Of a stretch of DNA of 64,000 nt, positions 1 through 64,000 are shown piece by piece (positions within the stretch are counted from its first letter, which is position 1; each line of letters opens with the position of its first letter). The notes below the pieces were generated by a model, which ran no database searches, was not told the origin of the DNA, and saw nothing but the letters and a program-made list of their open reading frames with translations. The stretch is from an uncultured Gammaproteobacteria bacterium (GTDB lineage: Bacteria; Pseudomonadota; Gammaproteobacteria; JAURND01), in assembly GCA_963714975.1 (NCBI GenBank), contig CAVQQD010000003.1, positions 576,001-640,000 of the forward strand, in the 5' to 3' direction. Made by a program: the position numbers and the translations under genes.

Positions 1-1135
1 TCATGCCCATTTGCCTAGCTTGTTGAAATAATGTCAGTGAATCCGCTTGCGTAATTATTAAATGAGCGAAATGATCTAAAATTGGCAATAATTCAAATAC
101 CGCAGTTCTTCCCTTATAACCCCCCATACAATGTTCGCAGCCTACTGGTTGAAAAATTAGATTTTTTTCTCCAGCAGATAAACTCAAATTAAGTTGGTCC
201 AAAAAATCATGAGTAAAAATCGCTGCGCGTTTACAGTGGTTACAAAGTTTGCGCAACAAACGTTGTGCAATGATTAAATGAATATTACCAGCTAAAGAAT
301 AAGCAGATAACCCCAAGGTTATTAGGCGGGTTATAGATTCAACCGCGTTATTCGTATGTAAAGTGGACAAAACTAAGTGCCCAGTTTGAGCGGCCTTTAT
401 CGCTATTTCCGCTGTTTCTTGATCACGAATTTCGCCTACCATCAGTATATCGGGGTCTTGTCGTAGTAAGGCTCGCAACACGCACGGGAACGATAAATTA
501 ATTTTTGGATATATGTTAACTTGATTAATTCCCAGTAATTGAATTTCAACAGGATCCTCTACCGTACAAATATTTTTTTCTAATACATTAAGATAATTTA
601 ATATCGAATATAGGGTCACCGTTTTCCCACTACCCGTCGGGCCTGTGACTAACAACATACCTTGTGGCCGCTGAATAGCCCATTCAAATAGTTGCTTTTG
701 CTCATCTCCAAGCCCCAAGTCCTCAATCAGCAAGGAAGTATGACTTGCCACCAAGATCCGAATCACGGTTTTTTCGCCATGAATCGTTGGACAAACATTG
801 ATGCGACAATCCAATGTTTTTTTATCATCCATCTGAAAGCTAAAACGTCCATCTTGCGGCAACCTACGTTCTGCAATATCTAATTTTGATATCACTTTTA
901 AATGAGTTATGATCCGACTCGCCAAATCACCCGATAGTTTGCCTACTTCATGCAAAATTCCATCCACCCGTAAACGAATTCGATAAGCAGTTGCATAAGG
1001 CTCAATATGAACATCAGATGCTTTTTTTGCGATTGCATCTATTATGGTTTGCCGAACAAAGTCAAGCAATTGCTCATCTTCCAAAGCAAAATGGTCTAAT
1101 AAAAATCTTGTAGATTGTAATTTTTGGCTACCCAA
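1..1135 (-). CDS. pilB: Type IV pilus assembly ATPase PilB/GspE family (3' end runs off the window)
   Basis: Absent from the ORF track because there is no stop in the window. Manual translation gives ASDVHIEP, RLRVDG, LDIAERRLPQDGRF, Walker A GPTGSGKT, TVEDPVE, LRQDPDILMVGEIRD, GHLVLSTLHTN, CNHC/CEHC, GYKGRTAVFE. TTG start follows GGAGG. Confidence 0.9.
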   Translation of the reverse strand, partial: MGSQKLQSTRFLLDHFALEDEQLLDFVRQTIIDAIAKKASDVHIEPYATAYRIRLRVDGILHEVGKLSGDLASRIITHLKVISKLDIAERRLPQDGRFSFQMDDKKTLDCRINVCPTIHGEKTVIRILVASHTSLLIEDLGLGDEQKQLFEWAIQRPQGMLLVTGPTGSGKTVTLYSILNYLNVLEKNICTVEDPVEIQLLGINQVNIYPKINLSFPCVLRALLRQDPDILMVGEIRDQETAEIAIKAAQTGHLVLSTLHTNNAVESITRLITLGLSAYSLAGNIHLIIAQRLLRKLCNHCKRAAIFTHDFLDQLNLSLSAGEKNLIFQPVGCEHCMGGYKGRTAVFELLPILDHFAHLIITQADSLTLFQQARQMGM

Positions 1136-1188
1136 GCAAACCTCCAGCCGTATAAATCACGCAAATTTATAAGGCGTATTGCCTTTTA

Positions 1189-1217
1189 TTGCAATACCGT
1201 AAAACCTTGCTTATACT
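1189..1217 (+). promoter_or_regulatory. Sigma70 promoter of tRNA-Thr
   Basis: TTGCAA-17 bp-TATACT, 21 bp upstream of the tRNA. Confidence 0.7.
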
Positions 1218-1238
1218 CTGGTATTTGTTGACAGACTT

Positions 1239-1314
<76 letters not shown>

Positions 1315-1317
1315 GAG

Positions 1318-1379
1318 AATCAAGGAGTTACAAGCCATTTCCAGCAAAACAAAAATCTATTGCGGGACTTTTGCGGGGG
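1318..1379 (+). promoter_or_regulatory. IHF-like site and integrase arm-type repeats (left end)
   Basis: AATCAAGGAGTTA fits WATCAANNNNTTR. Tandem TGCGGGACTT-TTGCGGGG is mirrored by TGCGGGATTTTTGCGGGATT at 35209-35228. Confidence 0.6.
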
Positions 1380-1407
1380 CTATCCTTCCCCCTGTCCTTC
1401 GGGCTGC

Positions 1408-2544
1408 TTACGCGTCCAAATTCAATCCCGTTGAATTTGTGTGGGGGGGCCTAAAGGAACTAGCCTCGTACCCCCTCCTTTTCAGCACCGTAAGTGCAGG
1501 ATTCCCTGACTGACTACAGATTTTGTTCACCGCATTTAAAAGCTGAGTCAGTTCAGCCGCAGAATAATGGGTCGTAATCCTACCTGACTTATGACCTAAT
1601 AAGTCTTGCCGATCCTCAAAACTAACTCCAGCAGCTCTTAAACGTCGACCGAATGTATGCTTAAGATCATGCACTCTAGCATCAGGTAATCCAGCACGAA
1701 TTCTTGCCCGCCTCCAGGCAGAACGTAGCATTCTATCTACAGGCTTACCCTTGTAGGTAAATACGTATTCAGAATCTTCACCACGCACTTCCTCAATTAC
1801 CTCCTTGGCAATATCATTTAACACAACCAAACGGTCTTCGCGATTTTTTACAACTTTGCCTGGTATAATAAATACCGAGCAATTCGGAATTTCAGGTACA
1901 GCTATTTCCCATTCCCATCTCAGGTAACAAATCTCGCGATCACGACAACCTGTATTTACAGCAAACAATGCCATGCGCCGTAAATGCAAAGGCAATTCTT
2001 GAAATAATCGAGCTTGTTCTCCCCAATTCAATGGAAAGGGCTTACGCGCATCTGGTTCCGGTAATAATTTAATTTTCGGTGCTACTTGTAACCAGGTCAG
2101 CCCAAATTCATCTAACCAAACCCCTGCGGCTAAATTCAGAATATGTCGCACTACTTGCAGAGCATGATTAATCGTGCGCATTTTCACACCTGATTTTTTT
2201 CTATCTTCAATGAAGGATTGCAAAGTTCCAATATGCACCGCTTCTAAAGATAAACTGCCAATATAAGGATCAAGTGCTTTGAGATGTCCTGCATCATCAA
2301 TGATGCTCGCCTTATGCTGATTTTCCAGCAAAAATTTAGTAGCTGCTTCGCGAAAAATGCGCTTGGGTCGCACTCCATACACATTGGCTTGTCTGATTTG
2401 CTCAACACGTCGTGCTAAGTAGCGTTCTGCTTCTTCGAGATTGTCAGTGCCAGTGCTTTCGCAAATGCGTCTTCCGAAAACTTGTTTATCGATATGCCAA
2501 GTTTCCCCACGTTTGTAGAGACCTGGCGTTCTTTTGCGTCCCAT
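1408..2544 (-). CDS. Tyrosine recombinase/phage-type integrase
   Basis: NTGCR, HDLKHTFG, LLGH...HY catalytic motifs; next to attL. Confidence 0.93.
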   Translation of the reverse strand: MGRKRTPGLYKRGETWHIDKQVFGRRICESTGTDNLEEAERYLARRVEQIRQANVYGVRPKRIFREAATKFLLENQHKASIIDDAGHLKALDPYIGSLSLEAVHIGTLQSFIEDRKKSGVKMRTINHALQVVRHILNLAAGVWLDEFGLTWLQVAPKIKLLPEPDARKPFPLNWGEQARLFQELPLHLRRMALFAVNTGCRDREICYLRWEWEIAVPEIPNCSVFIIPGKVVKNREDRLVVLNDIAKEVIEEVRGEDSEYVFTYKGKPVDRMLRSAWRRARIRAGLPDARVHDLKHTFGRRLRAAGVSFEDRQDLLGHKSGRITTHYSAAELTQLLNAVNKICSQSGNPALTVLKRRGYEASSFRPPHTNSTGLNLDA

Positions 2545-2765
2545 AAGTTTCTCCTCTTGGATGGGGGACGCCCACTACGGGCCTTATATTGCTCCGCCCA
2601 CTCATCTAAATCAAGTCTGTCAAAGGCGATTCCTTGTTTTCCGATGGGAATAGCCGTTAAGTAAGGCCGAACTTCACCATTAAAACGATGTCTATCCATC
2701 CCTAAATACCTAGGAACATCCCTCAAGCGAATATAGCGTGGCAACAATTCCATTGTATTTTTCAT
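2415..2765 (-). CDS. Probable excisionase / HTH DNA-binding protein
   Basis: PRYIRLRDVPRYLGM...FDRLDLDEW AlpA/Xis-like pattern; overlaps the integrase start. Confidence 0.65.
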   Translation of the reverse strand: MKNTMELLPRYIRLRDVPRYLGMDRHRFNGEVRPYLTAIPIGKQGIAFDRLDLDEWAEQYKARSGRPPSKRRNLWDAKERQVSTNVGKLGISINKFSEDAFAKALALTISKKQNAT

Positions 2766-2919
2766 TGCATCCCTCTTACTAAAAAATGATTACGTAAAAA
2801 TACCGAAAGAAATTATCAGGGAACAAATATACATATGTTGATTTATGCTGAAGTAATATGAGGATCAACAATTGTTAAGTTCAAAAAATAAACTTCTTAA
2901 ATTCATTGGAGATAAATTT

Positions 2920-3993
2920 ATGCCCAAAATCCGTACCGTTAAACCAGAATTATTTCGCCATGAGGCGTTATTTGCAGCCGAGCAAGATTATCAATTACTG
3001 CTACGTTTGGGGTTTATTGGTTTGTTTACCTGCTGCGATCGCGAGGGTCGTTTTCGTTGGCAGCCCCGGCAATTGAAGTTGGATATTTTTCCTTATGATG
3101 AAATCGATATGGCGCGGGTATTAGATGCCCTTGCTGCCCGTGGTTTTATTATTAAATATCAAGCCAATGATAAACTATATGGCTGTATCCCTTCCTGGAA
3201 AAATCATCAATGCATTAACCATCGGGAAATAGCAAGTACCATCCCCGGGTTAGAAGAAGCCAAAATTATTGAGGTCGATTTCGTGTCTGCTGAAATGCCA
3301 CGCGTGGGTGACGCGTCAGCGTCGCGTGCTTCACCCGTGACCCACGCGTCAGTCACAGGTGAGGCACGCGTCGATGACCCGTCAATGTTAGGTGATGAAG
3401 AAAATTTGAGTGAAACAGCCGATAAATCCTGTAATAACAAAGGATTATCTGGATATTTTTCTGGAAAAATGGCTTTAGAAGTTGACGCGTCACTGACGCG
3501 TACCTCACCCGTGGAGCACGCGTCACGGGCAAACCTGGGCACGCCCGGAGGGAAGGGAAGTGGAAGGGAACTGGAAGTGGAAAGGGAAATGGAAGAGGAA
3601 AAGGAAGTGGAACTAAAACCAAACTATGTCGCGCAGGCGCGACGTCGGGAAGTTTTTTCTGGTGATGTGGTTAAAATTTTTGATCATTGGAAAATCACAC
3701 TCGATCATCCACGGGCAGTACTTGATGACAATCGTCAAAAATTAATTTTGCAAGCGCTAAAAAGCGGCTACAGCGTACAACAGCTCTGCGATGCCATCAC
3801 GGGTTGTTCGAAGACACCACACAATATGGGGCACAATGCCAACCATCAGCGCTACGATGGCTTGCACATCATTTTGCGCAGTGCCGATCAAATCGAGCGC
3901 TTTATCCACAATTGTGCTCATCCGCCTTCACCTGGCAATAGCTTGCTGCAATCCAATCTGCAAGCAGCACATGCCTGGCTAAAATCAAAATAA
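2920..3993 (+). CDS. Phage-type replication initiator
   Basis: N-terminus MPKIRTVKPE resembles the MARIRTIKPE phage replication family; purine-rich linker; C-terminal FDHWK...QLCDAITGC domain; internal iteron-like repeats. Confidence 0.7.
   Translation: MPKIRTVKPELFRHEALFAAEQDYQLLLRLGFIGLFTCCDREGRFRWQPRQLKLDIFPYDEIDMARVLDALAARGFIIKYQANDKLYGCIPSWKNHQCINHREIASTIPGLEEAKIIEVDFVSAEMPRVGDASASRASPVTHASVTGEARVDDPSMLGDEENLSETADKSCNNKGLSGYFSGKMALEVDASLTRTSPVEHASRANLGTPGGKGSGRELEVEREMEEEKEVELKPNYVAQARRREVFSGDVVKIFDHWKITLDHPRAVLDDNRQKLILQALKSGYSVQQLCDAITGCSKTPHNMGHNANHQRYDGLHIILRSADQIERFIHNCAHPPSPGNSLLQSNLQAAHAWLKSK
3299..3545 (+). repeat. Iteron-like ACGCGT/TGACGCGTC clusters inside the rep gene (candidate origin)
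   Basis: Two clusters (about 3299-3385 and 3483-3545) of (C/G)ACGCGT(C) and CACCCGTG variants at roughly 11-bp spacing. Confidence 0.55.
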
Positions 3994-4002
3994 ACACTAT
4001 CC

Positions 4003-4047
4003 CGTCGTCCTGGCATGGATGCCAGGACCCAGGTCACAAGGATGTGA
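4003..4047 (+). repeat. REP-like palindromic unit
   Basis: GTCCTGGCAT-GG-ATGCCAGGAC hairpin plus CCAGGTCACAAGGATGTGA tail; homologous to the reverse complement of 7591-7634. Confidence 0.65.
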
Positions 4048-4222
4048 AATCTTGCATTCTGCAGGAACGATATTTTTGCAATACTGTCATTCCCACTAAT
4101 TTGACAGTATTGCCTGCCAATTTTTTTTCGGTAATCATCACCACGAATTTTTCGCAATAAATCAACATCTGTTAATTCAGATTGCGGTAATCTCAACAAA
4201 ATTTTTGCAATGGATGACCATC

Positions 4223-4495
4223 ATGAGCACACCAGGATTTTTTCGAGCGGTTAAATATTTTGGCTCCCAACAAGCTCTCGCCAAAGCGATGGGCATTTCA
4301 CCTCAAGCCGTAAACCACTGGGCGAATCGCGAACATCGCTTGCCCTATGTGCAAGCTCTGAAAATTTTTGTTTTGACGGCAGGTACAGTATCACTGGATG
4401 AATTAGCACCCGAACAACAAGAGCTCAATGCCTTGTTTGGTCGATCTTTTTTTCTGGGTTTGAAACCAAATTCCACTGCGGCAACTAAGCCCTAG
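4223..4495 (+). CDS. Cro/YdaS-like HTH regulator
   Basis: AVKYFGSQQALAKAMGISPQAVNHW...VSLDELAP. Confidence 0.85.
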   Translation: MSTPGFFRAVKYFGSQQALAKAMGISPQAVNHWANREHRLPYVQALKIFVLTAGTVSLDELAPEQQELNALFGRSFFLGLKPNSTAATKP

Positions 4496-4504
4496 GAGAA
4501 CAAC

Positions 4505-5101
4505 ATGCGCTCAGAAGATGCTCCCCAATTTGCGTTATGGATGGCTACTTTAGGTGAATTGTACAACAAAAATGTCAGCACTACCCTCAACGAAATCTAT
4601 TGGAATATCTTGAAAGATTTTGATTTTCAGGAAATAAAACGGGCATTTCGTTATCACATGACTAATCCTGATGGTGGGCAATTTATGCCAAAACCCAGCG
4701 ATATTATTCGCATTATTCAAGGCAGTGCTGAAGAAAAAGCCCTAGCAGCTTGGACTCACGTGGAAAAAGCCATTCGTTCTATTGGCTGTTACGATAGCGT
4801 CAGCTTTGACGATCCGCAGATTCATGCTGTGATAGAGGACATGGGGGGCTGGATTCATTTGTGTGGCAGCAAACTTACCGAAATGCCTTATCGCGCGAAT
4901 GAGTTTAAAAAGCGCTATCAACGTCACCTAATCTCTCAGTGCGACCCAGTTTATTCTGTGTCGCCTGGAATTATTGAACATCACAATCGTCAATTAGGTC
5001 TTGCAGCGCCTGAACCTAAGAAAATCACTTGTGCGAATAGGGCAATTAAGCACTCGTTACCTCTACTCAGTGAAACCCATTTTCTCTTAGAGAGCGCTTA
5101 A
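4505..5101 (+). CDS. DUF6475-like phage replication-associated protein
   Basis: GQFMPKPSDII, AW..V.KAI..IG.Y.SV.FDDP.IH.VI.DMGGW, F.KRY motifs. Confidence 0.75.
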   Translation: MRSEDAPQFALWMATLGELYNKNVSTTLNEIYWNILKDFDFQEIKRAFRYHMTNPDGGQFMPKPSDIIRIIQGSAEEKALAAWTHVEKAIRSIGCYDSVSFDDPQIHAVIEDMGGWIHLCGSKLTEMPYRANEFKKRYQRHLISQCDPVYSVSPGIIEHHNRQLGLAAPEPKKITCANRAIKHSLPLLSETHFLLESA

Positions 5102-5105
5102 ATTT

Positions 5106-5396
5106 ATGTACATTCCCACTTGCAAAAAAATACTAGCATTAATCTTAATCTTTATTTTACCGCTTAGCAGTTTTGCGGCCGGTGGCGATATCCCCACCAT
5201 TACCCAAGCTCTGCAAAGTTTGGTGGATATTTTAACTGGCACAGCGGCACGATTAATGGCGGTTATTGCCATTGCCGCGGTGGGTTATTTATGGCTAACC
5301 GGACGCTTGTCACTGAAACATGCCGTGGTTGTTGGTTTATCAGTGGGTATTATTTTTGGTGCACCCACTATTGCTGGGATGTTAGGAGCGGGTTAA
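5106..5396 (+). CDS. virB2: T4SS pilin VirB2/TrbC
   Basis: Signal peptide plus two hydrophobic helices ending GIIFGAPTI; first gene of the operon. Confidence 0.85.
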   Translation: MYIPTCKKILALILIFILPLSSFAAGGDIPTITQALQSLVDILTGTAARLMAVIAIAAVGYLWLTGRLSLKHAVVVGLSVGIIFGAPTIAGMLGAG

Positions 5397-5399
5397 GCG

Positions 5400-5690
5400 A
5401 TGAAAGACGCTATCACGATTCACCCTTTATTTGTCGGTCTAACCCGACCACCAATACGATTTGGCGTTACGCTGAATTATTTAGTTTTTAATGGTGCGGT
5501 GAGTCTAACCATTTTTGTTGCCAGCCTATCGTTGGTAACGGCTAGCTTAATCGCTTTTGTGCTGCAATTATTTGGTTATATTTGCTGTCTTTACGATGCA
5601 CGAATTTTTGATTTATTGCTTGGCAAATTGCAATGCATGAATTGCAAGAATCGAAATTATTGGCAATGCAATAGTTATGAGCCATTCTGA
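5400..5690 (+). CDS. virB3: T4SS VirB3
   Basis: PLFVGLTRPP..FGV and C-terminal NSYEP motifs. Confidence 0.9.
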   Translation: MKDAITIHPLFVGLTRPPIRFGVTLNYLVFNGAVSLTIFVASLSLVTASLIAFVLQLFGYICCLYDARIFDLLLGKLQCMNCKNRNYWQCNSYEPF

Positions 5691-5699
5691 GAGAAAATC

Positions 5700-8225
5700 A
5701 TGCAATTATTATTAGCAAAAACTCCACGAGAAAAATTAGCAGCACGTGAATGCGCAATCTCATGTTATATTCCTATTTCACATCTAAATTCTCCCAGCAT
5801 GTTTGAAACGAAAAACGGTGCACAAGGCTGTGTAATTGCAGTAAAAGGCTGCCCCTTTGAAGTAGTCGATCGTGAGGAATTAAACTGGAAACAACGGTTA
5901 CTGGCCAATGCGCTATTGACTCTCAATCAGGAATTTGCGGTTTACGTCACTACCCATCGCCACAAGCATACGGAATATCCTTCTGGGAATTTCTCTACTG
6001 GATTCGCGGATAATTTTAATACCGCCTACCGTGATAAAATGGGTCATAAATCGTTATATGTTAACGATATCTATTTCACTTTGCTGATTAAAGGGCCCGC
6101 CGCCAACAGTCTTGGCTTCACCCAAAAATTATTACACCGCCCCATTCAGGCCCGGTTAAATTATTTTCGTCAGCAGCAACAACAAAAATTAGTCCGCGCG
6201 GTTGCTAACATCCTGCAGTCATTGACTGCATTTTCACCACGGCTACTGGGTCAGGAAAAGGACCAACATTATTCTGAGTTACTGAGCTTTTTTGCCTTAT
6301 TAGTCAATGGGGGAAAACATCGAGTTCGTAGTCCCCTGGGGGATATTAGTGCGTATTTGCCCACGCGTCGTGTTTCCGTTGGTTCTGATACCCTCGAATG
6401 GCAAGGCAATAGTCATCCAGATCGACAATTTGCTGCTCTAGTATCGATCAAAAAATACAGTGCCGAATCAAGTTCAGTGAGCTTGGATCAGTTGTTAAAT
6501 CTGGATTTGGAGTATATCAATACCCACTCATTTCTGATTGAAAAAAGTGAAGTGGCTTTAGAGCAGATTCGGAAGCAATGCAAGCACCTCGACGATGCTC
6601 ATGATGCTTCTATTTCCCAGCAAAGCCAATTATTGGAGGCCCAAGATCAGTTGGCGAGTCAACAAATTAATTTTGGTTATCATCATAATACGGTTTTAGT
6701 CTTGGCCGATCATCCCACGCAATTAGAAGATCGCATTGCGGCTTTATCGAAATGCTATCGAGATGCTGATATTACCGTCGTGCGTGAATCGCTGAATTTA
6801 GAAAGTGCGTTTTGGGCGCAAATTCCAGGAAATTTTTCCTATATTCGCCGCAACGCTCTGATTTCATCCAATAATTTCGCGGATTTTTGTTCCTTGCATA
6901 ACTACTCCACCGGCTATATCAACCAAAATCATTTAGGTTCGGCTGTGATGTTAGTGGAAACTACCAGTCATACCCCATTGTATCTTAATTTTCACGAACG
7001 CAGCTCCGGCAATAAAAATGATTTAAGTAAAGGACATACGACCATCATTGCGCCCTCCAATGCGGGTAAAACCACCTTAATGACGGTAATGGATGCCCAA
7101 GCACGAAAATATCAGGGCACTTCGATTTTCTTTGACCGCAATCAAGGCTGTGAAATTTATGTGCGGGCAATGGATGGGCATTACGCCACGATTCAACCAA
7201 GCATCAAAACAGGCTTTAATCCTTTGGCTCTGACCGACACACCAACCAACCGCCATTTTCTGATGCAATGGTTAGCCAGTTTAATCACCACAACAGACTT
7301 CCCCTGCACGACCCAAGAGCATAAGCACATCGAAGCGGTGATTCACCGTAATTACACCTTGCCACCTGAAAAACGCCGGTTGTCGATTTTAGCTAGCTTT
7401 TTCCCTGCAGATTTTAGTTGCTGGGATGCGTTGCAGCCTTGGTTATGTTCGCATGACTCTCGACCCGATGGGCGCTTGGCATATTTATTTGATCATGCGG
7501 TAGATACCCTGCCACTCTCCGTCGTCTCGCTCCCACGGCTTGACCGCGGGATTGATCGCGAGATTCATGTTGCTGAAGAACCTGAAGCTTTGACATCCCT
7601 GTCACCTGGATCCCTGCATCCTGCAGGGACGACGCCTGCAGTAATTGGCTTTGACATGACGCACCTACTCGACAACGAGCCTCCCCAGGTCATTTTCAGT
7701 GTCATGCTGTATTTATTCCATCGCATCGAACAATGCGCGGATGGCCGCTTAATTGGAATTTATCTGGATGAGGGCTGGCAATTTCTCGATAATCCCTATT
7801 GGCAAGAAAAACTCAAAGCTTATTTACCCACCTTACGCAAACAAAATATGTATTTAGTCTTTGCCACCCAATCCCCAGGTACCGTGGCACGTTCGATTTT
7901 ACGAGATGAATTAATTCAAGGCTCTGCGACCAATATTTTCTTACCCAATCCCAAAGCAGAAAGTGCGCATTATATCGATGGCTTTAAACTCACTGCCCAA
8001 GAATATCAGTGGGTAAAAAATACTGATCCCGTATCACGGCGTTTTTTAATTAAACAAGCCCAAGAAAGCATCATTGGGCAATTAAATTTAGCAGGATTAG
8101 AAGATTACATTGCGGTATTTTCCGCCAATAAAACCACCGTGGATTTGCTGACTTCTATTCGCGCTGAGGTAGGTGATAATCCTGCCGACTGGTTGCCTCT
8201 CTTTCAAGCCAGGAGACCACGATGA
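5700..8225 (+). CDS. virB4: T4SS ATPase VirB4 carrying an in-frame palindromic-element insertion
   Basis: FWAQIPGN, Walker A APSNAGKT, LDEGW, TLRKQN, FATQSP, IFLPNP. Confidence 0.95.
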   Translation: MQLLLAKTPREKLAARECAISCYIPISHLNSPSMFETKNGAQGCVIAVKGCPFEVVDREELNWKQRLLANALLTLNQEFAVYVTTHRHKHTEYPSGNFSTGFADNFNTAYRDKMGHKSLYVNDIYFTLLIKGPAANSLGFTQKLLHRPIQARLNYFRQQQQQKLVRAVANILQSLTAFSPRLLGQEKDQHYSELLSFFALLVNGGKHRVRSPLGDISAYLPTRRVSVGSDTLEWQGNSHPDRQFAALVSIKKYSAESSSVSLDQLLNLDLEYINTHSFLIEKSEVALEQIRKQCKHLDDAHDASISQQSQLLEAQDQLASQQINFGYHHNTVLVLADHPTQLEDRIAALSKCYRDADITVVRESLNLESAFWAQIPGNFSYIRRNALISSNNFADFCSLHNYSTGYINQNHLGSAVMLVETTSHTPLYLNFHERSSGNKNDLSKGHTTIIAPSNAGKTTLMTVMDAQARKYQGTSIFFDRNQGCEIYVRAMDGHYATIQPSIKTGFNPLALTDTPTNRHFLMQWLASLITTTDFPCTTQEHKHIEAVIHRNYTLPPEKRRLSILASFFPADFSCWDALQPWLCSHDSRPDGRLAYLFDHAVDTLPLSVVSLPRLDRGIDREIHVAEEPEALTSLSPGSLHPAGTTPAVIGFDMTHLLDNEPPQVIFSVMLYLFHRIEQCADGRLIGIYLDEGWQFLDNPYWQEKLKAYLPTLRKQNMYLVFATQSPGTVARSILRDELIQGSATNIFLPNPKAESAHYIDGFKLTAQEYQWVKNTDPVSRRFLIKQAQESIIGQLNLAGLEDYIAVFSANKTTVDLLTSIRAEVGDNPADWLPLFQARRPR

Positions 8226-8920
8226 AATATCGATTCATTTTCTGCTTGCTATTATGCACCACTACAACTTACGCCGATATTTTTACCGACATCTTCCATA
8301 TTTTAAACCGCCTGGAAAATATTAATCAGGAAATTGATAGCAATACTAATAACATTTCCCAAAACACCCTGGGCCAACTTAATGAATTAAAAAGCGAATG
8401 GAAGAAACTTACTGCAGCTTATGGCATGAGTGATAGCAAACTTGAACAACAAGCACGCCTGTGGTCAGCCAATGATTGGAATGAAGTACTCACGCAAGCT
8501 TCGGGTGGCAATGCTCAACGCTTTCAAGAACTGATGCGCTCATATCAATCCCTTTATCCCACTTTAGAAAAAGGGGTTGCTAAACCCATTGATATAAACC
8601 TACTGAATGCCAATAGCTATAAACAATCCGCCTCTACCTATCAAGCCGCACTAGGAGCTTCGGCTTATACCTATAACGACATCAATTCCCGTATTAGCAA
8701 GTTAGAAACCTTATTGAGTCAAGTGGATAACGAAGGCAAAAATCAAAATGAAAAAGCAGCAATTGATTTAAATTCCCGCTTGACGGCTGAGGTCGGGTTT
8801 ATCCAGCTGGAATTATTAAAATTACAAAGCATTAAACTGCAAATGGATGCGACTAAAAATCAAAGTGAATTTAACAACACGACGATTGACCGACAATTTA
8901 CCCATTATCAACTGCCTTGA
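8222..8920 (+). CDS. virB5: T4SS minor pilin VirB5
   Basis: Signal peptide, coiled coil, KAAIDLNSRL motif, position after virB4. Confidence 0.8.
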   Translation: MKYRFIFCLLLCTTTTYADIFTDIFHILNRLENINQEIDSNTNNISQNTLGQLNELKSEWKKLTAAYGMSDSKLEQQARLWSANDWNEVLTQASGGNAQRFQELMRSYQSLYPTLEKGVAKPIDINLLNANSYKQSASTYQAALGASAYTYNDINSRISKLETLLSQVDNEGKNQNEKAAIDLNSRLTAEVGFIQLELLKLQSIKLQMDATKNQSEFNNTTIDRQFTHYQLP

Positions 8921-8929
8921 GGAATAGTT

Positions 8930-9064
8930 ATGTTGCGATTTTATTATGTTATTTTAAGCATATTGATGTTATCGGCTTGCGCCACCAAAACATTACAAGC
9001 GCCCTGCAATAACATCCATCATCAATGCCAACCTACCGTCAAAATCAATGAGTGGGCGGCATGA
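8930..9064 (+). CDS. 44-aa lipoprotein, VirB7/LvhB7-like (entry-exclusion lipoprotein also possible)
   Basis: Not in the ORF track. MLRFYYVILSILMLSACATKTLQAPCNNIHHQCQPTVKINEWAA with lipobox LSAC; lies between virB5 and virB6 as in Legionella lvh. Confidence 0.75.
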   Translation: MLRFYYVILSILMLSACATKTLQAPCNNIHHQCQPTVKINEWAA

Positions 9065-9975
9065 ATAGCCTAAGCAGTTTACTGGATAAAGTAGATCAGA
9101 TTACCCACGATTTTACTTTCAATGGCTATGCCGCTTTGGTGAGTAGTCTCACCCCAGCAATTGTCCTGGCGATTACCGCTTACATTGCTTTTATGGGTTG
9201 GTTGATGTTACAAAGTTGGAGCAATTTAACGGTCAGTCAATTAACCACGCACGTGCTAAAAATCGCTATCGTATTGACTTTCGCGACGCAATGGGATGTG
9301 TTCGCACAATTTATTTATCAAGTACTCACCAATGGCCCCAATGAAATATCGGCGGTGCTAATGCGCGTCGCCGGCAGCAACGACAATGGGGTTAATGCCG
9401 CATTAGAACAAGCATTGACTAGTGGCGTGAAAATTGGTGAAGAGCTATGGAATCTCTCAGGGTTGTCACTAAAACTCGCTGCCTTGATTATTTGGCTACT
9501 AAATTATTTTGTGGCGGGCATTGCCTTATTGGAATTAGCGGCGGCGAAATTAGGACTATCCATTACCTTGGTATTAGCGCCGCTTTTTTTCCTCTTCCTA
9601 CTATGGCAAGCCACGCAAGGGATTTTTGCCAGCTGGCTGCGCTTTGCTCTGGGATTTGCTTTAGTTCCGATATTTTTATCGACCGTGTTATTGGTCATTA
9701 ATCAACTCATGCAATTAAGTGCCGATCAAGTACAAGCGTCGCTGCATAGTCCCTCGGCTGATTTGACGAGCATCACTCCCTTAGTACTAAGCGGAATCGC
9801 CAGTATCGGCTTGTTATTTAAAGCCGCACATATCGCAGTCAGCATTGCTGGTGGTGTGAGTATCAGTGGCGTCGGCGCTGCAGCGGGTATAGCCAAAACC
9901 CTAGACCGTTATTCAGGATTGGCGTTATTACGCCAAAAATTGGCGCAACGAATGATGCGCTCTAAATCTTCCTAG
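9061..9975 (+). CDS. virB6: T4SS VirB6
   Basis: Polytopic membrane protein; AKLGLSITLVLAPLF...T.GIF.SW. Confidence 0.88.
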   Translation: MNSLSSLLDKVDQITHDFTFNGYAALVSSLTPAIVLAITAYIAFMGWLMLQSWSNLTVSQLTTHVLKIAIVLTFATQWDVFAQFIYQVLTNGPNEISAVLMRVAGSNDNGVNAALEQALTSGVKIGEELWNLSGLSLKLAALIIWLLNYFVAGIALLELAAAKLGLSITLVLAPLFFLFLLWQATQGIFASWLRFALGFALVPIFLSTVLLVINQLMQLSADQVQASLHSPSADLTSITPLVLSGIASIGLLFKAAHIAVSIAGGVSISGVGAAAGIAKTLDRYSGLALLRQKLAQRMMRSKSS

Positions 9976-9985
9976 GAGAAAAACC

Positions 9986-10666
9986 ATGATACCCGAAATT
10001 GAAAAATCTCCTGATCCGTATGAAGCAGCCCAACACTGGGCTTATGATCGTTACCAAATTCACGAAGTGATAGCCAATCGTTGGCAATTAGCTTTTTGGC
10101 TGCAACTATTTTTTTCTGCAGGATTGGTTGTTTTAGTATTGGCGCTATTGCCCTTAAAAACTTGGGAACCCATTATCATTCATCGCAATAATCAAACCAG
10201 CGAAGTATGGGTGGAAAGTGTGCGTGATCATGCTTTACCCGAAACCACTGCAGAAATTGAAAGCAATTTAGCACGCTATGTCATTGCCCGAGAAACTATT
10301 TCTGCAATAGATGCTAGCTCACGCACGCAACAAGTATACTATGAATCTAACGATCCTGTAGCTAAAGCCTATGAAACTGCTCAGGCGCAAATAAACAAAT
10401 CCCTGCATAAAATGGTTAAAGTGCAGGATATTATTTTCTTAGATTCTGCAACCCCAAGCAAAAATCACAAAGAAGCACTACACCGAAATTTGGCCAAAGT
10501 AGATTTCGTCACCACCGAAAACAATGGTCAACAAATTATCGAGAAATCTTGGGTGGTAACCATTAGCTGGGAATATTTAGGGACACCTGCCAGCAAAGCC
10601 GCTGCGTGGGCTAATTGGAATGGGTTTACTGTCACTTATTACCGAGTCGATCAACGCAATGTGTGA
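9986..10666 (+). CDS. virB8: T4SS VirB8
   Basis: LLPLKT, YVIARE, NWNGFTVTYYRVD. Confidence 0.9.
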   Translation: MIPEIEKSPDPYEAAQHWAYDRYQIHEVIANRWQLAFWLQLFFSAGLVVLVLALLPLKTWEPIIIHRNNQTSEVWVESVRDHALPETTAEIESNLARYVIARETISAIDASSRTQQVYYESNDPVAKAYETAQAQINKSLHKMVKVQDIIFLDSATPSKNHKEALHRNLAKVDFVTTENNGQQIIEKSWVVTISWEYLGTPASKAAAWANWNGFTVTYYRVDQRNV

Positions 10667-10809
10667 GGATCTGCTTACAATTCTACTATGCTTGGCATAA
10701 ATCGTTGATTTTCTGTGCTCCGTTGCTCATTTACAACCAAGTAAACTGCGCTACGGTGCTCAAAAATCAAGCGATTTCTGCTCAAGCCTAGCGAATTGTA
10801 AACTGCCCT
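10666..10809. repeat. ~140-bp imperfect palindromic MITE-like element between virB8 and virB9
   Basis: TTACAATTC...AAATCGTTGATTTT...TTTAC-loop-GTAAA...AAAATCAAGCGATTT...GAATTGTAA. Confidence 0.7.
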
Positions 10810-10832
10810 AACAATTAAAGAGGATAAATTTT

Positions 10833-11591
10833 ATGAAAATATTCATGCTCTCCTGCTGCTTGGGAACTAGCCTGATGCTTCCCTTACTCAGCACAGCTAC
10901 CCAAACTCCACAACCTTTAACCACTGATCATCGCCTACGCATCGTGGCCTATGATCCGAATAATGTGGTTACTCTTCATGGAAATCAATTAGTGCAAACC
11001 AGTTTACAATTCAGCAATGCAGAAACCATTGTCGGCGTAGAAAGTGGCGATGCAGTCGCTTGGGCTATCTCGATTAATCCCAATAAACCCAATTTATTAT
11101 TTTTAAAGCCTACCACAGAAATTTCCGACACCAATCTTTCTGTGATTACGGATAAAAATATTTATCACTTCCAGTTAACCACCGCCTCGAAACATCCCAA
11201 AGATATTACTTATAATGTTCGATTTACTTATCCTCTGGAGGAAAAAAAACAATTGCTTGCCCAATATCAAGAAACGCAACGACAGAAAAATGCCCTGGTA
11301 ACTACGGTACCTACTGATCCTTTGCATTGGAACTGGAATTATTCTTTTAGCAAACGCTGCTCTCCAGCCTTAGTCCCGCAACATGTCTTTGATGATGGCA
11401 AGTTTACCTATTTTCAATTCAGACCCCAGCAAGATATCCCCGCGATATTTGTGGTGGATAGTCAAGGCAAAGAATCCTTAGCCAATTGGCGGGTGCAAAA
11501 TCACTATGTGGTGGTTGAACGCACGGCAAGCCAATTTAGTTTACGCAATGGCCATTTAATCAGTTGTGTACTGAATGACCAAAACTCCTAG
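10833..11591 (+). CDS. virB9: T4SS VirB9
   Basis: DHRLRIVAYDPNNVV, LFLKP, TNLSVIT, VFDDGKFTYF, PAIF. Confidence 0.93.
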   Translation: MKIFMLSCCLGTSLMLPLLSTATQTPQPLTTDHRLRIVAYDPNNVVTLHGNQLVQTSLQFSNAETIVGVESGDAVAWAISINPNKPNLLFLKPTTEISDTNLSVITDKNIYHFQLTTASKHPKDITYNVRFTYPLEEKKQLLAQYQETQRQKNALVTTVPTDPLHWNWNYSFSKRCSPALVPQHVFDDGKFTYFQFRPQQDIPAIFVVDSQGKESLANWRVQNHYVVVERTASQFSLRNGHLISCVLNDQNS

Positions 11592-11596
11592 GAGCA

Positions 11597-12682
11597 ATGC
11601 CCATGGCCGAATCTAAAAATAATCATATTCCTCAAGTTGCTTCCACTTCTCAATTCAAAAAACGTTTCGGGATTATTTTTTTTGGATTGATTATCCTGGG
11701 CTTATTACTCTCCGTACTACTGAATCAACGCAAACCAACGGTTCCTAAACTTGCCACTAAATCCTATCTTCACACATTGCAAGCTAATTTACCGACCCAA
11801 GAAATAAAAAACCTCGCAACACCTCCGCAAGAAACTATTGACCTCGAAAAATTAGCACAAGCGGCGAAATTTTATCGCCTACGCCAAAACGCCCCGATTG
11901 AAATGTATCAGGCGCAAAATAAATATCCCTCTAATACGGAAACACCCGCACCGAACTTAGCGCATAATTCATTGCCTCTTACCCAAAATCAAATTGAAAA
12001 ACTACGAAATTACACTGCGAGCCTCGACAGCAATAGTCAATTTGCCGAACAAATCAGTAATAAACCAACAATCCATGCTGAAGCCCAATTAGTAGCGCAT
12101 CCTGATTTTACTGTAGCCCAAGGCACACTAATCAGTGGCGTGTTACAAACCGCAATTAATTCGGATTTACCTGGGATGGTCAAAGCCAATGTCAGTCACG
12201 ATATTTATGCTATGCAAGGCATGCGTGTTTTAATCCCCAAAGGATCAACCTTAATTGGGGAGTACAATTCTGGTATTACCTTGGGACAACGGCGAGTCTT
12301 TATTCTCTGGACCCGCCTAATACGGCCTGATGGGATTGATATTCAACTGAATTCCCCAGGCACAGATGCTTTTGGGCAAGCAGGATTAAATGCCGATGCT
12401 CTCGATACCCATTTCTGGGCGCGCTTTGGTCAAGCCTCATTATTAAGCATCGTCAGCAGCAGTTTGGCGAGTACTAATGCGAATACTGCGGATAATTTGA
12501 GTAGCGCAGCTTCCTATCGTTTAGCCTTAGCCAACAGTTTTCAACAAACCGCCAACAATAGCCTGCTTAATACCATGAATATCAAACCGACACTGCATAT
12601 ACATCAAGGCGATGCCATCAATGTCTTTGTGAATCGAGATTTATCATTTTATGCAGTGCTTAGTGTCCGAGAAAATCCATGA
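11597..12682 (+). CDS. virB10: T4SS VirB10
   Basis: QGTLI.GVLQTAINSDLPG, IPKGSTLIG, HFWARFG, VFVNRDL. Confidence 0.93.
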   Translation: MPMAESKNNHIPQVASTSQFKKRFGIIFFGLIILGLLLSVLLNQRKPTVPKLATKSYLHTLQANLPTQEIKNLATPPQETIDLEKLAQAAKFYRLRQNAPIEMYQAQNKYPSNTETPAPNLAHNSLPLTQNQIEKLRNYTASLDSNSQFAEQISNKPTIHAEAQLVAHPDFTVAQGTLISGVLQTAINSDLPGMVKANVSHDIYAMQGMRVLIPKGSTLIGEYNSGITLGQRRVFILWTRLIRPDGIDIQLNSPGTDAFGQAGLNADALDTHFWARFGQASLLSIVSSSLASTNANTADNLSSAASYRLALANSFQQTANNSLLNTMNIKPTLHIHQGDAINVFVNRDLSFYAVLSVRENP

Positions 12683-13664
12683 ATATCGATGCCTTATCCG
12701 AATATTTAAAACCTCTTGACCCTACTGCTCGATGATCCTGAAATTAGCGAAATTTCTATCAATCAACCCCAAGTCGCTTACATCGAAAAAGCAGGGCAAG
12801 TTACTGAGATCAAATTAGCGCAACTCACCCATTATTGGCTGGAAGGATTGGCCACGCTCATTGCCCGCTTTACCGAACAACGTTTAAGTGCCAAAGAACC
12901 CTTATTATCAGCCTCATTGCCCAATGGCCAGCGCATTCAAATTGTTTTACCACCCGCCTGCGAGGCTGGAAAAATTATTCTCTCGATTCGCAAACAAGTG
13001 ATCCAAAATTTATCGCTTGATGATTATCATGCGATGGGGGCATTTGATCAGGTAAAGATCACACCAGCCTTGCCTAATAATAACGATGAATTAGCTGTGC
13101 TTCTTGCTGAACAAAACTACTGCGAATTTCTCAAACAAGCAATCCAACAAAAAAAGAATATTTTAATTTCAGGCGCAACGGCTACTGGCAAAACCACATT
13201 TCTCAATGCCTGTCTCAAAGAAATTCCCAACCACGAGCGGATTATTACCCTGGAAGATGTTCGGGAAATTCAAATTCCTCATACCAATAAAGTTCACTTA
13301 CTTGCCTCCAAAGGCGAACAAGGCACCGCCAAAGTGACATGTCGCAATTGATTGAAGCTTGCCTGCGCTTGCGTCCTGATCGTATCATACTCGGTGAAAT
13401 GCGCGGCGCGGAGGCCGCTGATTTTATCAATGCCACCGCTACAGGGCATGATGGTGCACTTAGCACGATTCATGCTTCAGGCCCGAAGATGGCGTTTATG
13501 CGCTTAGTGCATATGGCCAAACTTAAGCCTGGCATGAATCTCAGTCGAGAAGATATTCTGGCGGATTTTCACAGTTTAATTGATATCGTGGTGCAAATAA
13601 GCCAGAGTACGTGTTCAATGAACAATATTCTCGATTTATATCAGAAATTTATTACAAAGGGTAG
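12679..13664 (+). pseudogene. virB11: VirB11 ATPase, frameshifted near 12712, 13340 and 13600
   Basis: Fragments carry SGATATGKTT, ERIITLED, CLRLRPDRIILGEMRG, TGHDG..STIHA and the C-terminus RFISEIYYKG in different frames. Confidence 0.88.
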
Positions 13665-13673
13665 GCATAATTT

Positions 13674-14165
13674 ATGCAAAAAACAACTATTATTTTACCT
13701 GTTATTCATCTGGCAGGAATTACTACCAGAACCAATAACAAAAATGAACTTGAGGGAAAAAATGGCAAAATCTTAGCTTGCATCCAAAAGTATTTTGGCG
13801 AATCCCTAAGTGAAAAAATTCCTAGTCGCAAAAACCCTGGAACAACCTATTGTGTGTACAGCGAATATGAAAGCGATTTCAATGGCGAATACAATTATTT
13901 TATTGGTGAAGAAGTCAGTTCTTTCGATTCCATCCCAAGTGGTTTGAAAACCATGATTATTCCTGCACAAAGCTATATAAAATTTACCAATGGTCCAGGC
14001 CCTATGCCCAATGTTGTGCAAGAAGCATGGCATCAAATTTGGCGAATGTCTCCTGAAGACTTAGGCGGTAAGAGAAATTATGTTGCAGATTTTGAAGTCT
14101 ATGATAAACGCGCCTCAGATCAACGCAATGTGGTACTGGATATTTATATTGGTATTCAAGCATAA
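13674..14165 (+). CDS. GyrI-like small-molecule-binding protein
   Basis: YCVYSEYESD..GEYNYFIG, IPAQSY.KF, W..IW, DFEVYD, DIYIGI. Confidence 0.85.
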   Translation: MQKTTIILPVIHLAGITTRTNNKNELEGKNGKILACIQKYFGESLSEKIPSRKNPGTTYCVYSEYESDFNGEYNYFIGEEVSSFDSIPSGLKTMIIPAQSYIKFTNGPGPMPNVVQEAWHQIWRMSPEDLGGKRNYVADFEVYDKRASDQRNVVLDIYIGIQA

Positions 14166-14750
14166 ATGGATACTACATTAAACTTCTTGCCAAATATAAA
14201 AATAGCACCCCTGGGACAAGTATCTGTGCAATTCTTATCCCATGGTATCGAATATTTTCACCAAGCAATTGATTATGTGCATCAGTTACCTTACAAGCGA
14301 GCTAGTTCACCCGTTTACACTACTGTTTTAGCTGAACATTGCGGTACATGTAGCACTAAACATGCATTGATTGCCGAATTAAGCCGCGAGTTCAATGTTC
14401 CTCTGCAATTACGTTTGGGCATTTTTATGATGGATAGCAACAGTCAGCTTCTTGCCCCTATCTTACAAGAATATAAACTGTAAGCTCTTCCCGAAGCCCA
14501 TTGTTATCTACAATATAATGAACACATCATCGACATTACCTTTCGCGAAAATGTAAACCGTGTACTTTTGTGGCCCATAAGCCAAGTAATGACGATTGCT
14601 CCCGATCAAATTGGAGTCTTTAAAAACAACTGGCATATTCAGGTGATTCAGCAATGGATTACGCAAAATAATATTCCCTATACGGTAGATGAAATTTGGA
14701 CTATTCGTGAAAAATGCATTCGTCAACTAGAAAAAGCTTCATCGCGTTAA
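14166..14750 (+). pseudogene. Transglutaminase-like (Cys-His-Asp) protein with an in-frame stop at 14481-14483
   Basis: GTCSTKHAL, then after TAA in the same frame LPEAHCYL...IIDITF. Confidence 0.6.
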
Positions 14751-14765
14751 TAAAAATGGGAACCC

Positions 14766-16363
14766 ATGCAGCGCACCAGGATACCGCACAAAATTATCTT
14801 AATTTCAATGACAGGCTTAATAGTCCTCTTAGTCTGTATGTATATTTCAAGCCTAATTTTTTTATCCCTATTAGGCATTAATGACCAGGATTTTAGTTTA
14901 ATACAAGCTATGCAAATAACATTGGAGGCTTGGAGTATTCCTGCTCTTCGCCGTCAGTGGTTACTGGCATTTATTGTGCCTTGGCTCACGATTGCGGTAT
15001 TAATTGCCATAGCTATCCAGCAAAACCAACGCCACCTCTTTGGCAAAGCGCATTGGGCCTCTTTCTGGGAAGCTAAAAAAGCCGGGCTATTTGCTAAAAA
15101 AGGGATTCTACTCGGAAAAAAATGGGGTCGTTTTCTATGCGTGGATGGTTTCGAGCATGTATTAGTATTCGCACCCAGTGGCAGTGGCAAAACCACCTCA
15201 CTCGTCATTCCCAATTTACTTAATTGGGATGATTCCATCATCTGCCAAGATATCAAGCTCACATCTATTTGAAAAAACAGCCAAATACCGCGAACGCTAC
15301 GGCCAGGCTTGTTTTCTATGGCATCCAGCAGCACAGGATGGCAAGACCCATCGCTATAATCCACTAAGCTATATCAATCGCGATAAAATATTACGCATTG
15401 ATCAAATCCAGAAAATTGCTCATATTTTTATTCCCGATAATCCCAAGCAAGACCCCATTTGGACCGTACAACCACGAGTATTATTTGTTGCATTAATTTT
15501 ATTTTTACTCGACACCCCAGAGCGCCCCTGCACCTTAGGTGAAATGGTCCGCATCGTTAAAGATACAGCGGATTTTTCCAACTGGTTGAATGAAACTATT
15601 GAAGCACGCACTGATCTGGATCCCTTATGCTACCGCAATGCCCACAGTTTTCTGCAAACCCACCACAAAACCCAAAGCAGTATCTTGCAATCATTTCTAT
15701 CTTATTTTGAGCTTTGGGATAATCCACTGATCGATGCCGCCACCAGCCACAGCGATTTTGATATCACTCAGCTAAGAAAAGAACGCATGACGATCTATGT
15801 CGGCATGACCAGTGATAATTTAGTGCGGCTTACCCCATTGATTACCGTATTCTACCAACAAGTCCTCGACAACTTATTGCAAAAAATTCCCAATCCACAG
15901 AAAGGAGCCTTATGGTTTATTACTGCTGCTGGATGAATTCAGTGCCTTGGGTAAAATGGAAATCTTACAAAAAAATATTGGCCTAATGCGAGAATACCGA
16001 ATACGACTCATGGCAGTCATTCAAGATTTAGCGCAGTTATATACCACTTATGGTCATGATGGCGCTAAGGCTTTTATCAATACTAAAATTCGTGTTGCTT
16101 TTGCGCAAAATGATATAGAATCTGCCAAACTAATTTCCAGTTGGCTGGGTGACAAAACTATTACTCAATATACTCGAAATCGACGAGGATTGAGTTGGAA
16201 TAGTGAATTAGCTAGTGATGGGGAATCACTATCGTATGTCCGACGAGAATTGATGCTTGCCAGCGAAATTATGCAATTGCCGAAGGATAAAGCGATTGTT
16301 GCGGCAGAAGGAAGTGCACCATTAAAAATGAAAAAAATAAGTACTAGAATGCTAGCTAATTGA
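14766..16363 (+). pseudogene. virD4: Coupling protein VirD4/TraG in three frameshifted pieces
   Basis: FGKAHWA, HVLVFAPSGSGKT...VIPNLL, YNPL, SDFD..LR, LLLDEF, IQDLAQL..YG. Confidence 0.9.
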
Positions 16364-16715
16364 TTTTTTGTTTAATTATTAATAAAGCTATTTTTAAAAT
16401 CTCATCAAGGACATCAATTATATTTTTCAACCACCAAGGTAATTCTAGCAACCTAAGACTATTCAGTATAATTTCACCTAGCTCTATTTTTTTATCTCCA
16501 TCAAGAGTGGGAAAAATTTTTAGCTCATATTCAAAAGCTTTCTCTAAATTTACGTCATCACCATATACAGAAAAATTGGTAAAATCATGTTTTTCGATAG
16601 ATTGTTCTACTTCTTCTATAGCATTTAATAGATTTTCATTTTTTATATTTTTAATCGTTCCTTTAATACAATTAGAGAGCTCCCGTAAAAAAATTTTTAT
16701 TTCTTCATTTTCCAT
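16356..16715 (-). CDS. Hypothetical acidic protein (AT-rich)
   Basis: ATG after GGAGGG; 119-aa ORF; no motif recognised. Confidence 0.5.
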   Translation of the reverse strand: MENEEIKIFLRELSNCIKGTIKNIKNENLLNAIEEVEQSIEKHDFTNFSVYGDDVNLEKAFEYELKIFPTLDGDKKIELGEIILNSLRLLELPWWLKNIIDVLDEILKIALLIIKQKIN

Positions 16716-16872
16716 AATCCCTCCAATTAAACATATCTAGGCAAATATAGCTTAAAAATTGATTTATGCCCATTTCAGTCCAACTATTTTTTTTGCAATA
16801 ACTTGAAATTAGAGGTAGAGATTATAATATTTAAAGAAACATATTAACCAGCATTAACGAGGAAAATAAATA

Positions 16873-17175
16873 ATGGACAATTACGACCAATATTTTAATG
16901 AATTTATAATAAAAATTAAAATCATTTTTCCGAGAGGAACCAAATTCGTACATCATAATTCAACAACTATTAACAGATTTGATAAGAAAATTTGTATCCC
17001 AGGAGACAAAGAGAAGATTTTATCGATTTCTCGAGATGTTTTTGATGATTATTACGCAAAATTAGGGGAAAAAGAAAAAAATGTAACCTTAGCTAAATTT
17101 AAACAATTTGTAGAAAAAAACATAGATCAAAAAAATATTATATTTAAAAGAAACGAAATTATACAGAAAATCTAA
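16873..17175 (+). CDS. Hypothetical protein (AT-rich)
   Basis: ATG after GAGGA; 100-aa ORF; no motif recognised. Confidence 0.45.
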   Translation: MDNYDQYFNEFIIKIKIIFPRGTKFVHHNSTTINRFDKKICIPGDKEKILSISRDVFDDYYAKLGEKEKNVTLAKFKQFVEKNIDQKNIIFKRNEIIQKI

Positions 17176-17328
17176 TCACATAGAATATACTAAAATTTTT
17201 CAGTAATGAATTAAGTTCTGATATTTTTTCTAGGGAAAATGTACTTCCGAAATCATTTTTTTGTAAAAAACTAAAAAAAAGACCAACTCATACACAACTG
17301 CAGGACAAACATCTCCAGCTTATTTATT

Positions 17329-17442
17329 TGTGAGCTCAAACTGAACTGAAGTCCCGCCTACGGGGTCCTGCCGCGCGAGCACGGCGGGGTGCTCGCGCGG
17401 CAGGACCCCGTAGGCGGGACTTCAGTTCAGTTTGAGCTCACA
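17329..17442. mobile_element. 114-bp perfectly palindromic MITE with 6-bp target duplication
   Basis: 54-bp perfect arms, 6-nt loop, TGT...ACA ends, TTTATT at 17323-17328 and 17443-17448. Confidence 0.85.
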
Positions 17443-17761
17443 TTTATTTTAATAGATGTTAAATTTCAGATTGAGACAAATCTTATTGACACAGCTACTT
17501 AAACCATCAGAGGTACATTTCATTTGCGCTTTATCTAATAATTTAACTAGAAGCCTAATAAAACATATAAATGAGGAATTTCAACGTAAATTATTCTCTC
17601 TTGTAACCAGGGCGCATTTTTAAATTCCAGCCGATTGGTTAGTACATTTAACTTGGTTTATTTGATTTCTTCTGCAGGTTGTGAAATTTTGAATCGCTTT
17701 TAGTACTGTTAATTCTGTGAATTAACTGATGATTACAACTCACAAATACTTCCTCCATAAA

Positions 17762-19250
17762 TTAATTGTTTTCTGTGTCAGAAAGCTGTACTTTTCCTGA
17801 CTTAATCAATTTATAATGCTCCAATTCAGACAATTCTTTTTCTAAATCTTCCACCTGATCGATTAAAGTTATCGCATTTCCATCAACAGTGCTTTTTATC
17901 CAGTTTTCACAAACCTCCCTTACTTTAGTGCCCATGGCATTTAATCTTACTGATAATGGCGGGTGACTATCTGTCGGATGTGATGTATATTCTTCTCCAA
18001 TTTCATTTTTCATAAAATCTTGCGGGATCAACTCACAAGCATCCCTAAAAAATAGTGACAAATTTACTATTTGTTTTCCATCCGATAGAGCTTCTTTCAT
18101 TTTTTCTTGAGTGAAATACCAAGCGTGTTGATATAAATGAAGTTTAACTAGCGCTGACGCCATTGTCTTTTGTGAAGTAATCTTCATGCCAACCACGTCG
18201 GCATTTAATTCTCTTTGCCTGCTTATTGCTTTTTCCGATTTTTCAAATGCAGCAATAAAAATACTAATGAAAATAAGTGCGGGAAGGAAATGCCAATTGT
18301 GCTAATCCATTATTACTACCTGAATAATCAAGCGAAAAAATTGTATCTATAGAGCCTCTATATACTGGGTAAAATTTCTTACTCCATTTTGTATCTTTTC
18401 CAACAAAGTGACCCATCTCGTGACCTATAATTGCAGAAAACTCTTGTGTTGTTACTGCTCTGCAAAACGGCAATGAAATAAATAAACTTCGCCCCCTTAT
18501 TTCACCATTGAAACATATGACTTTAGCTTCTGTAACAAAAAATGTAGGATCCAATCCTGCAATAATAGTGTTTGGCGGTTCAGTCCCTATTTTTTTTGCA
18601 AGCAAATCTATAAATTGCCAAATAGTCGGATACTTATCCTTATTTAGTACTTCCCCAAAAATTCTAGTTTCAACATCTTTTATTGGTATGAATGATTTAA
18701 TAAATACGCTGATTGCTGTCAAGCCAGCTACAAGACCCAATCCACCTATCAAAAATATATGAACTTTTCCTAAATAAAATGACTCTGTCAAGTAGATACT
18801 AAAGACAAGTATCCCCGCATTAGCAGCCACTAATACCGCAGCACAAATTTGTGAAATGAATAAACCAGGTCTAAATAAATAAAAAAGAAAATTTCTATTT
18901 TGTCGTGAAAGAAACCCTAAGCTAAAAATAAAAACAAAAATTAATATCGTAAAAATCAGGATTGCCGATGAAAAATATGTGAGTATATTAATTTGATCAT
19001 ATTCACTGCATATAGAAGCAAAAGTCGAATCAAGGTTTTTTTCTCTGCAAATAACTCCTAGCTTAATCTTGTTTAAAAGCTCCTTCTTTTCGTTTAAAGC
19101 TATACCTTCCCTCTCTTTAAAGAATCGTGTCATTGTTTCTTCATATTGTTTTTCATAACTATGAGAAACTAAGCTTCCTGTAAAAATACCAATCACGGGT
19201 ATGAAGATAATTAGTCCAATAATAAAAACTTTATTTTTAAAATTTCTCAT
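17762..19250 (-). pseudogene. M48/HtpX-family membrane zinc protease, frameshifted near 18285
   Basis: AIIGHEMGH (HEXXH), SRQRELNAD, C-terminal DSHPPLSVRL; likely ATG at 19250. Confidence 0.8.
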
Positions 19251-19338
19251 ATTACTCCCGTTATTCAATCTTAAAAGGCAACATACTAAAACTCGCACCC
19301 ACATCTTACGCCATTTTATGATGTAAGCTTGTATATGG

Positions 19339-22038
19339 CTATTCTTTACTAACTGCTTCCTGGATACATTCAAAAGTACGGATTATTTGTTTTTTTAGAT
19401 CGAGATTATGATTTAATTTTTCCATTATAGTTTTATCTTTACTCATTCTCTCAACCAACTTCTCCAGTTGATTCTGCTGATGCACATGCCCTCGTTGGCC
19501 TTTGGTATGCTGACATTGTTCTTGCAACCTGTTATATTCCTGAACCATCTTTTGGTATTTTTGCTCCTGAGCACTTAATGGCTGAGAATTCACATTGGGC
19601 TGCAATACCTGCCACCGCCCCCTAATGCTTTGACTCACAGAGGCCAGCCTAGCCGCTAAATGTCTGCCAACTTTTTGTGCCATATAGCTTACCTCAATTC
19701 CTCGACGTTTTGCAAAAGCTAACGGATAATCCAGCGCACTATCTTTTAAGGCCGAACGACCTAGATTGCGTTTCAGTTGCTTAAAATCAGTATGGGTTTC
19801 TTGACTTAAATAGAGATGACAATTCTCCCTATGTCGACTCATAGCTACATAAGTAAGATGCCGATTCCAATATTTTCCGCCAACATAAGCAAACGTATTA
19901 TCGACAGTTACTCCCTGGACTTTGTGAATTGTGGCGGCATATCCATGGGTAAAATCGGTATAGGCTTGAGGATTGAAGATAATATCATTAAGCTTACCAT
20001 CTAACCGTACCTTGATTTCACTCACATTACCGCCTTCAGTAAATTTGATGGCTTGTACTGTGGCTAATCGACCATTACTCACACCCAAACCTCGATCATT
20101 TTTTAAAAATAATATTCTATCGCCTACCGTAATTTGCATTGTCCCACGGGTAGTTTGCACTGAATATCCTTCCGTGATTTCGCCTTGGTTGATACGGGTT
20201 TGGCGGATAGTTTGATTGAGCATCATCACGTCGTCATTGCGATGCGCTAAAACTAGTAACTGTCGGATATCGTTCGACTTAGTTTGCTGAGCGATCCAAT
20301 CCTGGACGAGCTGTTGCATTGCTTGTGAAGCAGTGGCATGGGTATGGATACATTGATGCTGTTGGTAAGCATCCAGCGCTTTGCTTACCTTGCCAGTCGA
20401 CAAATTATGCGTTGCGGTTCTCTGCCAAGCTTGCTGTTGGCGATAAACGGTTTGCAATTCAGCAAATCCCACGCGTTCTAATAAAGCACGAAAACTGGCT
20501 CCGGGTCCTACGGGTTGTAGTTGTTGGGGATCACCCACTAATACTAATTTCGCACCAGCTTGCTGCACCGCTTTGATCACCCCATGCATCGTGCGCACAT
20601 CGGTCATCCCCGCCTCATCCATGACCACCACATCATTTTTCTGCATTTGCAATGTGCCATATTGCAAGGCGGATAAAAAAGAATGAATGGTGCGGCTGGG
20701 AATGCCCACGTCTTTGGCCAGACCATCAGCAGCAATTCCTGATAAAGCTACTCCCTGCACCCGTGATCCTTGGGCTTGCCAAATTTCTTTAGCGGCAGTT
20801 AATGAATAACTCTTCCCTGTACCAGCACGACCGACCAAACACGCTATAGCTTTGGGTGCAACCAAATGCAAAATGGCTTGGCGCTGTTCTTCAGTGAGCC
20901 GTGTATGCTTGGCTAAAATTTTCTCAGCTCGGGTACATAGTTGATGAGCAGTTTTACGCAAACGATCAGCAGCGCGTTGGATTTCATTTTCTAAGCGGAA
21001 TAGATCACGGGTCGTGAAGCGATCACGACCATCTTCACCATGTCCCAAATGTAATAACTCAGGAGAATTTCGTACTTGCCATAATGCTTTGGTAAATAAT
21101 TCAGCATTTTCAATATCTTTCGACAGTGCCTTGGCAATATCTCGTTCAGTAAAGACTGCTTCATGATGGGTGATTTTCTGGAGTACCTCGGTAATTTTCT
21201 GAATACTGAATTTTTGCTTATCGCCCGCATATAATCCCAAGGCTTTACCAAGGTACTCTGTAGAAAAAGTCTCAACTTGGCTTGCTAATTTTTCCAACAA
21301 AATTCGTGGATTAGTTAGAATGCGTTTTAAATTTTCACGATCTGCTGTCGCTGATTCTTGCATAATTTCTGTGTTAATACCGCGCTGTTGCATTTCTGTC
21401 GCTGCTCGCCCACGATGGGTGGTTGGTAGCAAATCAATGCCTTGATCTTTATAGGATCGATGATCAATGCGTACTTCATGCTGATGCATACGCAAGTGAA
21501 AATTGACATACTCTGCCCATTGCTCACGCCAGGTATTCAGTAAAGTTTTATTATTCCAATCTCGATTTTTGCCACCAAAACCAGTATTCGTTAATTCACG
21601 CATGGTGAGCATCACATGCACATGGGGATTATTTTCTTCCCAATGTACGCTCCAATCCACCACCATACCGCGCAATACAAATTGATCGTGAATATATTCA
21701 CGCGCTAAATTAATTGCTTGTGCCTGGTTTAATTCAATGGGCAAAGCAAATTCAATTTCACGCGCTACTTGCGCATCAACTCGTTTTTCACCAGCTTCTA
21801 CCAAATTCCACAACTGCTCAGCAGCATTATCGGATTGCACCATGTCTCGCAACCAAATAGGAGCATTCTCGGGAATACTAATAGCGCTCGAAATAACATT
21901 GGGCTTTTTACGATAATCTTGCACCTTGGCTAAACGTTGATCGTACATTTTAGCCGCACGACGATAGGCGCTGCTGGCCACAGCGCTTTGGCCTTTTTTG
22001 CGTGAGATCGTTTTTACGGTGAAGTGAAATAGTGCCAT
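19339..22038 (-). CDS. traA: Ti-type conjugative relaxase-helicase TraA (MobA/MobL plus RecD-like)
   Basis: SAVASSAYR, REIEFALP.EL, NPHVHVML, IDHRSY; GRAGTGKS, DEAGM, GYAATIHKVQGVT, YVAMSRHR. Confidence 0.95.
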   Translation of the reverse strand: MALFHFTVKTISRKKGQSAVASSAYRRAAKMYDQRLAKVQDYRKKPNVISSAISIPENAPIWLRDMVQSDNAAEQLWNLVEAGEKRVDAQVAREIEFALPIELNQAQAINLAREYIHDQFVLRGMVVDWSVHWEENNPHVHVMLTMRELTNTGFGGKNRDWNNKTLLNTWREQWAEYVNFHLRMHQHEVRIDHRSYKDQGIDLLPTTHRGRAATEMQQRGINTEIMQESATADRENLKRILTNPRILLEKLASQVETFSTEYLGKALGLYAGDKQKFSIQKITEVLQKITHHEAVFTERDIAKALSKDIENAELFTKALWQVRNSPELLHLGHGEDGRDRFTTRDLFRLENEIQRAADRLRKTAHQLCTRAEKILAKHTRLTEEQRQAILHLVAPKAIACLVGRAGTGKSYSLTAAKEIWQAQGSRVQGVALSGIAADGLAKDVGIPSRTIHSFLSALQYGTLQMQKNDVVVMDEAGMTDVRTMHGVIKAVQQAGAKLVLVGDPQQLQPVGPGASFRALLERVGFAELQTVYRQQQAWQRTATHNLSTGKVSKALDAYQQHQCIHTHATASQAMQQLVQDWIAQQTKSNDIRQLLVLAHRNDDVMMLNQTIRQTRINQGEITEGYSVQTTRGTMQITVGDRILFLKNDRGLGVSNGRLATVQAIKFTEGGNVSEIKVRLDGKLNDIIFNPQAYTDFTHGYAATIHKVQGVTVDNTFAYVGGKYWNRHLTYVAMSRHRENCHLYLSQETHTDFKQLKRNLGRSALKDSALDYPLAFAKRRGIEVSYMAQKVGRHLAARLASVSQSIRGRWQVLQPNVNSQPLSAQEQKYQKMVQEYNRLQEQCQHTKGQRGHVHQQNQLEKLVERMSKDKTIMEKLNHNLDLKKQIIRTFECIQEAVSKE

Positions 22039-22059
22039 CGTTCCTTGCCTGTTAGCACC

Positions 22060-22090
22060 ACATTGCCGCGCAATGTATAAGTGCGCATTT
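22060..22090 (+). promoter_or_regulatory. Candidate MOBQ-type oriT
   Basis: Inverted repeat ACATTGC-CGC-GCAATGT followed by ATAAGTGCG/CATTT, like the RSF1010/Ti nic motif TAA(G/T)TGCG/CCCT; lies between divergent traA and traC/D. Confidence 0.75.
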
Positions 22091-22257
22091 CAAAAAAATG
22101 ACGTTCGGTGTGATACGAATTGATTATAACCACTAGTTTTATGAAAAGAGCATTTTGCACGAAATCTCAACATAAATTGATTTCAAATGGATTAGGATAA
22201 GCCTACTTAACTGGGAATTCTGGCTGTCCAGGACAATACATTTTTACGGAGAAAGAT

Positions 22258-22569
22258 ATGAGAAACTATAGCGACAAATTGACGCAATTAATTTCCAAAA
22301 CCAAAGCCTTGGAAACCAAGAAAGAAAATCTTATTACTAAACGGAAAAATGAAATCGCCCTGTTAGCAGCCAATTATGAATTGCTCACTGTTCCAGATAC
22401 TATTCTGCAAGGTGCATTTTCTGAAATTTCTGAGGCGATGAAATTAAAATCACCTAAAATAAAGCAATGGGAGGCTATTGGTTTAAAAACCGCCTCCTTT
22501 TCCCAACAGCTCAACTCAGCCACTAAAGAAAATCCAAATTCAATTATTACGTCTCCAGCAAAAATATAA
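22258..22569 (+). CDS. TraC/TraD-like conjugal accessory protein
   Basis: Coiled coil plus ILQGAF...KQWEAIG; divergent from traA, upstream of traD. Confidence 0.6.
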   Translation: MRNYSDKLTQLISKTKALETKKENLITKRKNEIALLAANYELLTVPDTILQGAFSEISEAMKLKSPKIKQWEAIGLKTASFSQQLNSATKENPNSIITSPAKI

Positions 22570-22576
22570 TCGACTC

Positions 22577-22807
22577 ATGCTGCAACAACGCAAACAAGAA
22601 ACTCGTCGCAAGATTCAATTAGGTGGCTTGATAGTCAAAGCCGGCTTGCAGGATGAATCAACGGCCGTGCTGTATGGACTATTATTAGAAGCTGCAGAAT
22701 TATTGGAAAGTTCCAATGCATCTAAAACTCGCCAACGTTGGCACATTAGCGGAGATGTGGCTTTCAGCTTAGAGAATAAAAAAATAAATAGGGTATTGCA
22801 TTATTAA
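22577..22807 (+). CDS. traD: Ti-type conjugal transfer protein TraD
   Basis: RKQETRRKIQLGGLIVKAGL...LYGLLL...W...G. Confidence 0.9.
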   Translation: MLQQRKQETRRKIQLGGLIVKAGLQDESTAVLYGLLLEAAELLESSNASKTRQRWHISGDVAFSLENKKINRVLHY

Positions 22808-23184
22808 GAAAGTCTGAGGATAATGTCACTGCGGATATGACAGGTAGTTCACACCTGCCATACCCTGGCCACAACAAAAATCTAAATTGGAGATTTTCAT
22901 CATGGTTGCAACCATTTTAGCTTATCGTGTGTTCGCGCAAAACAGCTTTTTGCACTTTCTCACTCCACTTAAACTATTATTTTGCCTTGTTCAGGCAAAT
23001 TTAAGGGCTATTTCATTTAAATCCTCGCAGACCATGATGGGTTGTGGTGTGGGATAGCTTTTGGGGATGGTTTGGGCAGTGAGGAATTGCGAAAGGCTGG
23101 GTAGTAGAATGGTAGGGGTGGTTATAGTGGAGCAGCGGGCTCCGCTGCTCTGCTCTAATCTTTAAGCCTCTACCATTCCTACCC
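22796..23184 (+). ncRNA. Structured leader/sORF element, copy A (51-aa ORF at 22902-23057)
   Basis: Collinear homology to 63533-63908: promoter, two leader hairpins, sORF and 3' hairpin. Confidence 0.6.
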
Positions 23185-23262
23185 ACGAACGCATATGTCT
23201 GATGATTTCCAATTTCTGTTGTGTTGCACATTCACTTTCTTATAACAACACAGGAGCATTCT

Positions 23263-23688
23263 ATGAATAAAACTGAAAAAACTACTCCCATCGCACGAAT
23301 TTTATTAGTTGAAGACAATTTAATGTGCGGAAAGGCACAAAAGGGATTGTTGGAGTCTGAGCATTGTCAGGTAAATCTAGCCACTACCGCGGGCGATGCC
23401 TTAGGTAAAATTGAAAAAGGAAATCTCTATGATTTCGCGGTGATTGACCTTGGTCTTCCGGATCTGAGTGGCTTAGCATTAGCGCGAATTATTCGCAGGT
23501 TCCCTGATAAAATTAGCACGCTACCTATTATCATTTTAACCGCACATGGCACTGAAGCACATAAAAAAGAAGCTCGGGAGATTGGCTGTAATGGTTTTTT
23601 ATTTAAGCCACTGCTCGGAGAAGGATGTGAGGAATTGGTTAAGCATTTTGTACTATCCTACGATCAAGATTATTTTATGGAAAACTAA
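23263..23688 (+). CDS. Single-domain response regulator (CheY-like)
   Basis: ILLVEDN, IDLGLPDLSG, PIIILTA, FKP. Confidence 0.92.
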   Translation: MNKTEKTTPIARILLVEDNLMCGKAQKGLLESEHCQVNLATTAGDALGKIEKGNLYDFAVIDLGLPDLSGLALARIIRRFPDKISTLPIIILTAHGTEAHKKEAREIGCNGFLFKPLLGEGCEELVKHFVLSYDQDYFMEN

Positions 23689-23689
23689 T

Positions 23690-24109
23690 ATGAACCATCA
23701 TGTACTCAAGATCCCTTTTAAACCAGCAGACATTGCACAGCTTGTTGAGTTATTTGGGAAAACCTTTCAATATTATTGCCATCACCCTGGAAAAATTTCC
23801 AGGGTTGATGCGCAGGGATTTCTAACTCACCTCAACACTGTAGTAGGCCTCAGTTTGACGACGATATTGGCACAACAAGATTTAATTGCAGTAATTAGAA
23901 AATTAGTCAATCGCTACTTGCGTTATTATCCTTTTTATCAACATCCCAAAAAATCTAAATTATTAGCATCGACCGTAGTAGACCTAGTCTGTTGTGGTAC
24001 CGATCTATTACAGGATATTGGCAAAGCTTATTATGGTCATGACCTTCTCAGAGCACTAGAGCAATGCATCATGCATATGAAAATTATAATTTTAGCATCT
24101 GTGCAATAG
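23690..24109 (+). CDS. Hypothetical protein
   Basis: ATG directly after the response regulator stop; no motif recognised. Confidence 0.45.
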   Translation: MNHHVLKIPFKPADIAQLVELFGKTFQYYCHHPGKISRVDAQGFLTHLNTVVGLSLTTILAQQDLIAVIRKLVNRYLRYYPFYQHPKKSKLLASTVVDLVCCGTDLLQDIGKAYYGHDLLRALEQCIMHMKIIILASVQ

Positions 24110-24400
24110 TGGGAATTGATAGTGGCTTTGTAGCCACTGCTGCTATACCGAGGTCCAGAAGCTGCCTCAGATGATGGCGAGAAATGCACTGCATTTCAGC
24201 TAAAATAATAACCTTCCTCCAAGCGCCATTGCAAAAAATTTCTTTTAGTATTTCTACACAATTCATGTCAGGAAAATTCATATCCATCAGAATTAATTAT
24301 ACTTACCTTGGCGAATTTTTTGTTGAACTTCGTACCCATTTTTTACGACATCCACCTGGAAGCCTAAAGATTCAAACAATGATTTATGAAAAAATTCTAG
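24084..24400 (-). pseudogene. Degraded response-regulator receiver domain
   Basis: LILMDMNFPDMNCVEIL...VIIL...ATKPL; N-terminus broken. Confidence 0.5.
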
Positions 24401-24468
24401 AACATTACTATTTTCAGCTAATAACACCCTGGGCCTGCAAGCAACCCCCTGTAAAGCACTCACTGGAA

Positions 24469-24768
24469 TTAAGCAGCCACATGCAAGGGTTCTAGCTGGG
24501 ATGATCTTAATCCTGATTGCATTTTTTCAATATCGCGTTGAAAGCATTTTACAATAGTTTCCACCGCACTAATTTCATCTTGTGATGGGTAAGTATTACC
24601 CATTTTCTCAAGAATTCTAAGAGCCACACAAGTCAAATATAAGGATTTACTCATGGCGGGATCTTTCGGTTCTTCTTTAATAACACCCAGGTAATTATTC
24701 CATAGGATGTTATGTAGAGCAGCCTGAAAAGCGTTATTTTGCTTAATCAAATACATTTTTTGCGACAT
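24469..24768 (-). CDS. Hypothetical protein
   Basis: ATG after GGAGG; 99 aa. Confidence 0.55.
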   Translation of the reverse strand: MSQKMYLIKQNNAFQAALHNILWNNYLGVIKEEPKDPAMSKSLYLTCVALRILEKMGNTYPSQDEISAVETIVKCFQRDIEKMQSGLRSSQLEPLHVAA

Positions 24769-24867
24769 GTTGCACCTCCTAAGATTAGCTATTTATGTTA
24801 AGGTTATTTTAAACTTAACACTAATCTTTAAAAGGGCTTAGAAAGTACAGTGAATTACCCCAGTAAT

Positions 24868-25797
24868 TTACTGGAGTAAAAATGCAAAAACCTTAGAACC
24901 AGGGACTTTTGCTCGAATTACATAATAGTCAATCAAGCCTCCATGATAAGCTTTTAACCAAATTCTAGACCACATTTTAGGGACCACCTGGTTTAACCAG
25001 GCATCAATCCCTCCCCAAACGAATTCACCGATACTATCAATTTGAATATCTTCAAAATGGCTTTTTTCTAAAACTGTCTTAACTTCTTCTATGGTAAAAT
25101 CGCTCATATGAACGTAAAAATCAGGAATAATAAGCTTGAGCTTATTAACACTTGCCTCATCTTTGGCAAAAAACGTCGTAATTATAAATTGTCCATTCGG
25201 GTTTAGTACACGATAAGCTTCAGATACAAAATTTGGAATTGAGCTGAAATGATGGGCTGCTTCGATTGAAAATGCATGAGAAAAGGAATTATCAGGAAAA
25301 GGCATCTGTTCGGCATTGCCTATGAAAAATTTTAAATTTGGAGATGATTTCAAAATCTCAGCATGTGTTATCAAAGACCTTGCTATCTGTTCTTTAGTAG
25401 CATCTAACCCACAAACTTTTCTCACCTTATATTTTTTTGCAAGTAATACGCAACCATAACCTTGTCCACTTCCCATTTCAAGCGCTTCACTAGCGCTATT
25501 TAAAGACAAAGAATCTAATACGTAATGGTACAAGTTTTCTGAACTTAAGATTCTATCCTCTATGCTTATTTTTTTCCCCTGAAAATCAATTCCTTTCCAA
25601 AGTCCAAAATTAATATACCCTCCAGAAAACATCGGGAATTTAGCCAAATCACTGCTACTGTACATGTTTTCCGTGGTGGGTGGATTTATATTTAGGTGAT
25701 CAACACTTACTCTAGAGTTTTTATCAATTAAGGCGGGTTTTACTGTATCTAAATTTCCAGCACCCAAGTAATGCAATATTTCTTCTGTTGTTTGCAT
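24868..25797 (-). CDS. Class I SAM methyltransferase (sterol/tocopherol/secondary-metabolite type)
   Basis: YINFGLW, LEMGSGQG, AEQMPFPDNSFS...SIEAAHHF, EAYRVLNPNG. Confidence 0.88.
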   Translation of the reverse strand: MQTTEEILHYLGAGNLDTVKPALIDKNSRVSVDHLNINPPTTENMYSSSDLAKFPMFSGGYINFGLWKGIDFQGKKISIEDRILSSENLYHYVLDSLSLNSASEALEMGSGQGYGCVLLAKKYKVRKVCGLDATKEQIARSLITHAEILKSSPNLKFFIGNAEQMPFPDNSFSHAFSIEAAHHFSSIPNFVSEAYRVLNPNGQFIITTFFAKDEASVNKLKLIIPDFYVHMSDFTIEEVKTVLEKSHFEDIQIDSIGEFVWGGIDAWLNQVVPKMWSRIWLKAYHGGLIDYYVIRAKVPGSKVFAFLLQ

Positions 25798-26143
25798 AAA
25801 ATTACCTCTTTTTTATATTTTGTAAATCATAAAATTCTCCTAAATCCATAATCAAATGAAATGTTCCCAACGAAATCCTGTAATGATATGATGCAGGCAG
25901 CTTTTGAAAATGTCATTAAGCGCATAATATTTTTTATGGATACCACATTCAATCTTTTAAACAACAGTGATCTTGCTAAAAGCGAAATAGTTACTTGGGC
26001 ACAAGTTAGAGATTTGGTGAACGCGGCAAATCCAAGCTTGGCAGAAATAATTGATGAGCTTAAACCTTCGGTAAAGCACACACTAATCTTTGCCAGCTAT
26101 CCTTTTGGTAGCAATATCTTTGATAAAGGTGAACTGTATATTC

Positions 26144-27693
26144 CAATGGCACTACCTTAAGCCACAGAATATTTTAAAATCCTTTTATTTATTTTACGTA
26201 GCAATTTTTCTTTTTCGATTGCTCTGTTTCTCTTCAAGGCTGGAAATGGTTTCGGTCTTTGCTTGACTAGCCTGGGCTCCACCCTATCTGGTCTATTTCC
26301 AACTTTGTTTTGCACAATTAATTTTAACATCTCAATATACATTTTATGGTTGCTCACCTGATTTGAGCTTATAAAATAAGGAATAAATTCATTTAGTAGC
26401 TGCACACTTCCCTTAAAGCTTATTTCCCATGGATTAACGCCATACTCATAACAAGCTTTTGCTATAATTATTCTGATAAAATTATATGCTAATAAATGAA
26501 TTCCTATTTCTTTTCTAACCATTTCTGGTGTTTTGCACGATAACATATCCATATTCATGATACTTTTAATACTTCGCAAATTAAGCTCCACCTCCCACCT
26601 TCGCTTATATATTTGGGCAAGCTCTGCTTTGTGGTATTTTTTGTCTAAAAATGTTGTAACGTATATGTGGCCTGATACTTTAAATTCCCGTATGGAAATT
26701 TGATCGGGGTATGCCTCATATTGCTTTTGTGTCATCCATTCCGGTTTCTGTGGTTTCTCCCAGTTGACAATGTGATCATTTTTACCCAATTTTTGTCCCA
26801 TTCTAAAATCATAATTCCTTTGACTTTGTCCGCGAAAAACACCATCAGCTCCTATTTTTTTTAAGTCCGCCATAAGAAAAAAATTGGGGTAATAACGGTC
26901 ACCCAGCACAATATCGTCGGCTTTAATGCAGTTTATAATTTCTCTTAATAATGAGATTTCTCCTGTGCCCTTTCCTTTGTGAGCCCCTATTGCATAATCT
27001 ATTACGGTTCCCCGCGTCAGTGACATAACGGCTACTATTCGCGCCATAGGAAATCCAGCCCCTTTTTTCTGATTACCATGCTGAGGAAATTTTTTTTGAT
27101 TAGCTTTTGTATCCGACATTTTGACGGTAGATCCATCAAATGCTTTTAATTCTCGGCCATAGACTTTCCATCTCATTGGAATAGATTTCAAAGGGAAAGC
27201 TCCAGATTCTTTAACTAATGCCTTCACAGTATCTTCAGGCAATCGCTTTCTGGCCTTACAATAGGGGCCAGTATTTGAGCTTATTTTATTCTGCTTCTTT
27301 TTTTTACTATGCAGCTGCTCCACAACAACACCAGCAACCGCTTTTTTGCAGGATTTATCTGGATTTAAAACTTGTTTAATAAACGTAAATAAGGTTTTGG
27401 TGGGGCTATATATCCGGTCACGATATTCCCGGCACTCTCTAAGTATCTTCTGACATTTTTCTGAATTCAATAGGTTTAACAGGAAAATGTCTGGTACACC
27501 ATCAGCCAATTCTTGTCTTTTATTTTTAACTTGCTTAATTTTATTTTTCTTTTTAAAATTCACAGATCAGTTTCCTTTTTTTATTATTGTGTGTTTGCTA
27601 CAACAATAATATTAAATTTGGAAACTGATTTCATCTTTTTTCATCTAAATCATAGGCTTATATTCATCTTTGCTCCTTAAGGTAGTGCCATTG
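26144..27693 (-). mobile_element. IS4-family insertion sequence (1550 bp)
   Basis: 18-bp perfect IRs CAATGGCACTACCTTAAG; 10-bp TSD CTGTATATTC at 26134-26143 and 27694-27703. Confidence 0.95.
26157..27563 (-). CDS. IS4-family DDE transposase
   Basis: YCKARKRL, FDGS, GDRYY, YKRRWEVELNLRSIK (YREK motif). Confidence 0.95.
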   Translation of the reverse strand: MNFKKKNKIKQVKNKRQELADGVPDIFLLNLLNSEKCQKILRECREYRDRIYSPTKTLFTFIKQVLNPDKSCKKAVAGVVVEQLHSKKKKQNKISSNTGPYCKARKRLPEDTVKALVKESGAFPLKSIPMRWKVYGRELKAFDGSTVKMSDTKANQKKFPQHGNQKKGAGFPMARIVAVMSLTRGTVIDYAIGAHKGKGTGEISLLREIINCIKADDIVLGDRYYPNFFLMADLKKIGADGVFRGQSQRNYDFRMGQKLGKNDHIVNWEKPQKPEWMTQKQYEAYPDQISIREFKVSGHIYVTTFLDKKYHKAELAQIYKRRWEVELNLRSIKSIMNMDMLSCKTPEMVRKEIGIHLLAYNFIRIIIAKACYEYGVNPWEISFKGSVQLLNEFIPYFISSNQVSNHKMYIEMLKLIVQNKVGNRPDRVEPRLVKQRPKPFPALKRNRAIEKEKLLRKINKRILKYSVA

Positions 27694-29014
27694 CTGTATA
27701 TTCCTGATCAAACGGGTCAATTATCCGTACTTAAAAGCCATAACATTCCAGCTGAAATAAGAGATCAATTAAGTTATAGCTTTTCTCCAATTGCTACTAT
27801 TTTGAATAAATCAATAGAAATATACGTGGAAACCCCAGAGCATCGTACTATTCCCTTCAAATTATTTGGACCAGGCACGACTATAGGGGTGTGGGATATT
27901 ATGACGCATCCCCTAGTTTCTTTACGACAAGCCTGGTCTTGGAGTGTCACTGCGGGTGCGCGTACTCTTTTCATGCTTCCTAAAATTATGGATACAGCAA
28001 ATCATGTCAAACTGCAAAGAGCCTACCGAATTCACACCCATGTACCTCGAACTATATTTGAGCAAGGCAAAATTTTTGCCCAAATTTATAAAAATAAAGC
28101 CTCCGAAAACCCATGGCATACTCACATACTATTTTTTTCCAAGAAATGGCTAGAACCACACCCTAAAAATATTGGTTGGATTAAATTGAAAGAATATTGG
28201 GCTCAAGAAGCATGGACCCAAATGCTATATTGGTCTAATAAAATGATTTTAGACTTTAACTGGGAACTTTATATCGCAGAGTTGACCAAAAGAAAAATTA
28301 AACTAAAACCTTATCTTCTCGATACCGTTAAACATCTCATTTCCATTGGCTGCGGAGTAATCCCAGGGTTTAGGCCAGCCGACACAAGCGAACAAGTTGC
28401 GCCGACACATTTAATCCAAAAAGCTTATATTAATGACTATCGACTAAAAACCTATGCGCCTATCCTCATGCACCCCGATTTTTTAACTCCAACTGGCGCT
28501 ACCAAATTGGTTTACTATTCGCTGCAAGCGCCAACCTTACCTGAACAACCATTTGAATTTGAAATATTTTCCAGTGTTGTTAAGATTATTCGTGAACTTA
28601 AGGATTATATGGATATTTTTTTAGTAGTGATGAAAAAATTACCAAAAATTAATAACAGAGCACTGGACTTAATAGAAAGCGTCCATTTTGATTATTTTCA
28701 TACTGAAAGGGACGAATATAATACTATTAAATATTCCGCAGATATGGTTAAATTGGATCCATCTTTAACCAATTGTTCGAAAGAATTTGGCAATCGTCAA
28801 TTTCCTGAGAATGCCCCTTTTTTTAAAGGGTGTGTTCGTATTTCGATTAACGATTCAGAAAATAAAGATGGGTAATTAACCTAAGATTTTTTATTCAAGT
28901 TATACATCTATCTACATATCAAATTAGTTTTTGTCCCATGTATTGGGCATATCTTAGGAAAGGCAATTCACCAAAGGAGCAGAGAATAATAAAACGACCT
29001 TGAGGTAACGGGTT

Positions 29015-29998
29015 ATGTTATATAGAAAATTAGGGTGCACAGGATTCGATACCAGCATGATTGGTTTTGGGACATGGCAGTTAGGCGAACAACGGTGGAA
29101 TCCCCCCTCCGATATAGATAGTGTTAGGCTATTACAAGAAAGTCGCGAGCTGGGGATAAATATTTATGATGTTGCGGTAGTTTATGGCCAATATCAAGAT
29201 TCACTCGGTTACTTACAAAGTAGGTCGCAAGAACGACTTGGACAAGCCTTTGCACACCAACGCGATAAAGTGATTTATTGTTTAAAATTAGGGCAGTTTG
29301 ACGAATATAGCCATCGTCACGATTACGAACCCAAGCGCATTATTGATCAGTTTCAACATTCATTACGCCGCTTAAAAACTGACTACATCGACATATGCTT
29401 AATCCATGCTCCTTCCATTTATGAAGTTAAAAGTCAAAAAGCCATTACGGTGTTAAAAACACTGCAAGCTCTGGGTCGAGTACGCATGGTTGGCTATAGT
29501 TTTGAAGCGGAACCTGAACACGCATTGCTAGCCATAACACAGCCCATTGACGTAATCATGTTCCAGTATAATTTATTAGACCAAGAATGCGCGAAAGTAA
29601 TGGACGAAGCTCGTACTAGAGGGATTGGCGTCCTCTGTGGCGGAGTTTTTAAACGAGGTTATCTTACGGGGCGCTATTTAAGCATTGCGGATTTGCCAAT
29701 GGATGATTATTGGCAATGGAACGTCAAATTGAATAAAGGGGAAGTGGAGCAAATTTTATCACGAGTCAATCGGCTTATAGAGGAATATGGATCTCCAGGG
29801 AGGTTACGTAAAGCCGCTTTGTCCTATATTTTACAATGGTCTGGCGTTGCGTCCTGCATTATAGGTCACAGAAGTATCAAAGAGGCATCAGAAAATATTC
29901 GCTTTGTGGAGCAATTATCTGAAGAAATTGGACAGTTTATTCCAGAAATACCGCCTTTAGAAATTGGTCAACCAATTAATTCGGCTTATTTAATTTGA
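29015..29998 (+). CDS. Aldo/keto reductase
   Basis: YRKLG..G...S.IGFGTWQLG, D.A..YG, SLRRLKTDYID...IH, YNLL. Confidence 0.92.
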   Translation: MLYRKLGCTGFDTSMIGFGTWQLGEQRWNPPSDIDSVRLLQESRELGINIYDVAVVYGQYQDSLGYLQSRSQERLGQAFAHQRDKVIYCLKLGQFDEYSHRHDYEPKRIIDQFQHSLRRLKTDYIDICLIHAPSIYEVKSQKAITVLKTLQALGRVRMVGYSFEAEPEHALLAITQPIDVIMFQYNLLDQECAKVMDEARTRGIGVLCGGVFKRGYLTGRYLSIADLPMDDYWQWNVKLNKGEVEQILSRVNRLIEEYGSPGRLRKAALSYILQWSGVASCIIGHRSIKEASENIRFVEQLSEEIGQFIPEIPPLEIGQPINSAYLI

Positions 29999-30005
29999 TG
30001 TTTTC

Positions 30006-30647
30006 ATGGTTACACTAATGACTAACGAACTCTATGAATGCTTATTAAAAAGTAATTCTCCTCAGCGCCTCCAGCAACAAATTGAATTTATTATGGAGCT
30101 GGACAAACTAAAACAAATCTTACGCCAAACCTCATTACTTGACCAATCTCGAAAGGAAAATGATGCTGAACATTCCTGGCATATTGCAATTATGGCCATG
30201 ACATTAGCCGAGTACGCAAAACCCGGGGTAGATATTAACCGAGTTATACGTATGCTGTTGGTTCACGATATTGTTGAAATAGATGCAGGGGATGTTTTTC
30301 TTTATGATCAGACCTTCTCTGCAACACTAAAACAGCAGCAAGAGCAGCTAGCCGCCGAACGTATCTACAATTTATTGCCTAATGACCTTGGTGCTGAATT
30401 GATGGCATTTTGGCAAGAATTTGAACAAAGGCAAACTCCAGATGCAATATTTGCCCGAGCCTTAGATCGATTACAGCCACTTTTGCATAATTTCTATGTT
30501 GGGGGAGGTCCCTGGAAACGTCGCGAAGTAACTGCAGAACTGGTTGTGACTATGAATAAACACATAATTCAGGAGGCTTCGCCCTTACTCTGGGAGTTTG
30601 CTGAAAAGCTGATTGAAGAGGCGAGTATTAATGGGTACTTTGACTAG
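30006..30647 (+). CDS. HD-domain hydrolase (HDDC2/YfbR-like)
   Basis: ENDAEHSWH, LVHDIVEIDAGD, LDRLQP. Confidence 0.9.
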   Translation: MVTLMTNELYECLLKSNSPQRLQQQIEFIMELDKLKQILRQTSLLDQSRKENDAEHSWHIAIMAMTLAEYAKPGVDINRVIRMLLVHDIVEIDAGDVFLYDQTFSATLKQQQEQLAAERIYNLLPNDLGAELMAFWQEFEQRQTPDAIFARALDRLQPLLHNFYVGGGPWKRREVTAELVVTMNKHIIQEASPLLWEFAEKLIEEASINGYFD

Positions 30648-30879
30648 GATATTATAAAGAAAATATTTGCTAAAAATTATAGGTTCATTTAGTATTTGAC
30701 TTAAATAAAACACTAAAATAATATAATTCACATCAATAATATTTAAAAATAGCAAGAAAATATTTAGTAAATTTTAAATTCGACATAAAAATATGTGGAT
30801 TGATCCCTGAAAAAACTGTATTTTTAAAAAGGGTCAACTGTTAGGTTGACTATTTTTTGGGCAAAGATCAGGAAAAATC

Positions 30880-31583
30880 ATGACAGGAAGTTTAGACAGT
30901 AACAATTTAATGGGATATTTACTCACAGATTTTATTTACACTTTTCCGGAAATAGCACACTTTAAGGAAAGTAAAAATTTTACTTATCAGTTTTCTAATC
31001 GTTCTAACCTAGGCGTATATAACTTAACCAATGAACAAGATATTATAGGTAAGACAGTTTTTGACTTAAATAACACTGTGATGAATGGCAAATGGCCACC
31101 AGGATTTGCCAGTGAAATTCATCAATCTGATTTATCCGTAGTCACCAGTAAAAAACCTTTGAAATTAGATCATAAAATTTTTTTAAACCAAGCTGGATTT
31201 CTTGTAATTCATTCGATGATAAAAATGCCGGTATTTAACTCTGGACATGAAGTATTTGGCATACTAACTTTGAGCTTCGACTCTACAAAAATGACTGATA
31301 TTTTTCGAGTAAAAAAATTGTATGCTAATTTTTACAGTAATAAAGAATCTAACGTACGTTTCATGATGCACTTAGGATTTCATGAAGGAGTAAAATTAGG
31401 ACTCTCTTCAAGAGAAATAGATTGTCTTCTGGGAATAGCGAAATGTAGAACCTACAAAGCTACTAGTCGATTTTTAAATATTTCAACCAAAACAATTGAT
31501 AACCACCTAAACCGCATTAAAGAGAAACAGGAGGTTATTATTCTGTAACAGATCTAATTAACAAATTTTATCAAATTAAATAA
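30880..31583 (+). CDS. PAS-like plus LuxR-HTH regulator (probable frameshift in the last codons)
   Basis: IIGKTVFDL PAS motif; LSSREIDCL...ISTKTIDNHLNRIKEK. Confidence 0.75.
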
Positions 31584-31600
31584 GCCAACCGATACAGCAA

Positions 31601-32882
31601 ATGAAATTACGTTTATTAATAGCAAGTATCATAGGAAATATTTTAGAATTGGTACGATTTTGCTATATAGGCACATGGCAGGAACAACTGCTGTTTTATT
31701 TTTCCCTGCCCAAAATATTACTGCTGCATTATTGCAAGCATTTTCTGTATTCACGGTAGGATATTTAGCCAGACCAGTGGGCGGTATAATATTTGGCCAT
31801 TTGGGTGATAAACTAGGCCGTCAGCGTTTCTTTACGCTTTTCCATGTATATGATGGGTACTGCTACATTTTTTATGGGATTCCTACCTAGTTACTCCCAA
31901 AGAGGTATACTTGCTCCTATATTGCTAATTATTCTCAGAATACTTCAAGGTATTTCTGCAGGTGGTGAAATGATAAGCTCTAAGGTTTACGTCTTCTGAG
32001 AATTTTTGACTTTCTAAGCAGCAAACATTTTGGTGTAGCTGGGTGACTTTTAGCTGTACAGTTGGAGTATTATTGGGCTCTATGGTAGTTGGCTTATTAC
32101 ATTATAAATTCTCAGTGACTGAAATTAATGATGGTATTTGGCGCTTGCCTTATTTTTTAGGCATATTATTGGTTGCTGTTGGTATTTACATGAGAAAATT
32201 TTTAGGTGAATCCCCTGAATTCCAAAAAATAATTTATTCTAATAAAATAAAAAAAATCCCATTCTTAGTGGCCCTGCAACAATCGCACAGAAAAATGTTA
32301 CAAGTCGTGGGGCTCAACGTATTTATAGCTGTATCTTTTTATATCCTTTTTGTTTGGATGCCAATTTACTTACATTTTTTTCAAAAATTTACTCTTAATG
32401 AAGCTTTTTTTCTCAACATTAGCACAATGGTAGTATTGGTGATATTAACACCTTGCTGCGGTTATATAGCTGATAAAATAGGGAGAAATAAGATGGCGGT
32501 TATGTGTGCCATACTTGTCGCCTCCCTTGTTTATCCAGCATTTCAGATTATAAATACAGGAAGATTTCTAGAAACCCTAATTGCATTAACTGTTCTAGCC
32601 ATTTGTTTTAGTTTGATTGAAGGTACTACCGCAGCGATTACCTCTCAACTATTTGATGCTGAATATAGGCTAAGCGGCATAGGTCCATCTTATAATATAT
32701 CCATGTCACTTTTTGGAGGAACTGCACCACTGATATGCACCTTCCTCATTACAAAAACTAATTGGTTTTTAGCACCAGCCTTGTATATAGTAATATCAGC
32801 ATTAGTAGGGATAACCACAATTATTAGCATTATTTATAACAAACACTACATCTCTGCACCAGAGAGACTTAATGAATATTAG
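31601..32882 (+). pseudogene. MHS/ProP-type MFS transporter with several frameshifts in the 5' half
   Basis: GNILEWYDF (split), ARPVGGIIFGHLGDKLGR, LRILQGISAGGE, WRLPY, LFGGTAP. Confidence 0.85.
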
Positions 32883-32907
32883 TTATATCCTAAATATGTT
32901 CATCAGA

Positions 32908-33660
32908 TCAAGCATAGCGTGCATAGACAATACAGCCACCTAGAATCTCCTCATCAATAGCCTGATATAATTTGGTATACCTGTCCAGCGCCTTGTTGTA
33001 TCCATCTTCACCAAATTGCATTATTAATTCTTCTTTTTGATTGTCAATGAGGTTCAACAAATGCTCATACCATATTTTATATTCAAAACTTAAATCTTTA
33101 ATAGTATGGCAAGTCCAACCAGATTTACGCCCCAAATCGGTTATAGTATCAAATCTTATAGGCAAAAAAGCTTTATCTGGGTTATTTTTAATAATTAATG
33201 GGCAATTTCCATCTAGAGTTAAATCAACATATTCAAATATTATTAGTTCTGATTCTTCCTTAGCTACCGAATGCAACTTTTTTAAGGAATTTAGTTGGTC
33301 TGGAAAAGCATAAAAAGAATTAAATAAACAAAGTAAATCAAATTTCCTATTAGCTAATATTTTATCTACACAAAGGACATCTGTTGTAACAAATTCTATG
33401 CTTGGATATTTTTCTTGGGCATATTCAATTGATTTTTCTTCAATATCGAATCCGGTTACTTTGCCCCAACCCTGTTGCTGGATAAAGTTAGCTGTTCCCC
33501 CTTGGCCACATCCCACATCTAAAATAAGCTTGTTCATATCCTTTTTAAACGGGGTTAAGCATTGAATAATTGCTTCTTCTTCTCCTGCATGAGCATAATC
33601 CGATCCACGCACATTGGCTAGAAGTCTTTTACCTTCATACCAGCGCAATCCTTGTATCAT
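32908..33660 (-). CDS. Class I SAM methyltransferase
   Basis: DYAHAGEEEAI, ILDVGCGQGG. Confidence 0.85.
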   Translation of the reverse strand: MIQGLRWYEGKRLLANVRGSDYAHAGEEEAIIQCLTPFKKDMNKLILDVGCGQGGTANFIQQQGWGKVTGFDIEEKSIEYAQEKYPSIEFVTTDVLCVDKILANRKFDLLCLFNSFYAFPDQLNSLKKLHSVAKEESELIIFEYVDLTLDGNCPLIIKNNPDKAFLPIRFDTITDLGRKSGWTCHTIKDLSFEYKIWYEHLLNLIDNQKEELIMQFGEDGYNKALDRYTKLYQAIDEEILGGCIVYARYA

Positions 33661-33767
33661 TTGGTTTTCTCCAGAGGATAAAAATAGGGAATTTTAACCT
33701 ATTGAATAATAGTTGGTCAGGTTTATTATAAGCCATCCAATTGGATAAATTATGTACCCAATAACCC

Positions 33768-34208
33768 ATGGACGCCTCTCAAAGAGGTAAAACCCCAAAC
33801 AAGCAAGGAAATGCTACCATGATCAAGACCCCATTAAAATACTCACTATACAACCTATGTATGGATACCATTGAACATCGCGAGAAAAATGCGAAAATTA
33901 ACTTAACTTCAGCCAGTTTTAAGCAAAGATATTATCTTGGGAAAAAATATCCAGAGAAGTATTTTACGCATCGAGAAGCCATGTGCATGTTATACATGCT
34001 GCAAGGATTAAACTACAAACAAATAGCCAATCTCCTTTCGCTTTCTCCAAGGACAGTAGGTTTTTACTGTAGCAACATGCGTATTAAATTGCGGTGTAAA
34101 TCAAAAAAAGAATTGGTCCACGCGATGAGACAATTAGATTTTATGAATTTGATTGCTAATGTAAATCCCTATAATGAGAATTCCTGCTTACTGACGATAT
34201 TAAGTTAA
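33768..34208 (+). CDS. LuxR-family HTH regulator
   Basis: YFTHREA.C...G..YKQIA.LL.LSPRTV.FY..NMR.KL. Confidence 0.85.
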   Translation: MDASQRGKTPNKQGNATMIKTPLKYSLYNLCMDTIEHREKNAKINLTSASFKQRYYLGKKYPEKYFTHREAMCMLYMLQGLNYKQIANLLSLSPRTVGFYCSNMRIKLRCKSKKELVHAMRQLDFMNLIANVNPYNENSCLLTILS

Positions 34209-34284
34209 AGTAATACATTTTTATCCACTTAAAGACCACAGGTGGTTTTGACTTTAAGAGCTTTATAATTTTGATTTCTTCCAT

Positions 34285-34758
34285 TTAGTGAGTATCTAAC
34301 GATAATAATTGCTGGTCGATTTTTTTTATCTTTTGCTCAGAAGAACAATCATAATCGACCACAAATCCATAAACAGCTTCCCATAAAGGCAGGTTAGCGT
34401 TTTTAGCATACAGATATAAAGCTTCATATACATGTTTGGGCAATTTCAGCAGCTTTATTTTATTATTCTTGCAATATCGTTTTTGTCTTATGGTCATTAA
34501 GTAGCGTGACCAATCCTTAGGCGAAATGTATGTTTCTAGCCATATTTTTAATTCACGAATAATTTCTAACTTTTCTTCGCGTGATTTTGCTAAACATTGG
34601 CGATCATATAAAGCAATTAAAACGTTTTGAGATTCAAATCTTTTTTGATCAGATATTTCTAGTCGCTCGGCCCGATTATAGTTCTTGAAAATGTTTATAA
34701 AATAATTTAGGCATTCCTGCATGTTGTGCAGGGTAATGTCATTTCTTGGTCTTGGCAT
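34285..34758 (-). CDS. MatP-like DNA-binding protein (helical N-domain plus ribbon-helix-helix)
   Basis: By-eye resemblance to E. coli MatP: W(L/I)xx(Y/H)xxP...TIRxxR...KxxxL...V(Y/W)xxL...A......LxExV. Confidence 0.5.
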   Translation of the reverse strand: MPRPRNDITLHNMQECLNYFINIFKNYNRAERLEISDQKRFESQNVLIALYDRQCLAKSREEKLEIIRELKIWLETYISPKDWSRYLMTIRQKRYCKNNKIKLLKLPKHVYEALYLYAKNANLPLWEAVYGFVVDYDCSSEQKIKKIDQQLLSLDTH

Positions 34759-34930
34759 AAAGCTTACTCCAGTTATCGTTAGTATCCAACGATAATATAG
34801 GATAACTCAAAAAAAGGCAATCAGCGTAAGATAACCAAAGTCATCATGCATTGACTTAAAATACATGGTAACCAAAGGTTTACAAAAAATAATCAATTTG
34901 CTGTATTTTGAATACTAGGTTGGGGGCGAA

Positions 34931-35055
34931 GTGTGAAAAAAGCTGTGGGTGATAATATGGGAAACAAGAATGTTTCCCATATTTCATCCATCAGCTTATT
35001 CACACGCCTCGAAGAGTCGTCCACAACTCCTTATACCTCCTTATACCTCCCTTTT
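34931..35055 (-). other. Long hairpin plus CTCCTTATAC tandem repeat; possible GGA-rich sRNA
   Basis: AATATGGGAAACA-AGAA-TGTTTCCCATATT core within a longer imperfect stem. Confidence 0.35.
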
Positions 35056-35208
35056 ATGACTCTATTCTTGAACTACCAAAAAAAACGGCCATCTGGCGCT
35101 GCATGAATCACAGCTACTGTTGCTGCTGGTATGGTGCAAGCAATTCCAAAACCGATTGTTGCTAATGGCAAAATGAGCATGGAGTAGGAAATATCTTCAT
35201 TGACTGAC

Positions 35209-35305
35209 TGCGGGATTTTTGCGGGATTAAGTCCGACATTGTTATACATTTTACGCCAAATTGTAGTGGACGTCCCAGTTAAAGTTATGTAAAATCAATG
35301 GCTTA
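35209..35305 (+). promoter_or_regulatory. Integrase arm-type repeats and IHF-like site (right end)
   Basis: TGCGGGATTTTTGCGGGATT; AATCAATGGCTTA at 35293-35305. Confidence 0.6.
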
Positions 35306-35321
35306 AGAAGCATAAGCCGGT

Positions 35322-35366
35322 TTCGTAATCAGTAGGTCGGAGGTTCGACTCCTCTCTTCGGCACCG
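35322..35366 (+). repeat. attR, 45-bp direct repeat
   Basis: Identical to 1270-1314. Confidence 0.97.
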
Positions 35367-35431
35367 AAGAATCTTCGATCGCAGGAGCAGATTCGTCTGC
35401 CAACTTGCGTAGGCTGGCCTCCTGAAAGCTA

Positions 35432-35504
35432 CGAGCACGGCGGGTTGCCCGCGCGGCAGGACCCCGTAGGCGGGCGACGGGACTTCAGTTCAGTTTGAGC
35501 TCAC
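35432..35504 (+). repeat. Single-arm copy of the 17.3-kb MITE (IS-end relic)
   Basis: Matches 17376-17441 with two substitutions and a 7-bp insertion CGACGGG. Confidence 0.85.
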
Positions 35505-35768
35505 GAAAATTTCAAGAGGAAACTGAAAACTATGTAAACGATTTCTTCAATATCATTGATACCGCATGTGGTGATGACGCGCGCAACATAAAATCCTCGA
35601 CGCTAAAAATTTTTGACCCACTTCTGCTAATGAAAATTGACCCACCTTCTTTCCTAAATAAAGCTCCATAGCCTGTTACTGAGCCACTTTTTCCCATCGC
35701 ATTCCTGACACTTGAGGCTCACTATTTCCTCCAGAAAAAAATAGATATTTCTGGGGAGAATAGTATTC

Positions 35769-36197
35769 ATGACAACGATCCAACAAACCTGTGCACACTG
35801 TCGGGAGATATTTGTAATACGGCGCAATCCTGCTCAGCATTACTGCCATCAAAAAGCCTGTCAGCAGGTTAGGAAAAATTTATGGCGTCAAAACCAGCGG
35901 GCTCAGGATGAAGACTATCGAGAAAATCAATGCCGAGCTAATCAACATTGGCGTAAGAAACATCCCGATTATTGGCGACATTATCGACAGACGCACCCTG
36001 GTTATCAGCAACACAACCGTGAATTACAGAATCAGCGTGACCGAAAAAGGCGCGCCAAACAAGCAATGACACCAAATTCCGTGCTTGCAAATAGCGACGC
36101 GTTGCAGGTTGAAATCACTATTATTTCAGATAGTTATAAAAATTCCGCCTGCTTGCAAAGAGACCACCTTATCGCCAATGGGGTTCGAGTGGGTTAG
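35769..36197 (+). CDS. Basic Cys-rich small protein, first gene of the IS21-like element
   Basis: CAHC...YCHQKACQ, then R/Q-rich helix WRKKHPDYWRHYR. Confidence 0.65.
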   Translation: MTTIQQTCAHCREIFVIRRNPAQHYCHQKACQQVRKNLWRQNQRAQDEDYRENQCRANQHWRKKHPDYWRHYRQTHPGYQQHNRELQNQRDRKRRAKQAMTPNSVLANSDALQVEITIISDSYKNSACLQRDHLIANGVRVG

Positions 36198-36207
36198 GCT
36201 TTTAGCC

Positions 36208-37115
36208 ATGACTCCAATTTCTCTTTCATCCCAGGCAACGCAAGCATCCTTCGAGGTGGAGTGGCACTGCTTAGATTTGCGTTACGAACATCTACGCCGA
36301 CGTGAACTAAAAGCTCAACAGCGCTTAATGGTTTCCATTAGTATCCATGGGTTGTTGAGGCCGATCTGGTCGTAGCGGCACCCTCTTCCGCACAATGGGC
36401 GGTGATTGATGGATATGCCCGCATTCACGCTATGCGCCAATTAGGCAAAGATATTATCAGAGCCCAAGTCTGTCCGTTGGCAGCTGATGAGGCTTTGATC
36501 TCGCTTTATCAAGTGGGTCAGTCTCGTCCGTGGGAGCCGTTTGAAGAAGCAACGCTGTTGCAAGAATTAATGAATGGGCATCAGTATTCTCAAGCCCAAT
36601 GTGCGCGCAAGCTGGGTAAAAGTGAAGCATGGGTCAGTCATCGCCTTGAGCTGCTGGCCGACCTGCCTGAATGTATTACCCAAGCTATTTACCAGGGCAC
36701 GTTATCCCATTGGGTCGCCAGCCGAGTGCTGGTACCCTTTGCGCGCGCAAATCTCGATCACGCGCAGCAGTTTGTTGCTTACCTCGCCAAACATCGACGT
36801 TCCAGCCGAGAATGCCGAAGTTTTTATGAACACTACATGCAATCGAGTTCTCAAGTGCGCAAACGGATGATCGAGGAGCCGGCTTTGTTTTTTAAAGCGC
36901 AAACCCAGAGCAGTAGCACAACGCCAACGCAGCAATGGCAGCAGCAGTTCTCCCAGATTCAACACGCATTACACAGGCTCACTACTCTGGTGGGCCAGCT
37001 GTTTTATCCTCAGCAACCGGTCGCAGAGCGTACCGCATTGGAGGGACCCCTCCAGCAAACCCTCCTGGCCATCGAACAATTACAAAGCACCTTACGGACA
37101 TTATGTGATGCATAA
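36208..37115 (+). pseudogene. ParB/Spo0J-like protein, frameshifted near 36370
   Basis: SISIHGLLRPI, VIDGYARIHA (GxxR), HTH YSQAQCARKLGKSEAWVSHRLELL. Confidence 0.8.
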
Positions 37116-40100
37116 AGAGCCCACCGGTCAAACGATACAACAACTGCAGCAAGCAGGTCATAGCTTGCGGGAAATCAGTCGCCTGTTAGGCTTATCGCGT
37201 AATAGCGTGCGCAAGCTTTCTCGACAAAAGCAGGCGGAACCAGCAGAACTAATCCATGCTAAGCATGAACCTAAAAACGGCAGTTGAAGGACTTCCTAAC
37301 CGATAAAACTCTGATCAAATATCTTCCAACAAAGTACCTTTTTTTCAATTTTATGTGGGTGCTGATAAACCAAGTGGTGGCTGCAGCGACTTTCCATTTA
37401 AATATTTTCCTACTGCTTGGCTCAAAATTCGATACCAACATTGATCATGTGTTAACTGCTCCGCATCTTTTTTTAATCCTTTAAAAAATTTCACCACGCG
37501 GCTTAATAACATTTGAACTTTATTAATATTTCCATGCGTGCTGCTGATAACAATGTGTGTTTGTCTTGCATGGACAGTTTGTTTTGCCATAGCATGCAAT
37601 AATAAGGGACGACTCGTAATAGCTTCTAAATGTTTGTCAGGTTCTGCCAGGCGAGCAAATATATTCCACCAATTATAAATAAGAGCAACCACGCGCGACA
37701 TAAAGCGGCAACGCTTCATGTCTTGGGTTGTAAACCCGCTCCAACCCCATTGATTTTTCAATTCATCAAATATATTTTCACTGTCCGCACGATCGCGATA
37801 ATGTTGCGCAATAGTCAGTATTTCATCCGGTAATGAAGTAACTAATACAGCGTATTCATAAACATAGGTTTTATCATCAACCTCACCAAAACATATCTCT
37901 AATTGTTTTGTTCCTGCATGTTGTGAAATAAGCATTAAATTTTTTTGTATTTTTTTTCTCAACACGATGACTCGACGCGATCTTTCCCAACCATCTAATT
38001 TCAATAAGGCATCAGTCCCTTCCCAGCCCTGATCAGCAAAATACCAATCTTGACGAACCATTTTTACTTCTTCTATTAAACGCTTTACATTCTTCGTTGA
38101 TTTCAATTTAAATAAATAGGGTATTTGCTTTTCTTCAGCAATTTTCATCACACCATCTGTACCAAAAGCACAATCACCTCGCAAAAATTGAGGCCACTGT
38201 GCACGCGGAATACGATCTAATAATTCCCATAAATCAGGCGCCGAATAACTGGATGCCATTTGATTACCAGGCTGTACTTCAACATCCAGTACTAAACGTA
38301 AATTGGCGATAAAATAGGAATGATAGGTATGAGAAGGGCGGCCAGGTTTTGTTGGATTATAACCCAATACAGCTCCTTCCTGTTTTCCATAAAGTACTTT
38401 AACTGTGGTATCAACATCTAATATCCATGGCACACTCAGCAATGGCACATAACATTTATTTAAATGTTTTTGTAGCCATACTATTCCAGCTTCTTCTTCC
38501 ATTTTTACAAAGCACGCCGGAGTGAATCTTCACTCACTATTTTTTTAATACCCAATAAATCTGGATTTACTCCATCACAACGCAATGTAGTGATATGAGC
38601 ATAGCGACTATGACCTGCTAAAACAGCTAATAACAGCGTACCTAAAATGTCACGATTTGAAGGAGCGTTGGGACTTACTAATTGCAATGGACAATCTTCA
38701 ACCCAAGGGTCAAATAAATTTCCAATCTTTAAAAATTCAATAAAAAATGCCAATTGTCCTAGCGGAGTTACAGCAGCTTGAGGATCCCATTCCACATAGA
38801 TGCGACCACCAAAAGTATCTAGGGCTAATGAGACATTTTTGGCTAATAAATTTTCTTCTTTTAAGTCTTCTGGCAGTTCACCCGTTGGGTGAAGAGGAGC
38901 CGGAGGTAGTTTCATGCGATTTCCCCTGTAATTTTGTTATAAGGGTCGCATTATCTCATAGTTCAACTGCTTTTTTTAGGATGAAGAGTATGTGCCCTTG
39001 ATTAAAACATTGATCCCGGAGTGCCGGGGTAACTTAGTACGGGTCCATGAACGATTGACCATAGAATATCAGGCCACCCTGGCTTATAGCACGCTGACTT
39101 GGCTGGTTCGTAAATACCAATTGGGATCGCTACCGCAACGGGTGGGGATATACGAATTTGAACCGGGGCAGGAGATGCAACATGATACCTCTCCTCATCA
39201 AGTATTCCTCGGAGGTCAATGGGTCAAAGCCCAATGTGCTTCGCTCATCTTGGCATTCAGTCGTCAACTGTTTATCCAATATTACCCTTGTTTTACACGC
39301 TTTGAAGCTAAATTTTTTTTGCAGCAAGCCTTATCTTTCATGCAAGGCAGTTGCCGCCGCATGATCATTGACAATACCAGTGTTATTTTATCGGGTGGCG
39401 CTGGCGCGTTCGCCAAGATTGCCCAGGACATGCAATTTTTTAGCCGTTTTTATCGCTTTGAATTTATCGCCCATGCCGTGAATAATCCCAATCGCAAAGG
39501 GCGCATTGAAAGGCCATTTTCCTATGCGGAAAACAATTTTCTAGCAGGGCGTACCTTCGCAGACTGGGAAGATTTAAACCACCAAGCACGTGCATGGTGC
39601 GACACCGTCGCCAATCAAAAACCGAAACGATGTCTGGGAATGGTGGCGCCACAAATAATCTATATCCAGGAAAAACCTTATTTACAACCATTACCTGCGG
39701 TGGCGTTACCGATTTACGAACACCAACAACGTATTGTCGACACTCAAGGTTATGTCAATTGGAATACTAATCGTTATTCAGTACCGGAATCCCATATAGG
39801 CCATACTGTGGACGTTTATCAGTATTTAGATAAGTTGGAAATTTATTATCACCATCGGATCATTGCAAGCCATGAAAGATTGCTAGGCGTACAGCACCAG
39901 CGGTCTATCCAAAAAGGCCATCATGTCCTGTTGCATCGTCGCGCAAATCGCATGGCGCAATGTGAGGCCGAGAAACAATTAACCGGGATAGATGCCCTTT
40001 TAGATGACTATCTCACTGGCATGAGATCGCAGGTTCGTGGCCGTGGCGCTTGGGCATTCAGGCGCCTACTCCATCTCCAACGCCTCTATCCCAAAGAACC

Positions 40101-40230
40101 TTTTTTAATGGCCATCCGACAAGCCAAACAGTATGGGCTTTATGATCTTGTTCGTCTTGAAAAGCTCATCATTCGCTGTGTGGCCGGAGAATTTTTTAAT
40201 TTATCAAATGAGGAATCCTGTCGATGTTAG
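37105..40230 (+). pseudogene. istA: IS21 transposase IstA interrupted by IS1380
   Basis: HTH SLREISRLLGLSRNSVRK joins in frame to EYVPLIK... once the IS is removed; PGQEMQHD, IDNT, KGRIER, NRYSVP. Confidence 0.9.
37270..38980 (-). mobile_element. IS1380-family element; transposase 37351-38915 frameshifted near 38503
   Basis: IRs CCTAAAAA(CG/AA)GCAGTTGAA; 5-bp TSD ATGAA; LDVDTT, RGDCAF, YRDRADSENIFDELKNQWGW. Confidence 0.92.
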
Positions 40231-40850
40231 AACAGCTTCAACAACTTACCGATCAACTGAAGTTACGAGGTATGGCAGCCCATCTTGCACCCGCCATTGA
40301 GGCCGCACAGAAAAATCAAACAGCATTCCAAGAGATTTTACTCCAACTCCTGGAGGCTGAAGCACTGGATCGCCAAACCCGAGCCTTGGCCAGTCGTACA
40401 CGAAAAGCCAAAATGCCGTGGACCTGGACCTTAGATACCTTTCCCTTTCAGCAACAACCTGGCGTGAGTAAAACCCAAGTACTCTCGCTAGCAAAACTCG
40501 ATTTTATTAAGGGCAATGAAAATATTGTATTTATCGGCAAACCGGGTGTGGGGAAAACTGGTTTAGCCCTTGGGTTACTCAAGGCGGCACTACAACAAGG
40601 ATATCGATGTCGGTTCTACTCTGCCTTAGATTTATTGAATGATCTGTATGCCTCTTTAGCAGACCGAAGCACTTCCAGCTTACTCAAAAGCGTGGCGAAA
40701 TATGATTTATTAGTGATTGATTAATGTTGACACCTCATTAATGTGGAGTAGTTTTCATATCTATTTGAAAATAAAAAATTTATTTCTATATCGCTCCACA
40801 TTAATAATAGTAATAGCATTGGAATTCTCATTTCAACAAAGGAGATTCTA

Positions 40851-42106
40851 ATGCTTAAAAATTTTTTCCCAAAAGCTTATCAACGCTATTTGTCTTTACC
40901 CGTGTTGGGGCCAATACTGGATGAATTTACAATATTTCTCACCCAATTAGGTTATCCCCGTCATGTAGTACGTGCTCGTTTCTATGTAATTCCAGCAATT
41001 GATCAACATCTGCGAACACGCAAATGTTATTCAATCCAAGATATTACTCGAGACGCACTGCTAGCTTGTGCACCGCCGCTAGGTCATTCCCAAGAAGATA
41101 TCCATTCGGCTGCCACAGTAAACTTATTAGAACGCTATTTTGATGAAAAAAGAGTACTCCTTCCGCCGGAACCACTTAGTCCCATCGAAGAAAAAGTGAA
41201 TGAATATCGTCGTTATTTGCAACAAGTACGCGGGTTTTCACCTTCGACTACCAAGCATCACTGCTTCACAATATCACAATTTCTGGTTCGTTTTAATAAG
41301 TGTGGAGGATTATCCTATCTGGCAAAATTAACATTACAAGACATCGAAGATTTTATACGTGATCGTGGTAATAAATTAAAACGAACTTCATTACAACATA
41401 CCATTGCTCATCTTCGAGCATTTCTGCGTTTCCTTATCATATACGGTGAAGTTCCAAGAGGGCTGGATAGTCAAATCGATACGCCACGTATTTATCGTGA
41501 AGAACAATTCCCTCGTTCTCTTGACTGGGAAATTGTATGTTCTCTTTTAGCAATCCATCGATCAATCAACACCAATAGGAAAGCGAGATTATGCAATACT
41601 GTTACTTATCACAACCTACGGATTACGGGCAAGTGAAATTGTTTCTTTAAAATTAGAAGATATTGATTGGAGAAAAAATCACTATATAAATATTTCAACG
41701 TAAAACAAGTACACAACTTATACTACCACTAACTGAACAATGTAGGGGAGAGTATTTTAGATCATACCTTCGTCAAGGACGTCCTTCTGTTCCTTTTCGA
41801 GAGATATTTGTTCGGCACCGTGCACCCTCCGGGTACCTTAAAATCTAGCTGCAGTAACATGAGGCTTTTCAGTGTATCGGTCTAGACGATAGCAATCTAT
41901 CCATTTCATTTCAAAGGTACTCATTGTCTTCGCCATTCCTATGCAGTTCATTTACTTCGACAAGGCACATCGCTTAAAGACAATCGGCAGATACTATTAG
42001 GTCATCGTAAATTTTGAAAGTACTTGTGTTTATTTGCGATTGAATATAGAAGATCTCCGTAAAGAATTCCACTTAAGTATCTACCAAGTTTATCTACTAT
42101 TAAATG
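40851..42106 (+). pseudogene. RitA-like tyrosine recombinase
   Basis: RDYAILLLITTYGLRASE and HCLRHSYAVHLLRQG in shifted frames. Confidence 0.8.
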
Positions 42107-42119
42107 AAGGAGTTTAATC

Positions 42120-43139
42120 ATGAAAAACATAGACTATTCTTTTATCGTCTCCAATGGGTTTAATCATTATACATTATCTTAATCTCAAGCAATGTCTCTC
42201 GGTCGCCAGTATGTAGAAGTGAACGTGAGAATTTTCTAAAATCCTTGATAAATTCTTATGCGATACTAAGCAAAGTGATCTTGCAGTAGAAAGTTTTACT
42301 GCATGGTGCTATGACCCTGCAACAAATAAATGCATCAGGGGTTCGACGTAATCATATGCGTGCATGTGCGTAATCTATGTCTTTATCGTCAACGAACAGA
42401 ACCTACTTGTTTTATTCCAGATACATCTACAATTTCCAGCCGCTACATCAAACTATTCAACCACATATTTTCACTGAAGACTGAAATTATTCAGACTATT
42501 CAATGCGATAAAAGAACTTGAATCCTGCGTGCAGATCACCTTATGACGGCAAGAAAATTTTAGGCTTGGCATCTCGTATTACTTTATACGAGCAGGATTG
42601 CGGCAGTGGAGAGCTGAGTAAAATTAACAATTAGGAGATTATAACTGCCGTTAACCATACTATACTAATTCGCGCATCTAAGTTTCACAAATCGCGTCTG
42701 ATTCCTTTGTCAGCAGGATGGATGGAATGAAATAGAAACGATTATCTAAAAATACGACAGCGCCATATTAAGTTTCCTGTCTCGAAGGAATCTTCCATTA
42801 CATTTGGAATAATCGCATAATAATAAAGCATGGGATCATTATAGCAGGCACGACGGACTGTGATATAATCTTCCACTCTCTTTTTCAAATGCCAATATTC
42901 GTACAGTCGATGGAGATCAACCACCGCGTTAAATGATTTTAGACATTCTTTTGCGGTACTTGGCACTCTCTGAACGTTGGTATGAAGAAGGCGAAAATGT
43001 GCAAGCAAAATTGCCCATACTATCTACTTACATGGGACATTTTTCTATCCTATCAACACAGTATTACTTGCGCTACATCGAAGAAGTGGTAAGTACTGCC
43101 AGTAAACGTTTTGAAAAGCATTATGGGTCACTAGTATAA
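42120..43139 (+). pseudogene. RitB-like tyrosine recombinase
   Basis: SKFHKSRLIPL, DFRHSFAV, LPILSTYMGH...TQYYL. Confidence 0.8.
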
Positions 43140-43166
43140 TATGAATTAAATATGCGAGATGGTAAT

Positions 43167-44183
43167 ATGAAAATAACTACAAAAAACAAATATATTATCT
43201 TATGGTTTGAAAGATTTTTTTGCTGATTATTTACCTAGCTTACGTGGAATGAGTCCACATACAATACATAGTTATCGTGATTGTTTGGCATATTATTGAG
43301 ATATATTGCTACGCAAAAATAATGTCCCGTAACAAAAATAGATATAAAGAATTTTAATGCCAAAAAAATCATTGAATTTTTGCAAATGTTAGAGGATAAG
43401 CGTCAAAATAGTGCCAGCACCAGTAATATTAGATTATCTGCCATACATGTTTTTTTTCGATACCTTGCAGTAAAAATCCAGAAAAAATAGAACACTGTCA
43501 ACAAATTTTAGCTGTACCATTCAAGCGTACTAGTTCTCGCATTGTAGAATATTTAGAATATGAAGAAATTCAAGCTGTATTTTTCAGCAGTTGACCGGTC
43601 AAATGAAGATGGAAAACGTGATTACATTTTACTGGTTACTATGTTCAATACCGGTGCGAGAGTGCAAGAAATTCTTAATTTGCGATTGAATGATTTGCAG
43701 CTTGTTAAACCTTATCAAGTACGTTTAATTGGAAAAGGTCGCAAAGAAAGATTATGTCCTCTTTGGCCGCAAACAGCACAGTTATTGCAAGAATTAATCG
43801 CTACACGTAATAGTACACAGCCAGAAGAACATGTGTTTCTAAATCATCAAAAACAACCATTCACGCGTTTCGGTGTACGTTATTACTAACAAAATACTGT
43901 GATTTAGCCAGAAAAAGCACATTAACACTGTTAGGGAAAAGATTGCATCCACATAGTATGCGTCATAGCACTGCTATTCACCTTCTCAAATCCGGAGTAG
44001 ATATAGTCACTATTAGTCATTGGTTAGGTCATGCCGACATTAATACAACAAATCGCTAATGCAAGCGTTGATCTTGATATGAAGCGTGAAGCTATTAATA
44101 AGAGCGCTATAGATAAAAAAATTCAACACAAAGCAATTTGGCGTTCCGATGCTTCTATTTTAACGTGGTTAGAATCCTTATAG
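43167..44183 (+). pseudogene. RitC-like tyrosine recombinase
   Basis: SPHTIHSYRD, NTGARVQE, GKGRKERLCPLW, HPHSMRHSTAIHLL...WLGH. Confidence 0.85.
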
Positions 44184-44630
44184 ATAATTATTAATGTGGA
44201 GTAATTTTTTAAATAGCCGTATAATTTATGGAGAATATGCTGTTACTCCACATTAATAAAGTCTCAACATTAATCCATGTATGTGGAGCTCCACATAAAT
44301 TGATGAATTAGGGTATTTAACGTTGACACCCGAACAAGTAAATATTTTTTTTAAATTAATCGATATGCGTTATCAAAAAAAATCCACTCTCATCACAACC
44401 AATTTAGATTATCCCCAATGGTATGACATCTTTAAAAATCCACAACTCGTCGATGCCATGCTGGATCGCTTTCAGCACCATTGCGTGACCCTGCGCATTG
44501 ATGGATCCAGCCTCAGAAAATCTGCCTAATCCACCGGCACCCTAGAGCAAGGTCTTCATCCAGGACCGCCGGGCTAGGCGTGCCCCACCCCTAGGCTTAA
44601 AGTTACCCCGCCAAATAATACGAGAGGTCT

Positions 44631-44676
44631 CCGCCGAGTAAGCACGCCGCATTGCTGCGGCGTGCTTACTCGGCGG
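44631..44676. repeat. Perfect 21-bp-arm GC-rich hairpin in the IS21-like right non-coding end
   Basis: CCGCCGAGTAAGCACGCCGCA-TTGC-TGCGGCGTGCTTACTCGGCGG. Confidence 0.85.
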
Positions 44677-45113
44677 CCCACAAGGCGCAACAACTATTTT
44701 TTAATTAAATAGCTATTGTCATCTAAAATCATCTTTGGCAGTGACCTTGACTGGAGGGGCACTTCGAATGGCGGTGATGACGGGTTTTACAAGGAAATAA
44801 CTACTTATTCTTGCGCATTGAGTGGGTCAATTTTTATTAGCAGAAGTGGGTCAAAAATTTTTAGCGTCGAGGAAAATTTCCCCTGCAGTGGTAGCCGATA
44901 AACTTAAAAATCATGAGGTTGCGAAAACAGTGATGAGTAAGGTCCGGCGCAAACTGAACCAAAATGCTAGGGCAGGGGATATCCCTAGTATATCGATATA
45001 TGATAAGGAAGCCCCATCCAAAATCCCAATAATGAATAAAACGAAAAGAAGGAGCAGAACAAAATTTAGAACCACCTCATTAAAGAATCACATCAGTCAC
45101 TGCCTACTCTCAT

Positions 45114-45353
45114 TTATTGTGCTATCCGCTTAAATCGTGGAACGCTATTCCCTTCATAAGTAACATTTTCGGCAAACATTGCTTTGGGTCTAACCCAGAC
45201 TTGATTGCTTCCAAACGTGTCACATTCATACAATGCTTTATAAATAACCATTTCTTCATGGGTTTCTCTGTGACGTGCAACACCAATGACCTCATATAGT
45301 TTTCCAGTTTTATAATGCTGATATTTCCCACAGGAGATATCTTCTACAGTCAT
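45114..45353 (-). CDS. DUF1653-domain protein
   Basis: GKYQHYK...YEVIGVARH.ET.E.MV.Y.ALY...WVRP..MF...RF. Confidence 0.9.
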   Translation of the reverse strand: MTVEDISCGKYQHYKTGKLYEVIGVARHRETHEEMVIYKALYECDTFGSNQVWVRPKAMFAENVTYEGNSVPRFKRIAQ

Positions 45354-45572
45354 AGAAATCCCGAGCGTATTCAACTAACCATCTCTTCCACAGGTAAAGG
45401 AATGATCAGAATTTACTAAACAGGATGCACATACAGAAGGTTCTGTTCGGTAACCTGGGCCACTGGCCCACCGTAAGTTGTATTTGAATTGAGGATTGGA
45501 CGTTGGATATGGTGATGAGGCTGAAGAGTCAATAATCAAGTGTAATGCAACGTTATATATTGTAATTTCTTA

Positions 45573-45601
45573 TTGCATTAAGCAACATTATATAGTATAC
45601 T
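45573..45601 (+). promoter_or_regulatory. Promoter of the TA operon with a repeated operator-like motif
   Basis: TTGCAT-17 bp-TATACT; GCAAC(G/A)TTATATA occurs twice. Confidence 0.55.
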
Positions 45602-45630
45602 TTAGTTAAGTAAATTATTGGAGGTAGATT

Positions 45631-45855
45631 ATGGGAATTGCTGTTAATTTAGATAATGACTTAGTTAGTATTGCGCGTTCTTATTCTAGAGCAGAAAGCC
45701 GTTCCGTCCCTAAGCAGATCGAGCACTGGGCCAAAATAGGTCGTATTGCTGAAGAAAATCCAGACCTTAACTATGAGGCTGTTAAAGCAATTTTGTTGGG
45801 TCTCGAAGATGTGCGACTTGGTAACGTTCAAGAATATGATCCGGATGAATTATGA
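45631..45855 (+). CDS. ParD-like antitoxin
   Basis: RSVPKQIEHWAKIGRIAEENPDL. Confidence 0.88.
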   Translation: MGIAVNLDNDLVSIARSYSRAESRSVPKQIEHWAKIGRIAEENPDLNYEAVKAILLGLEDVRLGNVQEYDPDEL

Positions 45856-46142
45856 AGGTTTTACGAACCAATACTTTCTTACGTGCAGCGAAAAAGCTGC
45901 ATCGTAATCAATTGGTTGCGCTTAAAGAAGCAATTGAGGAAATTGAGAACGACCCTTCTATTGGTGAATTAAAGAAGGGAGATTTAGCTGGGATTCGTGT
46001 TTATAAATTTCGTATTTTACAGCAATTAGTATTGCTTGCTTACCTTTATGAAGAAGAAACGGATGAATTAACCTTGGTCTCGTTTGCCCCTCACGAAAAT
46101 TTTTATAGCCTTCTAAAAAAACAAATAAAAAGCTCACTGTGA
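45852..46142 (+). CDS. RelE/ParE-family toxin
   Basis: P.IGELKKGDLAGIRVYKF...LLAY...PHENFY. Confidence 0.88.
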   Translation: MKVLRTNTFLRAAKKLHRNQLVALKEAIEEIENDPSIGELKKGDLAGIRVYKFRILQQLVLLAYLYEEETDELTLVSFAPHENFYSLLKKQIKSSL

Positions 46143-46265
46143 CTAAATTACTATTCGCACCTAGGGTATCATTTATGGGAATTAAATGGTATAAGTCATG
46201 ATTTTTGCACAACAAAAAAATATCATTGTTGAATTGTGATTTTTTCCATTGGATAATTCCATCCC

Positions 46266-46372
46266 AGTTGTTCCTCTTCGGATAACTTGGGTCTAGGTTG
46301 TCTGGAAGCTGCTTTTATCTGCTTTGTTAACTCGTTTTTAATTTCTGGTTTAACTTCTAAGGGATAAGCTAG
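46266..46372 (-). repeat. 107-bp diverged copy of part of the phosphatase gene (54315-54421)
   Basis: Translates LAYPLEVKPEIKNELTKQIKAASRQPRPKLSEEEQL versus LVYPSEVKPEIKNELAKQIKAAFRQPIPILSEEEQL. Confidence 0.85.
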
Positions 46373-46519
46373 TACTCCGTCAAAAAAGTTTTTGTGCATT
46401 GATTAGTCAGGTATGAGACAATCGCTACCTTTTAAAATTAAAAAGGTGGGTGTTGATTTGGCACAAACGGAATTCAAATTCGGCTCAGGAAAAAAGATTT
46501 ATTAGCAATCAAAGAATAC

Positions 46520-47386
46520 GTGAAATATGAAGAGCCGTGTGTTATTCGGAGATGCAACATATTAAGTGCATTGAATTTAGGCTATAGAATTGCCGAGATT
46601 GCGGAATTGCTCCATGTCCATCGCAATACAGTGCGAAATATTGGTCTAATTTATAATGAATTGGGGTTGGATGCTGCATTATATGATGATGAAAGGTCAG
46701 GCCGACCAATCGATTTTGATGATAGAGATCGATCAAGAATTATTGCTGTATTGGCAATACCCATACAAGAATGCTTTGATGCCATGATCGATTTAAAGGA
46801 GCAAAAAACTATTTTGTTGGGTGACTCTCCAGAAATTCCAAATAATCAGGATTACACCAAAGTTAGAGTGACGGTCTACGAAAAATTATTAACCGCGCAA
46901 AAGAATCTACCCAATCAACTTAGATTTTGTTTGTACGAAGGTTATCGCAGTTTGCAATTACAAGAGCAGCTCTTTAATCAACGCTATCACATTTTAGAAC
47001 AGGCTTATCCAGATTGGAAACATTCAGAAATTTTCCAAGAAACGATAAAATTAATTTCTCCAGTGATCAACTTGGATGGCTCAGTGAACATACCGCCACA
47101 TAATACAGGTGCAGCGATTGACATCTATTTGCTTGATGGACAAGGCGAGATCGTGGATATGGGAATTCGTGTTGCAGATTGGATGCAAGATAAGGATGGT
47201 TCGTTATCACTAACCGATTCTGTAAAAATTTCTGATACGGCAAAACAGTATCGATTGATCATGAGCGACGTGCTTAAACAGGTTGGTTTCGTGAATTATC
47301 CAGGAGAATATTGGCATTGGTCTTATGGCGACCGGTATTGGGCTTATCAATGTGGGAAGCCATTTGCTTTATATGGTGCGGTCTAA
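46520..47386 (+). CDS. Chimera of an IS630-type HTH and an M15 D-Ala-D-Ala dipeptidase (VanX/DdpX-like)
   Basis: First ~77 aa IAELLHVHRNTV...ALYDDERSGRP; then EGYRS, PPHNTGAAID, EYWHWSYGD. Confidence 0.8.
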   Translation: MKYEEPCVIRRCNILSALNLGYRIAEIAELLHVHRNTVRNIGLIYNELGLDAALYDDERSGRPIDFDDRDRSRIIAVLAIPIQECFDAMIDLKEQKTILLGDSPEIPNNQDYTKVRVTVYEKLLTAQKNLPNQLRFCLYEGYRSLQLQEQLFNQRYHILEQAYPDWKHSEIFQETIKLISPVINLDGSVNIPPHNTGAAIDIYLLDGQGEIVDMGIRVADWMQDKDGSLSLTDSVKISDTAKQYRLIMSDVLKQVGFVNYPGEYWHWSYGDRYWAYQCGKPFALYGAV

Positions 47387-47853
47387 TGATTACTATTGAG
47401 CTCCTTAAGCATCACTCTGAAACAATTCCTCAGCTTGTGCAACTGTGGCATGAGGGTATTGGTAGAACGTGGTCACCCGATGTTTGCATTTCCAGGGTGG
47501 CTGATAAGTTGCATACTCATTTGAATGAATCCACTTTACCAATCACGTGGGTTGCACTGGATAATATGCAACCCGTTGGGATGGTATCTTTGCGCGATAA
47601 TGACGGTATAAGAACGGACTTAACGCCGTGGCTTGGATCACTGGTGGTTGATCCGAGATACAGAAAACAAGGCATTGGTCAGCGTCTCATCGAAGCTACT
47701 CAACTTAAAGCACGCGAACTGGGTTTTACACACTCTTCTTGCTAGCGTTCGACTCAAGCATTCCTGACTATTACCGCAAATTGGGTTGGGGTACCGTAGG
47801 TATGGATGAACTAGCCGGACACCCAGTAACCGTGATGGAGATTTGCTTATGAC
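47386..47853 (+). pseudogene. GNAT acetyltransferase, frameshifted near 47730
   Basis: PWLGSLVVDPRYRKQGIG; continuation LFLLAFD..IPDYYRKLGW in another frame. Confidence 0.8.
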
Positions 47854-48607
47854 AACTTCTTCATTAAACACCTATCTTGATCTATGTGCCCAGGTTTATG
47901 ATTTAAGCAAGCCCACGCCGCCAGTAGATGCTTACGCTTTTTATCGTGGTTACGCCGTACAAGCAAATGGTGCAATCCTAGAACCCATGTGTGGTAGTGG
48001 GCGGTTTTTATTGCCGTTGTTGGAGGAAAATTTTGATATCCAAGGCTTTGATGCGAGTCAGCATATGTTGAACGCGTTATTTGCTAAAGCGTCATTAAAT
48101 AAGTTACAGCCGCGGGTTTGGTATAGTTTTATAGAAGATTGGCAAACATCTGCCAATTTTAAACTAATTTTTATGCCAAGCGGATCATTTTGTCTTTTAA
48201 CTGGCGAAAGTTCGATTCAACTAGCGCTAACGCATTGTTATGATCATTTAGCTGAAGAAGGTATTTTATTGATTGACGCGCTAACCCCAGCAGGTGACCC
48301 AAGTTCACTGGGCGTTTGGCAAGGGCAGTGTTATACGCGGCCAGATGGTAAAAACATTCTGCTTTCTAAACTTTCCTTATTAAATGAATCGATTTTAACA
48401 ACTGTTTGTAAGTATGAACTCATTGATGGCAACAGTATTGTCCATACAGAAATTGAGCAAATCCATGTGAGATTATATAGTCAAGTTCAAATGATGGACT
48501 TATTGCATCAAGCAGGTTTTACGCAGGTACGTGCAATAAAAGCATTTGTTAAACAATCAGCTCCTGACTCACAGGATGAATCTATTGTTTATGAATGCAG
48601 GAAATAG
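47849..48607 (+). CDS. Class I SAM methyltransferase
   Basis: ILEPMCGSGR, GFDAS..ML, HL..EGILL. Confidence 0.88.
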   Translation: MTTSSLNTYLDLCAQVYDLSKPTPPVDAYAFYRGYAVQANGAILEPMCGSGRFLLPLLEENFDIQGFDASQHMLNALFAKASLNKLQPRVWYSFIEDWQTSANFKLIFMPSGSFCLLTGESSIQLALTHCYDHLAEEGILLIDALTPAGDPSSLGVWQGQCYTRPDGKNILLSKLSLLNESILTTVCKYELIDGNSIVHTEIEQIHVRLYSQVQMMDLLHQAGFTQVRAIKAFVKQSAPDSQDESIVYECRK

Positions 48608-48650
48608 CAGCAAGAATAGTCAAATAAACGATTGACGAAGAAATACACTA

Positions 48651-49118
48651 TTGAAGTTGATCATGATAGTTAGCTTTGTGGATAAAATTCCGGAAGATTT
48701 TGAAAAAAGAATGCGTGAAGATTTAGGTGAACACGAAACAAGCCATGGTATTGATGTTAATTTTAAGCGATTTGCGTTGTTGTTAACGAATAAAGCAGGA
48801 AAAATTATCGGTATCTTGAACGCATTTACTGCGTTTTCTGAAGTATACATTGACGATATGTGGGTAGATAAATTGCAGCGTGGAAAAGGGTACGGAAGTA
48901 AATTAATTCAAGCCTTAGAAGATCATTTTGAAGGAAAAGGATTTAATAATATGAATCTTGTAACGAGCGCTTTTCAAGCACCAGAATTTTACAAAAAATG
49001 CGGATTCACCGCTGAATTTGTCTGAGAAAATAAAGTCAACCAAAAATTGACTAAAACTTTTTTTGTAAAATATTTTAAAAACCAAATACAAATTCAAGGC
49101 GTAATCAAAGATAAATGA
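48651..49118 (+). pseudogene. GNAT acetyltransferase with an in-frame TGA at 49023-49025
   Basis: WVDKLQRGKGYGSKL, FQAPEFYKKCGF; frame stays open after the stop. Confidence 0.75.
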
Positions 49119-49137
49119 AAGATTGATTAATCAAAAA

Positions 49138-49824
49138 CTATTCGCTCATCGCATAAGCTACCGCATGAGTAGTTTGGAGAACAATAGGGTTAATAATTGG
49201 TAAACAAGAATTTTTTTCATCGAGCACCAGCGGACATTCCGTACATCCTAATACTACAGACTCGCAATCCGCATACTGACGTGTTAACGCTGAAAAATAA
49301 TTTCTATCTTCGATAGTAATCTGATTTTGCATCGCTGATTCAAGGGTTTTTTCTATCTTTTTGCGGTCATCTAGCTCTGGGATAATCACTTGTATACCGT
49401 TTTTCTCTAAAATAGCCGCAAAAAAACCATCTTCCATTGTGAATTGTGTTGCCAATAATAAGACTTTCTTTTGCTGTTGGCTCTTCAGATGTTCAGCCAC
49501 TAATTCGACAGCATGGAAAACTGGTGGCGTGTCGCCGAGCCCGCTTTTAATGATATCGTAGTATTTATGCAAACTATTACAACAGATCAATATGCAATCA
49601 GGTTTTAATGCTGCCAAAGCGCTGAATTCTTGTTTTAGCAGTTGAGCTATGATGTCATGACTTTTACCATAGTGAGACATAATATCATGATAATTGATGC
49701 TTTTTAACAAAATTTTTGCGCTATGATAGCCACCCATGCGCTCATTCACTAATATATTTAATAATTTGTAGTATTCAATGGTAGATGACCAGCTAGTTCC
49801 GCCTAACAAACCTATTGTTTTCAT
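49138..49824 (-). CDS. Aspartate/glutamate racemase family
   Basis: MKTIGLLGGTSWSST..YY, CCNSLH, VLGCTE. Confidence 0.92.
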   Translation of the reverse strand: MKTIGLLGGTSWSSTIEYYKLLNILVNERMGGYHSAKILLKSINYHDIMSHYGKSHDIIAQLLKQEFSALAALKPDCILICCNSLHKYYDIIKSGLGDTPPVFHAVELVAEHLKSQQQKKVLLLATQFTMEDGFFAAILEKNGIQVIIPELDDRKKIEKTLESAMQNQITIEDRNYFSALTRQYADCESVVLGCTECPLVLDEKNSCLPIINPIVLQTTHAVAYAMSE

Positions 49825-50697
49825 ACTCGTAGTAATCCTCTAAAAAAATCAGTTAACTGCTTAAAATAAGCCACATGATGATGCAAATTATCCTCTAAAG
49901 CCCAAGCTTGCGCCAACACAGCTTGTACAAAACACCATTGTACGATACGCAGTCGTGAGTAACCCATGATATCGGCGAACCTCTCAACGCGAAGTTGTAT
50001 GAAAGCAACAGCTTCTGGGTGCTGCAACAACTCTGGTATGGGGTTACGTAAAAAGGCAGATACGTCAAAGATAGGTTCTCCGATAACACCCTTAGGATCA
50101 ATGACCAACCACTCATCACCATTTTGGAGTAAGTTTTCATGATGTAAATCACCGTGTAGTAATACTGGCATCGCTGCAGTCGCCAATAAATGATCACGAA
50201 GCTGTCGCGCCTGATGTAGATCATCGGGTGATATTTCCCATTCTTGATCCAATGCTAACAGCCAATCTTGAATCGTTAGGAAGGTGGCAGGCGGAATAGA
50301 GGCCTGATGCAAGCGTTGTATTGCTTCACAAACAATGGTTACCGCTGTTTCATCCCGTTTAGGAAAATACGTTTTCAATGAATTGCCTGGAATTGCCCTC
50401 GTTGTAATGAGCCATCCAGGTTCGTTCGCTAATACTTGAGCGGCGCCAAAACCATTGAATGCCTTGAGGGCTGAGGCTTCTTTTTTCAGACTATCCGCAT
50501 TGTAAGCTAACTTTAAAATTATGGGTTGCTGGCCTTGAAAACCAGCCAATACATAATGGTAACTTAAATTAGATAATGGTTTGAGAGCAGATAAATAGTG
50601 CTTTTCAGCAATAGCATGGATTTTTTCGGGTAAATGCCTTAGCCAGTAACTACCCTGCTTGCCGTAAAGACGTTGGATAGTATCTTCAAATGAATTC
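49821..50697 (-). CDS. APH(6)/hydroxyurea-resistance-type kinase
   Basis: LLHGDLHHENLL, W.VIDPKG.IGEP.FD. Confidence 0.85.
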
Positions 50698-51649
50698 ATG
50701 ATTGAGCTAACCAAATTCTTAATACATTAGCCAATTTACCCTGGCCCAATAGCTGCTTTATACTTGTAGCTTCAATGCTGGTCAGAAGCCGATAGACTGT
50801 CAACGCTCTGTGAACCGACCAACATTGCTGAATTAAGGACATCACTGCCAGCAGCTGGTTTTGTGGTGCGTGATCTAGCCAAGGTTGCAGCACCTGTAAT
50901 TGTAAATGCCGATAGACCTCTTCTGGTAGTGCGTGCTTTTCTTTAACTTGATTGAGCATATTTAACAATGAGAAAAAAGGATGAGTCACGGCAACTTCAC
51001 CTAAATCAACTAAGGTAATTTTTTGTGTTTTTGGATCAATCAGTAAGTTATTGTCGTGAAAATCATTGTGGCTAAAGGTATCAGGAATGGGATATTGTGA
51101 TAATTGTTCGCAAAGTGAAACTAGTTTAGGGGTAAGCGACGATAATTGCTTTATTTCTGCATCAGTTAGACCATCGGCAATTAATAAATCTTTTTGGTTG
51201 ATCAGTAGAGTATAGCAAGCTGGAAGGTTTGCGATTCTCCAATCAGATGCATCTAGATTTAGTAAACGATCTAAGTGAGCAATGCTTTTGCGTTGTACCG
51301 CGATATAATTGCGTATAGCAGTGAGCAGCAAGTTGGCGTTAAAACCTTGTTTAAAATACTCACGTAAGGTTATCCCAGCATCTTGCATTAAGAAACAGCA
51401 TAATTGGGGATTGTCGGCTATCACGAGAGGCACAGGCGCTCCACAGGTTTCTTGGAGCAAATGGATCACTTGAGGTTCTTTAGATAACCCAAGGGGAGCT
51501 TGCTTGAGGTATAGTGAACCTTGGTCGGTGTCAAAACGGTAAACAGACGACCATGGGGTTTGTAAAATAACTTTGGGTACAGGATTCTGCATCCGGTAGC
51601 CTAAATTTTGTAGGATAGTAAATGTCCATGAGATGCTAGTTAATGACAT
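50696..51649 (-). CDS. Aminoglycoside phosphotransferase-family protein
   Basis: TPWS.V, YLKQ, HNDFHDNN, VDLGE...HPF. Confidence 0.85.
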   Translation of the reverse strand: MSLTSISWTFTILQNLGYRMQNPVPKVILQTPWSSVYRFDTDQGSLYLKQAPLGLSKEPQVIHLLQETCGAPVPLVIADNPQLCCFLMQDAGITLREYFKQGFNANLLLTAIRNYIAVQRKSIAHLDRLLNLDASDWRIANLPACYTLLINQKDLLIADGLTDAEIKQLSSLTPKLVSLCEQLSQYPIPDTFSHNDFHDNNLLIDPKTQKITLVDLGEVAVTHPFFSLLNMLNQVKEKHALPEEVYRHLQLQVLQPWLDHAPQNQLLAVMSLIQQCWSVHRALTVYRLLTSIEATSIKQLLGQGKLANVLRIWLAQS

Positions 51650-51923
51650 GTTTTAACTACCTTCATCTGCCTGGAATTGCGATTTATTGATCGGGGATAA
51701 TGGTGCGCCAAAACTGAGTGTACTCAAAGTGAGCGATATTAACCCAATGACAACCCTAGCTAAATTTTTCATAATGCCCCGTCAATTTCTGGTGGGGTGA
51801 GTATCACAGGCCAAAGGCCAACCAGTCCAGTCCATAGTAAGCTTATTCATCTTATCATATAATAATGGTGGGTTTTGTCCCGCCAATTTTTTGACACACA
51901 ACTATTCCTGAGAACATCAAGTC

Positions 51924-52112
51924 ATGCAGCCGATCCCACCTGACTTACCTACGCCCATTATAACGCCACGTTTAGCGAATCGTTTTGGTAGAAAGCCTGC
52001 TTTTTATACGGGGATTGTGATCGCCACCTTAGGTTCTTTGATCAGCATTGCTTCTGAACCACTGAGAAAGTCTTATCCTTTGACCCGTGGCCCTATGAGA
52101 ATCTTCCAGTAA
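51924..52112 (+). pseudogene. Mosaic remnant: RimJ/L-GNAT N-terminus, MFS fragment and RibD fragment
   Basis: MQPIPPDLPTPIITPRL | ANRFGRKPAFYTG | (other frame) WPYENLPVIV. Confidence 0.5.
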
Positions 52113-52114
52113 TA

Positions 52115-53053
52115 GTGATGAGCAGCCAATCTATTAGTATACCTCAGCACTTAAAAACATTTGTTTCAACCTCTGCAGAAACACCGATTGAGTTAATTAA
52201 TCGATTAACCAAGGAAGGATTTAAACACCTTTATATTGATGGAGGTATTACCATACAGAACTTTATTGCTGATAATTTGATTAATGAGTTGACCATCACG
52301 CTCATTCCAGTTTTGTTAGGTTCAGGTCGCTCATTATTCGGGCCAGTAGCGCATGATATTGAGCTAAATCACATTGAGACAAAATGCTTTGATGGCGGAT
52401 TTGTGCAATTGAAATATGGTATTAACCCAACTGGAAATGTTACCCATAAAAGAAAAAGTAAAGACAAAGTTTATCTTGTGTATGATGAAATGAGTGATTG
52501 GTTTGATTCTCATCGTAGTAAAGAACTTACCATGGAAAAGTTTTATTTAAATTTACTTCAAAAACATATTCTGGCAGGAGGTAAAATATTAGATGTTGGC
52601 TGTGGCACTGGTGAACCTATAGCACAATTTTTAATTACGCAAGGTTATAAGGTAACCGGCATTGATGCGAGCGAAAAAATGATTGATTTGTGTAAGCAAC
52701 GGTTTCCAAATGCAAAATGGTTGCTTGCTGATATGCGTACTTTAAATTTGCAAGAAAAATTCCATGCGGTCATTGCCTGGCACAGTTTTTTTCATTTACC
52801 GCATGATGATCAACGAAGTACCTTAAAATTGCTTACTTCAATGGTAGAAAAAAACGGTTTACTGATGTTCACATCTGGGGAAGAATACGGTGAGGTCTGG
52901 AGTGATAACGGAGGACATGATCTATATCACGCTTCACTTTCTTCTGCCGAATATACCGAGATACTATCCAATTGTCATTTTGAAATACTGGTACATAAAG
53001 TGAAAGATTCTGACTGTGGTGAAGCAACTGTGTGGATCGCCAAAAAGAAATGA
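52115..53053 (+). CDS. 5'-truncated RibD/DHFR-like C-terminal domain fused to a SAM methyltransferase
   Basis: HLYIDGGITIQ...LINELTIT.IPVLLGSG..LF; ILDVGCGTGEP, AWHSFFHL. Confidence 0.8.
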   Translation: MMSSQSISIPQHLKTFVSTSAETPIELINRLTKEGFKHLYIDGGITIQNFIADNLINELTITLIPVLLGSGRSLFGPVAHDIELNHIETKCFDGGFVQLKYGINPTGNVTHKRKSKDKVYLVYDEMSDWFDSHRSKELTMEKFYLNLLQKHILAGGKILDVGCGTGEPIAQFLITQGYKVTGIDASEKMIDLCKQRFPNAKWLLADMRTLNLQEKFHAVIAWHSFFHLPHDDQRSTLKLLTSMVEKNGLLMFTSGEEYGEVWSDNGGHDLYHASLSSAEYTEILSNCHFEILVHKVKDSDCGEATVWIAKKK

Positions 53054-53346
53054 CCAAAGATAAAGCGAAAATAATTCATGAACTGTTTAGCCTTATGAAT
53101 GTTGGAGCTGCAACGTATAATGACTTACAATTACTGGGTATTCACTCCAGAGAGCAATTGGCTCACGCATGTCCTGATGAATTGTACTTACGCTTACAAG
53201 AAATCACAGCCCAAACTCAAGATCCTTGTGTGTGGGATGTCTTTGCCGCCGTAATTTACGAAGTACGTACCGGCGAAAAGCAGCCTTGGTGGGAATGGAC
53301 AAAAATTCGCAAAAAAAGACAATTAGAAGGAACATTTTGTACCTAA
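53050..53346 (+). CDS. Cdd1/mitomycin-resistance McrB-like HhH protein
   Basis: NVG.A...DL.LLGI, P.ELY.RL, DPCVWDVF, PWWEWT..RK. Confidence 0.8.
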   Translation: MTKDKAKIIHELFSLMNVGAATYNDLQLLGIHSREQLAHACPDELYLRLQEITAQTQDPCVWDVFAAVIYEVRTGEKQPWWEWTKIRKKRQLEGTFCT

Positions 53347-53479
53347 AGTCGCGGCGTGATAACTTAGGACTTTATTGTAACCACTATATTTTAATTGGAG
53401 GAGAAAATTATGCAAAGTGTACTCATTGAGGTAAGAAAACTATATACCGTGGTGCAATTTATTCATGAAGCTTTACAGC

Positions 53480-54883
53480 CTATTCGAACGCGATCTTCGT
53501 CGAGTCTAATCTAGAAGGTGCTGTTCCAGAGGGCGCATATGGAGGTTGCTGATTCGCTACTACCTGCTGTGTCTCCTCCAAAACACTCTCGTTAGAGATC
53601 TTAATATGTCTCTTTTTTTGATCATTTGGGTTCTGTGATTGTGCTTCCATCGTTTGCATTAAAGAGGAAAAGTAAGGACTCTGAGGGAGCAGAGGAGATA
53701 AACCGTCTCTTCGCCATGTTACAAATATACCTTGATCATTGCATTTTCTAATGTCTTTCAGAAAGGCCGAATCAGCTTGTGGACGTTTTAATTGCATATA
53801 ATGTGCAGCTTCCTGTGGAGTGACATCGTAACGCCAGACCAAATAACTAATGGCTACCGCCACACTACGCGAGGCGCCTGCCGAACAATGCACCAACACA
53901 TTTTCTCCCTTGTTTCGCGCATCGTCAATTGCTCTCAATGCGGTAGGTAATCTAGAAAGTAATTTACTCCAATTTTTATTTTCTTTTTCTTCGGGCTCGT
54001 TGGGTTGCTTATCACCCAAATCCTGGCCAATGTTAATATGCATACATCCTGCAGGTGAACTGCTAGGGTCAGTTTTTGCTACGGTTATGGCCGTGGATAA
54101 TTGTCCTGGTGAACTGCTAGCGTCAGAAGGATTTGTGACGGTTATGACTGTGGGAAAGCTTCGTCCTAAAGATGATTCGCAGGCAGGATGATTTGTTACG
54201 GTTATGACCGTGGAAAATCGCAGATCTTTTCCATCCCTTACTTCCCTATAAGACTCTATATCCCCCACATGCAATCCTTCTATAATTTTATGTGAATGTG
54301 TGGATAATGATCTAAGCTGTTCCTCTTCGGACAATATGGGTATAGGTTGTCTGAAAGCCGCTTTTATCTGCTTTGCTAACTCGTTTTTAATTTCTGGCTT
54401 AACTTCTGAGGGATAAACTAGCTGCCGAGCAAACGTATATACAGCACCAATTCCTGCCCAAAAAATCATTTTTGTCGCATCCGCGCCAAACCCAAGAATC
54501 TCGAAACCCAGTCCAGCTGGAGCGAACAGGCCAATCAGTGGAGGAAAAGCAAGCATCAAGATAATCGCCCATATTACAATGTTTGCAAATTGAAACCACT
54601 TTTTATATCCATATTTCTCACCTAGTTTTTCTGGCCAAAATAACAGTAATGCTAAATTAAAAAAAGCTCCAGATTCAGATTCATGATCCGTTCTTCTTAA
54701 CAAAAATTCTGGTGAGAAAGGCAGGAAAACAATTCCTCGAAGCAAAGCCCGAAACCAGGGTTCTTCAGAAACCGCAGCTTTTCCTACGGCTTCGTGATGT
54801 TTGTTTTCGTCTGTCATAACTTTTTTCCGAAGTTGATTAGAAAATTCGATAATCAAATGATTATAGTGAGTAGGCTGAGGCAT
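53480..54883 (-). CDS. Membrane-anchored dual-specificity phosphatase, candidate secreted effector
   Basis: N-terminal TM helices, IIEGLHVGD, P-loop VLVHCSAGASRS, MQLKRP. Confidence 0.8.
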   Translation of the reverse strand: MPQPTHYNHLIIEFSNQLRKKVMTDENKHHEAVGKAAVSEEPWFRALLRGIVFLPFSPEFLLRRTDHESESGAFFNLALLLFWPEKLGEKYGYKKWFQFANIVIWAIILMLAFPPLIGLFAPAGLGFEILGFGADATKMIFWAGIGAVYTFARQLVYPSEVKPEIKNELAKQIKAAFRQPIPILSEEEQLRSLSTHSHKIIEGLHVGDIESYREVRDGKDLRFSTVITVTNHPACESSLGRSFPTVITVTNPSDASSSPGQLSTAITVAKTDPSSSPAGCMHINIGQDLGDKQPNEPEEKENKNWSKLLSRLPTALRAIDDARNKGENVLVHCSAGASRSVAVAISYLVWRYDVTPQEAAHYMQLKRPQADSAFLKDIRKCNDQGIFVTWRRDGLSPLLPQSPYFSSLMQTMEAQSQNPNDQKKRHIKISNESVLEETQQVVANQQPPYAPSGTAPSRLDSTKIAFE

Positions 54884-55055
54884 TTCAGCTTCAGCCTACT
54901 CATCATAATACACAAGAAAGCTTAAGATTTTATGAGATACGAACTGGGATGGGAATCGTGACACGAATTAAACGAGAAGGACTTATATGCATATTGATAG
55001 AGGCTGTACCGAAAAGTGTTGACACATCACACATCACAAAGACTTGCCTTTCCTA

Positions 55056-55394
55056 TCACTTCGGCGCCATGGGTGGATTATACGCGACCCTCACCACTCG
55101 ACCGCCTTGGAAATAAATATCTAAGCGCTTCATATAAATATCTTTCCCTCCGCGTTGCAAGGTATAGACATAAGCCCAGTGGTTATCGTTAAACAAATTG
55201 CCTAGAATTGGATTCCCCAAGATGGCCAATACTTGTTCTTTACTCATGCCTGGCTTGATTCGCGCTTCCATTTCAGGCGTGTACAGGTTTCCCTGCTGCA
55301 CATCAGGTTGATAAGGACGCAAGACAGAACAAGCTGTAAACTCAGGGCAGAGTAAGCATAAAAATAAGAATGGAAGTACAATATTTTTTTTCAT
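55056..55394 (-). CDS. bamE: Outer membrane assembly lipoprotein BamE
   Basis: QQGN, GMSKEQV..LG.P, W.YVY; divergent from fur. Confidence 0.93.
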   Translation of the reverse strand: MKKNIVLPFLFLCLLCPEFTACSVLRPYQPDVQQGNLYTPEMEARIKPGMSKEQVLAILGNPILGNLFNDNHWAYVYTLQRGGKDIYMKRLDIYFQGGRVVRVAYNPPMAPK

Positions 55395-55489
55395 AGTGTT
55401 ATATTCCTAAGCGCCGTCTTGCAGGAAGCAGAGATCCATGTCAAAACAACGGTGTGAGTTATTTAGAGCATTACTATATAAGGGGTAGT

Positions 55490-55897
55490 ATGAAAAATAA
55501 AGAACTTCGTGATGCAGGTTTGAAAATTACCGTGCCACGATTGAAAATTTTGCAAGTATTAGAAAATGCGGACCCGCATCATTTAAGTGCCGAAGATGTC
55601 TATAAAGCCTTGCTAGAGTCAGGTAATGAAGTTGCTTTAGCCACCGTGTATCGGGTCCTGACGCAATTTGAAGAGGCTGGAATCATTAAGCGGCATCATT
55701 TTGAAGGGGGCTATTCCGTATTTGAAATAGAGCAGGGAGAGCATCACGATCACATGGTTTGTGTCAAATGCAATCGAGTCGAAGAATTCGTTGATCCTGA
55801 CATTGAAAAGCGGCAAGCTGAGGTTGCCAGTCAGGCAGGTTTCAAAATGACGGACCACAGTCTTACGATTTATGGGATTTGCAAAGATTGCAGTTAA
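55490..55897 (+). CDS. fur: Ferric uptake regulator
   Basis: GLKITVPRLKIL, HLSAEDVY, LATVYRVLTQFE, HHDHMVC. Confidence 0.97.
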   Translation: MKNKELRDAGLKITVPRLKILQVLENADPHHLSAEDVYKALLESGNEVALATVYRVLTQFEEAGIIKRHHFEGGYSVFEIEQGEHHDHMVCVKCNRVEEFVDPDIEKRQAEVASQAGFKMTDHSLTIYGICKDCS

Positions 55898-55908
55898 GAC
55901 GCCGGGAA

Positions 55909-56766
55909 TTAAAGACCTAAAACCAACCCCAGAAATATCACACAGCCAATCCATTGACTACGTTGGAAAGCTATCAGGCAGGCCTCGGGGCGGCGGTTCC
56001 AAATCAGGCATTGTAAATACACCATGATTCCTGCAGCCACGATTAGGCCGAGAAAAAAAGCGCGTCCTAGCTGCCATTGTTGCCCCAATACCCAGAGTAG
56101 CAAGAGCATTAGTGCATGGAGTAAGGCAATCACCGATGTCTCCCAATTCCCCCATAAAATAGCTGTGGATTTGATGCCTACCTGCAAATCATCAGTTCGA
56201 TCTGCCATGGCATACATCGTGTCGTAAGCAATGGTCCATAAGCAGGTGAGCAGGAATAGCAACCACCCGAGGAGTGGCACTTCCCCAGTTTGTGCCGCAA
56301 ATGCCATAGGTATACCCCAACTAAAGGCTATGCCCAATACAAATTGCGGCAAGTGAGTCACGCGTTTCATGAAAGGATAAGTTACCATCAGCACTATCGC
56401 CGGTATCGCCAGCAAGCGTGCTAGGGCATTCAGAGGCCACAGCAATCCAGCCGCTAATAGGCTGAGCGTTAAGACCAAGATTAGTGCTTCTTTGGGAGAT
56501 ACCTGGCCAGTCACTAAAGGACGATTGCGAGTCCTGCTCACAGCCCCATCCCAATGCCGATCAGCCAAATCATTAATGACACAACCAGCGGAGCGGGTTA
56601 GAAACACCCCCAGGGTGAAGATCAACACCAAGGACCCAGCGGGTTGTCCTTGGCCCGCTATCCACAAAGCCCATAAGGTGGGCCACAGCAATAGCAAAGT
56701 CCCTATCGGCCGGTGCCAGCGCATCAACTGGGCGTAGGCCCGGCATTTACTGAGCATATTGGTCAT
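55909..56766 (-). CDS. ubiA: 4-hydroxybenzoate octaprenyltransferase
   Basis: RPIGTLLLLWP, AGCVINDLADR.D, RPL, YDTMYAMADRTDD. Confidence 0.95.
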   Translation of the reverse strand: MTNMLSKCRAYAQLMRWHRPIGTLLLLWPTLWALWIAGQGQPAGSLVLIFTLGVFLTRSAGCVINDLADRHWDGAVSRTRNRPLVTGQVSPKEALILVLTLSLLAAGLLWPLNALARLLAIPAIVLMVTYPFMKRVTHLPQFVLGIAFSWGIPMAFAAQTGEVPLLGWLLFLLTCLWTIAYDTMYAMADRTDDLQVGIKSTAILWGNWETSVIALLHALMLLLLWVLGQQWQLGRAFFLGLIVAAGIMVYLQCLIWNRRPEACLIAFQRSQWIGCVIFLGLVLGL

Positions 56767-57290
56767 ATTTGTTCTTTAATAAATAAACTTGTCCGGTCCT
56801 TTCTGCTGTAGCCGTGTTGCTGTAATCGAGTGCTAACCCAATGATCCAACGACAGTTTACCTGATCCATGCAGCATCAGCATCATTAATAATAATCCCCA
56901 ATTGATGTGTTGTTGTAAGCCCATAGATCCGCCGGCTGTCCATAAAAAGGGATAAGAAATAACCGCTATAATATTATAAAAAAAGAAAATTAAGATACAA
57001 AAGCGTCCACCCAAGCCCAGTACTAATAAAATCGGTAGGATAATTTCTGCCGCAGTTCCTAGTACTGCAGCCACATCAGGGGATAAAATGGGGACTTGGT
57101 AAACGTAAGTAAACAGGTTCACTGTGGTTTCCCAACTCTGGATTTTTAGCAAACCTGACTTGAAAAATATGCTGGCTACCCATAAACGAACAATTAAATC
57201 ACCAAAAGGTGTTAAAAAGTTCATAGTAGCGACAAAGGGGTGTACAATTTTCGCAACGATCCGAATAGACATAATGGCCTCCATACTCAT
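56763..57290 (-). CDS. DoxX-family membrane protein
   Basis: R.WVA..FFKSG..K, EI.LP.LL.LG, GSGKLSLD. Confidence 0.85.
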   Translation of the reverse strand: MSMEAIMSIRIVAKIVHPFVATMNFLTPFGDLIVRLWVASIFFKSGLLKIQSWETTVNLFTYVYQVPILSPDVAAVLGTAAEIILPILLVLGLGGRFCILIFFFYNIIAVISYPFLWTAGGSMGLQQHINWGLLLMMLMLHGSGKLSLDHWVSTRLQQHGYSRKDRTSLFIKEQI

Positions 57291-57377
57291 TTTTTTAGTC
57301 CGTTTAAAAAAAGTCTAGCACAAGCCATTTAGGTTTGCTTTCGGGGACAAAAATCTCAGTTAAGGTAGACACAAACT

Positions 57378-57665
57378 ATGGAATATCTCATAGAAGCGGT
57401 AATCAACAATAATGCGGAGCAAGTTCGCCAATTATTAAGCTCTGGGCTTGACCCTAATGGATTTGAAGACCAGGCCCAGGTGAGGCCCTTGCATTTTGCT
57501 GCCCAATATAATTCACTAGCAAGCGCCCTTGTGCTCTTAGAGGCAGGTGCGCAAATAGATGTCACAACTGCCGATGGAATCACTCCGTTAGATGTGGCTA
57601 AACTTCACTCCCATCAGGATATGATTCAGTTATTTCAAGGGACATTACATGTGGAAAAAAATTAA
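57378..57665 (+). CDS. Small ankyrin-repeat protein
   Basis: PLHFAAQYN, LLEAGA.ID, G.TPLDVA. Confidence 0.88.
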   Translation: MEYLIEAVINNNAEQVRQLLSSGLDPNGFEDQAQVRPLHFAAQYNSLASALVLLEAGAQIDVTTADGITPLDVAKLHSHQDMIQLFQGTLHVEKN

Positions 57666-58791
57666 CCTTTTAATTTCAGTAGTTTGGATGCTTTCCGCCC
57701 AGGCCCAACCGGTAATGCCAATTACGGTTGGCGCGATTTATAATTTGACCGGGAGCCAAAGCCTACTCGATACTTACTCTGCCGATGGGGCTAAGTTAGC
57801 GGCGTCGGAAATTAATCAGGCAGGCGGTTTATTGGGTCGCCCGGTCCAGTTAAAAATTCTCAATGGCCAAACCGAGCCAGAAGTTATTGCCAGAGATGCA
57901 GCTGAGTTAGGAGCTGATAAAGATATTGTGGCAGTCATTGGCTTAAGTGATACCGACATGGCGCAGGCAGCCATTCCGACCTTGGCGAAATATCACAAAT
58001 TGCTCATTATTTCAGGAGCTACTTCACCTGTTTTAGTTAAGCTATCCCCCAATTGGGTCTTTATGGCAACTTTTTCTGACGATCAGCAAGCAGAAAAAGC
58101 TGCTGATTTTGCTTTTAAAACCCAACATTATAAAACTGGCGTTTTACTGTTTCAAAAAGACAGCCAATATGCGAACTTGCTGGCGCGTTATTTCCAGAAA
58201 TTTTACGAAAAACTGGGGGGGGAATTTATTGCCACTAGCAAATTTACTCGAGAACATTCGAATATTTCCGCTTTTTTGGCTCAGATTGAGAAAAAAGGCG
58301 TTGTTCCCGATTTTCTCTATTTGGCAGCAGATCCCACTACCTCGGTCAATATTGTGCAACAATTACGGCAGAAAGGCTTCGAGCAACCAATTGTTGGTGG
58401 CGATGGTTTGGATACGATAGCTCTACGCCAGCAATCACGGGCATCCCATTGGGTGGGGAGCATTTTTTACACGACTCATGCCTTTGTTGAGTCGCAAAAC
58501 CCTAATCTCCGTGTGCAAAATTTTATCGAAGATTATCGAAGAATGTATCATCAAATACCGGACAGTAGTTTTGCTGCTTTGGGTTATGACACGATGAATC
58601 TATTAGCAGAAGCCATTCGCCAAGCCAATTCGACGGATCCGAATAAGATTCGTGCCTCTTTAAAAAATTTGGCTAATTTTGAGGGCCTTACAGGGTTTAT
58701 GAGTTTTTCCAATAGTTTTATTCCGAAAAAAACAATTTCTTTAGTAGAATTACGTAATGGAGAGGAGGAGTTGTTGGCCCCCTCTCCTTAG
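57649..58791 (+). CDS. Branched-chain amino acid-type ABC substrate-binding protein
   Basis: GAKLA..EIN..GGLLGRPV, GGDGL, ALGYD, FEGLTG. Confidence 0.88.
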   Translation: MWKKINLLISVVWMLSAQAQPVMPITVGAIYNLTGSQSLLDTYSADGAKLAASEINQAGGLLGRPVQLKILNGQTEPEVIARDAAELGADKDIVAVIGLSDTDMAQAAIPTLAKYHKLLIISGATSPVLVKLSPNWVFMATFSDDQQAEKAADFAFKTQHYKTGVLLFQKDSQYANLLARYFQKFYEKLGGEFIATSKFTREHSNISAFLAQIEKKGVVPDFLYLAADPTTSVNIVQQLRQKGFEQPIVGGDGLDTIALRQQSRASHWVGSIFYTTHAFVESQNPNLRVQNFIEDYRRMYHQIPDSSFAALGYDTMNLLAEAIRQANSTDPNKIRASLKNLANFEGLTGFMSFSNSFIPKKTISLVELRNGEEELLAPSP

Positions 58792-58805
58792 AACAGGAGA
58801 AAAAT

Positions 58806-59537
58806 GTGTCCATTCGAGTTTTAGTCAACGGCGCCCGCGGTAAAATGGGGCAAGAGGTCACCAAGGCAATAAAAAATGCTCCAGATTTAATCCTGGTGGG
58901 CGAAACTAATAAAGAAGATGATCTTAATGGGGCCATTGCGTCATATCAAGCCCAGGTAGTAGTTGATTTTACCTTGCCGGATGTAGTTTTCGACAATACT
59001 CGTACCATTCTCGGTGCGGGCGCACATCCAGTGATTGGCACCTCGGGTTTATCACTCGAGCAAATGGAAGAACTGCAGCAATTGGCCGCCAGCAAGAAAT
59101 TAGGCGGCATTATTGCGCCTAATTTTTCTATCGGCATTGCCTTAATGAATAAATATGCCCAGGACTGTGCCCGTTATTTCTCCGAAGTTGAGATCATTGA
59201 ATGCCACCATGCCGCCAAAGTCGATGCCCCCTCGGGGACTGCGTTGCAAACCGCGCAATTAATTGCTGCCGTCAAAGCCCAGTCTCAGAGCAACCCGGCC
59301 GAAAAGGAAACTTTGCCAGGCGTGCGCGGTGGCCGCTACCAAGGAATTCCCATCCATTCCGTCCGCCTACCCGGGTTACTGGCCCAACAAATTGTGTTGT
59401 TTGGTGGTCAAGGCCAAACTCTGAGCTTACGCCATGATGCGTTAAGCCGCGAAACCTATATGCCAGGCGTTTGCCTTGCCTGCCGCAAGGTTCTGGAGCT
59501 GGATAAGTTGGTGTATGGTTTGGAACAGATTCTGTAA
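58806..59537 (+). CDS. dapB: 4-hydroxy-tetrahydrodipicolinate reductase
   Basis: NGARGKMG, VDFT, APNFSIG, E.HH..KVDAPSGTA, HSVRLPG. Confidence 0.96.
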   Translation: MSIRVLVNGARGKMGQEVTKAIKNAPDLILVGETNKEDDLNGAIASYQAQVVVDFTLPDVVFDNTRTILGAGAHPVIGTSGLSLEQMEELQQLAASKKLGGIIAPNFSIGIALMNKYAQDCARYFSEVEIIECHHAAKVDAPSGTALQTAQLIAAVKAQSQSNPAEKETLPGVRGGRYQGIPIHSVRLPGLLAQQIVLFGGQGQTLSLRHDALSRETYMPGVCLACRKVLELDKLVYGLEQIL

Positions 59538-59610
59538 GCGTAAACAAGGTGCTTATCAACACGAGGCGCAGTGTGCGGTTTAATGTTAATTTTCTTAGCA
59601 AGGTGCCTTT

Positions 59611-61308
59611 ATGCGACTACCCTTAGGTCAAGATGATTTTAAAAAAATCAGGGACAGGAAGTACGATTGGGTCGATAAAAGTTTATTTATCCAAGAAATT
59701 CTCGATGACACCGCTGAAGTTGCTGTGATCACCCGTCCGCGCCGTTTTGGCAAAACCCTCAATTTATCAATGCTGCATTATTTTTTAGCAGCTGAAGCCT
59801 ATGGACAATCCTCTCAAGGATTATTTAATGGCACGAAAATTGCAGCTTTGGGTGACGAATATATGCAGCACCAAGGCCGCTACCCAGTGATCTTTGTTAC
59901 CTTTAAAGAAGTGAAAAATCAGCACTTTGCGACTGCCTATCGAATGATGGAAGCCATGATGGCACAGCTTTATCAGGAATATCAGCATATCCTTCTGGAG
60001 AGTCCACACTTAACTTCCAGTGATAAAGAAAAATTTCTTGCTGTGCTGGAAGAGCGCGCTGATGAAGGTGCTATTCGATCTGCTCTGCGCAATCTAAGTT
60101 ATTACCTTTATCAGCATTATCAAGTCAAGCCGTGGTTGCTGATCGATGAGTACGATACTCCGATTCAGGCCGCTTATGTGCATAACTATTACGATCAAAT
60201 GATCGATCTGCTGCGTGGTGTCTTTGGCCCGGCGTTAAAAACCAATCCCTATCTCGAAAAGGCAGTGATTACAGGAATTTTACGGGTTGCCAAAGAAAGC
60301 TTATTTTCGGGATTAAATAATTTAAAAGTTTATACCCTGACAAATTCTCAATATGGGCAGTATTTTGGTTTTACCGAAGATGAAGTAGAAAATTTATTGC
60401 AGCAAGCAGGCTTACAAACACAAGCCCCTGCGATTCGTGATTGGTACAATGGCTATAAAGCAGGAACCTACACCGTTTACAATCCCTGGTCGATTGTCAA
60501 TTGCATTCGCGAAAAGGGAGAATTAGCGCCTTATTGGGTCAATACCAGCGATAATAAATTGATTAAAATCCTGTTACTGGGGTCGAGTGAAGATTTTAGA
60601 GCGCAATTTGAGGATTTATTACAAGGGAAGACGATTGAAAAAGTGATTGATGAAACTTTGGCATTTGCCGCCTTGAAAAACAGCGAAAGGGCGGCGTGGA
60701 GTTTATTGTTTGCAGCGGGTTATTTGAAAGTGGTTGCTTCACAGCGGGTTGAAGAAGAATTGCAGTGTCAATTAGATATTCCCAACCGCGAAGTACGTGG
60801 GTTATATCGAAGCATTATTCGGGAATGGTTAGCTGACGATCATGACACGAAATGGCTTGATGCTTTCTTAAATCATTTGCTCATAGGTGATTTAAAAGCC
60901 TTCGAACTAGATTTAAAACATCTGGTTGAACAAACATTTAGTGTCCACGACATTTCTAAAGATCCTGAAGTGTTTTATCATGGCTTTATGATTGGTGCGA
61001 CAGCAAGTCTGTATCACAATCCAAATTATGAAATTAAATCGAACCGAGAGAGTGGTTATGGTCGCTATGATTATCTGATTTTTTCGCATGATAAAAATAA
61101 ACCGACGATTTTAATTGAGCTCAAACGCGTGCCCAAAGATGCACCCCACTTAGATCAGGCTTTGGAGCAAGCGGCACAACAAGCTTTAGAACAAATCGAA
61201 TTACAAAATTATACGGCTGAAGCCAAGCAACGTAATAGGACCAATATATTAAAAATTGGTTTAGCTTTTTCTGGGAAGCGTTTTAAGTTATTATCTCATA
61301 CTGTTTGA
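59611..61308 (+). CDS. AAA-ATPase-like plus PD-(D/E)XK nuclease protein
   Basis: TRPRRFGKTLNLSML, LIDEYDTP, YNPWS, YWVNTS, SNRESGYGRYD, IELK. Confidence 0.92.
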   Translation: MRLPLGQDDFKKIRDRKYDWVDKSLFIQEILDDTAEVAVITRPRRFGKTLNLSMLHYFLAAEAYGQSSQGLFNGTKIAALGDEYMQHQGRYPVIFVTFKEVKNQHFATAYRMMEAMMAQLYQEYQHILLESPHLTSSDKEKFLAVLEERADEGAIRSALRNLSYYLYQHYQVKPWLLIDEYDTPIQAAYVHNYYDQMIDLLRGVFGPALKTNPYLEKAVITGILRVAKESLFSGLNNLKVYTLTNSQYGQYFGFTEDEVENLLQQAGLQTQAPAIRDWYNGYKAGTYTVYNPWSIVNCIREKGELAPYWVNTSDNKLIKILLLGSSEDFRAQFEDLLQGKTIEKVIDETLAFAALKNSERAAWSLLFAAGYLKVVASQRVEEELQCQLDIPNREVRGLYRSIIREWLADDHDTKWLDAFLNHLLIGDLKAFELDLKHLVEQTFSVHDISKDPEVFYHGFMIGATASLYHNPNYEIKSNRESGYGRYDYLIFSHDKNKPTILIELKRVPKDAPHLDQALEQAAQQALEQIELQNYTAEAKQRNRTNILKIGLAFSGKRFKLLSHTV

Positions 61309-61544
61309 GGCGCGTGCCTCTAAGAGCTGTTTATCCTGAGGAGCGAAGCGTCTCGCAGGACACGGCGGAGTAGTTGCTTTGTCCCCTACACAGTTGCTTT
61401 TTAATTTTTTTCGGGCTGTTAATGTACACATAAGCTTTGCCAAGTATAGTAAGCGTTTTTTAGGAGGTGTAATTTTAATGTGACTCAATGAGAATGAAGC
61501 CACAGAGTGTTAAATAACTAAACAAATATAGAGGAGAATCTACG

Positions 61545-62555
61545 ATGTCAGATGATCAAGTAGAAGGGGAATCTAGGGTTGAAGAAAAGAAGATAACGCC
61601 ACAACCCAATACAACGCTAGAAACACTGGTCCAGTCTTCAGCGCCACAAGCAGATGATAAGCCTTGGCAACCTACTTTATGGCGTTTTAATCCGATCAAT
61701 AGAGAATTTTCTTATATACCCGAATTTCTCAAGTCAAATCCAGGCGGTCAAACATCTTCTTGGGCGGTAAAAGTACCATTGGTTGGTATAGGAGTGCTTG
61801 GCGGTATAGGGTTAGGGTTAGGTGTCAATTACACCCTGGAGGCGGGGACATTTGCCGCTGCTACAGGATATACCGGCGTTATTTGTGGTATGGTTTTATG
61901 CGCTGCTTGGGCGTTTGATTGGATGGCACGTAGAGACAAGGCGCAATCATTTCAGTTGCGGCAGGCAGTTGAGGAGAAGTGGAACGCGCTTAAATTGTAT
62001 TTTCCTAAGGCGAATAAAGAGGATTTTTTCCCTATCTATGCTAAGGAAAAAGAATCTACTAGCTGGGGCGCCTCCACTTATCTTGCAGGCGTCACGTTTG
62101 CTACAGGCGCTGTAACCACTGGTTTTTTAGTGGCAAATCAATTTGCTGATCATGTCGTTGTTTCCTTCGGATATTGTATGTTAACTGCAGTTTTGACTGC
62201 TGCATTCTTAATGCTAAGTCGATATGCAGATTATTGCCATGCCAAGCATGAGCATGATCAATTAGCTCGCCAGAATGAGGCATTGGAGAAACTACTTAGT
62301 AATATTGGGGAACGTAAGGACAAAGCGTCGCTCAAGTTTAATACCATCGAGGAAGTTGTCAGTGCAAAAAGTTGGTTATTAGTTGGCGTATCGTTAAGTC
62401 GAGGAGAAAAGTACCTATTGGTAGGGGCCAGTGAGGAGCAAGCTAGAGCACAAGACGGACTTGAGAAAGGAGAGGAGGCCGGCTATTTTGATAAACAATT
62501 AGTTAGGCAAGTGAGCGAGCAAAAGACTGAAACTTTTAAAAACGTCAAAATATAA
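61545..62555 (+). CDS. Hypothetical four-TM plus coiled-coil protein
   Basis: Two hydrophobic hairpins; ATG after GAGGAG. Confidence 0.65.
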   Translation: MSDDQVEGESRVEEKKITPQPNTTLETLVQSSAPQADDKPWQPTLWRFNPINREFSYIPEFLKSNPGGQTSSWAVKVPLVGIGVLGGIGLGLGVNYTLEAGTFAAATGYTGVICGMVLCAAWAFDWMARRDKAQSFQLRQAVEEKWNALKLYFPKANKEDFFPIYAKEKESTSWGASTYLAGVTFATGAVTTGFLVANQFADHVVVSFGYCMLTAVLTAAFLMLSRYADYCHAKHEHDQLARQNEALEKLLSNIGERKDKASLKFNTIEEVVSAKSWLLVGVSLSRGEKYLLVGASEEQARAQDGLEKGEEAGYFDKQLVRQVSEQKTETFKNVKI

Positions 62556-62629
62556 CTTAATAACTTGTTAGCGAAAATTAGAGTGGTTTTTTGCCACTCT
62601 AATTTTTCTAATCTTCCTAATTTATTTGC

Positions 62630-63403
62630 ATGAAACTTATTGCTGTGGGTTCTACCTCTCTTGTTTCTGCTATCCAGTGTGCCGCTCACTCACTAGCCTC
62701 ACAGCTGCATTTACCTTACATTCCCCCCACCTGCACCGATTTTAAATATTTACTCGTACTCACGGACCAACACCTAGAACTACACCAAGTCGGTTCGAAG
62801 ATGAAACCCTTAGTAGTGGATTTCCTGAGTCCTAGTCTGATTTATCGGCGTCAGCACAGCGGTAAGCGGCAGTTGTTAGCGCGGGCTGTGGGGGTAGGGA
62901 AGCAGCAAGGTAAAGGGATTTCGGTATTGGATGCGACAATGGGTTTAGGAGAAGATGCGTTTGTGCTCGCCAGTTTGGGCTGTCGGGTGCAGGGTTTTGA
63001 GCGCTCGCCGGTGGTGGCGGCGTTGTTGCAAGATGGTTTGCGGCGGTTATTTGCCAGCGAGAGTTTCGAGGATCTGGCGCTTGCGGTTACGCCGGGTGAT
63101 GTGAGGGATTATTGGCAGTCTTCTTCTGAGCCGCCTGATGTCGTCTATTTAGATCCGATGTTTCCACCGCGGCAGAAAACCGCATTAGTGAAAAAGCAAA
63201 TGCAGTGGCTACAAGATTTGTTACAGGATGAAGCGGATGATGCAGAGGAATTGTTACAGCTGGGGTTAAAGTGGGCTACGAAGCGAGTGGTGGTGAAACG
63301 GCCGCGGTTGGCTTTACCGTTGGCTGGGCTGAAGCCAGATTTGGTGCTGAGCGGGCGCAGTGTGCGATTTGATGTATATTTTAAAACAACCCCCTCTCCC
63401 TAA
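62630..63403 (+). CDS. rsmJ: 16S rRNA m2G1516 methyltransferase
   Basis: VLDAT.GLG.DAFVLA, ERSP, VYLDPMFP, KRVVVKRP, RFDVY. Confidence 0.93.
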   Translation: MKLIAVGSTSLVSAIQCAAHSLASQLHLPYIPPTCTDFKYLLVLTDQHLELHQVGSKMKPLVVDFLSPSLIYRRQHSGKRQLLARAVGVGKQQGKGISVLDATMGLGEDAFVLASLGCRVQGFERSPVVAALLQDGLRRLFASESFEDLALAVTPGDVRDYWQSSSEPPDVVYLDPMFPPRQKTALVKKQMQWLQDLLQDEADDAEELLQLGLKWATKRVVVKRPRLALPLAGLKPDLVLSGRSVRFDVYFKTTPSP

Positions 63404-63506
63404 CCCTCTCCCACCTTCCCTCGCTGACGCTCGGGCGGGGGAGAGGGGATATAGTGGAGACTCCCTCTCCCCCGCCCGAGCGTCAGCGAGGGAAGGTGGG
63501 AGAGGG
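63404..63506. repeat. REP-like doublet with perfect 44-bp inverted arms
   Basis: CCCTCTCCCACC...GGGAGAGGG at 63404-63447 and its reverse complement at 63463-63506. Confidence 0.85.
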
Positions 63507-63532
63507 GGTCTGAAGTTCCTTTTAAAAAACAG

Positions 63533-63908
63533 TTGCTAGATTAAAATAATCTGAGGATAATAAGCGCGTGCGGTAGGTGCTGAAACACCTAGTCGCACGC
63601 TAACCACTGGAATCTAACGAAGGAGATTCAACAATGGCTGTTGTCAGTTTAACGCATCTTGCGTCCGTGCAAAACAGCTTCAATTATTTTTCTCTCACGT
63701 GTCACTCGTTCGTGGTATTTCCATTGTCAAATCAGAAGGCTATCTGCTTTAAATCCTCGCAGCCATTGTGGGGTGGTAGGGTAGCATTTTGTGACGATTT
63801 GGGGTGTGGGAGGAGGATGGTGAGGTTGGGTCGATAAAGTGGCAGAGGTAGCGGTGGCGGGGCAGCGATTTGATCTCCTGCTCTGTCATCTCTTTAATCT
63901 CTGCCACT
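63533..63908 (+). ncRNA. Structured leader/sORF element, copy B (67-aa ORF at 63634-63837)
   Basis: Collinear homology to 22796-23184. Confidence 0.6.
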
Positions 63909-63957
63909 GATACTCCTTAAGATTTCTTGGTTACTTATGTCGTCGTTTCTGCGTCTC

Positions 63958-63995
63958 CGTCATTGCGAGGAGCGAAGCGACGTGGCAATCCAGTG
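63958..63995 (+). repeat. RPE/REP-like palindromic unit
   Basis: CGTCATTGCGAGGAGCGAAGCGACGTGGCAATCCAG; the core GAGGAGCGAAGCG also occurs at 61338-61350. Confidence 0.6.
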
Positions 63996-64000
63996 CCTCG

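Follow-up and report, generated by a model that had tools for sequence, protein, structure and literature searches.

Short upstream open reading frames (uORFs) and leader peptides, such as mgtL/mgtA, tnaC and ermCL, serve as regulatory elements in bacterial 5′ leaders. In the RNA phage MS2, translation of the coat gene opens the replicase start, an example of coupling over a long range of RNA structure. Long structured bacterial RNAs that are absent from Rfam are uncommon. For toiL of topAI-yjhQ (PMC12121999) and for the uORF of a Salmonella Mg2+ transporter (PMC8092293), a short ORF lies ahead of the regulated gene, and its translation, not its product, sets downstream expression.

The window analyzed here, i.e., the whole stretch of 64,000 nucleotides, contains two copies of a large folded leader RNA that is uncatalogued and carries a small ORF. 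Copy A1 (22796-23225) and copy B1 (63533-63933), both on the plus strand as are the parts delimited next, belong to one multi-copy family. The preliminary description had pointed to two collinear look-alike copies in the 22796 and 63533 regions, and all seven points that it listed were recognized in the sequence. The A1 promoter (22796-22824), read directly from the sequence, consists of TTGCAT (22796-22801) and GATAAT (22819-22824) separated by 17 nt; the B1 promoter (63533-63561) has TTGCTA (63533-63538) and GATAAT (63556-63561) at the same spacing and was reported by the promoter scan tool, whereas A1 fell below the threshold of this tool. Next comes the 5′-terminal hairpin, located at 22833-22865 in A1 according to the minimum free energy fold and at 63566-63600 in B1; the covariation claimed for it was confirmed, with pairs kept through double changes in helices 1 and 2. 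A C/A-rich linker and the Shine–Dalgarno (SD) region of A1 (22870-22899, with GGAG at 22889-22892), assigned from the fold and covariation, form the 5′ strand of a long-distance closing stem, the alternative being a local SD hairpin.

The small ORF of A1 (22902-23057, 51 codons plus stop) was delimited by reading the sequence and comparing copies; that of B1 (63634-63837, 67 codons plus stop) is preceded by the SD sequence AAGGAG (63620-63625). As described previously, the start codons (22902 and 63634) lie 40732 nt apart, as do the conserved blocks, and the 51-aa and 67-aa products share 16 residues among the first 47 (hand count). The A1 ORF folds back on itself into a rod (22944-23097; fold, helices 6-12) by pairing of its first half, rich in C, A and U, with its second half, rich in G and U; G-U pairs are plentiful in this rod and the sense and antisense energies asymmetric. 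Also present as stated were the tract rich in G and U and the long 3′ hairpin, the latter at 23098-23184 in A1 (fold, helices 13-14, with the UCUUUAA bulge) and at 63838-63908 in B1 (fold and covariation). The A1 3′ hairpin begins at the family stop codon; after it, at 23186-23223, the basal and closing stems are completed by 3′ strands that pair in the fold with the linker, the SD region and codons 9-12 of the ORF; in B1 the 3′ strand of the closing stem occupies 63913-63933 of the fold. Downstream of A1 lies a gene for a single-domain receiver (response regulator) of 141 aa (23263-23688; Pfam PF00072, E = 5.2e-20), which is part of the repeated unit and under strong purifying selection. It is followed by a gene for a 138-aa protein of no known family (23693-24109), with no match in Pfam, a homologue of the 114-aa last protein of the synthase–kinase–receiver operon described below (BLASTP, 42% identity, E = 1e-32). 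The receiver gene of B1 starts at about window position 64086, past the window end.

Altogether, the leader family was found at about 32 places in the 2.56 Mb genome, 29 of them and C5x by profile searches and two more by a covariance model. Outside this genome the covariance model gave 20 hits, in five of eight same-family genomes and in one of 141 other genomes. The copies in relatives were detectable by the covariance model alone and not by a BLAST-level DNA search: copy B1 matched none of 40 relatives, and the C7x leader searched against 60 relatives gave only three matches of 25-46 nt (E 0.003-0.007), which were taken as chance. The exact pattern of the two blocks conserved between A and B copies had no match in a genome-contig and a metagenome-contig collection; this pattern is specific to the A/B type, and the source genome itself may be absent from those collections. 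The only runs found to cover 22258-23700, each in small part, were four metagenome DNA runs (soil/other) and none of RNA; they gave six short contigs.

The repeated unit starts no more than about 15 nt ahead of the -35 box and extends through the receiver gene. A full copy comprises a sigma-70-type promoter, at least one 5′ hairpin, an SD sequence and start codon that lie partly within a hairpin, an ORF of 61-75 codons and a stop codon at the base of the long 3′ hairpin, and the leader measures about 350-460 nt. Comparison with MITEs and IS ends showed that the unit begins at the promoter and contains a gene, in which respects it is unlike a MITE. Rfam 15 returned no family at gathering score, SymR, T-box, 6S and riboswitches included, for the element of the window or for seven other copies (tRNA hits lay elsewhere only); relaxing the cutoff to E = 10 added nothing but chance hits of microRNA-type models to the hairpin, of which the best scored 20 bits (threshold, 86). 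A T-box or riboswitch identity was rejected for lack of an Rfam match. A limited literature search (cyclodipeptide synthase signalling, uORF coupling, DUF3050) yielded no account of such a leader.

The fold is backed by covariation in two separate alignments. The A/B alignment contains 99 pairs, with 96.6% of cells paired vs. 44-50% when the partners were slid, and the C/D/E alignment 89 pairs, with 93.2% vs. 40-49%, double changes occurring in 27 pairs (4-7 slid) and 36 pairs (5-13 slid), respectively; each consensus structure was counted on the very alignment that had yielded it, and the alignments represent few independent lineages. The folding energy of the sense strand is -163.8 kcal/mol (z = -10.1) and of the antisense strand -130.6 kcal/mol (z = -6.4), which makes the sense strand more stable by 33 kcal/mol. 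Leader copies in the relatives fold alike (z = -6.2 and -6.6). The proposal that a second hairpin occludes the ribosome binding site (RBS) stood in part: the SD sequence can be masked by a local AAUCU/AGAUU hairpin, but both the thermodynamic and the consensus folds pair the SD region with sequence past the 3′ hairpin. This long-distance helix 3 is 100% paired and has double changes in three of its seven pairs. Like OLE, GOLLD, ROOL, raiA and T-box RNAs, the leader is conserved over several hundred nucleotides and has a covariation-supported fold; it differs from them in that this fold consists largely of a single long imperfect duplex and contains an ORF.

The ORF is kept open while its peptide evolves neutrally. 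An SD-led ORF of 61-75 codons was found at 24 of the 30 places examined and, as a 25th, in C2x; in the copies of relatives the ORF has 57-78 codons in 17 of 20. The 51-aa form of A1 results from a copy-specific one-base deletion near 23047. Sister copies have 67 codons, the family frame of A1 would extend to the TAG at 23102-23104 (67 codons), and an additional base is present at 23047/23048 in two contigs from soil metagenomes. A programmed frameshift at the GGUUUUUU run was considered, but there is no canonical slippery heptamer in the zero frame. Within subfamilies no indels were found despite up to 48% variable columns, and after simulated divergence the frame was still open in only 5-15% of trials per subfamily pair.

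The percentages of variable columns at the three codon positions of the ORF were 88/88/86 in this genome and 66/77/80 in the relatives; the corresponding values for the receiver gene behind the leader were 11/8/67. The pN/pS ratios of 0.66-1.18 in the real frame were no different from those in the shifted frames, with the proviso that neutral codon statistics could mask weak selection on the peptide under strong RNA constraint. No Pfam family was detected among the ORF peptides. The retention of the frame, the SD sequence, the start and the position of the stop, with the amino acids drifting, suggests that the passage of ribosomes matters and not the peptide. An ordinary gene for a small protein of 61-75 residues, a partner of the receiver or kinase with an incidental RNA fold, would account for the conservation of the SD sequence, of the start codon and of the length and stop position of the ORF, as well as for the short shared N-terminal motifs (A/V)Y ... 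(K/Q)(T/N)(L/S)F. These motifs, however, overlie a conserved RNA hairpin (helix 7 of the C/D/E alignment), codon periodicity is absent in all ten subfamily groups, in copy A3 two one-base indels that compensate each other exchange 17 residues and leave the frame intact, and the ORFs of both G093 copies have just about 32-33 codons. Such a gene appears highly improbable, the least probable of the readings weighed here.

The family shares with regulatory uORFs a short ORF that precedes a gene, an SD sequence within structure and, in our interpretation, the importance of the act of translation. It differs from them in the much greater ORF length (61-75 codons), in the folding of the ORF back on itself as a rod, in the number of copies (about 30 per genome) and in that no stalling motif, regulatory codon run or terminator/antiterminator pair was found. 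No conserved codon run was seen by eye among the 42 peptides listed, and no alternative terminator/antiterminator pair was detected in the four copies scanned (A1, B1, C7x and C1x). A leader-peptide attenuator of the trp/his type was discarded, as neither such a pair in the scanned copies nor a run of codons for a sensed amino acid in the listed peptides was found.

The sequence had originally been interpreted as a new type I toxin–antitoxin module, or alternatively as a long regulatory leader of the downstream response regulator. In the former case a toxic peptide would be encoded by an mRNA silenced through 5′–3′ pairing and SD occlusion, with a short antisense RNA, initiated just within the ORF, blocking its translation. 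A length of about 400 nt, long-distance pairing of the 5′ and 3′ ends, an occluded SD sequence and many chromosomal copies do recall hok/sok and symE/SymR, and so does an antisense motif resembling a promoter at the start of the ORF. The antisense promoter-like motif reported inside the ORF exists: in 36 of 43 copies examined the best minus-strand match has the same location, and it reads TTT(G/A)C(G/A), 16 nt, TAA(A/G)(A/C)T. Its conservation across the family makes an antisense RNA conceivable, and on the minus strand of some C-type copies a 5′ hairpin is followed by a U-rich tail, terminator-like in one of the two scanned. On the other hand, the motif scores only 6-9 of 12 and lies within blocks that the sense-strand fold also constrains. 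Unlike in the hok/sok and symE/SymR systems, the peptide is neither conserved nor consistently hydrophobic. It shows no sign of purifying selection and has no Pfam match. The transmembrane-like 19-residue Kyte–Doolittle mean of 1.6 is reached by 4 of 42 peptides vs. 15 and 8 of 42 in the other two frames, so out-of-frame translations score equally high or higher. No Rfam model matches the leader, and the element is never a stand-alone toxin locus, each full copy being inherited with a same-strand downstream gene. A type I toxin–antitoxin identity is thus unlikely as judged from the sequences, and we give the whole toxin–antitoxin-like scheme very little credence.

The leader is linked to signalling genes. 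The gene next to it on the same strand always belongs to a signal-synthase/PAS-kinase/receiver operon, is a lone receiver gene or, once, encodes a CsrA paralog. A cyclodipeptide synthase (CDPS) operon or a receiver gene stands behind the leader on the same strand at 24 of 29 places; in this genome, an operon of CDPS, PQ-loop-PAS kinase, receiver and 114-aa protein follows six copies and a receiver gene directly follows 18. In the relatives DUF3050 genes lie behind 11 of 20 copies (two were Pfam-checked), and one such locus continues into a PAS kinase and a receiver. The closest receiver homologues, P0002 and P0003, show 44-46% identity; at the two P0003-like loci the receiver comes right after a histidine kinase or its remnant, and no leader is present. 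The region upstream of the CDPS homologue in G004 has no unusual fold (z = 0.14) and no profile match, the G004 leaders being located elsewhere. The second of the original interpretations, a long regulatory leader, fits these data: the unit spans the promoter through the receiver gene, every full copy is followed by a same-strand receiver gene or signal-synthase operon, and no canonical terminator separates leader and gene in three of the four copies scanned (B1, C7x and C1x). In A1 the inner stem of the 3′ hairpin is terminator-like, with a poor U tail.

The last observation and the closed rod with paired ends might also speak for a stand-alone, trans-acting or dual-function RNA gene, for instance one titrating a CsrA paralog or providing the output RNA of the signalling module. 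Its modular occurrence ahead of unrelated CDPS, DUF3050, receiver and csrA genes, the variable spacer to the next gene and a downstream RBS unaffected in 17 of 18 receiver-linked copies would agree with such a role. Set against it are the missing canonical terminators after the B1, C7x and C1x leaders, the constant inclusion of the downstream gene in the repeated unit and the predicted pairing of the leader with the RBS of the next gene in synthase-linked copies. The idea of CsrA sites was dropped, as the GGA motifs at the SD hairpin do not occur in all copies. We therefore hold the stand-alone gene to be unlikely.

The interpretation towards which we lean, with somewhat more confidence than doubt, is that the family consists of rod-like, cis-acting 5′ leader RNAs in which the translation of the uORF matters and not its peptide. 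We infer that the leader is transcribed and its ORF translated, and the same holds for the direction of the effect. The leader would be transcribed together with the downstream gene from its own sigma-70-type promoter. In the RNA devoid of ribosomes, the first half of the ORF would pair with the second, and the SD region and early codons with the sequence past the 3′ hairpin; ribosomes translating the ORF would have to melt the rod. In synthase-linked copies the melting might expose the RBS of the synthase gene, amounting to translational coupling via long-range structure. Thermodynamic predictions for all four CDPS-linked copies pair 7-16 of 19 RBS bases with the ORF region, and the predicted unpaired probability of the RBS rises from 0.16-0.29 to 0.24-0.42 with the ORF held open. 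RBS–ORF pairing was likewise predicted for the DUF3050 copy of G004. These five copies are similar to MS2 in that the RBS is predicted to pair inside an upstream ORF.

In contrast to MS2, the upstream ORF of the family has no conserved product. A different picture emerged for the receiver-linked copies, for which the pairing is mostly not predicted. In 17 of 18 of them, including A1 and B1, the downstream RBS was predicted not to pair with the ORF, its predicted accessibility (0.34-0.61) being unchanged on ORF opening; the pairing was predicted in the remaining one. The coupling mechanism consequently leaves most copies unexplained, and in the receiver-linked ones the effect would more likely be exerted on mRNA stability or transcription read-through. 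Leader and receiver gene are separated by a spacer that ranges in length from about 60 to 170 nt and can accommodate inserted repeats, a finding that speaks against a precise structural switch at this position.

An unswitched, portable promoter with an mRNA-stabilizing leader, its 5′ hairpin and rod shielding the transcript and its ORF open merely to avoid polarity from a premature stop, has also to be weighed. It would suit the 5′-terminal hairpin situated at most about 10 nt from the inferred start site in all types, the start of the module at the promoter, its position ahead of different genes, and the acceptance of inserted repeat elements by the apical loop of the 3′ hairpin in four D-type copies. 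The conservation of the leader, however, is far above that of neutral sites (about 13% variable columns in the B-type leader; at third codon positions of the receiver gene, 50%), unpaired blocks are kept across genera, and an SD-occluding fold would be odd for a pure stabilizer, all of which renders this explanation improbable. Also doubtful, at a similar level, is an extension of the translated-leader interpretation in which the leader would constitute the RNA end-point of a synthase–sensor feedback loop. The phosphorylated receivers, the 114-aa partner or a CsrA-type protein might act on it, or the RNA itself could sense the synthase product or translational capacity. The receivers are single-domain proteins without a DNA-binding domain.

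The family adds a covariation-supported leader RNA of about 400 nt, present in about thirty copies in a genome of 2.56 Mb and missing from Rfam, and the covariance model R1 may be used to annotate it in related genomes. In the operons it heads, a PAS sensor kinase and a receiver accompany a small-molecule synthase, either cyclodipeptide synthase or DUF3050, and the orphan receivers behind it form an unusually large set. If the feedback loop were true, about thirty promoters would share one post-transcriptional signal via one RNA module, representing RNA-based two-component output from a new class of large structured RNA. If the leader controls the downstream genes, it would offer a clean natural case of a uORF selected solely for being translated and a direct handle on the switching of the signalling network. 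The presence of this leader family ahead of signalling genes may point to an undescribed mode of their control.

The sequence read-out of the two leader copies of the window, A1 (22796-23225) and B1 (63533-63933), recovered all the features listed in the preliminary description at their coordinates. In A1, a plus-strand promoter (-35 box TTGCAT at 22796-22801, 17-nt spacer, -10 box GATAAT at 22819-22824) precedes, on the same strand, a GC-rich 5' hairpin (22833-22865), an SD with the start codon ATG at 22902, a small ORF (22902-23057) and a long 3' hairpin (23098-23184). B1, also on the plus strand, has the -35 box TTGCTA (63533-63538), a 17-nt spacer and the -10 box GATAAT (63556-63561), then the GC-rich hairpin (63566-63600), the SD and ATG at 63634, the ORF (63634-63837) and the 3' hairpin (63838-63908). 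The start codons are offset by 40732, as claimed, and the G/U-rich tract said to lead into the 3' hairpin corresponds to the second half of the ORF in both copies.

The surroundings of the two copies were also inspected. A GC-rich palindrome of ~120 nt, CCCCCTCTCCC...GGGAGAGGGGG (63389-63510), lies immediately 5' of the B1 promoter. A1 is taken to border a mobilisation module because it adjoins an 899-aa minus-strand ORF (19339-22807), resembling a conjugative relaxase by eye, and a 76-aa TraD-family ORF (22577-22807; Pfam PF06412). A remnant of the TraD C-terminus is kept upstream of copy A2. Short metagenome contigs (four soil or other runs, from four separate studies) align with parts of the region from TraD to the leader (22649-23124) at ≥95% identity, so samples of this kind probably contain the organism or close relatives; the fractions of sampled words in those four runs were small (0.05-0.12).

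Searches with nhmmer, using either copy as the query, revealed ten copies in the genome of origin (2.56 Mb, three contigs), belonging to the subfamilies A (4) and B (6). The A+B profile gave weaker matches that formed a third, more divergent group; the profile of this group brought the total to 29 places plus the copy C5x, and a covariance model added two more, giving ~32 in all, several of them truncated copies or fragments. The later groups were labeled C, D (7) and E (3). Flank comparison showed that the repeated unit starts at most ~15 nt 5' of the -35 box and extends through the following gene.

Some units have been invaded by other elements. Four D-type copies (C2:904484-905015, C3:63416-63946, C3:72364-72894 and C3:175235-175767) carry palindromic repeats of ~80-90 nt in the apical loop of the 3' hairpin, the remaining fold being undisturbed. 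A 402-aa ORF, IS200/IS605 TnpB-like by eye, is inserted in two units: in A4 (C1:103700-104065) it cuts the leader itself, and in E3 (C3:470486-470958) the leader is intact and the receiver gene downstream of it is cut. The receiver gene behind C5x is truncated by an IS4-like ORF.

Neither the window nor seven other copies matched Rfam 15 at the gathering thresholds; with E up to 10, only chance microRNA-type matches appeared on the hairpin. A narrow literature search found no description of such a leader, and publication elsewhere is conceivable.

For A1, the computed folding energy is -163.8 kcal/mol on the sense strand (z = -10.1 vs shuffles) and -130.6 kcal/mol on the antisense strand (z = -6.4), the gap arising because of many G-U pairs; the greater computed stability of the sense strand indicates that the structure would form in the plus-strand RNA. 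RNAalifold predicted 99 pairs in the alignment of eight full A and B copies and 89 in that of eleven C, D and E copies. Counted on the same alignments that yielded the structures, and on copies representing few independent lineages, standard pairs filled 96.6% of the A+B cells vs 44-50% with the 3' partners slid by 1-3 columns, and both sides had changed at 27 pairs vs 4-7 when slid, values matched by none of 500 column shuffles; for C+D+E, the corresponding figures were 93.2% vs 40-49% and 36 vs 5-13 double changes. Structural covariation is seen in both alignments. They share at least one 5' hairpin and the long 3' hairpin, an SD region folded into a small local hairpin or paired with the sequence past the 3' hairpin, a small hairpin spanning codons 9-13 with a conserved AAAAC block after it, and long helices pairing the first half of the ORF with the second.

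An SD-led ORF of 61-75 codons was found at 24 of the 30 places examined, and also in C2x, a copy lacking its 5' part. A1 (51 codons), C4x (37 codons), the insertion-cut A4 and two fragments do not fit this pattern; two metagenome contigs covering the A1 ORF have one extra base at 23047/23048, the site where A1 departs from its sister copies. In every case the stop codon falls either at the base of the 3' hairpin or a short way into it. Within subfamilies the ORF length is constant with zero indels, despite up to 107 variable columns of 222, and in A3 two compensating one-base indels altered 17 residues and restored the frame. When the observed number and kind of substitutions were applied at random sites, the frame stayed open in just 5-15% of trials per subfamily pair, and there are at least five such subfamilies. 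The variable columns are evenly distributed among the codon positions (21/19/23, 36/36/35, 11/11/9, 7/10/9 and 13/12/10; sum 88/88/86), and the receiver gene directly behind the B copies has 11/8/67. The pN/pS ratio of the real frame (0.66-1.18) falls in the same range as in both shifted frames. Judged from these comparisons, selection constrains the nucleotides of the leader, because it changes far less than the silent sites of the receiver gene, and the ORF appears to be kept open while its peptide drifts freely.

The preliminary description had proposed a type I toxin-antitoxin module with a possible antisense promoter just inside the ORF. Such a promoter-like motif is present and conserved as a motif: 36 of 43 copies have their best minus-strand match at one common position, where the -10 box ends 5-12 nt into the ORF, and the 5' hairpin read backwards is terminator-like in one C-type copy, though not in another. 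However, the motif is weak (6-9 of 12) and located in blocks also constrained by the sense fold. The peptide, which bears no sign of selection, also speaks against the module, as do the lack of a consistent hydrophobic segment (of 42 copies, 4 reach the threshold in the real frame vs 15 and 8 in the alternative frames) and the tie of every leader copy to a downstream gene; we consider it highly improbable. An antisense RNA regulating the leader is possible, given the conserved motif.

As to the genes behind the leader, a single-domain receiver gene follows directly at 18 of the 29 places and a four-gene operon on the same strand at six; the remaining five are truncated, fragments, or without an ORF behind. 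The operon encodes a cyclodipeptide synthase (CDPS; PDB 5OCD match, E = 6.5e-53), a PQ-loop/PAS histidine kinase, a receiver and a 114-aa protein of no known family. At least three of its six copies are broken, the CDPS gene being split or truncated at C3:802001, C2:960886 and C2:1177085. The A1 unit looks like this operon minus the first two genes, a putative remnant, because a receiver gene (Pfam PF00072) and a homologue of the 114-aa protein (42% identity, E = 1e-32) follow the leader. Four D-type receiver genes start with a remnant like the synthase N-terminus (by eye). The B4, B5 and B6 units contain, after the receiver gene, 320-332-aa ORFs beginning MTHELKTKNKNTRADFDRPW (C2:1032740-1035286; C3:851191-853200), to which an ORF upstream of B2 is related; these may be candidate Rpn-type nuclease/transposase genes.

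DNA-level searches of the relatives' genomes found no leader copies. R1, a covariance model built on the 5'-most 150 nt of the C, D and E copies, gave 20 hits (E from 1.4e-12 to 6e-3) in five of eight same-family genomes and one of 141 genomes from other families of the class. These copies share the layout, and two of them were folded (z = -6.2 and -6.6). ORFs of 57-78 codons occur in 17 of the 20; both copies of the out-of-family genome G093 have ORFs of ~32-33 codons, and one further copy is truncated. Codon-position variability was again flat in five groups (10/15/14, 16/21/25, 17/17/20, 13/10/11 and 10/14/10). A DUF3050 gene lies behind 11 of the 20 copies (two called by Pfam, E = 5e-76 and 1.4e-68, the rest by eye from N-terminal similarity); this is the family of MgoB of the Pseudomonas syringae mgo operon (PMC3298696). 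In genome G004, one leader-DUF3050 unit is continued by genes for a PAS histidine kinase and a protein containing a receiver. In another relative, an AbiEi/AbiEii type IV toxin-antitoxin pair follows such a unit (L079, G003:C6, 2811-4146). One G093 copy (L060, G093:C91, 475-666), a shorter leader with a ~33-codon ORF, directly precedes a 64-aa CsrA paralog (Pfam PF02599, E = 4.9e-21). Taken together, the CDPS operons and the DUF3050 units point to a common downstream theme of putative small-molecule synthase, PAS kinase and receiver.

We infer that the leader is transcribed and its ORF translated, and the data fit an upstream ORF selected for being translated. In one mechanism put to the test, ribosomes on the ORF would unmask the ribosome-binding site of the gene behind it. 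In each of four CDPS-linked copies modelled, 7-16 of the 19 bases surrounding the start of the synthase gene are predicted to pair with the ORF region, and holding the ORF single-stranded raises the predicted mean unpaired probability from 0.16-0.29 to 0.24-0.42; the DUF3050 copy of G004 is predicted to pair likewise, codons 9-13 with the SD of the following gene. For 17 of 18 receiver-linked copies, A1 and B1 among them, the prediction leaves the downstream site unpaired with the ORF and its accessibility unchanged, and the ORF would there affect mRNA stability or transcription read-through. Of four copies scanned, B1, C7x and C1x showed no canonical terminator behind the leader, and in A1 an inner hairpin resembles a terminator but has a poor U tail. 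The element is classed as a putative cis-acting leader with a regulatory upstream ORF; it is unusual in length, in the rod that the ORF forms by self-pairing, in copy number and in its linkage to synthase/kinase/receiver modules.
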